A stretch of DNA of 63,188 nucleotides, filler included, from Stramenopiles sp. TOSAG23-2 (lineage: Eukaryota), in the NCBI GenBank assembly GCA_900128395.1. It is 14 parts of 14 records of this genome, joined end to end, with 100 filler letters (N's around TTAATTAATTAA, not from the genome) between each part and the next. Parts side by side here need not be neighbours in the genome. Positions count along the whole stretch, not along the records: positions 50,588 to 55,530 come from LT650772.1; 13 more parts are not named here. One strand, given 5' to 3'. Of the stretch, positions 1-63,188 are shown piece after piece. The translations under genes and the position numbers were made by a program. The number at the start of each line of letters is the position of its first letter. Positions within the stretch are counted from its first letter, which is position 1. The notes below the pieces were generated by a model, which saw only the letters and a program-made list of their open reading frames with translations, was not told the DNA's origin and ran no database searches.

Positions 1-1079
1 CCAATAAATGCAAAACTTTTTTTGGTTTTACCAAATAAATGAAGAAAATCTATTACGCCTAATTGACCATTACCTTTCGAACTTACAGATAATGTTCCTA
101 CTACCCCATTACGTAAAGGCAACGGATTGCAAAAAAATGGTATGATATTATTTATAATCGTAGTTGTGGGTAACATTGTAAATAAATCATCTTCATGGTA
201 AAATTTCCGTCGCTTTAAATTACTGTTACTATCCACAAACTTGGATTCTAACAATTGTATAATATCATTCTTAATTCCACTAGTGTTAATATCAGCATAA
301 TTTAATGCAGTAAAACCATCTTTATTTGTTTTACTCAATAATTTTATTGAAAACGTTTTATGATTTAGTAATAAATTTAACGTATCTAATTTTTGTTTGC
401 TACACCATGCTGCCCAATGTAAGGCTGTACGACCGTGATCATCGAGTGCATTAAGATCAGCATTTTGTTCATTTAAATATTGCTTTAATCTTTCAATATC
501 TTCCTTTTTCGCTGCTTCACTTATACGTATACGTATATAATTATCGCTGTACATTGCTCCCTTTGATCTTAACACTTTAATAATATTATTTTTGATATCA
601 TTTTTATTATTAATATCTGCATGGTCCAGGGGAGTGTATCCCCCCCAGGCCTTCTTATTAATGCTATTAAGAGGCATATTAGTTAATAAGAACTCAATCA
701 ACTCGGTATTCTTTTTGTTATTACGTGCTGCTACATGTAATGCATTAAATCCATTACGACCTGTAATATTAGGATCAGCTTCACCTTGTTCGATCAAATA
801 TTTAACTATTTGGAAATGTTCGTATCTTGCAGCTATCATTAAAGGTGTCCAGTTACAACCATCACTATCTTTCCCCTCTTGATTCACGTATTCTTTCAAT
901 GTCGTATTATTATTATTACCATTACTACCATTCGCATCATTATACCCTGTAATCAATAATTTTACATCATCAAAACGTCCGTGTTGACATGCACATACTA
1001 ATGGCGTTGGTTGTACTCCGGAGGTTTTTTTTGGGAATTCGTTGTGATATTTTGTTTTTAACGCTTCCACTACTGACAT
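1..1079 (-). CDS. Ankyrin-repeat protein, 3'-partial (not in the ORF track)
   Basis: My translation from ATG at 1079 stays open to the window edge: MSVVEALKTK...TPLVCACQHGRFDDVKLL...WTPLMIAARYEHFQIVKYLIEQGEADPNI...NALHVAAR...GRTALHWAAW. Several ankyrin consensus repeats. Confidence 0.9.
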   Translation of the reverse strand, partial: MSVVEALKTKYHNEFPKKTSGVQPTPLVCACQHGRFDDVKLLITGYNDANGSNGNNNNTTLKEYVNQEGKDSDGCNWTPLMIAARYEHFQIVKYLIEQGEADPNITGRNGFNALHVAARNNKKNTELIEFLLTNMPLNSINKKAWGGYTPLDHADINNKNDIKNNIIKVLRSKGAMYSDNYIRIRISEAAKKEDIERLKQYLNEQNADLNALDDHGRTALHWAAWCSKQKLDTLNLLLNHKTFSIKLLSKTNKDGFTALNYADINTSGIKNDIIQLLESKFVDSNSNLKRRKFYHEDDLFTMLPTTTIINNIIPFFCNPLPLRNGVVGTLSVSSKGNGQLGVIDFLHLFGKTKKSFAFI

Positions 1080-1277
1080 AGTCACTACGATTTGTATATA
1101 TATATATATATACTAATATATGTGTTTTTCTTTGTTGTAATTTGTTATTATTTGTTTGTTTTTCTGTTTGAAATGCTCTGATAAAATGCAATCAATCACA
1201 TCAATCACATCATCTATACGTCTGACATACATCTATATATATCTATTTATTACACCATATATATGTACATGTGTAGA

Positions 1278-1590
1278 GTAGGTGGCATTTAAAATGAACA
1301 ATTTCCACCTCCGATATTTACCTTAAATTAGGCACGTTTTTGACCAAACCCGAAAATATGCTAAATAATTATAATTCATGTATTCATTGTATATTAATTG
1401 ATAGGTAAAAGTGAATGATGATGTACTGAAGATGTACTAAATAATTATATTTCATTTGTATTAATTATATTTGTTCATTTAGTAAAGTGAATGAGATGTA
1501 TACTAATTTCAGTCAATTTTGGTAAAGATGAGAATTGGATGAAATTTATCACTTCAGAGGTGGAAATTGTTCATTTTAAATGCTACCTGC
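1278..1590. mobile_element. MITE-like element with about 34-bp terminal inverted repeats
   Basis: GTAGGTGGCATTTAAAATGAACAATTTCCACCTC from 1278 is the reverse complement (2 mismatches) of GAGGTGGAAATTGTTCATTTTAAATGCTACCTGC ending at 1590. AT-rich non-coding interior; no clean TSD. Confidence 0.6.
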
Positions 1591-2059
1591 TATATATTTA
1601 TGATCTACATGTGATAAAAGTATGAGATGTATACTAATTTCAGTCAATTTTGGTAAAGATGAGAATTGGATGAAATTTATCACTTCAGAGGTGGAAATTG
1701 TTCATTTTAAATGCTACCTGCTATATATTTATGATCTACATGTGATAAAAGTACAAGTTTATTTATTTACATGATCTCGTAATTTAAAAGATCATAAGCT
1801 TATTATAAAAATGTACACATACATAATAGTATCAGTGCCATATACGATCTCTATTTCTACGTTGCCAAACGACGCCATCAACGATGGCGTCAAAATACTG
1901 CGTTAAAACCCTCAACCCAATGCGCTCCTGATTTGTTCGTACGTAAAAAATACGCTGGAGCCAGTTAGAGCGGCACGCACAACTGCAACACCCCTCATCT
2001 GAGAAAATTATACATCAATCAGCGTAACATTACTCAACGCCTGTAAGATTAACTTAATG

Positions 2060-4867
2060 TTAACATCCCCCCCCTCTTACATTCTTACCTAAAAGGCGCC
2101 TTCGTCTTGACGACAATTCCAGGCATTCCTTTTTGGATGTATGACCATTTATATTACCACCATTTATATTACCATAATGCATTTGATTGTTTCCGTTAAA
2201 CACTTTATATGTTGTAATTTGGCAATTCATATCCCATTGAAATAGGATTTTTACGCTCTTCTTAATAAACTCTTGAGCTACTTTATTCTTTGTAGTACTT
2301 AGTTTACTAATACATTTACAAAGTTGCAAATTCTTTTTGCAGTCAAATGAAAAACTCATGTCGCTTTTCTTCAAGTCAATCTTACTAAACATATTATCTT
2401 GTTTGCATTCTTCAATATTGGTATTGGACGGTATCAGTTTCCTCCTTGCTTGCTGCCACTCTTTATACGTTTTTTTTGGAGTAGCCAACTGATTTATTGC
2501 TGCAAGTAACCGTCTTCGCCTTGCATTTTTGTCAGTTCTCCCTTTCTTTTTTTTCTTCTTTCGGTTTTTAGATTTCTTCGCCTTTTTCTTACTTTGTTTC
2601 TTTCCTGTCACTTTTTTGCTTGTTCTCCCTTTCTTTTTTTTCTTCTTTCGGTTTTTAGATTTCTTCGCCTTTTTCTTACTTTGTTTCTTTCCTGTCACTT
2701 TTTTGCTTGTTCTCCCTTTCTTTTTTTTCTTCTTTCGGTTTTTAGATTTCTTCGCCTTTTTCTTACTTTGTTTCTTTCCTGTCACTTTTTTGCTTGTTCT
2801 CCCTTTCTTTTTTTTCTTCTTTCGGTTTTTAGATTTCTTCGCCTTTTTCTTACTTTGTTTCTTTCCTGTCACTTTTTTGCTTGTTCTCCCTTTCTTTTTT
2901 TTGTTGGTGTTACCTTTCTTCATTGATTGTTTCTTTCCTGTGTTTTTCTTCTTACTTCGTTTCTTTCCTGTCACTTTTTTGTTTGTTCTCTCTTTCTTTT
3001 TTTTGTTGGTGTTACCTTTCTTCATTGTTTGTATCTTTCCTGTGTTTTTCTTCTTACTTCGTTTCTTTCCTGTCACTTTTTTGCTTGTTCTCTCTTTCTT
3101 TTTTTTGTTGGTGTTACCTTTCTTCATTGATTGTTTCTTTCCTGTGTTTTTCTTCTTACTTCGTTTCTTTCCTGTCACTTTTTTGTTTGTTCTCTCTTTC
3201 TTTTTTTTGTTGGTGTTACCTTTCTTCATTGTTTGTATCTTTCCTGTGTTTTTCTTCCACTGATTTACAAATTGTGTACCTTCTAATAAATTAAAAACGT
3301 TTCCTGCGTTACTTTTGCCATTCTTATCGCTGCCCCAACAAACTACATTGTATTTATTCGTTACAGCACAGCTATGATAGTTACCAACATCTATTTCAAC
3401 ATATTGACCTTCTTTTGCTTTGCCATTATTCCCCGGAGGACGAATTTTATTATTTTTTTTTATCGTACCCCAACATTCTATTTTCCCGGTATCTGTAAGA
3501 CCACAAGTATAATCCATTCGTGTACTAACTTGTATAAATTTTCCTTCTGTTGGTTTTTTCCAAACCCCGTTTGCGGGAGGAAGTTGATTCTCGCTGTTAT
3601 CTCCCCAACATTCGATATATCCTGTGCAGGTTAGTCCACATACATGAGTTTTGCCTGCACTTACTGCTGTAAAAACACCCCCGTTTTTTGCAACCCCTTC
3701 ATTTGGCGGGGTAATATACTTAGCATCACTATTGGGTTTTGACCAACTGAACCAACATTCAATTATTCCCTTATCTGTCAAACCACATGTGAAGTCTCTA
3801 CCAACACTTACTTGAGTAAATTCACTTTTATTGTCTTTTGCCTTACGTGGGTTTGCAGTTGTTCCATCTCTCTGAAAACACTGAATTTCCCTAGCGGTCT
3901 TTGTAAGACCGCAGGCATATTCACTACCAGCGCTTACTTGATAATATGCATTTTTTTTCGATTTTTTATACAGTTTCCTTTCTGCCATTTTGTCACCAGC
4001 CGTGGACTTTTCGTCCCAATACCAACATCTGATATTTCCAAACGTAGTTAACCCACAAATGCTGTTCCATCCGGTGCTTACTTTATTAAACTTGCTGTCG
4101 CTATCGATATATTTGCTATCGATATATTTCCCACCTGTTTTTTTCCCAAAACAAACAATTTTTTCGGTAGGTGTCACAGCACATGTATCTTGAGCCCCAG
4201 AACTAAGTGTAAACATTTTCTCTCCCGCTTTCACTGGTTGGCACGCATTTTTGGCCTTTGCACGCGTTTTTGTTTTTTTAGGCTTTTTTTTACGCGGTGC
4301 TTCTTCTGTAGGTTTTTCGCTTTCTCCTTCTTTAGGTGCTTCCTCACCACCCTCCTCTTTTGGAGCCTCTTCTGTTGGTGCTTCCTCCTTTGGTGCTTCT
4401 TCTGTAGGTGCTTCCTCTTTAGGTGCTTCTTCACGGGATTTTGTTTTTTTAACTGTAACTTGTTTTTTAATTACCATCACGGGCTTTTTTTTACGCTTCC
4501 CCATTCGTAATGCCTTTACACGGGATTTTGTTTCTGTGTTATCTTCCTCGTTTGCTACATTTAAATCATGTTCTTCATCATCTCTTTGTTCTAGAATATC
4601 ATCTTCCGCGTTTGCTACATTTAAATCATGTTCTTCATCAGGTCTCTGTTCTAGATTCTTCTTACTTTTTTCCCGAAGCGTTCCCATGACACGCTTTTTG
4701 TTCGAAACGGTCCTCGACATTTGCGTCGTTTTTTTGTTGCCAATTTCACTATACTGTCGATTAGACATCATTTTTTCATGAGTGCCTAATGCTGCGGCAT
4801 GGTTATTGGCAATTTTTCCAATTAAAGCAAATAGCACAAGCAAAAACACGCAAACAAATCGTGTCAT
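2060..4867 (-). CDS. Secreted protein: signal peptide, acidic/EEAP repeats, RCC1/BLIP-II-like repeats, very Lys-rich repeats, two RRRRLL motifs
   Basis: 935-aa ORF with hydrophobic N-terminus and about seven repeats like QVSxGxxxxCGLTxxGxIECW. Lys-rich units of 34 aa x4 and 29 aa x4. Confidence 0.85.
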   Translation of the reverse strand: MTRFVCVFLLVLFALIGKIANNHAAALGTHEKMMSNRQYSEIGNKKTTQMSRTVSNKKRVMGTLREKSKKNLEQRPDEEHDLNVANAEDDILEQRDDEEHDLNVANEEDNTETKSRVKALRMGKRKKKPVMVIKKQVTVKKTKSREEAPKEEAPTEEAPKEEAPTEEAPKEEGGEEAPKEGESEKPTEEAPRKKKPKKTKTRAKAKNACQPVKAGEKMFTLSSGAQDTCAVTPTEKIVCFGKKTGGKYIDSKYIDSDSKFNKVSTGWNSICGLTTFGNIRCWYWDEKSTAGDKMAERKLYKKSKKNAYYQVSAGSEYACGLTKTAREIQCFQRDGTTANPRKAKDNKSEFTQVSVGRDFTCGLTDKGIIECWFSWSKPNSDAKYITPPNEGVAKNGGVFTAVSAGKTHVCGLTCTGYIECWGDNSENQLPPANGVWKKPTEGKFIQVSTRMDYTCGLTDTGKIECWGTIKKNNKIRPPGNNGKAKEGQYVEIDVGNYHSCAVTNKYNVVCWGSDKNGKSNAGNVFNLLEGTQFVNQWKKNTGKIQTMKKGNTNKKKKERTNKKVTGKKRSKKKNTGKKQSMKKGNTNKKKKERTSKKVTGKKRSKKKNTGKIQTMKKGNTNKKKKERTNKKVTGKKRSKKKNTGKKQSMKKGNTNKKKKGRTSKKVTGKKQSKKKAKKSKNRKKKKKKGRTSKKVTGKKQSKKKAKKSKNRKKKKKKGRTSKKVTGKKQSKKKAKKSKNRKKKKKKGRTSKKVTGKKQSKKKAKKSKNRKKKKKKGRTDKNARRRRLLAAINQLATPKKTYKEWQQARRKLIPSNTNIEECKQDNMFSKIDLKKSDMSFSFDCKKNLQLCKCISKLSTTKNKVAQEFIKKSVKILFQWDMNCQITTYKVFNGNNQMHYGNINGGNINGHTSKKECLELSSRRRRLLGKNVRGGGC
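2530..3260 (-). repeat. Coding tandem repeats, 87 bp x4 and 102 bp x4
   Basis: GTTCTCCC recurs at 2535, 2622, 2709, 2796 and 2883. TTGTTGGTGTTACC recurs every 102 bp from 2901. Confidence 0.95.
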
Positions 4868-4972
4868 GTTTCTTGTAAGAAAGTTAAAAATTATTATCTA
4901 TGCAACGTCGACGTACGTATTATCCAATGACAACCCAGTAGCAATGTAAGGAGCCGTCACTGGTAACTGCAC

Positions 4973-5072
4973 NNNNNNNNNNNNNNNNNNNNNNNNNNNN
5001 NNNNNNNNNNNNNNNNTTAATTAATTAANNNNNNNNNNNNNNNNNNNNNNNNNNNNNNNNNNNNNNNNNNNN
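4973..5072. other. Artificial contig linker (first of 13)
   Basis: N44-TTAATTAATTAA-N44 gives stops in all six frames. Others start at 10042, 15110, 20171, 25230, 30285, 35339, 40392, 45441, 50488, 55531, 60574 and 61882. Confidence 0.99.
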
Positions 5073-5096
5073 TATATAATACAAAATATAGCAAAG

Positions 5097-8000
5097 ATGG
5101 GAAAACTTTTTAGTTCAATTGGTTTACCAGGACAAAATATGAATATGCAAAGAAGAGAAAATATTGAATTTGATGATAATCCCTACCACGTTAGTGTAAA
5201 AATAAGGAGTGAAGATAGGGAAAATACTTTTCGCCTAACATTTACAAATGTGCAAGAAAAATCATTTCCCAAAGCTTCGCTTTCAAAATTAACTTATTTT
5301 GACGATCGTCCAAAACCAGATGGTAAAATTGAATTGCTTCCTGAATCGAAAATGAATGGAGCGTTTACATTTTTAAGTGACGGGGGAAATGGAAGAGGAT
5401 GGGTTAGTGGATCGAAAGATGTGGAAGGAGGCTTTGGGCATGGTCGATTCATTGAAGATGCACTTGGAAATAAAGATATTCGTTATATGTCCGCGGAACA
5501 GTTGGAAATCTACCAGGAAACGTTAGACGAGAACAAAATATCCCCCGATGATGCACTTGGCGATGAGGTATGTCTTGCAATTGATATGGGAAGTCCATTG
5601 AGAGAAATTCCCAGATATAAATTGAATCCTCTGTTAATACGCCGACGCAAAACAGATACATGTTGCCTTTTTATTTTGTTTCTGTTTTGGGTTTTTATTT
5701 TTTTTGTTTCAAAACATGCCATTGAATATGGGGATACCAATCGTTTACTATTTGGTGTTGATTCCCTTGGCAATACGTGTGGTTCTACTAACAGTGAAGG
5801 ATCAAAACTTGGAGTAGATTTGACAAATGAAAAATATTTATGGTGGCCCGATAGTTCCAATCAACCTAGATATATGATGTGCATAAGTAAATGTCCTGGC
5901 GTTGGAGATTTAAATTCTACTACATATACAGATTATATGGTAAAAGTAATGGATCAAAATGCACCGATAAAAACATACATTGTGCAAACAGCAACAACAT
6001 CAGTACTAAATCGTTGCATCCCAGAGGATGGTGGAGAAAATCTAAAAATTGGTAATGATTTGATAGTTTTAGCAGATCTTTTAAATGGATGGAAAACCAT
6101 CCTTGTATCAGGTAGCATTGCGTTGATTTGTGGATTTACCTGGTTAATGCTCATCACACGGTTTCCAAGAATAGTTGTAACATGTACTGTATTTGGAACA
6201 TTTATGACTGCTTTAGGTATCGCAGCTGGTCTAGTATTGATTGCCTATCCTTCCACTAGGTCAATTGCAAAAAATGTTGTTGATCCAACAGCATCCATAT
6301 TTACCATGGTATCTTTAATTGCTTTGTTTTTATTTACATCAACTTTTTTTTATCGATTTTGTCGTAAAAGAAAGCTTGCGAAATATGCATGGCCAATTAT
6401 GGATGAATTATCACATGCAATTAAACGAATTGGATCAGGGTTTATAATGTATCCTATCATTAATTTTTTTTTATTTGCTGGATTAGGAATTGGCGGGTGT
6501 CTACTAATGGTGCAAATATTAAGTTTAGGAAAAATCAAACAAATTTGTGAATGCCCAAAAAATTCATTGACAAATTGTAAATGCACGCAAGTATTTGAAT
6601 TTGATCCTGATGCTAGATTCTATGCAGTCATTACATTGATTGGTATGTTATGGCATCAGAACATTTTATTGGAATTAACAAGATGTACCATTTCTGGTAC
6701 ATTGTCGGTGTGGTTTTTTACAGATGATGACGAGGAGAGTGGAAAGAAACTATTGCCAATGTTTCCAACATACAAGATGTTTTCAAGAATATTCTGGAAT
6801 CATTTAGGCACAATTGCATATATTGCTTTTATTCGACCATTCCATATGATTCATCAGCCATTGCTTGATTGTATGGACTATAACCGTCGAAAACCAACCA
6901 CTAGTGAATTTCGACGCAAATGCCTCGGCCTTACTCTTTTGAAATGTTGTTGTTGGGATACAATGCAATATGCAAATTGTGATGCAGCACTTGTGCAAGT
7001 TGCACTTCACGGATATCATTTTCGTGAAGCAACTACTGTTGGGGCAAAGCTTTGGATGAGAAATAAACGACGTGTTTATGGAATGCAGTCGTTCATACTG
7101 CTATCTGTACAATTTGGAACGTGTGCCATTTTTCTTTTTTCATGTGCTATTGCTGTGTACACATCAAATAATGCACTAGGTACATCTAGCCCAATCGCCG
7201 TTCTGTTAGTAACAGCTATAGTTGTTTTCGCAATAGCGCGTGCATTTACTATAATCTTTAGTATGGTAACAAAATCGTTTATGTTGAACTTTCTTGAAGA
7301 TGCGGAAAGGAACGGAATGGATGAAGAAGGTTATACTGAAGATGCTCCGTATGTTGCAGGTGGGAAAATAGTACACCCAGGAAAACCAGCAAGTCATAAA
7401 CAGCTTTTTATGCCAAAGAAATTAAAAAAATTATTGGATTCGTTTACCTATTTATTAGATGATCGTCCACCTACTCCAGGCGAAGCGATTCATGAACTTA
7501 TCAAGCATAAGCTAAAAGATTTGACATTAGTGCATTCCAACAGCAATTGTCGATTGATGAGACGATCACATGTTGCGCAAACTACTGATGCTGCCTTTTA
7601 CGATTCTAATAAACCTTGGAGGGTTTCTGCAACAATTCCATATAGACATGAGCAACAACCTGCTGGATCGGTAAAATTATTTGTCCATGAACCGACTAAA
7701 GCAACGAGTTGGTGTGGACTTTTTAAAACGGGGGGATTAAAGGAAGTCAAGCGGGTTCCACAAGATAAAAGGCTAGTAGAAGGTCCATATAATTATGAAT
7801 ATGATTGTGAAAACATCAAAGGAGCTCATCCACATTTATCACCTGAACAACAAGAAGAGCAAAAAATTTCTCGTTTAAGCTTAATGGTGGAAACAATAAC
7901 AGTTAGATGTTCCATTCATCTAATGACAAAAAAAGATGCAGGATTTTTAATGGATGACCCTACTCGGATTAGACCAGTAACGCAGCTTAGTGCTAAGGAA

Positions 8001-8732
8001 AAGAAAGAATTGTCTACGCCAAGTGATCAAGAAGGACCAGTGTTCTTAGAGTGGATCAAGAGGTACAAACTGAAATGGGACAAAAATAAGCAAACAGATT
8101 ATCAATTCGCAGCTGAAGTCTATGTTACATTTCAAAACCATTTTTATTACTATAGGCACAAAGATCATCCCCCTACTACTCTTGACGAAATTGCTGCTGG
8201 AGATACTGCAGTATGTGGAACTAGCAACCATTTTTTTGTTTCTTTGCTTCGTCATTTTGGCATACCTGCTAGATGTATTGGCGGCCATTGGCTTACTGGT
8301 AATGAAGATAATTCACGAGTTGTAAAATTTAAGATTGGTGGAGAAAGATTGGCCATTGATTTTTCAGATCATTGCAAAAGTGAATTTTATGCTGAAGGTC
8401 TGGGTTGGCTACCTTCAGATTGTACTGCGCAAAGAATTGCAGCAGAATATGACCCTCAAATTCGCCGAGCGAAGAATAAGCATGGTAAGAAAGCATGGGA
8501 TCAAGATTTTATGAAAAAATGTTTAGGTGGTTTTGGTCAAGATGGCGCAATGCTCCTGCTTGGTGGGAACGGTACACCATCAATATACCAAAACTCCGAT
8601 ACCATGTCACGTGCTCATGAATCTACAGAAATAAATTTAATGGAAGGGCAATTTATGGCAACATTGGAAAAGGAGATGAAAAATCAACCTTGGATGCCAG
8701 TGTGTACACCTGAGCATTTATCATGTCCTTAG
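5097..8732 (+). CDS. Choline transporter-like (CTL/SLC44) protein fused to a C-terminal transglutaminase-like domain
   Basis: CTL signature RRKTDTCC...YGDTNRLLFGVDSLGNTCG with about 10 hydrophobic segments. C-terminal AVCGTSNHFFVSLLRHFGIPARCIGG...DHCKSEFYAEGLGWLPSDCT matches the transglutaminase-like core. Confidence 0.85.
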   Translation: MGKLFSSIGLPGQNMNMQRRENIEFDDNPYHVSVKIRSEDRENTFRLTFTNVQEKSFPKASLSKLTYFDDRPKPDGKIELLPESKMNGAFTFLSDGGNGRGWVSGSKDVEGGFGHGRFIEDALGNKDIRYMSAEQLEIYQETLDENKISPDDALGDEVCLAIDMGSPLREIPRYKLNPLLIRRRKTDTCCLFILFLFWVFIFFVSKHAIEYGDTNRLLFGVDSLGNTCGSTNSEGSKLGVDLTNEKYLWWPDSSNQPRYMMCISKCPGVGDLNSTTYTDYMVKVMDQNAPIKTYIVQTATTSVLNRCIPEDGGENLKIGNDLIVLADLLNGWKTILVSGSIALICGFTWLMLITRFPRIVVTCTVFGTFMTALGIAAGLVLIAYPSTRSIAKNVVDPTASIFTMVSLIALFLFTSTFFYRFCRKRKLAKYAWPIMDELSHAIKRIGSGFIMYPIINFFLFAGLGIGGCLLMVQILSLGKIKQICECPKNSLTNCKCTQVFEFDPDARFYAVITLIGMLWHQNILLELTRCTISGTLSVWFFTDDDEESGKKLLPMFPTYKMFSRIFWNHLGTIAYIAFIRPFHMIHQPLLDCMDYNRRKPTTSEFRRKCLGLTLLKCCCWDTMQYANCDAALVQVALHGYHFREATTVGAKLWMRNKRRVYGMQSFILLSVQFGTCAIFLFSCAIAVYTSNNALGTSSPIAVLLVTAIVVFAIARAFTIIFSMVTKSFMLNFLEDAERNGMDEEGYTEDAPYVAGGKIVHPGKPASHKQLFMPKKLKKLLDSFTYLLDDRPPTPGEAIHELIKHKLKDLTLVHSNSNCRLMRRSHVAQTTDAAFYDSNKPWRVSATIPYRHEQQPAGSVKLFVHEPTKATSWCGLFKTGGLKEVKRVPQDKRLVEGPYNYEYDCENIKGAHPHLSPEQQEEQKISRLSLMVETITVRCSIHLMTKKDAGFLMDDPTRIRPVTQLSAKEKKELSTPSDQEGPVFLEWIKRYKLKWDKNKQTDYQFAAEVYVTFQNHFYYYRHKDHPPTTLDEIAAGDTAVCGTSNHFFVSLLRHFGIPARCIGGHWLTGNEDNSRVVKFKIGGERLAIDFSDHCKSEFYAEGLGWLPSDCTAQRIAAEYDPQIRRAKNKHGKKAWDQDFMKKCLGGFGQDGAMLLLGGNGTPSIYQNSDTMSRAHESTEINLMEGQFMATLEKEMKNQPWMPVCTPEHLSCP

Positions 8733-9416
8733 GCAAACACACACGAATTTTCATAATAATACAAAATTCCATTTTTATCTAAAAGGCGCTTCCATATCTG
8801 CATATAATGCTTGAAAATCTCTATTTAACAAATCTAAATTTTTACAAGATAATATACACATATAATTGATATGTATCGACATAGTGTTGTATATATATAT
8901 TTTCTTTCATCGAAACTTATTTATATGATTACAATACATCTACATATGGAAGGTATTATTATAATTAGGAAGGTGTAGGAGTTACTTTAACTTCTTACTT
9001 CTTACATTCATTTTTTGATGATGAAAAAAAAGGCAAAGGAAAATGGAAAAAGATAATATTAATAGCATGATTTTTACAAGTAAATAGAATGCTGGGTTTA
9101 TCCAAATGTCAATCATTACAATATTAATAAAATGAAATACTATAATTAAAAGTAATATATATAAACTTCCATTATATAAATGACATAAAAACTGTGACAC
9201 CTACTGCGTTGCGGATCCAAAATCCAAAGAAAAACTCATGGGAATACCATTATATTACTATCAAATTGTAGCAATTGATACTTCAAAGGGATATTAGAAT
9301 ACCAACAACTACAATAAATAAATAATATATATTTAAGTAGAAAACAAACATCAACCAAGTCGATTTCGACACACCACACTCTTCACTATTTTCACACAAA
9401 ATCCACCCAACCATTC

Positions 9417-10040
9417 TCACTTCTTCTCGTCCATTTTCACTTGCTTCTCATGTTTGTCTTTCCAACTACTTCTACGTCTACTTTTATGCCTTATTTTATT
9501 CGTTGTCACACGGGCAAGTTTATCTTTCTCAACGAATGTATCTGCTAATTTACTACTTTCACTTTCTTTTGGTACAATCGTACCTTTTGAGGATGAAGAA
9601 GCCTCTCCTTCCACTCCATTTTTACTATCACTATCATCATTAATCTTCCTACTATTTTCCATTTTGGACAACATCATTGGATTTGTTGAAAATGAATCAA
9701 ATGAACTAATTCTAAAACTATCATTTGACATAGCAGAATCACGTTTACCTCTTTCATCATCATCCGCAGCAGTTGTGTTTGACATTTCCAACACTGCATC
9801 CATTGTTAAACTACGACGATGTGTACTATCATTATATCGATATGCAACATCTAATACAGTTTCTAACTCAATCACTTCATTGATATCATCAACCTTAGCT
9901 AATGCTTCACGTACGACTTCTATATCGGATCCTGTTATTACTGCGTGGCGTCCAACATTTAAATCACCATAACCTGGTCGTACATCTCTACCATTTTCAT
10001 CATAATGATTTGCTTTTCCACCTTTTGAACGTAAAAGTGC
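9417..10040 (-). CDS. 3' part of an ankyrin-family paralogue, 5'-partial
   Basis: The frame is open to the contig edge and begins ALLRSKGGKANHYDENGRDVRPGYGDLN, matching the tail of the 39945 ankyrin gene (LIRSKGGKANHHDANGRNVGEGNGDLN). Confidence 0.75.
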   Translation of the reverse strand, partial: ALLRSKGGKANHYDENGRDVRPGYGDLNVGRHAVITGSDIEVVREALAKVDDINEVIELETVLDVAYRYNDSTHRRSLTMDAVLEMSNTTAADDDERGKRDSAMSNDSFRISSFDSFSTNPMMLSKMENSRKINDDSDSKNGVEGEASSSSKGTIVPKESESSKLADTFVEKDKLARVTTNKIRHKSRRRSSWKDKHEKQVKMDEKK

Positions 10041-10143
10041 ANNNNNNNNNNNNNNNNNNNNNNNNNNNNNNNNNNNNNNNNNNNNTTAATTAATTAANNN
10101 NNNNNNNNNNNNNNNNNNNNNNNNNNNNNNNNNNNNNNNNNTT

Positions 10144-13100
10144 GGTACAGTAAAAATCTCGCTTGCTGCATTAGCAGAAGCAAAAGGCAGAATAGATGAG
10201 GTTGATCTTGAATTATATAAAAAAGATTATGATATGAACACCAATAAGGAAATTGATGAAAAAAAAGCTAGATTTTTTGAACAATATGGGCCCGAAAAAT
10301 CTGCTGAACAGTTTCAAGGTTACACCCAAGCACATTACGATGCTTATTTAATGAAGGGTGGAACACGTGGAGGGTTTAATCCAATTGGTAAGATCTCATT
10401 ATATATTCATTGGGATGAACCTGAGGGCCTACAATTTAACAAATACGAACAGATAAAAATTGTTTCATGTTCAGATAATAAATATACAGGGAAGTATGTA
10501 GAAAATAATTACGTAGATGAATTTCAGGAAAACGAACTATTATTTACAAATCCAAAAGAGAAAGGAAACGAAACACACAATAAATACAGCAAAATGTTGT
10601 TGTATCATTTAAAACTTGAAACCGGTAGTAGCATAGATATGGAAGATGATACAGATAGGAAAGATCTTGAGAAAGCAAAACACGCACTAATCCAGATTGA
10701 TAAATCATCATTAGAGATATTAGAAAAGGAAGATCATTGGATATATGAAGAGACAATAAAAGGTTTGGAATCTAATTCAATTATTTCAAAGCCATTTTCA
10801 TCCAGCAGAAAAGATCATAGCGCATCAAAATCGCAAAAAAAATTTGCGATGGAATTATTAAAGTTTGTATCAAAACAAATAGTTAGTACAAAAGAAAGTG
10901 CAACTTCCTGGAAACGCCACTTTCGAGGTTTGGGAGATATTATAAAACATGAACATAGCGAAGAACATTTATACCATTTTGAAAAGGTATTGGCCAAACT
11001 TTTCAAAAATCGACTGACGCATCATGGTGATCATGGTTCCAAATCATCGTCAAAAGATACAATAGCCGAAGTTTTGGAAGCAAATGGTGTAACATATAGA
11101 AAGGTTTTAATTTTGCTTTCACTGAGTGTTCTTGTTCTTGTTTTATTATTTGTTTTAATAACATATGCGCAAAGAGCATTTGGGGCGCCAGGTATGGTTT
11201 CAAGTACATTATCGGCATTGTTATGTGGTTTATCATCGTTTGGGGTAAACAAAAGTACCAAAGAAAAGACAGCAAGTAAAAAGGTTGCTTCACAAATTAC
11301 CAAAAAAGCTGGTAGTGATTTAGAAAAACGATGGGAAGCGAAAGGAACAGATGCTGATTTTACAAAAAAACTTCAAAATGAAATTACTGGAGCAGTCCGG
11401 AAACAAGAACAAAATTTTGATATGTTGATTCACCGTATAGAGGATAAACAAGACGAAATTCAAATCAATATTAACGAAACTTTAGAGGATCGATGTAACA
11501 CTTTGCAAGAAAGGTGCGAAAGTTTACAAGTAAATGTTGAAAAGCAGCAAGAAGAGCTTGAAGCGTTATTGATGCCAAATGGTAATAATAAAGATAAAAA
11601 AAAAGAATCCTTTTTGAACAACCATTTGATCCGCCTGGGAAAGGACTTGGGACTCCCAAATGAATATGGAGAAAACGAAAATGAAAATGAATTAGCTGCT
11701 ATAATAAAATGGGTATCTCACCGATATCAAGAAAATCAAATATCAAAAGAGCAGCAAGATTTAATGATGATCAGAAAATTAGAGAGATTTAAACGAGAGG
11801 ATGCTATTAGAGAACAAAAAAGGCTGGAAGAGGAAAAAAAACATGAAGCAAGGAAGAAAAAGCTATATAATAAAGCTGTTAAATATAAAAACAGCATTAT
11901 ACAAAAGACATCAAAGTCTTTTAAAGGGCTTGAAATTATAGAGGGAAAGAGAGTCCTTAACTATCGAGATGGGAAAAAAGAATTTAAATTAGTAAAGGAG
12001 GGGTTGATTCAAAAACATATACGAGCATTACAAACAAGGATTCATTGTATTGATATTGCTATCAATGCTTGTATGGAAGCAGGGCTGCAATTTCAACCGT
12101 ATTCCGATGAAGATTTTACAAACGATGAATCAAAACAGAGTAAAAACGAGGAATCAAAACAGGATGGTAGTGAAAACAATTGGTCATATTTTAAACATTT
12201 TGGAGAGTTAAATGTACAAATACGCCTTGCAAAAGATGAATTGGAAGCTTATTTATTTGTAGATGCTAAAGATTTTATTCAGATGAAAAAAACGTTAGCA
12301 AACAAAAAGACTGAATTAGCTAAAGTCATGCACAGCAAAGTGAAAGATGTTGACACAGAAAAAAAGCTTCAAAGCGAAATAGAGCAGCTAAAGGATGAAA
12401 AAAATAAAAAAAGGGACGAGCTAAAAAAAGTTCATGCAAAAAATATGAATCGACATGATGACCTAAACGACCTAATTAAAAAAACAGAGCGAGAATATAA
12501 ATATTTTCTTGAAAGGCAATCAACTTATAAGCTAAGCGAAGAACAGCAAAAAATAAGAGATGAGAAAATAAAAAGCAAAAAGAATGAAATGCAGGCAAAA
12601 CGTATGGAAAGATTAAAAATCGAAAAGACGTTTTTGGAAAATTTCGTTATCGAAAAGGAGTTAATAAAATTCTTAGACGATATGATAGAAATGCCGGATA
12701 ATTTTTTTCAAACAAAAGCAGATCGTATAAATTTAGAGGTACAAGCTTTGAAAAATCGTGCATTTTACTACTTAACGCCCCAACTAGATAATGCAGAAAA
12801 GCTCCATGGTTCTGTATTTGAGGAAGGAGCTAGAAAAATAGAAAAATTACTAAACTTATGTCAGGTCATTGATAACACCCTTCTTGATGAAATGTGGATG
12901 GAAAAAAACAAAGATAAAAAGGTCGAAGATGTAACTCTTCCTCAGAACCAATTAAATAAACTAAAAGATGCGATGAAAGAAACATCCGAATGGTATGTAT
13001 CTCAAATAGAAGGTGCTGATATTAAAGACGACGAGACAAAGTTATATCCATCATTCAAGATTTGGGTACAAGATTATTACTCAAACGATATGAAGAAAAC

Positions 13101-14523
13101 TCCTGATGAAATAGAGGACATGTTTCAAGATTGTATTAAAAGTTATTTTAAAAAATCTGACACCTCAACTGAAGGCGTGATAAAATTGACTATCAATGAG
13201 TACATGTCAGAGAAATTGGTTGATGGAAAATTAGCTTTAAATAAAACAAAATTAAAATCAATTATGACTGATGCGAGTAAAAAAATGGAATATCAGGGGA
13301 AATTGACAGCAATAGCAAATTCAATTCTACTTTGCCTTGAGAGTGAGCTATGGAAACGCGACAATCGATCATTTGCTAGTAGTGAAATAAAAAGACTAGT
13401 TAAGGCGAACAAAGACGACGTTTTTGGATTTTTTTTGAACCAAATGAAGGGTGTATCACAAAGGGCTGAATGGAGTGAACGGCTAAATGAATTTATATTT
13501 CAAGTGAATGATTCGGTTCCTCCATCACTTAATTCATCCAAAAGAATTTCAATTGCAGAGAATGGAATTTTAAACATACAATCGGTTCCTAAGAATCCAC
13601 GCAAATGCATTATCAGTATAAAACTTGTCTACGATGGTGGTAAAAAGCGTGAATTCGAAAATAAGCTGAAAATAATGGGAATTTTTCAAGGGGGGGTAAT
13701 AACATTAGCACATACCAGATGGTTTAATAAAGAAGATGCTGCAAATATTGAGTTCCGTAGTAATCGCCACCAAATGTTTACAATTGATAGTATTGATTCC
13801 AATACCGAGATATACACATGCAATGGACAAATTAAACAGCAAGTTTTGGATGGTGCCACAAACACACCTGAAATAAAAAAGCTGTTTCGACAACACTCAA
13901 AAAGGATCAAAAAAGAAAATACTAAAGAAGACGCAAATGTTTTAAAGCAAGGTGAAAAAATATGGCGAAAAGAAACCGGTATTTTTCGGCTACACTGCTC
14001 GACCTTGTATGAAAATGAAAATTTTTTAAAATGTAGCGCACCAGTGTTTGAAAGAAGTAAAATAATTGCAGAAATTACATCAGAAAAAATACAACGAACT
14101 GATGGTTTCAATCTACAACGAGATACTCTTAATAATTTCGAAGAGGAAGTATTAAATAGATGGCAACGGTCACTAGTGCACAAGACTGGATCTGGACTTT
14201 TGTACCAATGCTATTTGCCAAATCCAGTGATGGGAAAGAATACGTATAAATTGATTTTAGATTTAGCAGAAGATTTACTTCCATCGAAAGAGGAATTGCT
14301 AGGGGAATTGAAATTGATTGAAGATGATGATTTAGATACAGAGTTTATTTTATTGCGTGAATGGACGGAACTTTATATAAATAAATTAAGACGAAGGTTT
14401 GAGCAAAAAGATGAGTTAGGTAATTTAATAGAATTTAATATGTACACTCGAAAAGATAAAATGTACAAAAAGAATGCCAATGGAAAAGGAATGGAATATA
14501 TTAACAAGAAGAATGATGACTAG
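10144..14523 (+). CDS. Large coiled-coil protein with one or two TM segments, 5'-partial, function unknown
   Basis: 1429-aa ORF that is also open upstream to the contig edge. Hydrophobic VLILLSLSVLVLVLLFVLITY is followed by long E/K-rich heptad regions. Confidence 0.85.
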   Translation, partial: GTVKISLAALAEAKGRIDEVDLELYKKDYDMNTNKEIDEKKARFFEQYGPEKSAEQFQGYTQAHYDAYLMKGGTRGGFNPIGKISLYIHWDEPEGLQFNKYEQIKIVSCSDNKYTGKYVENNYVDEFQENELLFTNPKEKGNETHNKYSKMLLYHLKLETGSSIDMEDDTDRKDLEKAKHALIQIDKSSLEILEKEDHWIYEETIKGLESNSIISKPFSSSRKDHSASKSQKKFAMELLKFVSKQIVSTKESATSWKRHFRGLGDIIKHEHSEEHLYHFEKVLAKLFKNRLTHHGDHGSKSSSKDTIAEVLEANGVTYRKVLILLSLSVLVLVLLFVLITYAQRAFGAPGMVSSTLSALLCGLSSFGVNKSTKEKTASKKVASQITKKAGSDLEKRWEAKGTDADFTKKLQNEITGAVRKQEQNFDMLIHRIEDKQDEIQININETLEDRCNTLQERCESLQVNVEKQQEELEALLMPNGNNKDKKKESFLNNHLIRLGKDLGLPNEYGENENENELAAIIKWVSHRYQENQISKEQQDLMMIRKLERFKREDAIREQKRLEEEKKHEARKKKLYNKAVKYKNSIIQKTSKSFKGLEIIEGKRVLNYRDGKKEFKLVKEGLIQKHIRALQTRIHCIDIAINACMEAGLQFQPYSDEDFTNDESKQSKNEESKQDGSENNWSYFKHFGELNVQIRLAKDELEAYLFVDAKDFIQMKKTLANKKTELAKVMHSKVKDVDTEKKLQSEIEQLKDEKNKKRDELKKVHAKNMNRHDDLNDLIKKTEREYKYFLERQSTYKLSEEQQKIRDEKIKSKKNEMQAKRMERLKIEKTFLENFVIEKELIKFLDDMIEMPDNFFQTKADRINLEVQALKNRAFYYLTPQLDNAEKLHGSVFEEGARKIEKLLNLCQVIDNTLLDEMWMEKNKDKKVEDVTLPQNQLNKLKDAMKETSEWYVSQIEGADIKDDETKLYPSFKIWVQDYYSNDMKKTPDEIEDMFQDCIKSYFKKSDTSTEGVIKLTINEYMSEKLVDGKLALNKTKLKSIMTDASKKMEYQGKLTAIANSILLCLESELWKRDNRSFASSEIKRLVKANKDDVFGFFLNQMKGVSQRAEWSERLNEFIFQVNDSVPPSLNSSKRISIAENGILNIQSVPKNPRKCIISIKLVYDGGKKREFENKLKIMGIFQGGVITLAHTRWFNKEDAANIEFRSNRHQMFTIDSIDSNTEIYTCNGQIKQQVLDGATNTPEIKKLFRQHSKRIKKENTKEDANVLKQGEKIWRKETGIFRLHCSTLYENENFLKCSAPVFERSKIIAEITSEKIQRTDGFNLQRDTLNNFEEEVLNRWQRSLVHKTGSGLLYQCYLPNPVMGKNTYKLILDLAEDLLPSKEELLGELKLIEDDDLDTEFILLREWTELYINKLRRRFEQKDELGNLIEFNMYTRKDKMYKKNANGKGMEYINKKNDD

Positions 14524-14674
14524 ATAAAGTATCAGTTATTGATTGTGACCTTTAGATTTAAAATGGTGGATGACACTTGATTATACGCTCGTAAAACATG
14601 ATATATATTAATATATATACGCTCGTAATAATTTACGCATAATTTATTGTTTTAATTTACTCATGATATAATTC

Positions 14675-15088
14675 CTACTCTTCAAAAGAATATGTATACA
14701 ATAACTGAAATAATCTAGCCATTTTTTTATCTTTTTCCTTGATTGTTTGTGTCGGGTAAAAGAATGCATGTGCTTCCCTTATGTATTTGCGGTATCCTTC
14801 TGGGAACAACCCCTTCTTTTCATTTGCTTCCTTCAACAACAATTTACCATCTTTCACACCGTTCAATAGATCTTCATCTGAATTCCGTTTGGTGTAACGA
14901 GATAACAGCCATATCAGTTTGCTACGTTTTGAAGGGTTATCTACATACGCACGTATTGCTGCTAGTACATCGCTTCTGGTAGAAGCTTTTACCCTGTAAT
15001 CATTCTTACAGATGTCATTCCGCAATTTTTCAGAAATTTTTCCTTGTTGAACTGTTTGCCAGTTTTAGTTTGAAGCACAGAAATTCAT
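14675..15088 (-). pseudogene. Small hypothetical gene with an early in-frame TAA
   Basis: ATG at 15088 reads MNFCASN*NWQTVQQGKISEKLRND, in frame with the 116-aa ORF, which has no early ATG of its own. Confidence 0.35.
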
Positions 15089-15209
15089 ATATATTTTTTA
15101 TTTTTTTTTNNNNNNNNNNNNNNNNNNNNNNNNNNNNNNNNNNNNNNNNNNNNTTAATTAATTAANNNNNNNNNNNNNNNNNNNNNNNNNNNNNNNNNNN
15201 NNNNNNNNN

Positions 15210-15559
15210 GGCGGTGGAATGGAATTACTACTAGTTCTTGGTGGCGGTGGGGGTATGTAATCCTCGGTATTATTGGTAAAATCAATATCACGTCGTGGAG
15301 GTGGCGGTATGTATTCAGAAGATGCTGATGATGAAAACATATTTACATGATTATTCATAGATGGGGTTTGTGGCCGTGGTGGAGGTTTTGGTTTTCCCGG
15401 TTGAATAAATGTATTATATGGATTTGGCTCACTTGCATGGCGTGGCGTAATCAATTTCACTTTATTATACGATTCATCAAATTGTATATGCATTTTTTCT
15501 CGTAAAATTCGTTTCCTTCGCCTATTGTCACCATATCTTCTAATTGTTGATTTTTTCAT
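15210..15559 (-). CDS. Pro-rich hypothetical protein, 3'-partial
   Basis: ATG at 15559 (MKKSTIRR); repeated YIPPPPR; runs into the linker. Confidence 0.65.
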
Positions 15560-15643
15560 TTTATTGATGATATAATAATATATTACAATAAAATTATTGA
15601 AGAATATATATAATATATAAAGCAACGATTTTTATTAAACGTG

Positions 15644-16474
15644 ATGCGCTGCACTGATAAACCTAGCAAAGAAAAAGTAGAACAAGCTAGGAGAAATAGA
15701 AGAATGAGTAGTATTGCTCGAAGCAGATCTCCTAGAAATTCCTTATCAACAAAAGAAAGTAGTGGAAGAAGAAAAAAAAGTAAGAAAAAGGAAAAGAAAA
15801 TTCTATTGTGTGCACTTTGGCCCTCGGAAATCAATGCATTACGAAATATCCATGCATCTAAAGCTTTTTGTGGTACAAATCATACAATAATATTAGACAA
15901 TCGTGGTAAAACATTTGGTTTTGGATTAAATGATAAAGGTCAAGTATCAGAAGATAAAATAGAAAATGAAATTAGATCTCCAATTGAAACAGGCTTGTAT
16001 AAACATGAGTATACTAGAACATTAAACGTTGCATGTAGTCATGAAAGCACATATTTCATTGCTCAGCATAAAGCAAGTCAAACTTTGACTAGCAGTGAGG
16101 AAGAGACGGAAATAGTGGATGATATTACGTTAAACGATGGTTTACTTCTGAATAGTAATGACAACTATAATAGTGCAAATGAAATGTTGTTGAAAAATAT
16201 ACTTGGTGATATAAATGAGTTTCCATCGCACGAACATGATTTTATGGAGAAATTAATGGAACAAGATCGACTTCCATTGCACAAATCAGATACTTTGTAT
16301 AATACAAAGGAAGCAAAGCAATGGATACATGAAATTGATAATGTGAAGAAAATGGATGACATCAAGAATGGTTTAATGATGGCATGGGAAAATTTCGAAG
16401 TCAAACATGAAGTATACAGCAGTCGTAACAGTGGTAGTCATAATACCAGGTATAAAATGAATAAAAAGAAATAA
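15644..16474 (+). CDS. Protein with RCC1-like repeats
   Basis: KAFCGTNHTIILDNRGKTFGFGLNDKGQV and VACSHESTYFI fit the RCC1 repeat pattern. The start could also be 15704. Confidence 0.7.
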   Translation: MRCTDKPSKEKVEQARRNRRMSSIARSRSPRNSLSTKESSGRRKKSKKKEKKILLCALWPSEINALRNIHASKAFCGTNHTIILDNRGKTFGFGLNDKGQVSEDKIENEIRSPIETGLYKHEYTRTLNVACSHESTYFIAQHKASQTLTSSEEETEIVDDITLNDGLLLNSNDNYNSANEMLLKNILGDINEFPSHEHDFMEKLMEQDRLPLHKSDTLYNTKEAKQWIHEIDNVKKMDDIKNGLMMAWENFEVKHEVYSSRNSGSHNTRYKMNKKK

Positions 16475-16926
16475 AAATTTTTATAAAAAAATGTAAATCG
16501 TATTTTTAAATGTAATGTTTATTTATTATGATACCACCATATATGATAATATATATTAAAATATTAATTTGTGTAAAATTAATAACACTTAGATTTTTAA
16601 CCATCATTAAATTATTTATAAAAAAAATATATCTCCAATAATATTAAATATACTTCCGTGTATATATATATATTTTAAATCTACGTATGCGTGTATAATA
16701 TTTTTATTTTATCATTAGTACGAGTACGAATATATTAATTGATTTGTACTCGTATCTGGATTTATATCACAAAAACTGTCTCTCTATCTCCCCCCCTCGT
16801 TTTTTCTTTTTTTCTTTCTTTTTTATAAATTATTAAAAATACTCTCGGTTCGCGGTGTTTTACCACACATAAATATCATACAGAATTCGTATGATGGTGC
16901 ATATCATAAATGTGTGTGTAAAGGTA

Positions 16927-19311
16927 TTATACATTATCTTGTTGTTGTAGATCTAACAATGGCTGCTTTTGTACAGTTGTTTGATTTTCCGGTTGTACAT
17001 CTTGCTGCTGCTGCATTGGTGGTCGATAATCATTGTTTCCATCATCAACGTTAGAAAATTGATATGAATTGCGTCGTCCATTAATGTTAATATTATTTCC
17101 ATATTTGCGTGAATATACAAAATACCCACCACCAATTATAGCAACAATACAAACTATAACAAGTACTGGAACAATCCATCCACTACCACTGCCATCATTG
17201 TTATGCTTTTTATCATTAGTACCATCCGCTGTTGGTATATGTTTTTTTTTATTCGTACTAGGTTTACTAGGTTTATCTGGGACAATTGGTGGAACTACAG
17301 GTTTTTTACCTTTGCATTTTACACAGACACAATGCCCTAATGTACTATCAGATGGGCAGGTTAACGTACCTTTCACCTCTCCTGTAATTGTACATGTGGA
17401 TCCTTCCATACAAGTCATATCAGCCCCTACATTTCCAGCAATATGACAATGACTACCCTTTCCACATACGACCGAGCCTTCAACATCACTTGCTAACGTA
17501 CAAAATGTATTATCTTTACACTCAACATCTTTGCCGACATTCCCTTTCACCGTACAATGTGCATTTGAGTCACAAAAAAGTTTTCCATTTACTTTCGACC
17601 CATATGTGCAGATACCATTTTTGCCACAAAGTGCATCCCCACCGACGTATCCTTTTGCAATTTGACAATGTGATGTATCTCCTATTGAGCAGTCAAATGA
17701 ACCTTCAATATTTCCATCGCCATTAACATTACAATATCCTGAGTTGCCACATTTGAAATTACCACCTACATTACCACCATTAGTAACGCAACTACTACCA
17801 TCTTTTGAACAATCTAAATTTCCTGATATACCATTAATATCAATTCTTCCATTTGCCCCTGCGGTCATATCACCTTGACATTCCCCCTGACTAATCTCAC
17901 AACGAACATTGTCTGCAGAACAATCCACTTTCCCACCAACATTTCCATTGATAGTACATTGACCGAGGCAATTTAAATTGCCTTGAACAGACTCTTCTAT
18001 GTCACAAGTATTTTCACAAGTTACATTACCATCAACTCCACCACCAGTTACTGTACACGAATGACCACTACATTTTAAATGACCAATGCCTGATTTTGTT
18101 TCACAGATACCAGCACAATCTAATTTTCCTAAAATTTTGTTCACGGTAGATTGAGCATTGGTACTAATTGTTACATCACCCTTAATAGTAGCTAACGGTG
18201 CATTAAAATATCCATTTGTGCCTATTGAAACATCACCAGTAATAATTGCAACTTCATTTAAATCAATATTACTATTTGTACCACCTAAAATATTACCCTC
18301 AATTGTCTTTCCTTTGCCATCGGTCACTGTTATCTGAACATTTGCTTGATTGCCATTTATAGATTTTCCAATATTTTTTGCAACTACCTGAACATTAGAA
18401 TTTGTTGCATTAACGACTCCGGTAATATCTCCATTTGTTGCTGACAATTGAGCATTATAATTTAGAGTTACGTCTCCATTAATACCTTTATTAACTAATA
18501 TTTTACTATTTGTTTGACCATTTAAATTACCAGCTTGAATAAATTTAAAATCGCAGACACCATTCGTTCCACATTCCACATTGCCTTTGCTAACACCATC
18601 CCGTAGTGCACATTGTGTATTTGTTCCACATGTCAATGATCCATCTTTTACACTCTTAAAATCACAAATGCCACCATTTATATCGCAGATAGTATTGCCG
18701 GTAATTGTTCCTAGAGCAGTAAAATTGCGTTTAGAGCAATAGTAAAATCCTTCAAAGTTTTTAATCAAGGAGGAGTCACCACATTTTGTTGAAGTTTCCA
18801 TTTTTAGATGTAGAATTTTACACGTACCTTGACAAGACATGGTACCACCACCTGTTGCACTTATAGCTGTAAACTGCGCATTTGTATCAAATGCAATACT
18901 AGCTGTCTTACTGGTACCAAGTGCAATCGTTTCCGCGTTTACTATCGAGTGCATATCCCCATCAATTGATACACCATTCTGAATATTTTTTAAAGTTACT
19001 TGTGAGTTCATGTTTGCTTGTAACTTCCCATTAGATATATCGCTTGTAAAAATACACTTTGAATGCGAGTCACATTCCACATTTCCAGCAACAGATGCAT
19101 AGTTGCATACAGCATTCATGTCACAATCCGTATTGCCAGTCACAGATTTTGCATATGCACACGTAGCATGCATTCCACAATTGGCATTTCCAGTGATAGC
19201 ATCTGGATAATTGCAGGTTGTACTCATAGCGCAATCTACATCATTAGCAATAGATATACTAATATAACTAGATGCAATAATTAGTATTATTAATGTATGA
19301 AATAATTGCAT
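16927..19311 (-). CDS. Type I membrane protein with Cys/Gly-rich beta-solenoid-like repeats
   Basis: Likely start MQLFHTLIILIIASSYISISIA (signal peptide) at 19311. Many roughly 17-aa repeats VxGNxxCx5C, a Pro/Lys stalk, TM WIVPVLVIVCIVAIIGGGYFVY and a short tail. Confidence 0.85.
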   Translation of the reverse strand: MQLFHTLIILIIASSYISISIANDVDCAMSTTCNYPDAITGNANCGMHATCAYAKSVTGNTDCDMNAVCNYASVAGNVECDSHSKCIFTSDISNGKLQANMNSQVTLKNIQNGVSIDGDMHSIVNAETIALGTSKTASIAFDTNAQFTAISATGGGTMSCQGTCKILHLKMETSTKCGDSSLIKNFEGFYYCSKRNFTALGTITGNTICDINGGICDFKSVKDGSLTCGTNTQCALRDGVSKGNVECGTNGVCDFKFIQAGNLNGQTNSKILVNKGINGDVTLNYNAQLSATNGDITGVVNATNSNVQVVAKNIGKSINGNQANVQITVTDGKGKTIEGNILGGTNSNIDLNEVAIITGDVSIGTNGYFNAPLATIKGDVTISTNAQSTVNKILGKLDCAGICETKSGIGHLKCSGHSCTVTGGGVDGNVTCENTCDIEESVQGNLNCLGQCTINGNVGGKVDCSADNVRCEISQGECQGDMTAGANGRIDINGISGNLDCSKDGSSCVTNGGNVGGNFKCGNSGYCNVNGDGNIEGSFDCSIGDTSHCQIAKGYVGGDALCGKNGICTYGSKVNGKLFCDSNAHCTVKGNVGKDVECKDNTFCTLASDVEGSVVCGKGSHCHIAGNVGADMTCMEGSTCTITGEVKGTLTCPSDSTLGHCVCVKCKGKKPVVPPIVPDKPSKPSTNKKKHIPTADGTNDKKHNNDGSGSGWIVPVLVIVCIVAIIGGGYFVYSRKYGNNININGRRNSYQFSNVDDGNNDYRPPMQQQQDVQPENQTTVQKQPLLDLQQQDNV

Positions 19312-20047
19312 ATTGTTTATTTTCTTTTCAATTCTGTTGCGTATATAGTTGTTAACAATAATTATCAATATGGTTCGGTTGTCACCAATGTAGTATATAT
19401 ATACCCATATATAAATATATATATATATATTAACTAAAAAAATCCAACAAAGGTGCAAAGATATACTACAAAGGAGGTGTAATAAAGATATTATATATTT
19501 TGATAAGTAGTCACTCCGGTCGACTGCACTCCACAGCACTGGCAAGGAAAATCTCTGGTGTCCAGACCAGAGTTACTGTAGAGGATACTCCTAGATTTGG
19601 ACCTGGAAATGCCTCTGGTGTCCAGAGAAGGATACTCCAGCACTACTCGGTCCCTTCACACTAATGGTGTCTCGTCTTCTACGTCTTGCTTCTCTCTCCT
19701 TTTAAAAAAGCAAGGAGCGAAGCGACGTATAAGATATATACTCCAGAGCACGGCCCCCCTCCGGCATAAAAAAGAGAAGAAGAAAATTTTTTTTTTTTTT
19801 TTTCAAGTAAAATAGTATATAGTATATTAGCTCTTTTTAGACTACCCTCCTTTGTACTCCATACCCCCATGCTCCGAATCTCACCTCGATAGTTTTTGAC
19901 ATTAGGCTTAATTATTTTATGTAATTATGTCTTATATATTATTTATTATTTACAGAACCATTCTTTACAAATGTCCCTCACATGCATTGTTTAATGAAAA
20001 CATCAAATACATTCATAGCGGTGGGATTCAAATTCCACGCTTATACG

Positions 20048-20170
20048 CTACAACTTAGAATCGCTACACGTAACTTCGCAATCTTTCGTATTCGGGTCGA
20101 AACAAGGCTTACCGACAGTGCTTACAAGAGAACAATTGTATGCACATATTCCAGAAGGATATGGCTTTAC
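20048..20170 (-). CDS. Possible 3' end of a Cys-rich protein
   Basis: Reads VKPYPSGICAYNCSLVSTVGKPCFDPNTKDCEVTCSDSKL* from the contig edge. Confidence 0.35.
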   Translation of the reverse strand, partial: VKPYPSGICAYNCSLVSTVGKPCFDPNTKDCEVTCSDSKL

Positions 20171-20929
20171 NNNNNNNNNNNNNNNNNNNNNNNNNNNNNN
20201 NNNNNNNNNNNNNNTTAATTAATTAANNNNNNNNNNNNNNNNNNNNNNNNNNNNNNNNNNNNNNNNNNNNAAGATGGGAAGTGGTCGTGCTGTCTTGTAT
20301 AAAAATTGAAAAAGGACGTGTGTGTATATATGATGTCATATAATGGGTTATGAGATTTAAATAGTGTATGTGTGTGTGTGTGTGTGTGTAAATAGTGGAA
20401 CAAGGAAAAAAAATGTACAATATCTTTTATTTATCTCACACCCCTATGTGTATGTACATCTCATTAAAAGTATTTGTGTGTTTTAATTTAAATTACATTC
20501 AACAATCTTAAAAATTGATAAAAATGTAATTTTTTACTTTTATTCCCCTTCTCTTATTTTTTTAACTTTTTTTACAACAAACTTCACCAACCCACCACAC
20601 ATCAATCTTTTTTTTCTTCTTTTTCGTCATTACAATATTTAGTACTACAAATGACCTATTAGGTGTAATTTTTTACTTTTATTCCCCTTCTCTTATTTTT
20701 TTAACTTTTTTTACAACAAACTTCACCAACCCACCACACATCAATCTTTTTTTTCTTCTTTTTCGTCATTACAATATTTTTACTATTTTATATACACTCT
20801 TCTATTTTGAACACATTAATAAACTAAATAAATTCAGAAGACTTGATTAGCTAAAGAAAAGACTTTCGTATTAATTTTCGTGTGTATCTATACTGAACAC
20901 AAATGTGTCTTATATATACACACACAAAA

Positions 20930-21256
20930 TTAATAAAATGGATTAGTTGGTTGTATTTCTTGATTTCTTCTAACAGGATATTTACTACCGAACTCTAATG
21001 GTTTGCCTACACCTAATAGGTCATTTGTAGTACTAAATCCTGGAATTGGTTTTCCTTCTGCCATTTTCTTATATTTTGCTTCCATGCCTTTGATATATTC
21101 TTTGCGATTGTTTGGTAATACACCTTCAGTTTTAGCTAAGAAGCCCCAATTACCCCACCAAGTATCAGCCGCGTTACGTTCTTTTTCAATACTTGCTCTA
21201 AAATTTTGTAGTTGCCCAACGGCATCAGCGCCGTTCATATCTGCATTAGCTGCCAT
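20930..21256 (-). CDS. Ciliary microtubule inner protein-like (C20orf85/CIMIP1 or C2orf50-type)
   Basis: FRASIEKERNAADTWWGNWGFL resembles the family motif ExxAxxxWxxxWGFL, followed by PGFSTTNDLLG. Confidence 0.6.
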   Translation of the reverse strand: MAANADMNGADAVGQLQNFRASIEKERNAADTWWGNWGFLAKTEGVLPNNRKEYIKGMEAKYKKMAEGKPIPGFSTTNDLLGVGKPLEFGSKYPVRRNQEIQPTNPFY

Positions 21257-22358
21257 AGTTGTTATTTGTCAATCAAGTTTGTCAATTGTTGTATTATTTT
21301 TTTACATATGTATATATGTATGTTATATAATACAGACGGTTTACATAAATGTTTTGCACATAGTTTTACCTGGTATTGTGATGATTCATTATTAATAGCA
21401 GTAGTGATGGTGTGTAAAAAAACCTGTCGTTTACATAAATGTTTTGCACATAGTTTTACCTGGTATTGTGATGATTCATTATTATTAATAGCAGTAGTAA
21501 TGGTGGTGTGTAAAAAAACCTGTCGGCGCGGTAACGTACATGTAGCATATTATCATCCTGTAAATCGTGCTACCGCTATAATATACCTAGGTAACATGGT
21601 AACATATAAAATATAAAAGAAACGCATGTAGTTTTGTACTAAGTAGTTTATAACATTTATTTACATAAATGTTTTGCACATAGTTTTACCTGGTATTGTG
21701 ATGATTCATTATTAATAGCAGTAGTGATGGTGTGTAAAAAAACCTGTCGGCGCGGTAACGTACATGTAGCATATTATCATGCTGTAAATCGTGCTATACC
21801 GCTATAATATACCTAGGTAACATGGTAAAATATAAAAGAAACGCATGTAGTTTTGTACTAAGTAGTTTATAACATTTAAATAGAATCTGAAATTCTAATA
21901 GTAACTACATCAGTACGATAATATTAAGTGAAAATGAACAGTGAAAAGTGAAAAAAAAGGCTGTTGATATTCGTCCTCGTATAGTTTAAGTACACCTTTA
22001 ATATTAAATTCCTATAGCCTATTATCTATTATAGTAATGTGCAATATACTTAATACTTAATACTTAATACTAATACCTGGTATATGCACATATAGCGTAT
22101 ATCCTAGTAAAGTTTCTTTTTTTATCCTATAATAAATAAAATTTTTGCTTCTACCTTCTACCAGCACACTATTAAATAGCACCTTACAGTACCAGATAAC
22201 TGGATAACCGATAACCGGAAAAAAAGATGATCTCCTCAAACATCTTAATCTCAGCCCTCAAACAAACAAATATATAAAAAAAATAAAAATAGATAACTGG
22301 TGACATACTCATATCATGCACGCGCACATATATCTTATTTCATGGATGTTAATAAAGA

Positions 22359-22703
22359 ATGAAAAAGAATCAGACAAATCCAATTGTAAAAGAAGCAGAT
22401 GATTTTGATATAACTGATAAAAATCTACTATTTAATGTCTTGCTTTTTGTCATTCTCTTTACCCTCTTAGCTGTAAGCTTTTTAATTTTTAGAGGTATGA
22501 AAAAAAATAGTAAATATTCTAATGATATATATGCAGTAGATGATGATAGTGATGATGATGAAAATGGAAATCGAAACATGAAGACGTTGTTGTTGTCTTC
22601 TGATTTTTCCGGTAGCAGTGATAAAAAAATAAATAGAGATATTGAAGTATCATATCTGCCTCCTACAATAATTTCAAGTGAAGTTGAAGTGCGTAAATAT
22701 TGA
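22359..22703 (+). CDS. Small single-pass membrane protein, unknown
   Basis: 114 aa; one hydrophobic segment, then basic and acidic stretches. Confidence 0.6.
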   Translation: MKKNQTNPIVKEADDFDITDKNLLFNVLLFVILFTLLAVSFLIFRGMKKNSKYSNDIYAVDDDSDDDENGNRNMKTLLLSSDFSGSSDKKINRDIEVSYLPPTIISSEVEVRKY

Positions 22704-22972
22704 TGAAAGGAAATGTATAAATAAAGAATAGAATAGAGAGGCAACATGCGAAAAAGATATCATATAGATATTATGATGATATATACGAAAAGTATATGAT
22801 ACGCGTAAATTATAGAACAAAAGATGTACTATATATATTTTGTTCATGATGCACACATTTTAAATGTAAAAAAACATCCTATATAGATTATATATATATG
22901 TATTATTTACACGAGTATGTTTTAAATTTTTTTAAATCGCGATATGCGAGTGTGTAAGAACCGCCCACATTT

Positions 22973-24341
22973 TTATTTTCTATACTCTGGATCAATTGGA
23001 AACGTAGATTCTGATAATATTCCACTTTCTCCACATACATGTTCACTTTTTGGATAAGGTGGACCACATGCTGAACCATCTTTTGTTTTCAAATCTTGTA
23101 GATTCTGATAATATTCCACTTTCTCCACATACATGTTCACTTTTTGGATAAGGTGGACCACATGCTGAACCATCTTTTGTTTTCAAATCTTCACCACAAG
23201 GTTCTTTACCTTCTCCATACCTAGCCAAGCGAATATAACCATTTTCACCCCAATCTGCACCCCATGAATTGCGTACTATCCAATACATGTTACTGGCATT
23301 TTTTTCATTTGCACCATATCCAACTAATTGAACGGCATGATTGATTTCCCAACATTGTTTTGCTTTCTTCTTCTTCTTCGCATGTATATTACAACTAAAA
23401 ATGCCAGATTCATAAAATTCGAAATCATCACTAACAGCAACAGCAACAGACAATGGTCCTTGTAATACTGCTTCGATTAAAGGTTTGTATTCATTTGCTG
23501 GCAATGCAATATGTCCTTTCACAGTAGCTGCAGGTATAATTTTTTTTGGTCTGCACGTTTTATCTTTACCATTTTTACTTTTATATGGATAATCTTTCTC
23601 CGAAGTCAATCCAACAGTAGCAAGATAATCATACCCCAATGCTTCAGTTGCACCATCGCAATTACCAGTTCCACCACAATGTTCTGGATTTGGTGTACAA
23701 GCTGTTATTTGTTGAGCCGATAATTCGACTAACTTTTTTTCATCACTTGCAAGAGCAGCTCGACTTTCAATAGTTTCAGCAACACTAAATGCCCAACACG
23801 AACCGCAGTCACCTTGATCTTTAACAGGTGTCAATACGTTTTTCTTTGTTCTCCAATCAACGGAGTCTGGGGCATTACCAATATTTGTATGTTTACTAGA
23901 ACTACTAAGGCTAAAGTTTGTGTATGCATTAACAAAATTATTTCTAAAACCATTATAATGTCTTTTTTTTCCTCGGCGTAACCTTCTTTCATAAAATTCT
24001 TCTTGACTCCAGTCGGTAAAGATATTAACACCCATATGATACGATACATTTGGAATTTCATTATGTTCCATAATATATTTTAAATTTTTGTTAAAATTCT
24101 TCTCACGTTGTACAAACTCTTCTGTATCAATATATGCTTTTTCATATTCAACTACATATTTATCAAACGTATAATTATTCGATAGTTCATACCACCGTGT
24201 ATGACGACGGTGATGTTGATTATTATTAATTATTGTTGCTGCATTTACATCATTCCCGACAACAATATATAATAAAGCTATTGTTATTATTACTGTAAAA
24301 GATGACATTGATTGTGTTGTTGTCATATTATATCTATTCAT
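22973..24341 (-). CDS. Papain-family (C1A) cathepsin L-like cysteine protease
   Basis: Signal peptide, ERFNIN/GNFD-like prodomain, QGDCGSCWAFS, INHAV and WIVRNSWG. A 94-bp tandem duplication (23004-23191) frameshifts the tail; removing it gives ...GILSESTFPIDPEYRK* ending at 22973. Confidence 0.93.
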
Positions 24342-24625
24342 ATTTTATATTATATCCTGTATATAACATCTACACTCTTGGATCTATCTATATAGGTCGT
24401 CTGTACTCTATATATATCTTAATCTATCCGATACAGGGACGTTCTCCCTGCTATATTAATATTTATTATTCAAAATGTATATGATATCAAATTCTCATCT
24501 TTTGATGCACCTCTTCACCTCTTCAAAATTATTATTCTTCGACGACGAGTTCGAACTCCTGATGGATGAACTCCTCGTATTAGTATGAGTATTACTATAC
24601 GATTTTATTATCCTTTTCATAGAGT

Positions 24626-24719
24626 AATCATTCCCGACAACAATATATAATAAAGCTATTGTTATTATTACTGTAAAAGATGGCATTGATTGTATTGTTG
24701 TCATGTTATATCTATTCAT
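24626..24719 (-). pseudogene. Truncated duplicate of the cathepsin 5' end (signal peptide only)
   Basis: MNRYNMTTIQSMPSFTVIITIALLYIVVGND differs by a few substitutions from the start of the intact gene, then switches to unrelated repeat sequence. Confidence 0.6.
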
Positions 24720-25746
24720 ATTTTATATATTATATCCTGTATATAACATCTACACTCTTGGATCTATCTATATATAGGTCGTCTATACTCTTTATATATC
24801 TTAATCTATCCGATACAGGGACGTTCTCCCTGCTATATATATATTTATTATTCAAAATGTATACTATTATGTCAAAATTCTCATCTTCAAAATTCTGATT
24901 CGAGTTCGACGATTCGACGAGTTCGAACTCAAGAAATCCTCGTATTAGTATGAGTATTACTATACGATTTTATTATCCTTTTCATAGAGTATATTAACAC
25001 GGGAATAGCACCTTTTTTTACTCTCTTTTTCTCCATATTTTTTTGAGCAACACACACAACAAAAACATAAATAAAAATAAGAAAATCCGATACAGGGACG
25101 TTCTCCCTGCTATATATATATTTATTATTCAAAATGTATACTATTATGTCAAAATTCTCATCTTCAAAATTCTGATTCGAGTTCGACGATTCGACGAGTT
25201 CGAACTCAAGAAATCCTCGTATTAGTATGNNNNNNNNNNNNNNNNNNNNNNNNNNNNNNNNNNNNNNNNNNNNTTAATTAATTAANNNNNNNNNNNNNNN
25301 NNNNNNNNNNNNNNNNNNNNNNNNNNNNNTAACTCAACAAATAATAATAAAAAAAAAAAAATGTCTATCATCATATCTACATGTAATACCAGTAGTGGTG
25401 GTAGAAATTTATAGACTAGAATATAATATTAATAGTAGTCTATAGATAAAAATATATAAAGCACTATATAAATATATATATATACTCTAACATATGATAT
25501 ATATATTATACACAGCAGAATGGAACAAAAATAAATACCAATTGCTTTACTTATAATTCAATTTTGCATTGTGTGCCATTATTTAATATGTATAATATAT
25601 ATTTATTTCAAATCATTTTTTATTTGAATAATATATATATATACTCTAACATATGATATATATATTATACACAGCAGAATGGAACAAAAATAAATACCAA
25701 TTGCTTTACTTATAATTCAATTTTGCATTGTGTGCCATTATTTAAT

Positions 25747-28700
25747 ATGTATAATATATATTTATTTCAAATCATTTTTTATTTGTTACTTGTATTAACT
25801 ATTACCACTTTTGCTAAAACTGATTTGAATCAAGACCAGGTATTGAAAATTTTATATGAAGCTATTGATTTTCAACAAAATAATAATTTTGAAAAAGCTA
25901 TTGAAAAGTACAATTACATATTACAACGATACCCTAATCATCCTGATGCTTTGCATTTATCTGGTATAGCGCATCATTACATCGGTGGAAGAAAAATAAA
26001 CCATTTAGCAGGCAGTGTTTCTGCAATTTCTCCGAACCTTCTACAAACATATAAAAAAAATGAAAAAATAGCGGAACAATTAGTTCGACAAGCAATTCTT
26101 GTAAAACCAAGTGATTCAAATTTTTACAACACGCTAGGTGAAATAATACGATTAAGTAGTATCAATATGCAACATGTAAACTATAAAGACAGTCAATTGG
26201 GTCGTTTGGAAGAATCCTTAAGTGTGTATCGGAATGGTATTGACGTTCTTATGCCAGGATTTTTGAAAAAGCTTACAAGTAATCCAGTACGAGAATTACA
26301 AATTTACGATATGTTCAATTTGAATAATAATAATAACGATAATATGCCAGAAGGAACTGCAAATACCCCTGATTTGTCAGATTTAATGAAAAATTATGGT
26401 TTAGCTTTAATGCAGACGAAAGATATCGATTATACCGTGATTTATTATGAAAATTTAGTGAAATTGAACCCAAAAAATGTAGATTACCAATTTAATTTAG
26501 CAATGAATCTACGTAGAAAAAAAAACGATGTAGAATATGCCAGGGCATATAATGTATTTAACTATATTGTTGAAAAACATCCAAATATAATATCAGCTAA
26601 AATGCAATTAGCTATTACATGTCAAATGCAAGGTAGAATTGGAGATGCTATAAATATTTATAATGAAATTATTAAAGTCAAAGGAAACGATCATGGAAAT
26701 GATGGTACTGTAAAAATGGATGAATCCTTTGTGCAATCACTAGATGATGTAACACGTCAAACAATCATGGTAAATTTAGGTGCTGCGCATCAAGAAAGTG
26801 GACATTTTCACAAAGCAATTTATTTATATCAACGCAATTTAAAAGAATTACCAAATGATGCAAGGGCTTGGAACAATCTTGGAAGTAGTTTATGGCAGAT
26901 TGGTGATGCTCAAAAAAGTGTAGATGCATATATGAAAGCAATAGATATTGATCCGACGGGAGGTGAGGCATATGTAAATTTAGGTGTTGCGTATTATGAA
27001 TATGGCAACATCGAAAAATGTACAAATGCTTACGAGACGGCTTATAATATAACGAAAAATGACGGTTTATTAATGAGATTGGCTACCATGACATTGCCAA
27101 TCATGACTTCAATGGAACAAATAAAGAAAGATCGCCATCAATTGAAAACAGCAATAATGAAATTATATAATAGGATAATAGACGGAACAAATCCAGTATA
27201 TTTGGACGAACCTGTGAAAGATATTGAAAGAGTTCATTTTTATTATTTATACCATGGGAAAAATGAAATATTTAATCAAATTATGATGTGCAATTTGTAT
27301 TTCAATAGTGCCAAACATGTATTGCCATTTGTTTCAAATTATTTATCATACAAGCCGTACTCACATACGTTGGAGGCATTGAATTTGCCACATTCTGATG
27401 GTAAAATTGTAGTTGGATTTGTCAGCAAATTTTTAGTTATAAATCATGCGCATGGACAATTATTAGAAGGTATTGTACAACATCTAGACCGAAATATTTT
27501 TTATATTGTTGCATTGGTAATTCCAAATCCACAAAATGTATTGTTGCCATCTATTGCCAATAGCGCAGATTATGTAATAAGGCTACCATTTGCATTGAAA
27601 GAAGTGAGAGGTATTATTAGCGATTTAAAATTGGATATTTTAGTGTTTGCAGACATGCTTAGTGAACCATTGACATATTTTATGGGATTAGGAAGTCGAA
27701 TGGCCCCAATTCAATGTCTCTTCTGGGGAAATCCAGTGACGAGCGGTACGCCAGATAACATTGATTATTTTATAACAGGCGAGTGGATGGAAGAGGAAGG
27801 TATGGGAGGTCGACATGATACGTATGATCCTAGGACAAAAAACAATTGGATGGAACGGGAAGGTGAGGATCATAGAATTAAAAAAAAATCCTCGAAAATT
27901 GCTTCTCAATATACAGAACAATCGGTTAGATTACGTGGACAAGGTATTTGGTATGATAAAATTCCTATACCTTTAAATATTAATGATCCATATGGTTTTG
28001 AAACTGTAAATAGTGAAGATATGATTTTACCGTGGCAAAATGAACCAGGCACTTTGACATATATTTGTGCACAATCATTATTCAAATTGCACCCACATTA
28101 TGATACGATAATTCAAAAAATACTAGAAGCGACGCCAAATTCCTATTTGGTATTGCTACAAGGTCGCAGACAAACTTGGACCGAAATGATAAAAACTCGA
28201 ATGAAAAGTACAATGACCAACGATGTTTTCAAACGTATTTTTTTTACCCGTAGAGTTGGAAGTAGCAATGATTATTTAAGAGTGTTAAATAAAGCAGACA
28301 TAATATTACACCCATTTCCATTTGGTGGTAGCAAAACAAGTGCGGATGGGATATTGTTGAACAAACCTACAGTTGTATTAGTCACGGATAAATTGCGCTG
28401 TCGCATGGCATTTAGCTATTTTGTCACTATGGGTATTTATGATACAGTTGTATATACTGAAGATGAGTACGTCCGGAAAGCAGTGGAGCTAGGTTTAAAT
28501 GAAGATTTACGAAATGAAATAGGAAACAAGATGAAATTGCAAAGTCATAAAATTTGGGAAAGGATGGAAGTAATAGATGCATGGAGTCGTTTTTTTCAAA
28601 GAGCATATTTAGGTAGTCGTAGTGGAAATTTTCCAGCATATAATAGAAAATGGAATGGTGAAGTTAAATCAAGAAAAGAATTTGAATCTAATGTGCCAGC

Positions 28701-30255
28701 ACCACCTCCACCACCACCACATTCGCCACCACCATCAACAGTGCCAATTATTGCTAGAGGCAATAATTTATCTACTGTACATGTCGATACGATGGAGAAA
28801 CCAGCTGAAGAAGAAAAGTACCAAGAGGAAGATAATGCAGCTTCAGTGCTAGACATATTGGCACAAAATGCACAAGTAGCTTTTAGGCAAGGAAATCCAA
28901 TAAAAGCGGAAGAAATATTTAGAAAGATCTTATTGATGGATCCATCTAATCCATACGTTCGAAATGATCTAGCTGCCGTCTTAAAACACCAAAGAAGGTT
29001 GAAAGAATCAGAGCATGAATTTTTAAGAGCAATAGAATTAAAACCCGATTACACTACAGCAATGGCAAATTTAGGTGTTATTCGACATGAAATGTATGAT
29101 TTCGAGGGTGCGAAGGAAATGTATGAATTAGTGTTGAAATTAGACAAGACAAATTTAAATGCATTGTATAATCTTGGTAATTATTATCGCGATACAAATC
29201 AAGTAAAAAAAGCTGTTGCATTATATGTAAATCATTTAGAATTAAATTATAAAGGTTATAATTACATTCTGTTATTGTCAATGATGAACTTTAGGGATAA
29301 AACTATGCTTTTCGATATAGCCATGAAATATTTATATGATAACAATAAAGTTGAGAAGGATTTGAATGTCTTACATGAAGTTACACGAATATCTAATGTT
29401 AAGTATGATGAAGCAATCAATAATTTATGCAAACTTAGCCAGGATGTAGGTTTGTTTGATGTAGATTATGATTTTGATACTGGGTTACCAATTATAATAA
29501 ATGAATTATTAACGGTGAATGATTTTAGTATAAATAATATCGATGATGATGATGGGTATAGTGGATTACAATTGCATTTATTTATGCAATACTACATTGC
29601 AACTGATAATGAGCGGCAAAACGAAATTGATAAAGTATTATTTTATAATTTGCAAAATAATCATTTTGAAAAAGTACACTGTTTTATAGAAAGAAGTGAT
29701 AGAAACTGGAAACGATTTTTCATTAATAAATTTATTGAAATGGGTTATAAAAATGTCACTGACTTAGTAAATAATAAAATCCAACTTATATATACCAGTG
29801 GGAAACGATTGCGATATGATATGGCTTTAGAATATTCTTATCAATATTTGGATAAAAATGTCATTGTTGTATTATCAAATTCTGATATTTATTTTGATAG
29901 CAGTATTATTTTAGCAAAGAAAGTTCAACACAATGAGGTATATACATTACTAAGGTATGAAAGTGGTGATATGGGAAAAAAAAAGTTGATAGTAAGGATA
30001 GATCAACAAGATGTTTGGATATACCATTCAAAGTTATTAGAGCAGGTTAGTAATATTGGATTGTTCATGTTTGAATTAGGTAGGCCAAGATGTGATACCC
30101 GTGTTGCTATGGCATTCACAGAAGAAAACCTAATTGTGAAAAATGTTCCATTGAATATAAAATCTCATCACGTTCAAGAAAATCCGAGGAGAACGTATAC
30201 AAATGAGGACCAGATACCTGGAGAATTAAAATATAGTAGACTAGAGTTTTTGTAA
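25747..30255 (+). CDS. TPR + GT41 (OGT/SPINDLY-like) glycosyltransferase with extra TPRs and a C-terminal GT-like domain
   Basis: TPRs (AWNNLG, AYVNLG). GT41 motifs KIVVGFVS..HAHG, LDILVFAD, RMAPIQCLFWGNPVTSG..IDYFI, QSLFKLHP and ADIILHPFPFGGSKTS. C-terminal SNSDIYFD...QQDVWIY...LGRPRCD. Hydrophobic N-terminus. Confidence 0.88.
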   Translation: MYNIYLFQIIFYLLLVLTITTFAKTDLNQDQVLKILYEAIDFQQNNNFEKAIEKYNYILQRYPNHPDALHLSGIAHHYIGGRKINHLAGSVSAISPNLLQTYKKNEKIAEQLVRQAILVKPSDSNFYNTLGEIIRLSSINMQHVNYKDSQLGRLEESLSVYRNGIDVLMPGFLKKLTSNPVRELQIYDMFNLNNNNNDNMPEGTANTPDLSDLMKNYGLALMQTKDIDYTVIYYENLVKLNPKNVDYQFNLAMNLRRKKNDVEYARAYNVFNYIVEKHPNIISAKMQLAITCQMQGRIGDAINIYNEIIKVKGNDHGNDGTVKMDESFVQSLDDVTRQTIMVNLGAAHQESGHFHKAIYLYQRNLKELPNDARAWNNLGSSLWQIGDAQKSVDAYMKAIDIDPTGGEAYVNLGVAYYEYGNIEKCTNAYETAYNITKNDGLLMRLATMTLPIMTSMEQIKKDRHQLKTAIMKLYNRIIDGTNPVYLDEPVKDIERVHFYYLYHGKNEIFNQIMMCNLYFNSAKHVLPFVSNYLSYKPYSHTLEALNLPHSDGKIVVGFVSKFLVINHAHGQLLEGIVQHLDRNIFYIVALVIPNPQNVLLPSIANSADYVIRLPFALKEVRGIISDLKLDILVFADMLSEPLTYFMGLGSRMAPIQCLFWGNPVTSGTPDNIDYFITGEWMEEEGMGGRHDTYDPRTKNNWMEREGEDHRIKKKSSKIASQYTEQSVRLRGQGIWYDKIPIPLNINDPYGFETVNSEDMILPWQNEPGTLTYICAQSLFKLHPHYDTIIQKILEATPNSYLVLLQGRRQTWTEMIKTRMKSTMTNDVFKRIFFTRRVGSSNDYLRVLNKADIILHPFPFGGSKTSADGILLNKPTVVLVTDKLRCRMAFSYFVTMGIYDTVVYTEDEYVRKAVELGLNEDLRNEIGNKMKLQSHKIWERMEVIDAWSRFFQRAYLGSRSGNFPAYNRKWNGEVKSRKEFESNVPAPPPPPPHSPPPSTVPIIARGNNLSTVHVDTMEKPAEEEKYQEEDNAASVLDILAQNAQVAFRQGNPIKAEEIFRKILLMDPSNPYVRNDLAAVLKHQRRLKESEHEFLRAIELKPDYTTAMANLGVIRHEMYDFEGAKEMYELVLKLDKTNLNALYNLGNYYRDTNQVKKAVALYVNHLELNYKGYNYILLLSMMNFRDKTMLFDIAMKYLYDNNKVEKDLNVLHEVTRISNVKYDEAINNLCKLSQDVGLFDVDYDFDTGLPIIINELLTVNDFSINNIDDDDGYSGLQLHLFMQYYIATDNERQNEIDKVLFYNLQNNHFEKVHCFIERSDRNWKRFFINKFIEMGYKNVTDLVNNKIQLIYTSGKRLRYDMALEYSYQYLDKNVIVVLSNSDIYFDSSIILAKKVQHNEVYTLLRYESGDMGKKKLIVRIDQQDVWIYHSKLLEQVSNIGLFMFELGRPRCDTRVAMAFTEENLIVKNVPLNIKSHHVQENPRRTYTNEDQIPGELKYSRLEFL

Positions 30256-30385
30256 AAAAGATACGCTTCGTAAAAAATACGGCCNNNNNNNNNNNNNNNN
30301 NNNNNNNNNNNNNNNNNNNNNNNNNNNNTTAATTAATTAANNNNNNNNNNNNNNNNNNNNNNNNNNNNNNNNNNNNNNNNNNNNT

Positions 30386-30417
30386 AATAATAATGATGAT
30401 GATACTAGTATCAATAG

Positions 30418-30453
<36 letters not shown>

Positions 30454-32101
30454 TAAAAAAAAGAAAATGAATAATCAGTCCAATGATGGTTCAATAAACG
30501 AATCAGATTGGACAAAAAATTTACCAACCATTCCTTCATTAGGAGATGTGTTAGATGATGATGCTACTCACAACGGCGAAAATGACGACGACGATAGTAC
30601 TACCACCAATAATCGTTACAACCCATCATCGAGATTACGACGAAATCCTAGTGAATCTATTGATGATACAAATAATAAAAATACGACGGAACAGGAATAT
30701 TTAGATTTAATACCGCCAGGGAAATTAGAAATAGAAATTAAAGATTGTACATTAACACAAAAGAAAAATATGTTTACTCATCCATCTATCTATGTGAAAA
30801 CAAATTGTTTATGGAAAGATGATGATGAAAAGCATGAATTTAAAACATCTGCTTTGCCATTTATTGGTAGTAATAAACCAATTGTTTGGGAAAATACATA
30901 TATTGATGATAATAACCGGGATGGTCAAAAAAAAAATAATAATAATATTGAAACATTTTATTTCCCAGGTGGAAAAGAAGTTAAGCATGAACCAAGATTA
31001 GCAATTGGTGTATATGCTGAACGTATTAAACGATCGACTGGAAAACGCACAGAAAAACAACTTGGTACTGGTATATTAAATATTATATCTGTTCTTGCTT
31101 CACCAAATATACAGCAAATTGAATCACGCATTCGTATAAATTCAAATATGAAAAAAATTGGTATAGTTAATATTGGTATACGATTCATTCCATCACGAGC
31201 TTTTCGTGGAAAATTAGTGTCACCAACACCTCTTGTTAGTAATAATACAGATAACACAGGATTAGGAACATTACAATTGGAAATACCAGAATCATATTCA
31301 AATCCAGAGGTGCGAAATAGAAGAAGATCAAAAGATGTTACCAGTAAAGGTAAAGCTGATGTTTCCAATGAACAAATGAGAGGAAATCATGATAATAATA
31401 ATATTAATAATAATAACAAGCGACGATATAGTAAAGCTACACCTGTTGATATAGATGGGAATATGAATAGTCTTTTTTCTGATAATAAGTCTTCTTCTTC
31501 CAATGCTGCTGCTACTGGTGCTGTTAATTTTAATACCGAAAAGAAAAATGAAGATCCAACCAATCGCAATTCGTCGCCATCGTCTTCTATTGCACCATTG
31601 TTATTATGTTTATCAACACGAATACATATTGATTTGTTAAAACGTCGATTTTTGAAAAAAAGTAAATTAGTAAATAATACTGTCATACAAGATGTCAACC
31701 AATTGAAAGAATTTATTGATACAATTGAGGTTAAGCCAGAAAGCAATACATTATCTACATTTCTACATAATGAATCGCTTATACAAGGTGATAGATATAT
31801 TCATGATGCATCAACTAGTGAAATGAAAATATGTAAAGCCTTTCATAAAGATCGTGAACAATTTATAAAAGCTAGTAATCGTGAATTAGATAAAATTACG
31901 AATGAAATCCATGATAATATTACAAAATTCAATAGTTTACGGGAGGAAGATGAAGAAACATTGGAAAATATATTTAATCCAAAATCAAAAGATACATATA
32001 TTAGCTTGTTGAAACGTGTATTATTTCATCGTATGTTTTTATTTATCAATGGTTTTGTATTGATTGGATTATTATTTATATCATCGTATTATTATATGTA
32101 G
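30386..32101 (+). CDS. C2-domain protein with a C-terminal TM anchor, possibly 5'-partial
   Basis: GKLEIEIKDCTL...SIYVK...PIVWEN...LAIGVY...QLGTGILNI...IGIVNIGIRF fits a C2 fold. Terminal hydrophobic segment; frame open to the contig edge. Confidence 0.7.
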
Positions 32102-33026
32102 TAGTGGGTGGCATCTTCACGATTCATCAATCATATGATAGTTGTGTGTCGGTATTTTTATTCTTTTGAAGAGTATGATATGCATAGGAATTACGCTCGT
32201 ATCATGAGTAAAATTAAAAATAAAAATTTATATGTGTGCGTAAAATTAATTATTACTCGTACGTACGAGTATATATATGATGCATTATAATATGTACGAA
32301 GTACACAATTATAAAAATGTATATCGTACTCGTACGAAGTATGATAATATTTGTGTGATATTTTAATACGAAGTATGTGATATTTTTTTAATGTATTAAT
32401 ATGTACGAGTAGTTTGGTAAGTTTGGTATACGACACTGTACACTGTGAGTACCACGCACATACTTTTTTCTGTTTTTGAAAAAGTACCTTGTATTAATAT
32501 ATAAAAAAAGTAATTTTCTCTTTACATATATCATATACGTACAATCACGAATTTTATAAATATTGCACCCTTATTCCTGTTACGAATAATTGGTACGAAG
32601 TTATAACATGATAGTATGATATGCGTGACATAATTTATGAAGATATGATACGGTAGTATGTTTGACATCATTTATGCGTTCTTTCGTTCGTCGTCACATA
32701 TGTACTTTAATTTTCTCCTTACAAATTATCAGTCAAATGAAATATATACTAAAATAATCTTTGCTATTTCAGTATAATATAATAATGAATTTATAAATTA
32801 TTGAGAAGCCTGATCCCTGCCTGTTCCCGAGGTTCGTATAATTTATGAAGTTATGATATGATAATGGTTTGCATGACATCATTATTGCGTTCTTTCGCTC
32901 AACGCTTATTTTGGATTGTCACCGCATGTACATTTAATTTTTTCATGTACTACTTTCGTGTAATCAAGATATTTTATGCTTGCACTTTTGAAACGGATGA
33001 ACTTGCGTTGTTATCCATTAAGTATT

Positions 33027-35280
33027 TCACACGATACCCGCGTCTGTACGCGTAATCGCCTTTGTGAACTCGCGCTGTTTCACCAGAAATGGCTTTGACC
33101 TTACCGTCTGAGTTTGGCCTGCTCCGTTCAATACGCGTACCTCCACCTGGACCCACTCTCCTATGGGTAAGTTCGCAGGGTCATGAAATGCGTAACTGCC
33201 TGAGTTGGGGACAATTTGGCGTGTGGCAGGTCTAAGTCTTCTGTAAGGGAGTATAGTTGTACCATTGCTAAATGAAACAATCCTATACCTTGACATGTCC
33301 CAGCGGACAGATGATTCAGAGTCAAAAACATTTTGCAGCGAAATAGACAGGGGCGTGTCGACATAAATAAAACCACTCATCGATCCTTCCAGCGAATTGA
33401 ATACACCAACATGTTCTAACGCAAAGGTGTTATCGACGGTATACGTATATTTCTGACGAGTTGACAAGTGTCTCCATTTGTATTCAACGACCATGTTGAT
33501 GTTCTCTCCATCGTCCATACTTTTGATGGTTTGGTGTAACAACCTTGTACCATTCCCTTGAATTTCAGCTTCATCCCAATGTTTGCTTTCGTTGCTTGAA
33601 CGCCAAGAGAAAGTAATCTTCTCCTCCACATCTGCAGGTTTCGGAATTTTGTTGATTTTGTAATCAACACTTGTGGAAAGGTACTTTAGTGGCTCTTTAT
33701 TGTAGTCTTGTGTGTCGGCTCTATAAATTCCCACTCCATTAATTAATACTTCTAAATCGGGGGCTTTCATCAGGAGTGATGATGTTCCACTACAACCTGT
33801 GCCCAGTTGGGTTTCACAACACATAGTGAAGTACATGTACGTAGCTTCCTCTTCCTGCAAAGATCTGTCATAAGCAATTGTCCAATTAATGTTCCCATTT
33901 AACGCCAAATCCATTTGACTACCATAATGAGCAGCTCTTTCCTCGGGACCTGCATACAATACACAACCCCCCCCTGAAACTTTCACTGGGAATTCTACAG
34001 TCCACTTGACGGGAATATGCACTACGGCCTCACTTGGAACGACGTACGCAGTGGCTGGTACAGTAACATTAATCGACGATTTTGGCATGTCCTCGATTAC
34101 TTCAATTAAAATCTTTTTGCTTGTATGTGTTTGTCTACCATCTTTTGCCACCATGCAAAATTCAAAATTAATTGTTTTTCCAGGTACTCTCAGCTTTTTT
34201 TGAAGCTGCACCTCGTACAATCTTTTGGCTTTAGGCGGAGACAACGTCATCCAAGTAGAGTTGTATAAGGGACTTTCGCGAACTGTATTTTCTCCACTTA
34301 CTTCCGTGGCTCGATACTTCAGCCGGGCAACTGGAACATTGGGGGAGACTTTCACGATAGAAAAATGAAGGGGGTCATTTGTATGCATCCATTTTCGTTC
34401 TTCATGTTTAGACCCAACATACATTTTAAATTCAAGATCTATATTACGCCCATCGCAGAAAAAGTGATATGTCCGCAGCCAACATTTGTTGGTCGTAGCA
34501 CAGACATTCACATCAACGTCTACCATACTGGGGCATATAGTTTGGTTTCTGGGAAATATTAGTGCCATAGAACTAGTGTCACTGGGAACAACAACATTAG
34601 CCTCAAATGCACTCCCATGATTAGCTGGTGTAATTCTGGCTTTTCCTACTACCACATTTATGGGCGCTTGGGAGGCGCCCCTCTGTACATGACTTGTCCA
34701 GCTGATGTTTATAGATCTCAGATCGGGCACCGTGTTGCCGTTACGAACAACTTTGACCCCGTTTTGTGAGTCGACCGCTACAACCGTAAGGTCTAGAGCC
34801 CGGGGGGGGGAGCAGTCTAATGTTACAGCCTTCACAATACGTTTCACCTGACTGCAGGAACATACGTCAAGCGTAACAAAGATGGTCCTTGGTTTCATGG
34901 TATTTGTAGACTGTGATATAGGGACTGGTAGTGATAAAGTTTTCTCATTGGAAATATTTTCTAAACTGAAACGCCCTATTGAATCAGTCCCCGGCATTGA
35001 GCCCAAAAGAACCGAATAACTTGCATCTGCATTATAACTCTTACTGCGCAAAACAACTGGTAAATTAGGGCCGCAGAAGTATTTTGGTNNNNNNNNNNNN
35101 NNNNNNNNNNNNNNNGCCCCCCCCAAGGAAAAACTCTCTGGAGTATACTTCTGCAATGTTTTTCACAGCATCGGATGTGGTGAATACAACGTAACTCCTC
35201 GACCAAGCAGTTTTAGCTATTGGAAGATGACATGAATACTCTGCATTATTTGTAGCATTGAAAGCTTTTATATATCCTTG
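33027..35280 (-). CDS. Fragment of a large Ig/fibronectin-III-like beta-sandwich repeat protein
   Basis: Long beta-rich ORF. VFDSESSV...LPIGEWVQVEVRVLNGAGQTQTVRSKPFLV and VTLDCSPP resemble FnIII-like repeats. The N gap at 35089-35115 makes the 5' frame uncertain. Confidence 0.6.
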
Positions 35281-35611
35281 TAACGTTTTGTTTTTTTCAT
35301 AAAAAAAATTTTTCTCGAGAAAACGTTATATTGCTGCANNNNNNNNNNNNNNNNNNNNNNNNNNNNNNNNNNNNNNNNNNNNTTAATTAATTAANNNNNN
35401 NNNNNNNNNNNNNNNNNNNNNNNNNNNNNNNNNNNNNNTGATGCAAAAAATTACATTCATTCATTTTCAAAGGTGGATTTTGTTTTCCTGAAAATAAAAT
35501 TTTTTCTCGTAGTGCTATTACGGCCTAAATGACGTAATGCTATTCACCTACTATATATTTAAGGTTATTCTCATCTGCCAAAAGGTCTGCCATTAGATTA
35601 TCGAGTAGCTA

Positions 35612-36007
35612 GCTATGCCCATGCTATGTCCCTCAAAGAAGGTATTATTAATGCTATGCCCATGCTATGTCCCTCAAAGAAGGTATTATTAATGCTATGC
35701 CCATGCTATGTCCCTCAAAGAAGGTATTATTAATGCTATGCCCATGCTATGTCCCTCAAAGAAGGTATTATTAATGCTATGCCCATGCTATGTCCCTCAA
35801 AGAAGGTATTATTAATGCTATGCCCATGCTATGTCCCTCAAAGTAGGTATTATTAATGCTATGCCCATGCTATGTCCCTCAAAGTAGGTATTATTAATGC
35901 TATGCCCATGCTATGTCCCTCAAAGAATTTATTATTAATGCTATGCACATGCTATGTCTTTCAAAGAATTTATTATTAATGCTATGCCATGCTATGTCCC
36001 TCAAGAA
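35612..36007. repeat. 41-bp minisatellite, about 9.6 copies
   Basis: Unit GCTATGCCCATGCTATGTCCCTCAAAGAAGGTATTATTAAT starts at 35612, 35653 and so on to 35981. No spacers. Confidence 0.97.
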
Positions 36008-36388
36008 TCCTATCAAAGTACATAATTTATACTTGAAAGGGGAATTAGACTATCAAAACGTAGATATTCGAGCACGCGATCATCGAATTCCTAATTGCAT
36101 ATAAAACAGGCAAAATATAACAACATATGTGTATATCAGTTTTTCAATATCTTTCATTTAATTATTATTTGTGTGTGTGTGTGTTGATATTCGATATAGA
36201 TATATTGTTAAGATTATTACTAGAGAAAAGATATATTATTATTGTGTGTGTCTCTTTTTTTTTTTTTTGGTTTTTTTTTTTTTTTTAGATTTACAACATT
36301 TTAAATTTGAACTAAAAAAATACAACATTGAACTTTTTTTTTTTAGTACGAACAAGAAAACAAAATATAATAACAACAACAATAAAAG

Positions 36389-38382
36389 ATGCCTTCTTTA
36401 TGCCGTCATATAGCAAATATTGATAGAAGATTAAATACATATTTATATCATGGACCACCATGGAGAGCATTTCGTGTATGTGTATTATTTGTATTTACTC
36501 CATTACTCGTAATATTAGCATTTTTATTTTTAGCATCTAGTACAGATAGTGACGTTATGAAACATAATCAAGGGAAATATCTAGAACGACGTACGTATGC
36601 TGGTGAAGCTGCTGATGTATTTACGTTACCTGGTCATGGATTTAATAAAAATGCACAAGTAAAACTGCATGTACAAGCAGGATATTCAACATTAGTTGCA
36701 TCACATTTTGGTGATCGTAGTATGATGTACATATATATATGCGAATATGTAAGTATTCTTTTTTCTTCCTTTATTAAAGAAAAAAACTAACCCAACAATA
36801 ATACAACAATATATATATATAGGATCGATATATCGATGCATGGAAAAATCTGTTAAACGGTCGTAGACCAGTACGAGTACAAGGACGTGTACGTGAAGAT
36901 AAATCGATTTGTACGACTGAATTTTATTATAAAGGTAATGAAGAAGTTGGATGTAAATCCTTTCCATTAAAATTAAATACTAAAAATGAAACAATACGAT
37001 ATGAAGCAAGTTTAACGATTGATACGAAAATTGATTTTCTATCAGAAAAAATGGATGATGAATCTAAAACGAAACATGATGGTATTACCTATTATACCGT
37101 GTTATTAATGAATTGTGAAATTAAAGGCACATCGTACACCATGTCGCGAAATTGCCATAATTTAAATAGTGCAGAAGATGATCCATATGATACTAATTGT
37201 ACACGCCATCCACCATTTCGTAGTGAAGGTTTATGGTATACATATGATTATACATATTTAAATGAACCACCTGTATATTATTTATCTACATCGCAATTTC
37301 CATTCATTACCATGTTTAATGTTGGATTATGGGTATGGATCATCATTGCAACGTTATGGATATTAAATACATATTTATACCGTTTCGAAAGTGGCATAAG
37401 ATTGCAATGGCATATGTCCATCTTCGTAGTTTTAAAACCAATTATTATCGCATATCGTTTATTGTTTTGGGATACAGTTCGTTTAAGAAAATATGAACGA
37501 AAATTAGATTTTTTCATGATCATGACGTTAGGTACATATACATTTTATTATTGTATCTTGTGGGAATCATTGATGCGTTTGTCGCATGGGTGGATGATCA
37601 CGAAACCACGTTTATCTGCGCAAGGTAGATTTCATTTGTACAGCTCCGTTATCATATGGGGATTTGGCAATTTTGTATTTAATTATTTTTATTTATTTCG
37701 TAATGAAGGTTTAGGTATTGTTACCGTCGATTTGTCCAAAGATATGGTTGCATATTATTTAATAGCATTTGCATTATTAGCAACTGGTGTTAGTTATACG
37801 ATTATTTTAATGACCGTATGCCTTGCAACATCAAACATAAGCCACCAAATGTCAGACCAATTGCATGCATTGCAAACGCTTGGGATGGCTACGTCTGGCA
37901 CTGCCGTTTCCAATCGTAAACGAATGTTTGTTTTTTTATCAGTAGGTTTTACCTGTTATTTACTTTCATTATTTATTGCATGGTTTTGTGTTATTGCAAT
38001 TGATGATAGCACTTTATATTATCCATGGTTAAATGATTGTATTGAGGAAATATTAGAAATTGTATTTTTATCGTGGGTATTAATTACATTCCGTGCACGT
38101 AAATTTAATACAGTAGCATTGCAAACGGAAAATATGCGTGGTGGTGGATTAGGTCCAGTATATGAAAGAACAAATAGAGAGGAAGAAGTAGAACTTCCAA
38201 TTTCAACACAAGTATGTATTGTTAATCCAACGGAGGATGAAAATGCATTTATGACGAAATTATCATTTGGTATCCCAGCTGAAAATGTTTCACAATCAAA
38301 AAGTCCACGTGATGATGGTGGGGAAAGTAAAACGAAATATAAAGTTAATGAAGAGGAAGTTGTTGGTGGTAGTAGTACGTAG
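36389..38382 (+). CDS. GPR107/GPR108/TMEM87-like 7TM protein, two exons (36389-36748, 36823-38382)
   Basis: Splicing the 74-nt intron joins the 133-aa and 443-aa ORFs in frame. Luminal domain, then YLSTSQFP, seven hydrophobic segments and SHGWMITKPRL. Confidence 0.75.
36749..36822 (+). other. Spliceosomal intron, phase 0
   Basis: GTAAGT donor, ACTAAC branch point at 36786, TAG acceptor; splicing restores the reading frame. Confidence 0.88.
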
Positions 38383-38843
38383 GAGTGTGTTTTGTAAACA
38401 TATATGTGGCGTTAATGTCTTGTGGTCGATAATAGAAGGGGGGGATATGACGAGAAACGAGGAAGTACGAAAGTTGTTTACCAAAGGTTTATTTTTTAGT
38501 GTGTGTTCTATGAAGGAGATGAAACATAATAAATGAGGAGATGTGACACAGGGAGATTAAATTTATTTACGCTTTTGTCTTCGTACGTTAGAGAGTTCCA
38601 GGTGTTGTTTGCATGTGTACGTGTGTAATTCATATTCCATTTTAATATTTTATTACCCACATTCTCACCAAAGTGTGTTTTTAAAAGTTGTTTTTTGTTC
38701 CCTTTTTTCCCTTTTCCCTTCGTTCTTCATTCAATGCGGGTGTTGTTTTATGTCAATTGAATTCCATTTGAACTAAAAATATAAATTATATAGAAAATAT
38801 GTTGAAGTATATATACATAACAAGATATATATATATATACAGC

Positions 38844-39590
38844 ATGTCATCCATAACAGAACAAGAAGATAAGGTGGACGACGACGGTGATGATGACATT
38901 AAAAACATATACGATGTATGTGGTATACCAGGTTTGTTTAAACATATTTTAATATTTTTAAATGTTAAATCTATATTAAAAATGAGGGAGTCTTGTTTAG
39001 TGAAAAATTTAAGTCATACAAGTTTTAATGAGTGTGTAAGTGCAGCGGTAAGTGGGCCAAAACATTTGTTTGAGTTGTATCGAAGATATGGATTGGAGTT
39101 TCAAGGGAAATCGGCATTGGTATGTGCATGTGAAAAAGGACGTATGAATGATGTGGAATTATTTATAAAATTGCATCGTTTTCATAAATATATTGAGATG
39201 AAAGGTGTGAAAGAAGGTAATATGACATTGAACGAGATGGTGAATCAAGTCGGTAAAAATAGTGGTGGTTGGGGATGGACACCTTTAGTGGAAGCTGCAA
39301 GATACGAACATTTCGACGTAGTTAAATATTTAATTGAACAAGGTGAAGCTGATCTTGATATTGCAGATAGTGGTGGAGGGAATGCATTACATTATGCAGC
39401 ATGGAGGAACAAAAAGAAGACTGAGTTGATTGAATTGTTATTAACTAATATGTCTCTTAATAGCATTAATAAGAAGGACAGTGTGGGATGGACTCCCCTG
39501 GACTGTGCATATTTTAATAATAATCCAATTCAACAAGCGATCATTGATCTTACACGTTCGAAAGGTGGAAAACGTAGTAGTGAATTATAA
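38844..39590 (+). CDS. Ankyrin-repeat protein with a possible N-terminal F-box-like motif
   Basis: WTPLVEAARYEHFDVVKYLIEQGEAD, NALHYAA and GWTPLDCA. N-terminal IPGLFKHILIFLNVKSILKMRESC. Confidence 0.88.
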   Translation: MSSITEQEDKVDDDGDDDIKNIYDVCGIPGLFKHILIFLNVKSILKMRESCLVKNLSHTSFNECVSAAVSGPKHLFELYRRYGLEFQGKSALVCACEKGRMNDVELFIKLHRFHKYIEMKGVKEGNMTLNEMVNQVGKNSGGWGWTPLVEAARYEHFDVVKYLIEQGEADLDIADSGGGNALHYAAWRNKKKTELIELLLTNMSLNSINKKDSVGWTPLDCAYFNNNPIQQAIIDLTRSKGGKRSSEL

Positions 39591-39944
39591 AAATGGTAGA
39601 GATGTAGGAGGAGGAAATAATGATTTCAGTGATTAATAATTAGAGGAAGACGTTGAGGTGAAAGAGTTGTTCTGTATATAATTCATTTTCAATTTGAAAT
39701 ATTATCAAATATAAATTCCAATACAGCAAATAGATTGGAGGATCAAAGAAGGATGAAAGTTCAAAAAGTACGTACTCGTATTTTTCTAGGGAGACAGATT
39801 TAAAATATAATATTCTAGAATTTAATTTGCAATTAGTGAATTAATGATATATATTTAACAAATAACAAAGTTTAGTTTCAATCGTTGTTTATCTCTCTCA
39901 CAAAAACCACACCACGCACCACGCACACTCTTCTTAAGAGCGTT

Positions 39945-40391
39945 TTAATCATTTAAATCACCATTACCTTCTCCTACATTTCTACCATTTGCATCATGAT
40001 GATTTGCTTTTCCACCTTTTGAACGTATAAGATCAATGATCTCTTGTTTAATTGGACTATCATTATCAAAATATGCCACGTCCAGGGGAGTGTATTCCCC
40101 CCTGGTCTTCTTATTAATGCTATTAAGAGACATATTAGTTAGCAACAATTGAATCAACTCAGTAGTCGTTTCGTTATTCTGCACTGCTACATGCAATGCA
40201 TTCTCTCCATTACTATCTACAATATTAGGATCAGCTTCACCTTGTTCAATCAAATATTGAACTATTTGGACATGTTCGCCCCATGCAGCTACCATTAAAG
40301 GTGTACCATCATCACCATCACTATCTTTACCGAATTGATTCACGTGTTCTCTCAATGTCATATTATTAATACCCTTCATGCATGTAATAAA
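39945..40391 (-). CDS. Ankyrin-repeat protein, probably 5'-partial
   Basis: GTPLMVAAWGEHVQIVQYLIEQGEADPNI, NALHVAV and YTPLDVA. Convergent with its paralogue. Confidence 0.88.
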   Translation of the reverse strand, partial: FITCMKGINNMTLREHVNQFGKDSDGDDGTPLMVAAWGEHVQIVQYLIEQGEADPNIVDSNGENALHVAVQNNETTTELIQLLLTNMSLNSINKKTRGEYTPLDVAYFDNDSPIKQEIIDLIRSKGGKANHHDANGRNVGEGNGDLND

Positions 40392-40825
40392 NNNNNNNNN
40401 NNNNNNNNNNNNNNNNNNNNNNNNNNNNNNNNNNNTTAATTAATTAANNNNNNNNNNNNNNNNNNNNNNNNNNNNNNNNNNNNNNNNNNNNAAGAAGATT
40501 TTTTTAAAGATTGTAAACTTTGAATTTTATACGCGTGTATTATAAAGAAAAGAAGGCAATAATATTTGATTAAAATATTAATATTAACTGAATATAATAT
40601 TTATAAATGTATGGAGTTGACTATTAGAGAGGATCCTCTCTAGAGTTGACACATGGCGACTAAAAAGGAGAGGCGAGAGTACGAAAAAGAGAGGGTATAC
40701 ACAACACACTATTTAATACGGCTTCGTACGTACGAGTATTATATTTATTGCTACACAGATTTACGTCGTAAAATATATATTTTTATTTTAATAGCCATTT
40801 AATAATCTGCCGGGCATGCTGGCCC

Positions 40826-42820
40826 AAATCGTTTAATATAAGATATAGGATTATCTTCCAATAATATTATGTATAATTTATCTTACTTATACTCTCTCTT
40901 CTTCTTAGTGATCTATTCCAAGATCTCTCTCTCTGTATATCTCTTTCTATACAGTATATAATACACCATAAGTGTTATTATTGAATTATTGTATCGTATT
41001 CTATAGTATTCGCCTAGTATTACGATAACTCGATAATCAGACTTATAATAAATAATCGATTGGTACTATACAAATAACATGTATTGTGTTCATTTCCATG
41101 GACAAATAATGTTGGTGCTTTACGTATGTATATTGTAAATGTGTTCATTTGTACTTGTACTGTTCATTTTGTCTTAATTATAAACTTATCCAGTTATGTA
41201 TTACTACTTGTGACAGTCTTAAAGTCGCGTTACATTTGGTGCGTCTAAAAGGCTGTCTTACATTACGTATTAGCGCCTATACTATTCTTTAGATATTAAG
41301 GTATATTGGTCGACAGTTTTCATCAATACTTTTCTCCTCCTCAATCTTATAGCATATATATGTGTGTGCGTTTGTGCGGTCTTTTCGTTGGCACATATGC
41401 ATATATACACATTGACTATGTATTAGATTGATATGTATTCATGAAACTGTATTCGACTCGTGATATTGCATCATAATGATTGGTTGTTATTGTAGCGGCT
41501 CATTTATTCTAAAATTAATACTTAATTGTAAACGATTAATTAACGCGATCATAATGATAAACAATGAATTGATTAGTCTATGAATTTGTTTTGTATCATG
41601 CATATTATCTAACAAGAATATTTTAGTATTACTTGGGCAAATATAACATGATTTGATGAATGGGAACGATTCGAAGTAATGCAATCTTCATTTCAGATTG
41701 ATCAAATTTTCTGTCCTATATATTTGTAGACTAACCAGTACAAATATATATTCTTATTTCCGACAGATACGTTTACCCATATAAATGTGCAAAATGGCTT
41801 AGAACATGCGTTCTGCATCAACAGGACTGTTGCCTGTGAAAAAATATTTTGCCATCTCCATGTGTTTCTGAGGTGGTAATGCTTTGGTTAATATGTCAGC
41901 TAAGTTTTTATTAGTATCGCATCTAACTACTATTACTGTTTTATCTTGAACCATTTCTTGGACTAAGAAATGCTTAACAGCAATATGTTTAGTTCTCGAT
42001 GAACATCGTTTACTAAATGCAATTGTTAATGAGTAGATGTCAAAAACAAAAATGTGAAAATTTGAAAATTTTTATACTTGCTAGGGGGATAAAAAGTATT
42101 GGGCCCGTAACCAAATCGTTTAATATAAGATATAGGATTATCTTCCAATAATATTATGTATAATTTATCTTACTTATACTCTCTCTTCTTCTTAGTGATC
42201 TATTCCAAGATCTCTCTCCCAAATCGTTTAATATAAGATATAGGATTATCTTCCAATAATATTATGTATAATTTATCTTACTTATACTCTCTCTTCTTCT
42301 TAGTGATCTATTCCAAGATCTCTCTCTCTGTATATCTCTTTCTATACAGTATATAATACACCATAAGTGTTATTATTGAATTATTGTATCGTATTCTATA
42401 GTATTCGCCTAGTATTACGATAACTCGATAATCAGACTTATAATAAATAATCGATTGGTACTATACAAATAACATGTATTGTGTTCATTTCCATGGACAA
42501 ATAATGTTGGTGCTTTACGTATGTATATTGTAAATGTGTTCATTTGTACTTGTACTGTTCATTTTGTCTTAATTATAAACTTATCCAGTTATGTATTACT
42601 ACTTGTGACAGTCTTAAAGTCGCGTTACATTTGGTGCGTCTAAAAGGCTGTCTTACATTACGTATTAGCGCCTATACTATTCTTTAGATATTAAGGTATA
42701 TTGGTCGACAGTTTTCATCAATACTTTTCTCCTCCTCAATCTTATAGCATATATATGTGTGTGCGATACTATTCTTTAGATATTAAGGTATATTGGTCGA
42801 CAGTTTTCATCAATACTTTT
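40826..42820 (-). mobile_element. Non-autonomous, internally deleted Ty1/Copia LTR retrotransposon
   Basis: 508-bp direct repeats at 40826-41333 and 42221-42728 (junctions at 42113 and 42820). Minus-strand PBS GGTTACGGGCCCA at 42100-42112, PPT TTGAGGAGGAG at 41334-41344, RNase H remnant, and GCCC on both flanks. Confidence 0.9.
41799..42029 (-). pseudogene. Copia RNase H C-terminal remnant (not in the ORF track)
   Basis: Translates LTIAFSKRCSSRTKHIAVKHFLVQEMVQDKTVIVVRCDTNKNLADILTKALPPQKHMEMAKYFF..., containing the Copia RTKHI and ADILTK motifs. Confidence 0.92.
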
Positions 42821-42977
42821 GCCCGGCTGGCACATGCAACATGCATGCCCATATTAAAAATATAATTAATAAAATAATAGAATAAACTAAAAATATAGAC
42901 ATAAATAAGACAGAACCAAGGTAATTATACACCACCACCCTCCACCCTCCGCTTGGTAAAGAATTAGACAACTTATT

Positions 42978-43940
42978 ATGAACCCCCTTAACTACCACCC
43001 AACAGAACTTATAGAACAATTGGAAGAAAAATATATGAGTCATGGTGAGTATAATAATGCAGGCGGACATGATACAATTGAGGCAAATTATAGGCTTCAA
43101 GAACAATATGAACTGCATTGTTTAATGGAATGGAAAAGACGGGAAACAATACACTCATTACAAGCTCAAATGATACAAAACTACAGAGCGCAAAACCAGG
43201 CTCTTCAGGCAGAAGTTGAAGCTCTACGAGCCAATCAAACACCTGATGATGGCGATGTCAACGAAGATGAAGTTGTGATCAATGTTCCAGCTTACGATGA
43301 TGGCGATGTCAACGAAGATGAAGTTGTGATCAATATTCCAGCTTACATAAGCTGTAACATTGAACTCTATCACAATATATGTATACACCCTCATGAGGAT
43401 GTAAGTGATGCTTTAAAATGCGTGGGGAGTAATTTCAAGGCATTACGTGGAATGAATGCAACGTGGAAACAAAAATATCCTGCTTCTCGTAAGAGAACAA
43501 GAACAGGAACAAAGCCACACCGTGGCTTTATAAGCCTAAAAAAAAATGGCAAGGTTGTTTCAACAGTATTATTTAATATTGTTGAAGATGGTATTGTTGA
43601 AGGTGGTAAAGTATACGTCGAAATTTTTAGAGCATGCACAGATAAAGAACATAGAAAAAAAGGTTATATGGGTATTTTATTTTCTATATTACGCTCAATG
43701 GAAATGAAAGATTCTGAATTTCACTTTTTTGCTTGTATTGACAACAAGAGTATCGAATTCTACAAGAACGAAAGAATTTGTTTTGAGAAAAGTACTCGTA
43801 GTACGAAGCCACTTACCGCACTGAACTTTTCAGGTTATGAAGATCACCGGTTGAATCTATATGCAGCAATAGGAGAATGTTGCGAGGCGCAACTTCGTAA
43901 GATTTATGAATATTATATTAAGAATAGGCTAGTGGTATGA
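42978..43940 (+). CDS. GNAT-family acetyltransferase-like protein
   Basis: VVSTVLF...VEIFRACTDKEHRKKGYMGILF (acetyl-CoA motif A-like) and SIEFY. Internal 17-aa duplication DDGDVNEDEVVIN(V/I)PAY. Confidence 0.65.
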   Translation: MNPLNYHPTELIEQLEEKYMSHGEYNNAGGHDTIEANYRLQEQYELHCLMEWKRRETIHSLQAQMIQNYRAQNQALQAEVEALRANQTPDDGDVNEDEVVINVPAYDDGDVNEDEVVINIPAYISCNIELYHNICIHPHEDVSDALKCVGSNFKALRGMNATWKQKYPASRKRTRTGTKPHRGFISLKKNGKVVSTVLFNIVEDGIVEGGKVYVEIFRACTDKEHRKKGYMGILFSILRSMEMKDSEFHFFACIDNKSIEFYKNERICFEKSTRSTKPLTALNFSGYEDHRLNLYAAIGECCEAQLRKIYEYYIKNRLVV

Positions 43941-44112
43941 CAGCATTACGGTTCGTATCATATTAATAAAAAATATTTAAAAGTGTATTTTTTGCACATA
44001 TCATATTTAATATTGTTCTTTTATATTAAATCCTTTTTTATTACACGCACACGGCCGGCGACTTTTTACAGAAGTAACCCTACTCGACGAGATACCAACA
44101 ACCAAAACTTAT

Positions 44113-45161
44113 CTACACCAAATTGATCCCTTCATATTCATCGTAACCATATGCTAAATTTGCATTTTGCAATGCTTGCGTCGCAGCACCTTTTAATAAA
44201 TTATCAATCGTTGCTGTTACAACAATATGATTCGTACCATCTATTCATCGTAACCATATGCTAAATTTGCATTTTGCAATGCTTGCGTCGCAGCACCTTT
44301 TAATAAATTATCAATCGTTGCTGTTACAACAATATGATTCGTACCATCACCATTGCCAGTAGTAAAATTACCAACACATGCATAATGTTGTCCAGCATTA
44401 TCTACAACTTGAGGATCATCTAAAATTTTTACCAATGGTTCATTTTCATAATATTTTTCATACATATCGCGTAGTTCATCTGTACCAATTTCTTTATCTA
44501 CAACAGCATTTACTGTCAAATGTATACCTCTAAAATACGATGCAACATGTGGCATAAAATTTACATTATGGCCTAAATGTCTACTAACTTCTTTTTCATG
44601 TATATGATCTGTTAATTTATATGCCATTAAATTATCTTTTAATAAATCAACATCGTTTTTTGGTGATGGTGTTGTACCAGCACCTGAATACCCACTAACA
44701 CCAAATACATATGGAGAAGAATCACTTCTCACTTTAACATTGCTATTTGTATCTAGTAATGGCAATAAAGCTACTTGTGCACCTGTTGCATAGCAACCCG
44801 GATTTGATATTAAACTTGCTTTTTTAATTAAATCGCGATTAACTTCTGGTATACCATATGTCCAATCATCATCGAACCTATAATCAGCACTTAAATCAAT
44901 CATTTTTACACCCGCATCATCTGATAATACATTAACATATGGTTCTGCTAAACCATTTGGTAATGCAAGAAACCATAAATCAACATTTGCATTTTTACAA
45001 TCTTCAGGTGACATATTTGAAAACGTTATTTGTTTTAAATCTTCAAGGCCGTGGCTAGAAATCGTAAACCCTTGTTCTTCTGCTTGTTTTTGAACTATTG
45101 TACCTACGTTTTCACCTATTAAAGAGCGACTACTTGCATGAGTCAATGAAAAACCAGGATG
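44113..45161 (-). CDS. argC: N-acetyl-gamma-glutamyl-phosphate reductase, 5'-truncated in this assembly
   Basis: [35 protein letters not shown] and [13 protein letters not shown] 107-bp duplication (44135-44348) creates the apparent stop at 44241; the natural end is [12 protein letters not shown] at 44113. The N-terminal nucleotide-binding motif is missing. Confidence 0.93.
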
Positions 45162-45625
45162 ACACACAAATTAATTTTTTGCTTTTTTCATGTCAATATC
45201 GTAATATTTTTAACCGGTCCTCCTTTTCTCCCCCTTGTACCTACGTTTTCACCTATTAAAGAGCGACTACTTGCATGAGTCAATGAAAAACCAGGATGAC
45301 ACACAAATTAATTTTTTGCTTTTTTCATGTCAATATCGTAATATTTTTAACCGGTCCTCCTTTTCTCCCCCCTCACTCTCTCTCTCTCTCAAACATCGTC
45401 TTCCATTTTTTTCTTGGTATTATTATTATTATTATTATTANNNNNNNNNNNNNNNNNNNNNNNNNNNNNNNNNNNNNNNNNNNNTTAATTAATTAANNNN
45501 NNNNNNNNNNNNNNNNNNNNNNNNNNNNNNNNNNNNNNNNATGAACGGGAGTAAAAGAAATTTATATAATATATGAGTAAGAGAACATTTTATATACGCA
45601 CACACAAAACACCTCTTTTCCTTTT

Positions 45626-48600
45626 TTACCAATGCAACAATGCATTCTCTTTCTCTATTTTTTTCATTTCCTTTCGTACACGTTTTGCAGATTTTAATTT
45701 AATTTCATTCCTTAATGTTTTAATATTATAATCTTTCGTTTCCTCTAACCATTCTTCTTTATTCAATGTGGATCTTATTTTTTTCTTGGTTTGGTGTATT
45801 ACTTTTTGGTGTATCTTTTTATGTTCTTGGTTTTTAATGATAACAACATCATCAATTGTAAGTTTTTCTAAAACTAATACTTCCTTATGATCAGGATCAA
45901 TTATTCTGAGAAATTCATCAATATTGATGCTATCATCTCCATCGCTATCAAAACGTTCATATAGTAAATCAAAATCGGTTTTCCTCCATTTTATCCCTAA
46001 TTCTCGCAGCCCATCCCATAATTCTGATTTAGAAATAGAACCACTTTCATCCTTATCAATTTTCCTGAATAAAATTGATGCAGTGATTTTCCTCTTCTTT
46101 AACAATCCATTAATGTTACGTATTAATGTAAAGACAGCTGCATGGCGAGCTTTTACATTAATTTGATCAACCACAGTACTAGTTACTCGTATGTTCTGAC
46201 CTAACGGAGCCTTCAACTTCATATAATTTAAATCTGGTGCTAGTCTAAGCAATGATATATAATCAACAATACTTGTACCGACTGATCCTATTTGTGATAC
46301 TGTATTTCTTTGATGGTGATTATTATTTGTTTTATTCGCTTGTCGTTGGGTAATGTTAGGCGAGTTTTTGATCATTTCTTGTCTTGCGGACATATGTAAA
46401 TCCTTAACAGATATAATGCCTATATGTTTCTTTTTTAAGATGCTTTTCTGTTGAACACTATCACTATTATGTTGATCTATAATTTTCAACTTTTCAACTT
46501 GGTTTAAAACATTGTCTGCATCTATTGCTGGTTTTATTTCAGTGACTGGATTTTTCACAGTTGCATTTTCTTCACCAATATTTTCCGATTCAAATTCATT
46601 CATCATCATCAAAAATAACTCTTCCTCGTTAGCACTTGCTTTAACTTTTTTCTCTGCGATTTTATTCAAAGCGAAAATAGATTTTTCCAAGCCTTCCACA
46701 ACTTCTTCCGCTAAATATTGTCCATGTTGACTAAAATCGGAATCCGTTTCGATAGATTTCAATAAAACATCAACTTCTTTCGTATTTACTTCAAATGACA
46801 ACATCATGGATTGTATACGCATGGTCATTTCTGCAACAATTTGCCTTAACTTAGTATATTTTACCGAAGCCTTTTCACTTCTATTTTCTTCCTTCCGTAT
46901 TTTATTTGCGACTTCTTCAATACGAACTTCATAATTTATTCCAGCTGGCATAACATTATCATCATTCTTTGCCTGGTCGCTTTCTTGGACAACATCTGTA
47001 TTTTTCTTCTGCTTCTTTGATTTTTTTGTCCTTTTCCGCCTAATTGGGTGTTTATCCTCAATATCACTTTCAGTCCCAAATCGCATCGAATCGTAATACT
47101 CTTTCCACATTAATTTCTTTTTTTCTAACGATGATATTTTTTCTTTTAAATCAGATTTCTCTCTTTCTAACCGTTTAGATTCATTTTGCTGGTTTAACAC
47201 TTTAGACATCATAGACTCCAATTCATACGTCCCCGTGACATTAAACAATTTATTTATAACTCCTTGATGGTAATCCCATTTCTTATTTAGTAACAATCTA
47301 GCCTTTGTTGCATCGAAATTACGTAATTTTGTTTGGAGTTTCTCAGTATCGAAATAAACACCATTTGCTATGTCTTCCCGTCGTTGTTCGCTGATTTTGT
47401 TCATTTTACGAACAACTAATGCATCTTGTAGTTCCTCAAGGCGTTCTTTCAATCGATCATTTTGTGCATCTATCATTGAATATACTTTTTTTTGACAATT
47501 CGATAATTGTTTTTTGATTTTATACAATTCTTGCTCTGCCTTTTGAAGTTGTTGCAATACATCTGCATTATTGTAATGCTTTATAACTTCTCTAGTGTTT
47601 CGCATGGATTTTTCCTTTATTTTGTTTGCTGCATGTGTTCGTGTAATCATATGCTTTCTGATTTTTTCATTTCTTCTTTCCCATTCTAACAGATCAGTAT
47701 ATTGTTCATATTCGCCTTTTAAATATTGCAGTCTTTTTCTTTTATTATTTAGTGAAACATGTTCTTTTTCAGCCGATTGTAAAATATGGAGTTGGATTTT
47801 TAATTCCTTTAACAACATTTCCTTTTGCTGTCTTTGTAGTATAAAATTATTTAACATTTGTTGCAACAAGGCTGAATCATCCGACGTAAGATTGATGGCA
47901 TCGGACAATATTGGACTTGTGGGGCGTATAAAATTTTTTTTGACGGTAATAGGACTTATTGTTTGGCGCGATGCCGCTGGCTTGGTAATAAAGGGTTGAT
48001 TATTTTTTGGTATTTTTTTATCCATTTGTTTTCGTCTATCTTCTGTCTCTTGTGCAAACGTTTTTAGCATTGCTTCAAAGTTGATATCGAAATCATTACC
48101 ATCGTCTTCATTTTGTCCAATCTGTTGCAATATGCTTATTGTTTCATCTTGCAAGGTATCAAGTTGATTTACTACATTTATTAATTGACCACAATCAAAT
48201 AGAATAGCGTCTAATGCAATGTCTCCAGCAGCACCAAAAATAACACTTTTCAGAAGCTTTAAAAAAGGCATGGAACAATAAACTTCATGTTTACTTAATG
48301 AACTTTGTAAATCACTTAAACTTACCAGACCTTCAGAATCGGCTTTACAAAATTCGTATACATCAATATCATAAAATTTATCAATGCCTATTTTATTCAA
48401 AAACGTTTCTACAACGGGAAACGCTACACATATTTCGTTATCATTAAGCAAACGTCTTTGTTGAACTGATGATGGATTATGAATTCGATTTTTCCTATTG
48501 TTTGAGATACCACGGCCTCTCCGTTTACTTCCCTTTGGCCGTTTTGGTAAAGAAGACTTTGTTGTAGACGATTGCGATGATGAATATGGACTATTTACAG

Positions 48601-48733
48601 CTGATGTTTTAGGTAGTGATGGATTGGGTCGAGATAAGAAATTTCTTGTTATTACATTGTTATTATTATTATTACGGCTTTTCTTTGCTATTTTTCTCCT
48701 TGTTAATTTGCGTTTTATGTTATTGTTATTCAT
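45626..48733 (-). CDS. Coiled-coil protein with a C-terminal EF-hand pair (possibly related to the ODA docking complex)
   Basis: EF loops DKDESGSISKSE and DSDGDDSINIDE. The coiled coil includes INKLFNVTGTYELESMMSKVLNQ, reminiscent of CCDC151/ODAD proteins. Confidence 0.75.
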   Translation of the reverse strand: MNNNNIKRKLTRRKIAKKSRNNNNNNVITRNFLSRPNPSLPKTSAVNSPYSSSQSSTTKSSLPKRPKGSKRRGRGISNNRKNRIHNPSSVQQRRLLNDNEICVAFPVVETFLNKIGIDKFYDIDVYEFCKADSEGLVSLSDLQSSLSKHEVYCSMPFLKLLKSVIFGAAGDIALDAILFDCGQLINVVNQLDTLQDETISILQQIGQNEDDGNDFDINFEAMLKTFAQETEDRRKQMDKKIPKNNQPFITKPAASRQTISPITVKKNFIRPTSPILSDAINLTSDDSALLQQMLNNFILQRQQKEMLLKELKIQLHILQSAEKEHVSLNNKRKRLQYLKGEYEQYTDLLEWERRNEKIRKHMITRTHAANKIKEKSMRNTREVIKHYNNADVLQQLQKAEQELYKIKKQLSNCQKKVYSMIDAQNDRLKERLEELQDALVVRKMNKISEQRREDIANGVYFDTEKLQTKLRNFDATKARLLLNKKWDYHQGVINKLFNVTGTYELESMMSKVLNQQNESKRLEREKSDLKEKISSLEKKKLMWKEYYDSMRFGTESDIEDKHPIRRKRTKKSKKQKKNTDVVQESDQAKNDDNVMPAGINYEVRIEEVANKIRKEENRSEKASVKYTKLRQIVAEMTMRIQSMMLSFEVNTKEVDVLLKSIETDSDFSQHGQYLAEEVVEGLEKSIFALNKIAEKKVKASANEEELFLMMMNEFESENIGEENATVKNPVTEIKPAIDADNVLNQVEKLKIIDQHNSDSVQQKSILKKKHIGIISVKDLHMSARQEMIKNSPNITQRQANKTNNNHHQRNTVSQIGSVGTSIVDYISLLRLAPDLNYMKLKAPLGQNIRVTSTVVDQINVKARHAAVFTLIRNINGLLKKRKITASILFRKIDKDESGSISKSELWDGLRELGIKWRKTDFDLLYERFDSDGDDSINIDEFLRIIDPDHKEVLVLEKLTIDDVVIIKNQEHKKIHQKVIHQTKKKIRSTLNKEEWLEETKDYNIKTLRNEIKLKSAKRVRKEMKKIEKENALLHW

Positions 48734-49395
48734 TATTGTATTCGATCAAAGTAGATGATAATTAATTGCATTGGCTGCTGTCCAGCTGTGTTTGGAACTA
48801 TAACGGAGTAGTAGCTTTTCATTACATTTAACTTGTTACGCTTTTCTTTAATGTTATGGAAAACATTAAATTGTTCAAAGAATGTATGATGTTTTTGTCG
48901 TTGCTTTTTATTGATAGTATATATTGTAATATTAATAGTATAATAATATAATACATACTATACTACTGTACAAAACTACAAACAAGAACGTATTGATGTG
49001 CTATTAAATTAAAGCTGGACGGAGGCTGGGGAGTGTGAAAAGTGTATTTGTATTTATACAATATTAATAGTATATCCATAGTATTATTTTATCAATAGTA
49101 GTTTTAACTGCTGCTATTTTAATATAATACACTGTTATCTAATATATTTACCTGGTGTGTGATGCCTGTGGATATTACGCGTAGTTCCATCAGCAGAGCA
49201 CCAGAGGTTTCCTTCTTTTCCTCCTGGTAGTGGGGAAAAAAACAACAAACAAACAACATGATAATAACAACACAAGCAATAATACCACATCATAGCAAAA
49301 ATATATATACAATAATTATTCGAATACATACATCTTGTTAAAGTACTACATATCTGTATGTGTACAAAAGTAAATATATAACAAGATTAAAAATC

Positions 49396-50004
49396 ATGGT
49401 GTACTGCAATTTTAAACATATCATGGTAATAACGTTGGCATTTCTGTATGCACAGCCAACTTCTAGCCGCCTTAATCAACAACGACTAGGACCTGGGCCT
49501 GAATGTACAGCTGTAAAAGAAGCAGATAGGACTTGCTACAATGGAAATAAAGTATATATAGCAGCTTTCACAGCAAATAAACTGGCACATGATGGAACGA
49601 TGGGCCACACATATGCTGTTGCGTGGGGAGATCATGAATGGTGTCAAGAATTAGTTGCGAGATTGCCGGAAGCTGAAAATGAAGAGAAATTTAGAACTGC
49701 TTGTGTAGGTATATTTGGTAATGATTGTTGTACACAGTGCCGAACTATTGGCAGACTTTTTGATAGAATAGATATGACTGTATTTCCACCATCCAATGAT
49801 AAGGGTGGCTTAGGCTTTCATTTAGATAATGAAAAATGCCTTGCGTGTATTGAGCGGGAGGAATGCGAAAATCCCCCTCGAATGTCATGGAAGGAACCAA
49901 TGAATGTAGATCGAAAGGAGAAAGCTATGTTAGAACATACTATGAATGATGTATCATTAAGCACTCATAATGGTGGCGATGAGCGTTGGAAAATCAATAC
50001 GTAG
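49396..50004 (+). CDS. Small Cys-rich, probably secreted protein
   Basis: ATG at 49396, hydrophobic IMVITLAFLYA, about 11 Cys in the mature part. Confidence 0.65.
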   Translation: MVYCNFKHIMVITLAFLYAQPTSSRLNQQRLGPGPECTAVKEADRTCYNGNKVYIAAFTANKLAHDGTMGHTYAVAWGDHEWCQELVARLPEAENEEKFRTACVGIFGNDCCTQCRTIGRLFDRIDMTVFPPSNDKGGLGFHLDNEKCLACIEREECENPPRMSWKEPMNVDRKEKAMLEHTMNDVSLSTHNGGDERWKINT

Positions 50005-50695
50005 TGTTCAAATCTGGAGAAAGAAAAGAAGCAAGATAACAATAATACGAATTCGCAGTTACCAACAATATGATACGTGTTTTGTGTGTTTGTCTTTTTT
50101 AGAAATAATTTCGTCTCTCGTCTCTGCACATTAAAAAAAGTGTAAAATTTGTATTTAATTCCAGTATAAAAACACGTTTTATGTATCATACGCATATATA
50201 TGTATTAATATTATGGTTCGATTATAATATTTTATTTTATGATACATATGATATGCATAGCATGCATCATATAGCAGTTACACGTGTGTACCAAGTTATC
50301 CTCTTATTGTAAATTTACACGCACAACGAACATACTCTCTCTATATAATATATATTATATATACATGTAATACTTTGTACACATTTCATTTTTTATCAGC
50401 AGTGTACGAGGTCGTAATATACACTCTCCCTGATACGGTATAACTTTCTCTAACTTCTCATGCGCTTTTTAACAACACCTTTGTAACNNNNNNNNNNNNN
50501 NNNNNNNNNNNNNNNNNNNNNNNNNNNNNNNTTAATTAATTAANNNNNNNNNNNNNNNNNNNNNNNNNNNNNNNNNNNNNNNNNNNNTGAACGCCTTTTT
50601 ATATATATACACACACACACACACACATAATACAATATAAAGTAGAAAAAAGTCTTCGGTAAAGCATGGTTTCTTTTTTTTCCTACACATTTGTG

Positions 50696-51058
50696 TTAAA
50701 TTTTTTTATTATTATTATTCCATCTTTGCAAAAATTTTTGTGTGTCAATCAACTCTAATTTGCTTTTTAATCTATTATATTCTTTAATACTATTTACATC
50801 AGTTCTTGTCCACCAAGCACTACTATTTGAACTACCTGTTCGAATATCTTCAATAACATATCGACCTACGTTACCATTATTGTTATTATTATTATGCATC
50901 TGCTTTGGACGAATGGCAATATATGTTGTCTGGTTGCCTCTTTTAATGATTTTCAATTTTACACATAGAATATTAGGTTTTTTGAATGTAACAGTTTTTT
51001 TATTACTCTTCGCATTATTATTGTTATTATTTCTCTTACGTTTTTTCGTTTTCACCAT
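50696..51058 (-). CDS. Hypothetical basic protein
   Basis: 120-aa ATG ORF with poly-Asn tracts typical of this genome's genes and an NLS-like KKRKR. Confidence 0.55.
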   Translation of the reverse strand: MVKTKKRKRNNNNNNAKSNKKTVTFKKPNILCVKLKIIKRGNQTTYIAIRPKQMHNNNNNNGNVGRYVIEDIRTGSSNSSAWWTRTDVNSIKEYNRLKSKLELIDTQKFLQRWNNNNKKI

Positions 51059-51932
51059 GGTTATGCTACAGATAAAAGTTTTTTCTCTAGAGGGGGTGTT
51101 TTGAAAGAGGTGAATTTATTAATCACGTATTAATATATAGTTTACCTCCAGGCATCAAGGCTATCTGGCTATGTCGGAAGAAAACGTCTTACATTTGGAC
51201 GACGACCACAGAAGCCAAAAGGCGGCTGGAAGGCCACACAGGAACCAAGGACAAGGTTGGCCCAGCCTCGGCCAGCCAGGCCAGCCCTCCAGCTAGCCCA
51301 GCTAGCAACAAGAACAATTTAAAAATTGGGAAGGACTTGTGACTTGTGTTGTCGTGCTATTACTGTAGTTATAGTGTGCTACGTGTATAATAGTATACGA
51401 GGTATTTATCATATTGATGCCCCCTGTTATCCTTTTTTTTTTTGTATAATTGTTGTAATGTTGTTTACAGTAAGACTTGTGGCATATCTAATCATATTTA
51501 TCACCTATCATAATACCAGGTAGTCTAATTAGTATCTACAATAATATCATCCACACAAATCACAAATATACTTGCCAGCCCGGCCAGCCGGGCCAGCTTG
51601 ATAGCTTGGTACCGTATATTTTAGAATTAATAATAATATACTATATACAGGTGGTATATACAATAATATTATATTCGAATGTATTATCTATAATATACAA
51701 TATGGAATATATATTCAACATATTTTAACATAAAATATATTTATTTATAGTCGTCGTTATATATTATTTACTCCTCATACTGTAGCATATAAACTGTCCA
51801 TACTTACATAAAAAAATCACAAATATAATACATAAATTATTATTATATAATAATTATATATATACACTGTACTAGTCATACATACAATATCTTGTATTAT
51901 TATTGACTTTTTTTTTTTTCTCCCAGTACAAG

Positions 51933-53669
51933 ATGGCAAATTTAGTGAGAGATACTAACAATAATAATAACAATAATAATAACAATAATAATAACAATAA
52001 TAATAACAATAATAATGTGCGACAACATATTGTAAATAATTTAAATGACTTTCAAAATCCAGAAATTAAAAGTACTGGTAGATATCCGCTTGTTGCTGGT
52101 ATTTATTGTAATAGCATAAACCGTTTGAATCCTGGGCAGCCACTAGCACAGAACAATATAATATTGAATGTCTGTAATTTAAGAGGCAACGTCAGGCAAA
52201 TTCACCGCAACGCGTCTATAACAGTTGGAAACTTACGAAATGAACTGGAAGGGCATCCACGTTTAGTCATTGGTAAGCAGGAACATGCGGATGAGACTGT
52301 AATAGCAACTGTTGTCGATCGAGTTACTGCAAGAATCTTAGTCGATGGTCGTCCACGTAGGAATGATATAGAAATGATACCGAATTATTTAGATCAACAT
52401 GAGATAATATCTGTACCATTGTCTGATGTCTCTTCCACAATTAATCATACCTTACGACAATATAAAGGATTGTTAACTAATGATGGCCGTAATAATAATT
52501 TTATGTATATTCATTTTAAAGTATTGAAAAGAGCAATATATGGAAAGGTACATCTTTTTGCTCGAGTTGATCGTGGGCAAGATGGAAGATACCATGTGTT
52601 AAATGGTAGAGGTAGCAAAGTGGCAGTCAAGCAAATCTTTAAACGACAGCTACGACAAATGATTAATGCTGGTAGGGAAATGTCTGAAGACCCATTAAAG
52701 GAAGTTGCAATTATGTTAAGTTTAAGAAGCGGGGAAATCCAGCACCGTAATGTAATGAATGTATTGGAAGTTGGCGAAGATGCAAATAGTATATACATAG
52801 TTTTGCCATTTGCAAATGGCGGAGAGTTGTTTGATACCATTGATCAAGGCGGTGCGCAAGATGAAGATGTTACTGCATTTTACATTAGAAAAATGGCATC
52901 CGGATTAAGTCATATACATCAAAGTGGGGTGTCAATGAATGACATGTCATTGGAAAATACGTTGTTACATACTTTTGATGGGGAGGAAGATGCTGAACCG
53001 ATACTAATGGATTTTGGCATGTCAAATTTTCTTAGAACAGACGATCGTGGTAGGAGAATGAAAAATATAGTTAATAATGCTGGTAAAAAAACATACTTAT
53101 CCCCAGAAGTGTTTGCAAGAGGTAATTACGATGGTGTTTATGCCGATCTTTGGTCATTAGGTATCATTGCGATCATGTTAGCGACTGGATGTCCACCTGT
53201 CGATCAACCAAATATGGCATGTGGCCGCTTTAGGTATATAAGAGATGGTCGAGTATCGGAGTTGTTGAATATATGGCACGAGCAACATAATATACCACGC
53301 CTAACGCCATATTTCCATGATTTTGTGAAACGTCTTTTAATTGCAGATAGACCATGGCAACGACTACCATTAGCAATTGTACTTGAGCATCCATTTGTTA
53401 CTGGCCAAGTAAACCTAGCAGAAAATACCTGGGAAATGTATAAATTTACAATTAACGTGTTCCAAAAGCTTTTACATTTTTCATATTGCATTAACAATGA
53501 CATCGATCTAACAGAGCAAGAACAGCAACACATGGTAAATATTGTCAATCAATTTCGAGTATCAGTCAGAAACTATTCAAATTCAAATGGCGATATAGAT
53601 AATTTAATTCATTGGTGTAATGAAAATTTGACATGTTTTTTCCACGATGATATGCAATTAGTTGTTTAA
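51933..53669 (+). CDS. Ser/Thr protein kinase (CAMK-like) with an atypical catalytic loop
   Basis: AIYGKV, VAVK, MNDMSLEN, DFG, YLSPE and DLWSLG. A polypyrimidine tract plus CAG just before the ATG suggests an upstream intron. Confidence 0.92.
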   Translation: MANLVRDTNNNNNNNNNNNNNNNNNNNNVRQHIVNNLNDFQNPEIKSTGRYPLVAGIYCNSINRLNPGQPLAQNNIILNVCNLRGNVRQIHRNASITVGNLRNELEGHPRLVIGKQEHADETVIATVVDRVTARILVDGRPRRNDIEMIPNYLDQHEIISVPLSDVSSTINHTLRQYKGLLTNDGRNNNFMYIHFKVLKRAIYGKVHLFARVDRGQDGRYHVLNGRGSKVAVKQIFKRQLRQMINAGREMSEDPLKEVAIMLSLRSGEIQHRNVMNVLEVGEDANSIYIVLPFANGGELFDTIDQGGAQDEDVTAFYIRKMASGLSHIHQSGVSMNDMSLENTLLHTFDGEEDAEPILMDFGMSNFLRTDDRGRRMKNIVNNAGKKTYLSPEVFARGNYDGVYADLWSLGIIAIMLATGCPPVDQPNMACGRFRYIRDGRVSELLNIWHEQHNIPRLTPYFHDFVKRLLIADRPWQRLPLAIVLEHPFVTGQVNLAENTWEMYKFTINVFQKLLHFSYCINNDIDLTEQEQQHMVNIVNQFRVSVRNYSNSNGDIDNLIHWCNENLTCFFHDDMQLVV

Positions 53670-54290
53670 AGAAAGATTGTATAAAATTATAATATCATAT
53701 TCGTACGAAGTATCATACGAATAATACTCGTATACGAACCGGACTTCTCGTATATATATATATATATATTACGAAAATCATGTGTCTCGTGTATTATCAT
53801 ATAGGAATTATAATTTAATTTACGCACATAATTTATTTTTTATAATTTATATGTGATGCATATCATACTCAAATGATTAATTCCTACGTACGAAGTATGA
53901 TACTCTTCAAAATAATATGATACAACATACGAACTTCGTATCATAACTGTGAGAGGCAGTACGTAATCTACGTACGTATCTCAGACTAGGGTGTTGGTAT
54001 TCTCATAAAAGAGAATACCAATGAAGGTAAATAGATGGGTATCAACTTGCAGTTGATGAGAAATGGACATCATATGCATAGGAGCGCGACCCCTTTTATC
54101 TTTTATTATTTTACGAAGCGTATATTTATACGCTTCGTATCATATTAAATTATTCATCTGTGGGTTGATTTTTTAATTTACCCCACTCTCACATCCTACA
54201 TCCTATTCTCAGTAAAGCAGGAGTATTTAAATATTTTTTTACACATTTTCATAAATACGTACGCAAAAACAGCAAAATGGGAAATGAATT

Positions 54291-54779
54291 TTACTTCTTT
54301 CTACTGCGTATAGAATTTTCTGTATTGTCCTCTTCCATTTTCAATTTCATAGCTAATTTTATACTATCTTCGTCCTTATCAAGATGTTTCCGAGTTGCCA
54401 ATTCAAAGGCTCGCTCTGCTTCGTATACACTAAGAGCATAGTCAGCATCCCTTCTTGCTGGTGAGGAAGTTGTGCTTTGTTTCACTATGTCTATTTTCAT
54501 CTTTTCTACTAGCCCACGTGCAACTAATTCATCACTACTTTCTTGCAATTTTTTTAAGATCTCAAGCTTCCAAAACTTGTCTTCCTCAAGCAGTGCGGCT
54601 TCATTGACAGTAGAGTCATTGGAAAATGTGGCTGTTCCAGATAACCGCTCCAAGCGCTGTTCGATTCGTTTATCAATTTCTTTTAAGTTGTCTTCCAAAG
54701 CATTGCGATATTTTTTCAAATCGTTGGTATCCTCCTCTTCGATATTTAAAACATTTCCACTAATATTATTCAAAGCCAT
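54291..54779 (-). CDS. Hypothetical helical protein
   Basis: ATG at 54779; E/K/L-rich composition consistent with coding sequence. Confidence 0.6.
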   Translation of the reverse strand: MALNNISGNVLNIEEEDTNDLKKYRNALEDNLKEIDKRIEQRLERLSGTATFSNDSTVNEAALLEEDKFWKLEILKKLQESSDELVARGLVEKMKIDIVKQSTTSSPARRDADYALSVYEAERAFELATRKHLDKDEDSIKLAMKLKMEEDNTENSIRSRKK

Positions 54780-55420
54780 TGGTATTACCAATCAATTAAT
54801 TATCTAACCATATCCTGTATCTCCGGCTATTATCTACACATACTTTATGAATTTATAGATTATCTACTAGATAATCTATAAATTATTAATTTTAGTAATA
54901 TTTTTTATTTATTTTTTATTATATTTTACCTGTTATTATTTACCGTGTGTGCTGGTGTGTATAATTATTATATTATTAATACTGTACCACCAGGTTAAGG
55001 TACTGCTGTAGCACGACGGTGCATTGATTATTAATGAAATTTTAATAGTACCTAGGTATAATTCTAATAATATAAATATGGGTTTTGCCAGACGAATCTG
55101 CGGGTAGTATACTACCAAGTATAAAGTATGGTGGGTGCAAACCAGCAAATTTGTAACGTTCAGATGATGGCAAGGCGGCTTCTTAATAATTTTGTTTTGT
55201 TGTTTATTATTGCAACTATTATTGTTGATTGAATAAATATGATGTGTTATTAATTATTAATTATTGCAATAGAAAGACTGGCAGACAGACAGAGACGATA
55301 ATATTCATTATAATTATTATTATAACATACATATATATATATATATATGCACATACTTTATTATTACTATTGTTATTATTATTGTTAGTTAGAATATTGT
55401 TAGTCATTTAAGTATAGAAC

Positions 55421-55530
55421 ATGGATAATGATGATAGCACATTGGATTTAGTTGAAAGAGAGATTCAACGTGCAGAGGAACTATTAGCAAGAGATTTGAC
55501 AGTTATAAAAGATGTAGACACTAACTTGAT
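55421..55530 (+). CDS. 5' fragment of a hypothetical protein
   Basis: MDNDDSTLDLVEREIQRAEELLARDLTVIKDVDTNL runs into the linker. Confidence 0.45.
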
Positions 55531-56279
55531 NNNNNNNNNNNNNNNNNNNNNNNNNNNNNNNNNNNNNNNNNNNNTTAATTAATTAANNNNNNNNNNNNNN
55601 NNNNNNNNNNNNNNNNNNNNNNNNNNNNNNACTGTACACAAAAAGAGTTACATGTACTGTACAGTACTATTATTTACTAGGCGATAGTTCCAATAATAGT
55701 GCACAGTATTTACTAACCGAAAATAACTACCATCACTATATCATTGGGAAAAGACCAGTACAGCTATTATTATTGTCGTCTATCAGCCGCCTGATTGTTT
55801 ATAGTTTATAGAAGACTACCTTCTGGGATGTACAGGGAAATATCATTAAGAGTTAAGAGCTACCTTCTATCTTCTATCGTTGTTGATGATCAAATATAGT
55901 CGTTCTATACTTATTAGAATACATAAGTGCCACCAAAAACTAAATAAAAAAAATTTAAAAAACATAGAATATAAAAAAACAATCAAATAAAATGTAATAT
56001 TTTTAGAAGAATTAGATGAGAGATGGAAACAAACAAATACAAAAGAACAAAACATTCAAGTATTGACGTATATAGTGTAATAACAAAATAAGTTCGTAAC
56101 AGTATTACACAGAGTGTGATTTTGAAAAGAGATATTGTTAAAAAATAAATAGAAAACAAGTTATTGTAAGTCTAATTGTATATAATTTTTGTTGATTTGA
56201 GAAAGGGAAAAAAAAGGTCTTCCGGAAGAGATATTTAATAATTTTGTTACATATAGTATTATATATACATACATAAACC

Positions 56280-57251
56280 ATGTCATCGACTGAAAAAAGA
56301 TCACGTAAGAGTGGTGACAAAAAGAAAAGTGCTCGGAATGGTAGCAATAGTAATAAAAGCCCAAAGTTATATGGACGAAGGGTATTAGGGCAAGATGCAA
56401 CTAATTATGTTATGAAAGCAAAACAACAACATTTTGAAGATAGTCAGAAAGTAAAAAAAGGAACTAAACGTATGAGAAATGGTAAGAAAATTGAAGATCA
56501 TTTAGTTGACGATAGTGAAAATTCTATTGATAATAATGCGAAATTAGGTGATGGAACTGAAGAGGAAGAAGCTGACACATGTTGTATATGCCTTGATACT
56601 ATTACAGTTCGCGGGAAATTAGATTCTTGCGATCATCGATATTGTTTTGATTGTATCAAACGCTGGGCGAAAGAAACGAATCAATGCCCACAATGTAAAA
56701 AACGTTTTACTTCACTGGAAAAAATTGTTGAAGGAAGTGACAATAATAAATCCTCCCCTTCAAGTAGCCCCAGAGGTAAAAAGCGCAGGAGAAAAGGCAA
56801 ATCGAACAATGTTGTTAAAATAAAAAAGAAAGATATCCAAGTAAACCATGGCCAAGTACATATACAAGGTTTATTACAACGTATTTTTAATCATTTTCAA
56901 ATGGGGGAAATAGGAGGCAACGGCCAAAGACGTGTTGCTATACGTTTACGGCGTCAGATGCCACGAACATCTTCTGATAATCCAATTGATTTAGTAGATG
57001 ACGACGGGGATGATGATGATAATAGCGAAGATGGTTACATTCGTCGTGAAGTCGAGGAAGATACACGATTAGGTACGTCTCGAATCTCACGTGTTTTGGA
57101 CATACGATCTTTAATGCAAAGAATGGAAGATCGTGGTATCATAACTTCGACATTTCTTCGTAATACATTGGCTCCAAGAGCAATTGATGATGGGCGTGGG
57201 GTTAGTACAGAAACAGCTATTTCATTGCTTGATTCAGATGATGAGGATTAA
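56280..57251 (+). CDS. RING-finger (C3HC4) E3 ligase with SIM-like motifs
   Basis: CCICLD...CDHRYCFDCIKRW...CPQCK; basic NLS-like tracts; PIDLVDDD and AISLLDSDDED. Confidence 0.9.
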   Translation: MSSTEKRSRKSGDKKKSARNGSNSNKSPKLYGRRVLGQDATNYVMKAKQQHFEDSQKVKKGTKRMRNGKKIEDHLVDDSENSIDNNAKLGDGTEEEEADTCCICLDTITVRGKLDSCDHRYCFDCIKRWAKETNQCPQCKKRFTSLEKIVEGSDNNKSSPSSSPRGKKRRRKGKSNNVVKIKKKDIQVNHGQVHIQGLLQRIFNHFQMGEIGGNGQRRVAIRLRRQMPRTSSDNPIDLVDDDGDDDDNSEDGYIRREVEEDTRLGTSRISRVLDIRSLMQRMEDRGIITSTFLRNTLAPRAIDDGRGVSTETAISLLDSDDED

Positions 57252-57953
57252 TTGAACATAATGAAATTATTGTAAATAATCGATGCAATGATCGATACCT
57301 AAAGAAATATGCATAGATCTCATTTTCATTAAGCATATATGTACATGTAATATATATATATATATTATTATATATCGATACATTCAAAAAAAAAGAAAAC
57401 GAAACAAATCATATCATATATGATACTTCGTATGATACATGGTATGTTTCTAAAGTGTGATGAGATATGTTAAAGTGTATATATATAATATACTTCGTAT
57501 ATATGTCATATTCACGAGAAAACAATTGTAAGATACGGATAATATATACTCGTATGAGAGACAAGATATAATACGAAATGTACGTGACGAGAGAGCGAGG
57601 AGAAGATATATGTAAAAATGGAATATATATATATATCATTATGATACTTTCTCTTCGTATCATAAAACATACGAGTATTCGAAATACGAATTTAACTTTT
57701 TATCAATTATAATATACCGGAGAATAGAGAGTCAGGAATTATATCATGACTTAAAAATTAAAAAAATATAAAGTTAAATGCATTAAATTATATATACCTT
57801 ATTCGTACTCGTATATACTCGTATATATATATTCTCAGTGCAGTATGCATATGATACCTCTAAAATGATATGTCTATAGATATCGTATAATTAATAATAT
57901 ACAGTACGAGTACATTATCGTAGTTGCCATACGAGCGCTTCATAAGTGGTTTT

Positions 57954-59645
57954 TTACAAAAGCTTACCAAATTTCGATTTTTCAATTTTAGTAATCAGTT
58001 TCAAGCTTGATGATTTTAACGATTCATAATTCTTGCGAGATACGATTTCTTTAATATAATTTGTAATGAATTCTTTATTCTCATCATTGCAAAACATCAT
58101 ATTCATATCGAAATTGCTGCAAGTGCTAAGACCAACAACAATCTCCAATACACGTTTCTTGCTAATGTCTAAATGTTCCTTGCATAATGTAAAAATTTCA
58201 ATGAATATGTCTGCTTCAATTTCACCTTTAAATACACGTTTAATCGACGTTTTTTCTATGGAAGTTAAATATAAACTTTTTCCTTCCTTATCGTCATTTA
58301 AAGACTTCCATATATTCATGAAATCAAACATTGTATTTGGAGCAATTCCAGATGTTGATAATGCAATTTCACGTGCTCTTTCTCGTACAACAGCTTGTGC
58401 TTTATTAACAACTTCACTAGTAGTTTCATTGTGATTCATAGTAACATCACTAGAACCGTCATCACTTTTACTAGTTTTAGTATCAGTTGCTTTTATGTTT
58501 GTTTCTGCTATTACAGCATTGTTCTTATTATTGGCCTTCGTCTTTGTTACATTCTCGCTGCTTTTGTTTCTCTCAGCGGATGGACCAGATGTTACCCATG
58601 GTATCGACTTGCCACCACTTTCAGTAACAGTTGCTAATTTTTTTGGTGCTTTTTTAATTGAAATTTTAATTGCCTCTCTTGTTTTACGTATTTCGTTGAT
58701 TGCTTGTTTATTTCTTGGCTCGTATAATAAAACAGATTCAAAATCACGCAATGCAGCACGGTGGCGACCTAATTTATTACGCGCCGTACCACGTCGATTC
58801 CATGATTTAACATGTTCCGGGTTCAATCTCAATGCACTGGAACAATCCTCTTCAGCACTTGCGAAATTTTTAGCCTTAATATATGCCATAGCACGATTTG
58901 AATATGCTACATAATTTTCAGGATTTAACCCAATACATCTAGTATAACATTTGATTGCACCATTGAAATCACCTTTTTTATACAATTTATTGCCATCCAA
59001 TCGTTCGATTTCTTCCCGCGTTACTTGAGGTTGTTGTTTTTGTGGAGGACGCCGCGCTGGCTTTTTCGTCTTTCCTGCTGCTGCTTTCTTAGTAGCAGCC
59101 TCTTTTGCCTTTCGTGCACGATGTGCTGCAGCTGGAGATTCATATTTTGTAGTTCTTGTTATTGGTGTTGCAGGTTGCTTTTCTTCTGTTGCGTCATTTT
59201 CATCAAAAATATTGTCATCAACCTCATCCTTCTCATTCGTGTTACTGGAATTATCATTATCGACTTCTTTTAATGCAGAATCAACATCAAAATTTTCCCA
59301 TTTTTTATAACCTTTATCATAAACATGTGCAGATGGAACTTTTTTTTTCGTGTTTTTCTTTTTATTATTATTATTACTACTATTATTATTATTATCTTTC
59401 AACCATGGATGTGGCTGAACTGCACCACCACCACCAGTACTGCCAGCATAGACCTTTCTTCCTGATCCACGCACTGCTGGAATCCTTTTCTTCCCCTTCA
59501 CCTTTTCTCGAATAGCCAAATCTTTCTTTTTAACAGTTTGTTCCCATTCCGCTAAGTCACGTAATGAATCTTGCAACCTAGAAGCGTTGCGTCGTATATC
59601 ATTTTGCACTTTAATAAAATCAGTTGGTAATTTTTTTCGTGACAT
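57954..59645 (-). CDS. RPAP3: RNA polymerase II-associated protein 3 (R2TP co-chaperone)
   Basis: N-terminal IRRNASRLQDSLRDLAEWE, YKKWENFDVD, three carboxylate-clamp TPRs (GNKLYK, YSNRAMAY) and a C-terminal domain (APNTMFDF...FDMNMMF). Confidence 0.85.
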   Translation of the reverse strand: MSRKKLPTDFIKVQNDIRRNASRLQDSLRDLAEWEQTVKKKDLAIREKVKGKKRIPAVRGSGRKVYAGSTGGGGAVQPHPWLKDNNNNSSNNNNKKKNTKKKVPSAHVYDKGYKKWENFDVDSALKEVDNDNSSNTNEKDEVDDNIFDENDATEEKQPATPITRTTKYESPAAAHRARKAKEAATKKAAAGKTKKPARRPPQKQQPQVTREEIERLDGNKLYKKGDFNGAIKCYTRCIGLNPENYVAYSNRAMAYIKAKNFASAEEDCSSALRLNPEHVKSWNRRGTARNKLGRHRAALRDFESVLLYEPRNKQAINEIRKTREAIKISIKKAPKKLATVTESGGKSIPWVTSGPSAERNKSSENVTKTKANNKNNAVIAETNIKATDTKTSKSDDGSSDVTMNHNETTSEVVNKAQAVVRERAREIALSTSGIAPNTMFDFMNIWKSLNDDKEGKSLYLTSIEKTSIKRVFKGEIEADIFIEIFTLCKEHLDISKKRVLEIVVGLSTCSNFDMNMMFCNDENKEFITNYIKEIVSRKNYESLKSSSLKLITKIEKSKFGKLL

Positions 59646-60436
59646 TTTTATAGATTAATTTAAACAACTTTGATTTGTTCAAAAATGATGAATGAATAAT
59701 TTTGAACAAAGATAATGTATTTTGAATTTTTGAGATTACTATGTATATATGATAAACACATATCCTCTTTTTTTGTTTTTCCTTTTCATAATATTTTTTG
59801 ATTTATATATAGATATATATATATTATTTTGAAATCAATAATAGAATCAAAGGCTTTTACCAGTAGTAGTAGTATATAATAGGAGTACAAGTATAGTAGC
59901 ACAGTAGCTAGCCTTAGCTAGCTAATTTTTAAATTAGTATTATACGTTTGCTGGAAATCTCAGCTGGGAGGAAGACCTGGAACTGGAATGGAAGTCCAGA
60001 AGACTCTGTGACTCTGTGCTTGTTGGCTTGCAGGTATTCTGGTATTATATTACTATAGACTAGCTAGTATAGTCGTCTATATGTATTAGACTAATATGAT
60101 TGTAGCATTATATCGATACTGTAGCTGTAGATCACCTTACGTGAGAGCTAATAACTTTTTTTGTTTATTGCCGAGATTGGCGATGTCGCGCGATGGTCGA
60201 TGATTTCCATTTCCGATTTCAATAGTGTGTAGTTTTAAATTACATCAAATACTACTGGCAAAATCCTCTAAAATATGATTATACCAGGAGTAACCCACTA
60301 AACGTAAACCACACAATTTACACACGAAGAGATAGAGATAGATAAATAGATACAAGAGTGAATAGATCAAAACAAATTGAGATTAATTACGCATATATAA
60401 CGAGTAAAATTACATATATATATTAACCAACGAAAC

Positions 60437-60573
60437 ATGGCATCTGTATCAAATGATAATGCAACGGACAATTCATCCGCGCCACCTGCAAAAAGACAAA
60501 AAAGAAATCCAGGTGCACCAATTCCAGTCACCATTTTAACTGGTTTTCTCGGTGCTGGGAAAACTACGCTTTT
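60437..60573 (+). CDS. COG0523/CobW (ZNG1-like) GTPase, 5' fragment
   Basis: IPVTILTGFLGAGKTTL Walker A signature. Confidence 0.88.
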
Positions 60574-60673
60574 NNNNNNNNNNNNNNNNNNNNNNNNNNN
60601 NNNNNNNNNNNNNNNNNTTAATTAATTAANNNNNNNNNNNNNNNNNNNNNNNNNNNNNNNNNNNNNNNNNNNN

Positions 60674-60975
60674 CCTTTTAACGTGCCACGAAATTTACCA
60701 TGGTGTAATTTCCAATTCATTAAACGAATCAATTCATCGCGTGTCATAAATCCACGTTCATTCACTTCACGAGGCATATCATTATTTATCCACTTGTCTT
60801 CTTTTATAAATTCAGCATTACCACCTTGTTTTTTCTTGCTTTTTATCAAAACTGCTTCATCATATTTTTTTAAAAATGTTTGTAAAATAGTTTTTTTTCT
60901 AGTTAAACTAAAGTGTCTGCTAGATAAACATTCATATACTTGTTTTGCATGTTTCGTTCCTGGTCGTGGTGCCAT
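60674..60975 (-). CDS. Conserved uncharacterised protein (possibly HhH-GPD-like), 3'-partial
   Basis: MTRDELIRLMNWKLHHGKFRGTL resembles the motif ELxxLMxWKLxRGKFRPxL of a widespread eukaryotic family (recalled, not searched). Confidence 0.55.
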
Positions 60976-61175
60976 GTTTGTACTCTTTGATTCGTCTTTA
61001 TGTAATGTGTTGATTTTTTCATCTTGTTGTATTTGTTCTATTTAGTCTTTATATATTTGTAAATTCATTTTTATTCTCAATTTAAATTATTCTTCATGGC
61101 ACACAAAATCGAACACAAATTCAAATTTGATGAATTCAATCAAAACAAGAAGTAGATAAATAATAAAATAGAAAA

Positions 61176-61805
61176 ATGAAAATACGAAAAATACAAAAAA
61201 TTTATACATTGAAATTTTCAACAATCATGATAATGAATGTAATCCATGAACTAATCATCGTCTTGATAGTTCTGTATTATGCAAATGCACAATCTATCTG
61301 TAATGAAAAATGTGAAATGCCATTGACTAATATTATTGTCCAACCTTCATCAACTGGAAAAATATCACCCATTCAACAACAAACATCTTCAGAAAGAATG
61401 GATACACTAAGTAGAAATATCGTATCAGATTCAAGTAGTGATTTGAAAAAGGAACACCAATCATCTCCATTAAATATTGTACTAATTCTAGTTGATGATC
61501 TTGGATGGAATGATCTTGGAAGTTATAATAACCCCGATCCAAAAAAATATTTTTCCCCATTAACACCAAATATTGACGCCATTATTAAAAATGAGAAAGG
61601 AATCAAATTAAAACAAATGCATGTATGGCCCGTGTGTAGTCCTACTCGTGCTGCTTTGCTTACGGGGCGTTATCCGGTAAGAATGGGAGCAAATTCTTTC
61701 GTTGCTAATGCTGCATATAAATTTTGGATACCAGCTAATGAAACATTAATATCTAACGTTTTGAAAAGTCATTTTAATTATAAAACACATGCAGTTGGCA
61801 AATGG
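61176..61805 (+). CDS. Arylsulfatase (formylglycine-dependent, S1), first exon
   Basis: NIVLILVDDLGWND, CSPTRAALLTGRY and THAVGKW, followed by a GTACGT donor at 61806 and CTAAC near 61852. Confidence 0.92.
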
Positions 61806-61981
61806 GTACGTAAATTCTATTCCCCTTAATGTATAATAAAGGATATCCTCTCTAACAACACATCACTCATTCATAAGATATNNNNNNNNNNNNNNNNNNN
61901 NNNNNNNNNNNNNNNNNNNNNNNNNTTAATTAATTAANNNNNNNNNNNNNNNNNNNNNNNNNNNNNNNNNNNNNNNNNNNN

Positions 61982-62159
61982 TTATATCAATTTGTGTAAA
62001 TAATTCTTCTAAACCATAAATATTATCCTTTAATTTTTTCTTTGCATCGAGTGTTTTATCATCAAAAATTGCATCACTTTCACCTTTTATGGATACACCC
62101 AAATATTTTTTAAATGCGCGAAATTTAGAATTGGATGCACTATATTTTTTATTTTCCAT
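61982..62159 (-). CDS. 5' fragment of a hypothetical protein
   Basis: ATG ORF running into the linker. Confidence 0.5.
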
Positions 62160-62275
62160 GTTGGTTTGGGGATGTAGAGATGGTATAGATGAAAAAAATA
62201 AAATTGTCTTTACGATGCAATCAAATATTAATATATATATATATATGTCGTCTATTAGATATTAGATATATACTG

Positions 62276-62506
62276 TCCTGATATAATTTTTAGTGTGCCG
62301 GTCAGTCACCGATTTTCGGTACAAATTTTATAGTATACTTAAACACTATATTAACTATCAAATACACATTAATCCAAAACTCAACCACTCGAAAACCTGA
62401 AAACCGATTAATTTGTGTATTTGATAGCTAATATAGTTTTTAAGTATATTAAACAATTTGTACCGAAAATCGGTGACTGGCCGGCACATTAAAAATTATA
62501 TCAGGA
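62276..62506. mobile_element. Foldback/MITE-like long inverted repeat
   Basis: Arms 62276-62374 and 62406-62506 are reverse complements with about seven substitutions and a 2-nt indel; 31-nt spacer. Confidence 0.65.
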
Positions 62507-62967
62507 TATATTAACTTTTAACTTATATATATATATTTTTCATAGTAGGTGCGTAGTATTAATATAGTAGACTTATTCATTATCCCTAGGAAAAGTTGAC
62601 GGATTAATCCTAAATAGGTCTGCGTCGTGCGTCGTCAGACTCTTTCTCGACAAATAACAAACACTTGATTATACTTTGATTTATATACCCATGTAACCTA
62701 TTTAGGATTATAAATAGAGACTAGCACTTGATGGTTAGCAATTAACTATCCGAATTAAAGATCTTAAAAGTGCACAGTTACGGGAGAAGTAAAATTGTTA
62801 CGAATATAACTTTAGATTTTAACCATCATATTAATTACACGTACATAAATTACATATAAAATTTACACAATTTCCCTGCCGTACCGTGTTGAATACTCAC
62901 ACGTTTTGTTCTTCTAGAGATGCATGCCAGGACGCAGAAACGCAGAACATTGTATTTTTATTTTATT

Positions 62968-63188
62968 TTACCCTGTGTTGTTGTTCGTACCTTGTTTTTT
63001 TTTCAATTTATTCATACGTATACGATGTAATTCTTCATATTGTCTCATAAACGTTGCACATGCCATTCGTTGATCGGGTGTAAAATATTTTGGATTATAT
63101 AAAACTTTCATACCAGCAGGATTATGAGAATAGGATTTCACAAAACTTTTTTTGAACAACAATGGTTTTACATCTTTAATTGGAGTAT
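62968..63188 (-). CDS. 3' end of a hypothetical protein
   Basis: Frame open to the window end: TPIKDVKPLLFKKSFVKSYSHNPAGMKVLYNPKYF... Confidence 0.55.
   Translation of the reverse strand, partial: TPIKDVKPLLFKKSFVKSYSHNPAGMKVLYNPKYFTPDQRMACATFMRQYEELHRIRMNKLKKKQGTNNNTG

Follow-up and report, generated by a model that had tools for sequence, protein, structure and literature searches.

We describe here a young LTR retrotransposon from a stretch of DNA of 63,188 nucleotides, hereafter the window. Taking all the evidence together, it is very probably a non-autonomous Ty1/Copia derivative with true AA…TT ends, with a target-site duplication (TSD) of 5 bp in one copy and 4 bp in the other, and with extra pieces that are most likely assembly errors. 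Sequence reading, repeat search, self-BLAST and a junction print-out agree in placing the element at 40826-42820 on the minus strand. The window consists of contigs of about 4.95 kb, arranged by slowly decreasing size and joined by filler linkers (44 N, TTAATTAATTAA, 44 N), and the element sits in the part at 40492-45440. The GC content is about 30-36% all along the window. No further copy of the element was found in the 63-kb window, either by blastn or by tblastn with three Copia polyproteins.

The junction print-out divides the 1995 bp of the interval into 508 + 779 + 106 + 2 + 508 + 37 + 55. The two full LTRs, the 3′ LTR at 40826-41333 and the 5′ LTR at 42221-42728 (both on the minus strand), are 508 bp each and 100% identical by repeat search and self-BLAST, and the full length of the 5′ LTR is also seen in the junction print-out. 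On the element strand the LTR starts with AAAAGTATTGAT, after the polypurine tract (PPT; …ATTGAGGAGGAG) and likewise after the flank (…TGCCAGCCGGGC), and it ends with …ATTAAACGATTT, ahead of the primer-binding site (PBS; GGTTACGGGCCCA) and ahead of the other flank (GGGCCAGCATGC). AAAAGT…CGATTT is present at all LTR junctions of the window (three starts and three ends), and none of them has TG…CA termini. The PPT, GAGGAGGAG, lies at 41334-41342 (minus strand) and abuts the 3′ LTR, its purine run extending into the LTR as AAAAG. It is followed along the plus strand by the 3′ untranslated part of the internal region (41343-41798), a remnant of the pol C-terminus (41799-42014), the 5′ leader downstream of the PBS (42015-42099) and the putative PBS itself (42100-42112), a 13-nt motif at the PBS position that abuts U5; all of these are on the minus strand. 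The tetranucleotide GCCC (GGGC on the element strand) occurs on both sides of the element, at 40822-40825 and at 42821-42824. The flank junction at 42820 is carried by a 55-bp partial copy of the LTR, not by the full copy. No tRNA gene was found within the window or in the contig of the second copy described below (L001). An earlier note on this DNA had described a 508-bp LTR with four junctions, a PBS and a PPT, and our re-reading, repeat search and self-BLAST agree with that description.

Metagenome contigs were scanned by exact pattern with the 27 nt just inside the U5 end, and a single contig, L001 (10,751 bp), was returned with two matches. L001 contains a second element of the family, with LTRs of 508 bp each at 7418-7925 and 9126-9633. 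These show no difference from each other and 7 differences in 508 positions from the window LTR. The internal region of this copy is 1200 bp in length and its deletion differs from that of the window element, while the putative PBS and the PPT GAGGAGGAG are conserved in both copies. The first 77 nt of the internal region are common to the two elements (junction print-out), and the 3′ untranslated part of the window element, together with its pol tail, is collinear with L001 8445-9125. The flanks of L001 are unrelated to those of the window and carry different genes; both copies lie in short intergenic spacers, about 160-280 bp from ORFs. The L001 junctions are …GGTAATAG/AAAAGT and CGATTT/AATAGCAC, the flank and LTR reading …ACAAGGTAATAG/AAAAGT and CGATTT/AATAGCACTAAA, and the same ends are found at all four LTR junctions of this contig. 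The exact LTR-end patterns gave no match in the viral contig collection or in the genome contig collection, and a protein-based scan of viral contigs gave 85 pattern matches, of which none was confirmed.

Because L001, with its unrelated flanks, has identical boundaries, the comparison of the two sequences shows that AA…TT termini characterise the family and are neither an oddity of one copy nor the product of a mis-set boundary. TG…CA is obtainable under no reading of any copy. The earlier note had considered the boundary ambiguous by 1-2 nt, which is correct for the window alone, where the U5 boundary can be moved by two G; it ceases to be so once the L001 junctions are compared, because the sequence that the PBS shares with the flanks in the window and in L001 breaks off precisely at CGATTT and thereby fixes the U5 boundary. 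The note had also stated that the element ends in AAA…TTT instead of TG…CA and that no boundary reading gives TG…CA, and it had named TG…CA ends in other copies as evidence that would speak against it. L001 fixes the same boundaries and ends in AAAAGT…CGATTT, and the same ends recur at every junction of both copies.

Other sequence contexts bear on the same boundaries. In run X3, one contig contains the 3′ UTR, PPT, LTR, PBS (identical to that of the window) and leader in series with 6 differences, so that a third data set confirms the length of the LTR and the two internal junctions. In runs X4 and X5, a related LTR keeps the start AAAAGTA behind a different, purine-rich upstream sequence. 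Run X1 provides a third flank context at the U3 start, in a contig that departs from the window right after 42821 and remains a loose end.

Non-TG/CA ends at exact boundaries, with perfect TSDs, are therefore seen in two independent insertions, each with a pair of identical LTRs. It could be imagined that a canonical TG…CA element had its four terminal bases mutated after insertion, or that the boundaries were mis-set through shared flanks. The identity of both LTR pairs makes mutation after insertion not credible, as four terminal changes would have needed more time than such copies have had; identical ends are found at two unrelated loci whose flanks share nothing, and the PBS and the PPT abut exactly these ends. 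Nothing was found in its favour, and we give this explanation practically no weight. A second possibility is that the boundaries lie one base to the left (G-AAAAGT…CGATT), so that the termini would be GA…TT, the PBS would start with the classical TGG and the primer would be the 3′ end of a tRNA. This parse fits L001 alone equally well, since G precedes AAAAGT at both L001 LTRs and the contig would then have a perfect 5-bp TSD, TAATA. However, C precedes AAAAGT at the 5′ flank of the window element and at the second X1 flank, despite 100% identity of the window's LTRs otherwise, and the window copy would be left with no TSD of 4 or 5 bp. The shifted boundaries are thus very improbable and, even if they were true, they would not yield TG…CA. 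We retain AAAAGT…CGATTT as the ends of the LTR.

With these ends, L001 has a perfect 5-bp TSD, AATAG (junction print-out), and the window copy has a 4-bp TSD, GCCC, so that the 5-bp norm is observed in one of the two copies (n = 2). The two TSDs differ by one base under any common parse. The earlier note had regarded the 4-bp TSD as a feature of the element, had proposed an integrase with altered stagger, and had listed inconsistent TSD length among the observations that would count against it. The perfect GCCC duplication stands for the window copy, but TSD length is indeed inconsistent between the copies and 4 bp does not hold as a family trait; an altered stagger is not supported, because L001 shows a perfect 5-bp TSD, the Copia norm, at the same boundaries. 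In favour of a family integrase altered both in end recognition and in stagger (4 bp), as the note had it, are the exactness of the GCCC duplication and the fact that the boundaries in the window are fixed by three other junction contexts. Apart from the independent L001 copy, what speaks against it is that TSD length varies within known families: 3-4-bp TSDs form a minority among maize families with 5-bp TSDs (108 and 483 of 43,226, about 1% of intact elements; 10.1101/137141), and TSDs of 4-6 bp are reported within TG..TT Copia families (PMC5659011). We consider such a doubly altered integrase improbable. As judged from the two copies, the family does not appear to be defined by a 4-bp stagger, and the 4-bp TSD seems to be specific to the window copy, 5 bp being the likely norm and 4 bp a variant outcome (n = 2).

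The interval in the window is not a plain LTR-internal-LTR arrangement, a point on which the earlier note was silent. An exact 108-bp tandem copy (42111-42218, the same as 42219-42326) lies between the PBS and the full 5′ LTR; in terms of features, the final 106 nt of the LTR, with 2 nt more, occur a further time without change at 42113-42220 (minus strand). Outside the full 5′ LTR, in addition, the terminal 37 bp of the internal region, PPT included, recur exactly (42729-42765, minus strand), and next to them the initial 55 nt of the LTR are repeated (42766-42820, minus strand); it is this repeat that bears the right-flank junction.

Both the 108-bp and the 37+55-bp extras are probably assembly errors, and we read them in this way for several reasons. 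L001 has neither of them. Among the matches listed, the X1 contig 42219-42439 crosses 42326 unbroken and the X1 contig 41304-42140 crosses 41370 unbroken, which suggests that the odd junctions are not present in the reads, as the k=31 graph would otherwise branch there. The window contains seven exact tandem duplications, of two copies each (one of 1.8) and with periods of 94-159 bp, in unrelated contigs. One of 107 bp, in an ArgC-like ORF on the same contig as the element, breaks the frame and is skipped by the contigs of X3, X4 and X5. The 5% of sampled words missing from X1 corresponds, by estimate, to the cost of the duplication junctions plus a poorly covered contig end. Plus-strand strong-stop DNA that switched back to just upstream of the PPT after 55 nt of U3 had been copied would make the 37+55-bp extra real. 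Since the 5′ LTR is built from the plus-strand strong-stop strand, such a switch would alter only the 5′ LTR, and only the 5′ LTR carries the extra, as predicted; moreover, in one X4/X5 contig the initial ~52 nt of the LTR are fused to CA-rich sequence similar to the 37-bp piece. Against a template switch, the X1 contig 41304-42140 shows no branch at 41370 (among the matches listed), L001 is free of the extra, the same contig of the window holds two exact tandem duplications of the artefact class, and 55 nt is a word size common among assemblers. We therefore regard a template switch as unlikely and keep to the reading that the extras are assembly errors. The draft assembly thus carries systematic exact tandem duplications that are able to mimic biology. 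The ArgC-like ORF itself has relatives at 76-77% identity and a glomeromycete protein at 55%, and neighbouring matches in the same search carry a fused acetylglutamate-kinase-type domain, which hints at a gene of fungal type.

The sole coding remnant of the window element is a stop-to-stop frame of 90 aa at 41799-42071 (minus strand), which contains RTKHIAVKH and LADILTKAL; the pol part, RTKHI…LADILTKAL…stop, represents the end of RNase H. In protein searches the remnant showed 95% identity to P0001 (200 aa) and 74% to P0002. P0002 aligns across 270 aa to P0003, which bears RVT_2 (E 2e-43), and an ORF of L001 aligns to P0005, which also bears RVT_2 (E 2e-18). When P0001 was compared with longer proteins, 350 matches were obtained at E ≤ 1e-10; among the matches listed, nearly all have RVT_2, in many cases alongside rve and gag-pre-integrase domains. 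Of the full polyproteins, P0128 and P0129 are the nearest; both have rve and RVT_2 and end in the domain of the remnant. A Pfam search of the 90-aa remnant and its closest relatives gave no match, as expected, since the Copia RNase H region is not known to have a Pfam model. Downstream of the remnant there are a stop, about 450 bp of UTR and then the PPT, and this order fits RNase H as the last domain of pol, which is the Copia order. By homology of its RNase H tail to RVT_2-bearing polyproteins, the window element is assigned to the Ty1/Copia type (Pseudoviridae). The motifs RTKHI and ADILTK, which the earlier note had taken as marks of Copia RNase H, are present, and the alignment of the tail to these polyproteins bears out that identification. 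In RNase H the best full-length relatives reach 51-57% identity, and the search for longer proteins that might represent the autonomous parent gave nothing above 57% identity and yielded neither an integrase nor a reverse transcriptase of the family itself.

Parts of the contig 40492-45440 were detected in 20 public runs. Of the words sampled from it, 95% are present in two small runs of 'organism A' and 36-52% in many marine or seawater metagenomes. Logan contigs of X1, X3, X4 and X5 were mapped to the window; X1 is probably the source sample of the window and so is not independent of it. The X1 contig 40492-40853 comprises the left flank and then 28 nt of the LTR, and the X1 contig 42792-43274 comprises 29 nt of the LTR and then the right flank. 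Such short overlaps with the LTR are what a k=31 graph yields at the edge of a repeat. The junctions at 40826 and 42820, which the earlier note had proposed to check in reads, are in this sense crossed by X1 contigs that enter the LTR by 28-29 nt, but both fall below our bridging rule of 31 letters and come from a run that is not independent. No empty site (40825 joined to 42821) was found among the matches listed for X1, X3, X4 and X5, and the flanks are barely covered in X3-X5, which are uninformative in this respect. A joint between 40792 and 45161 in X3 (one 215-nt contig, depth 4) was set aside as repeat-related; it skips genes too.

The internal region of the window element gave a clearer result. 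The X1 contig 41304-42140 is unbroken and has a depth of 388, as against about 290 for the flanks, which indicates that the deleted internal region truly exists, in about one copy. A contig found in X4 and X5 agrees with 40843-42014 apart from 12 differences and then departs from the window into pol, encoding the residues that precede the remnant in P0001. A second contig (X4 record 17) matches 42159-42014, which includes the leader, with no difference and then runs elsewhere. These two contigs point to a longer, probably full-length, element in those samples, and hence to the window copy being a single-deletion derivative with its breakpoint at 42014/42015 (minus strand). Judging from its leader and pol tail, which are collinear with both ends of a coding element, the window element is a non-autonomous deletion derivative; L001 represents a different deletion of the same element.

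Apart from one mismatch at the middle anticodon base, the putative PBS seems to be complementary to an anticodon arm, that of eukaryotic initiator tRNA-Met, an arrangement also found in copia and Ty5. The ends of copia and Ty5 are TG…CA, unlike those of the element described here. Hemivirus-type Pseudoviridae (copia, Ty5) are primed by an internal piece of initiator tRNA-Met (PMC5371799; PMC8515867), and the putative PBS of our element is similar to theirs in lying immediately next to U5 and lacking an initial TGG.

Ends other than TG…CA are well documented among Copia elements of plants. Seven non-TGCA end types have been reported in 42 of 50 plant genomes (10.1101/137141), and in lotus nine non-TGCA types make up a quarter of Copia (PMC9804982). 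The end types named in these sources are TGCT, TGGA, TACA, TGTA, TGGT, TACT, TATA, TGTT and TCCA, all of which start with T, and one of the two describes only the first T of the ends as invariable (10.1101/137141; PMC9804982). AA…TT is not one of these nine, although the supplementary tables of the papers, and Repbase, may list more. Like the plant non-TGCA Copia elements, of which Tos17 is an example, the element in the window is short, lies near genes and belongs with forms that are transposition-competent and have identical LTRs (10.1101/137141; PMC9804982). The TG..TT and AA..CA Copia subfamilies of Rosaceae, with TSDs between 4 and 6 bp, numerous copies whose LTRs are identical and an inferred divergence of integrase (PMC5659011), offer the nearest comparison. 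Our element shares with them the Copia type, TT-3′ on one strand (as in TG..TT) or AA-5′ (as in AA..CA), perfect TSDs, identical LTRs and the occurrence of short non-coding derivatives (PMC5659011). The Rosaceae subfamilies keep one canonical end, whereas here neither end is canonical and TT stands at each joined 3′ end; the two changes known from Rosaceae come together in AA…TT, which departs from TGCA at all four terminal positions and has ends that still form an inverted repeat. The LTR is also longer, 508 bp as against about 170-185 bp in the tabulated TGTT families, and the host is an AT-rich marine microbial eukaryote instead of a plant (PMC5659011). To the non-TGCA Copia elements known so far, AA…TT adds a type in which both ends are changed, and one from outside plants. 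Nothing is overturned by this addition, since shifted or relaxed end motifs and 4-6-bp TSDs have already been published for Copia (10.1101/137141; PMC9804982; PMC5659011).

Ty1 integrase is reported to insert foreign DNA only if it is CA-ended, a change of CA abolishes insertion, and AC ends lower integration in vitro more than 100-fold (PMC2939329). Our first idea, that Copia integrases are lax with respect to the terminal CA, was dropped in view of these results (PMC2939329). Given the CA requirement of Ty1 integrase, a Ty1-like enzyme would not be expected to use AA…TT ends. Because two independent insertions have identical ends, it is a reasonable inference that the integrase of the parent accepts TT-3′ ends.

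From these data the following origin may be proposed. One internal deletion would have removed gag, protease, integrase, reverse transcriptase and most of RNase H, so that between the 5′ LTR and the 3′ LTR the element retains the PBS, about 98 nt of leader, the ~70 C-terminal codons of pol, the 3′ UTR and the PPT. Copying and insertion would then have been carried out in trans by the proteins of a full-length relative, as the longer copies in other samples suggest. Since the PBS and the PPT abut the LTR without a spacer, the blunt ends of the cDNA would be the same as the integrated ends; the linear cDNA would end exactly in AAAAGT…CGATTT and 3′ trimming would not be needed. The integrase of the family would join these TT-3′ ends, in place of CA-3′, to a staggered cut, which would have been of 5 bp for L001 and of 4 bp for the window copy. 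On the sequences available, we lean towards the view that a Copia lineage of marine microbial eukaryotes has exchanged the near-universal CA-3′ for TT-3′ at each end and has retained cDNA ends that are blunt and spacer-free as well as a stagger of about 5 bp.

In summary, the AA…TT element offers a natural substrate pair, with TT-3′ at both ends, for comparison with CA-dependent enzymes such as Ty1 integrase, and a practical caution for the annotation of LTRs in metagenomes and protist genomes, to which TG…CA filters are routinely applied. If the proposed exchange is true, the integrase of this lineage would represent a natural switch of specificity at both ends, and LTR finders anchored on TG…CA would miss the whole lineage in protist genomes and metagenomes.

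The window is a pseudomolecule made up of contigs of approximately 4.95 kb, whose sizes fall slowly along the chain and whose joints are N44-TTAATTAATTAA-N44 linkers (for example, at 40392-40491 and 45441-45540). Given that the contigs are joined by linkers, adjoining 5-kb blocks of the window are not neighbours in the genome. The contig preceding that of the Copia element contains a 307-nt inverted repeat (39218-39524 versus 40059-40365, 79% complementary), which could represent a gene present twice, the copies having diverged and lying in opposite orientations.

Two ORFs neighbour the Copia element: a GNAT acetyltransferase-like ORF on the plus strand (42960-43940), with a coding 51-bp tandem repeat inside it, and an N-acetyl-gamma-glutamyl-phosphate reductase-like (ArgC-like) ORF on the minus strand (44241-45170). 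The closest relatives of the latter are metagenome proteins (76-77%), and in some of its matches a kinase-type domain is fused on, an arrangement seen in fungal Arg5,6. In the public sequencing runs X3, X4 and X5, the GNAT-like ORF has almost no coverage and the reductase-like ORF is near-identical.

The ArgC-like reading frame is disrupted by a 107-bp tandem duplication that the contigs from X3, X4 and X5 omit. It is one of seven tandem duplications, all exact (100%) and with periods of 94-159 bp, that are spread over unrelated contigs of the window (1491-1753, 20525-20779, 23004-23191, 25471-25785, 42111-42326, 44135-44348 and 45098-45371); each comprises two copies, except one with 1.8. These duplications look like a systematic assembly artefact. 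In the metagenome run X3, a single 215-nt contig with a depth of 4 connects 40792 with 45161 through an intervening GAAA, leaving out the Copia element and both neighbouring genes. This join may be a repeat effect close to the duplicated contig end.

The second Copia element, carried by the metagenome contig L001, lies approximately 280 bp past one ORF and approximately 245 bp ahead of the next. L001 is gene-dense and apparently intron-poor, and an open frame of 523 aa was seen on its minus strand (4029-5600).

One contig of run X1, an organism A run that is probably the source of the window itself, agrees with the LTR solely from 42410 on (LTR position about 190) and has unrelated sequence before that point. 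The depth of the LTR in X1 is approximately 3.5 times that of the flank. Taking this contig together with the depth, organism A has at least one additional copy of the LTR, and that copy is possibly truncated.

Follow-up and report, generated by a model that had tools for sequence, protein, structure and literature searches.

We identified an internally deleted LTR retrotransposon of the Ty1/copia type, whose LTRs begin with AA and end with TT, in a 63,188-nt stretch of DNA from Stramenopiles sp. TOSAG23-2 (hereafter, the window). The unusual ends are the firmer result of this analysis; in addition, a leaky preference of the family for insertion at GGGCC-W-GC is plausible from three insertion sites. 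The window is a chain of pieces, mostly about 5 kb long, with N spacers between them. It contains eukaryotic genes, its GC content is about 32%, and the host is presumably an uncultured marine protist: among the sequencing runs that matched it best, two small data sets sharing one organism label came first, and most of the others were marine metagenomes. Two further ORFs were observed on its plus strand: an orphan, secreted-looking ORF with no Pfam match (49342-50004), and an ORF resembling the N-terminus of a sulfatase by eye (61167-61829).

As shown in Table 1, the element is arranged on the minus strand in the order 5' LTR, primer-binding site (PBS), short leader, deletion junction, end of RNase H, 3' non-coding region, polypurine tract (PPT), and 3' LTR. 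It occupies positions 40826-42820, and its junctions with the flanking GCCC read TGGCCC/AAATCG at 40825/40826 and CTTTT/GCCCGG at 42820/42821. The two LTRs showed 0 differences over 508 bp, indicating that the insertion is very young. The internal deletion junction was located at approximately 42014. Sequences of runs X3 and X15 extended beyond this position into upstream RNase H codons, so that less deleted copies exist. No joints corresponding to the extra pieces of the 5' LTR were detected in runs X1 or X2, in which the only joint was 42110 to 40824, and the LTRs of another insertion on contig L001 were plain, without either piece. The extra pieces are probably assembly artefacts. Exact local duplications of 116-156 bp were also observed at 1491-1752, 20525-20779, 24808-25229, 25471-25785, and 45098-45371 of the window, and these may be artefacts of the same kind. 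Apart from the insertion in the window, runs X1 and X2 yielded only a shallow 429-bp contig that joins the LTR internally at 41015 with unrelated sequence; this contig would be a chimera or else derive from an LTR copy that is truncated or interrupted.

Table 1 Features of the element and of the two intergenic regions (positions in the window).
Feature	Position	Strand	Remark
Target-site duplication, left copy GCCC	40822..40825	.	
3' LTR	40826..41333	-	508 bp; ends AAAAGT...CGATTT
PPT GAGGAGGAG	41334..41342	-	Adjoins 3' LTR
Copia RNase H, C-terminal 71 aa and stop	41799..42014	-	100% identical to P0001
PBS, half-tRNA type	42100..42112	-	12/13 vs human tRNAiMet complement
5' LTR region	42113..42820	-	Full copy 42221-42728, identical to 3' LTR; extra pieces of 108 and 92 bp
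Target-site duplication, right copy GCCC	42821..42824	.	
GNAT acetyltransferase ORF	42978..43940	+	PF00583, E 7.5e-5; 157 bp from element
120-aa ORF, divergent from kinase	50696..51058	-	ATG 51058
Second CCAGC cluster	51262..51306	+	One full unit (51271-51285); 212 bp upstream of minus-strand ORF
Two overlapping GCCAGC-CNG-GCCAGC units, unoccupied	51574..51597	+	51583-51597 = reconstructed empty site
Protein kinase ORF	51933..53669	+	PF00069, E 2.9e-34

At 12 of 13 positions, the PBS was identical to the complementary sequence of the anticodon-stem region in human tRNAiMet (excerpt of PMC1797187). A host tRNA was searched for and none was found. From this match, the element would be primed by a half tRNAiMet annealing directly after the LTR. 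The leader just past the PBS (42083-42101) was complementary to the PPT and the start of U3 (41326-41345), which suggests a possible pairing of the two RNA ends. Separately, the two ends of the LTR (40826-40870 and 41289-41333) formed an imperfect inverted repeat of about 40 bp.

The same ends, AAAAGT...CGATTT, were found in both insertions with two flanks, namely those of the window and L001, and in both cases the PPT and PBS lay inside the LTR bounds and the duplication outside. The boundary can be moved by 1-2 bases, and no shift yields TG or CA. Hence, the TG...CA termini that are usual but not obligatory in Ty1/copia elements are absent from this family. A terminal CA is regarded as the recognition signal of integrase, and DDE integrases normally need CA ends; a Copia family whose clean insertions have TT at each 3' end is a natural test of how flexible the CA rule is. 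The duplication measured 4 bp in the window, and L001 had one of 5 bp (AATAG); in Ty1/copia, its length is expected to be family-specific and mostly 5 bp. The end types named for plant Copia elements in the excerpts searched are TGCT, TGGA, TACA, TGTA, TGGT, TACT, TATA, TGTT, TCCA, and AACA. AA..TT ends were absent from the types named in this plant literature, our base being excerpts of PMC5659011, 10.1101/137141, PMC9804982, PMC12477314, PMC6317226, PMC1797187, and PMC5408687 together with PMC8515867, with Repbase, most subscription journals, and supplementary lists outside its scope. Judged by its sequence, the family would therefore be a Copia variant that is new against the end types named there. 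Such protist families could be overlooked by detection programs that rely on TG..CA or on a preset list of end motifs.

Proteins of the family were also investigated. P0003 (900 aa), which falls in the same 90% cluster as P0001, contained a Copia reverse transcriptase (RT; PF07727, E 6.7e-45). The Ty1/copia hallmarks found were thus a Copia-type RT with RNase H, and two direct LTRs with adjoining PBS and PPT. The approximately 350 residues preceding the RT of P0003, the longest protein of the family, gave no Pfam match above the cut-off and included no protease or integrase; this N-terminal region also did not match a profile built from 47 N-terminal regions of Copia proteins, which in a control detected the integrase of P0016 at E 9e-67. 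Atlas matches, including hints of gag, were all <0.9, and the single-sequence fold of P0003 was unusable (mean pLDDT 35). No protease or integrase was found in any copy of the family, and no full-length polyprotein was present among 6,527 candidates, with none close in the best 150 representatives and two short fragments elsewhere. Three different upstream sequences were joined to the same point of the ORF in L001, P0003, and P0155, suggesting that P0003 arose by deletion. Several deletion derivatives retained a segment ahead of the RT that has the pattern C-x4-C-x10-C-x2-H and a basic tract (8001-8220 of L001; residues 275-345 of P0003); this segment may represent the tail of an integrase that is otherwise missing. 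L001 additionally carried a 522-aa ORF (4032-5600, minus strand) that contained (L/F)D(S/T)GA twice, had no Pfam match, and resembles a doubled retrotransposon-type protease. A quick tree built from 42 RT-RNase H rows of unnamed proteins placed the family in a clade with P0165 and P0014 (SH-aLRT 99), and the families of both carry integrase.

Removal of the element and one GCCC gave a reconstructed empty site. As the initial annotation had reported, a 15-mer in this site is the exact reverse complement of 51583-51597; this was the longest exact match across the reconstructed junction elsewhere in the window (15 nt, minus strand), and the reconstructed sequence was identical whether the duplication was read as 2, 3, or 4 bp. 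The flanks of the insertion and of the kinase lie, as annotated, on unrelated contigs, being in different 5-kb pieces with N spacers between them. The spacing between 51597 and the kinase ATG, 335 bp, was reproduced, and that between the element and the GNAT ATG, previously given as about 155 bp, was refined to 157 bp. That such a match is unexpected by chance was borne out as well: five matches with ≤3 mismatches were obtained against 0.04 expected, and 0 of 100 shuffles reached five. Exact identity over 15 of 15 bases adds little once the motif common to both sites is recognized, because only its middle spacer base varies. No contig spanning the insertion site without the element was detected in the four sequencing runs compared; coverage by run X3 near the site comprised 40492-40699 and 40722-40792, with the junction itself outside. 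The empty allele is thus a putative one, reconstructed from element-bearing sequence. A 215-bp contig of run X3 departed from the window at 40792 and continued with sequence matching the start of an argC-like ORF (45161/45298), as would be expected of a chimera or of a haplotype lacking the element together with the GNAT gene and further sequence.

The motif shared by the empty site and 51583-51597 is GCCAGC-CNG-GCCAGC, a direct repeat with a 9-bp period. Full units were found at 51271, 51574, and 51583 in addition to the reconstructed site, and the spacers of these three kinase-side copies were CAG, CCG, and CGG, respectively. All three unoccupied copies were located between the kinase and the 120-aa ORF, and since the two ORFs are divergent, 51059-51932 is a bidirectional intergenic region. 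A poly-pyrimidine tract and CAG preceded the kinase ATG; a 3' splice site is likely there, which makes the distance to the ATG a weak measure at this gene. Among the 20 upstream regions examined, the full repeat was present in two, and CCAGCC was present in four against 0.43 expected (p 8e-4, uncorrected and, as some regions overlap, not proof). With the full repeat in only two of these regions, GCCAGC-CNG-GCCAGC is a candidate regulatory motif and not an established general promoter element.

Other insertions of the family were then compared. Alignment of four of the 19 listed sequencing runs to one LTR and its surroundings yielded one new flank, in record 7 of run X15. Over 918 aligned bases, this record had 20 differences, half of which (10) fell in the LTR (2% diverged); the alignment entered the window flank by 5 bases and then gave way to 1,055 bases of unrelated sequence. 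In the outward direction from the same LTR end, the flank was GGGCC-T-GC in X15 and GGGCC-A-GC in the window; that is, seven of the first eight bases were identical. The X15 insertion is represented by a single flank on a contig with a depth of 5.55. It was counted as a separate insertion because an orthologue diverged by 2% should give differing LTRs in the window, where the pair is identical, and because the LTR depth in run X2 (1,230-1,252) equals that of the flank plus the internal region (564 + 654), i.e. two identical copies. It is therefore unlikely that the two represent the same event. The X15 flank was also considered as a primer-site variant, which was rejected as the 5' leader (42014-42110) is absent from the record.

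A metagenome scan provided the third insertion, on the single contig L001 (L002 is the same contig and was not counted). Its two 508-bp LTRs were identical (0 differences), differed from the window LTR at seven positions, and enclosed a different internal deletion; the insertion lies about 285 bp past the stop codon of one gene and 268 bp before the next ATG. The collection of flanks had been set beforehand as the test of homing to a promoter motif, with AT-rich flanks to count against it, and at L001 the outcome was adverse: the flanks were AT-rich, the duplication was AATAG, and no GCCAGC repeat was found across the 10.7 kb of the contig. The sole match in a scan of genome contigs, L003, had no further similarity to the element and was taken as chance. 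In a viral sequence collection, the pattern scan gave 0 matches and protein scans found no relatives. A fixed spacing to the word GATAGC (17-22 in L001 and 18-23 in X15) was rejected, as it is absent from the window flank and the word occurs four times in 22 kb of non-coding DNA against about six expected by a hand estimate.

Over the three sites, GGGCC-W-GC was present at two and absent from one. In non-coding DNA, GGGCC occurred at 4 and GGGCCWGC at 2 of 40,282 strand positions, and the very few GC-rich patches, in one of which the window insertion sits, accounted for 45 of 19,796 positions (0.23%). Of the 19,649 non-coding positions, 652 had a 15-mer twin in another piece; the subset with a GC content of ≥60% comprised 558 positions, of which only 16 had one, all belonging to the pair of the empty site and 51583-51597. 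A leaky bias is favoured by the 4-bp GGGC duplication inside the repeat between identical LTRs, and by the start of the X15 flank with a word as rare as this. It is weakened by the number of sites, by X15, which could be chimeric, and by L001, which bears no resemblance to the motif and whose duplication differs in length; moreover, the motif was picked after the window site had been seen. Plant Copia duplications, described as highly variable in sequence in the excerpt of PMC6317226, also count against a bias, and a role of integrase is weakened because the family enzyme was not found, P0003 being without one. The earlier proposal that the family may home to a promoter motif was thus partly supported: the second insertion at GGGCC-W-GC and the position of the window site in a rare GC-rich patch speak for it, whereas the AT-rich, motif-free L001 and the few upstream regions with the repeat speak against it, and strict homing is refuted.

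Considering these results, we tentatively propose, at somewhat less than an even chance, a half-tRNA-primed Copia family with AA...TT ends that is mobilized in trans, its integrase presumably having a leaky bias for GGGCC-W-GC as seen at two of three sites. The element would be a very recent, internally deleted copy moved by enzymes supplied in trans, and the integrase would accept TT ends and prefer GGGCC-W-GC leakily. In this AT-rich, gene-dense genome, such words would be rare outside coding DNA and reside mostly in GCCAGC-CNG-GCCAGC repeats before genes, and insertions in coding DNA would presumably be purged. Because the word is rare outside genes and mostly within the upstream repeat, the element could land in an upstream motif without reading promoters and without tethering, the promoter location being a by-product; 51583-51597 would then represent a copy of this host motif that carries no insertion.

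An absence of any targeting is unlikely, yet it survives best among the alternatives. Selection would leave intergenic copies, the window hit on a shared host repeat would be chance, and X15 would be a coincidence or a contig artefact. The AT-rich L001 site with its canonical 5-bp duplication agrees with this, all three sites are seen after selection, and most intergenic positions of a gene-dense genome are probably near an ATG. However, two rare events are needed, namely an insertion into the GC-rich class, 0.23% of positions, and an in-register match over 5 bases at about 1e-4 per site. Less likely again is tethered promoter targeting similar to that of Tf1, Ty1, Ty3, or Ty5, by a host factor on GCCAGC repeats or by open promoter chromatin, with local sequence secondary. 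Both sites of known context are upstream of an ATG (157 bp and 268 bp), the repeat is clustered in a divergent intergenic region, and non-TGCA plant Copia elements are nearer genes in the part of 10.1101/137141 consulted. Against tethering, the insertion lies inside the motif itself, in register with it, rather than at some constant distance away, which would fit direct read-out of sequence better, and L001 is without the motif, as are 18 of the 20 upstream regions.

It is improbable that this Copia lineage, having dropped its CA ends, either reaches GGGCC-W-GC sites before genes by base-pairing of its half-tRNA primer or moves with no integrase encoded by itself; if true, this would amount to a novel mode of target selection and entry for an LTR retrotransposon. 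Marginally less credible is the specific route in which an unremoved half-tRNA primer, or a copy of it, pairs with the target and host repair finishes the joint. Such primer-guided or integrase-independent insertion would account for the missing CA and for duplications measuring both 4 and 5 bp, and P0003 is without protease or integrase. The three 3' flanks resembled the tRNAiMet complement past the first six PBS bases, ranking in the top 0.03%, 2%, and 2% of 39,771 non-coding 11-mers, but this test was post hoc with the human tRNA as reference, and the six intervening primer bases are missing from the junctions. Clean ends with duplications in both two-flank insertions, the integrase of the sister families, and the likely derivation of P0003 by deletion also argue against it. 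Finally, strict homing to GCCAGC-CNG-GCCAGC, suggested by the exact 15-mer match, is the least probable reading, as the motif-free L001 contradicts it unless that copy came by another route and X15 agrees at only seven of the first eight bases.

If the GGGCC bias holds, the family would be a rare sequence-biased Copia, convergent with errantiviruses, which would tie odd ends to target choice, and its young insertions would lie in a candidate regulatory repeat of an uncultured plankton species. Tf1 is targeted through a protein tether. Ty1, Ty3, and Ty5 are likewise targeted through tethers (PMC5408687, in part), and all four resemble this family in inserting upstream of genes, whereas neither a tether nor a fixed distance is established here. 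Priming by half tRNA-Met is described for Osser, Bryco, and part of Gymco-II in the excerpt of PMC6317226, and for the genus Hemivirus. By its 12/13 PBS match, the family would be of the half-tRNA type as in Hemivirus, with which it shares the Copia RT (PF07727), RNase H, LTRs, PPT, and a PBS to internal tRNAiMet directly after the LTR; it differs in its AA...TT ends, its 4- and 5-bp duplications, and the lack of protease and integrase in any copy found. Non-canonical ends also occur among plant Copia elements, which often lie near genes; the texts consulted name Tos17 (TGGA), AtRE1 (TATA), TARE1 (TACA), TGTT and AACA families, and lotus types. The named types keep the first T or the final CA, whereas the present family loses both dinucleotides and its host is a marine protist. 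Phygy elements of Physcomitrella are LTR elements that also have a short GC-containing insertion preference, NCGN (PMC6317226, in part), but are Ty3/gypsy elements with a different motif. Drosophila errantiviruses (the gypsy, ZAM, and Idefix subgroups) have AGT/AnT ends and a target bias for TATA, CGCG, or ATAT according to the portion of PMC5408687 available, and this precedent for combining such ends with sequence-biased targets favours a similar reading of our family, whose LTRs begin with A and end with T and whose putative bias comes from two of three sites. Errantiviruses are Ty3/gypsy elements with palindromic targets, in contrast to the Copia RT found here and the proposed non-palindromic, leaky bias for GGGCC-W-GC; neither a Ty3/gypsy-type pol nor an env ORF was seen, the RT being PF07727. 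The likeness would therefore be convergence, and by analogy, errantiviruses appear to be the nearest functional parallel to this family.
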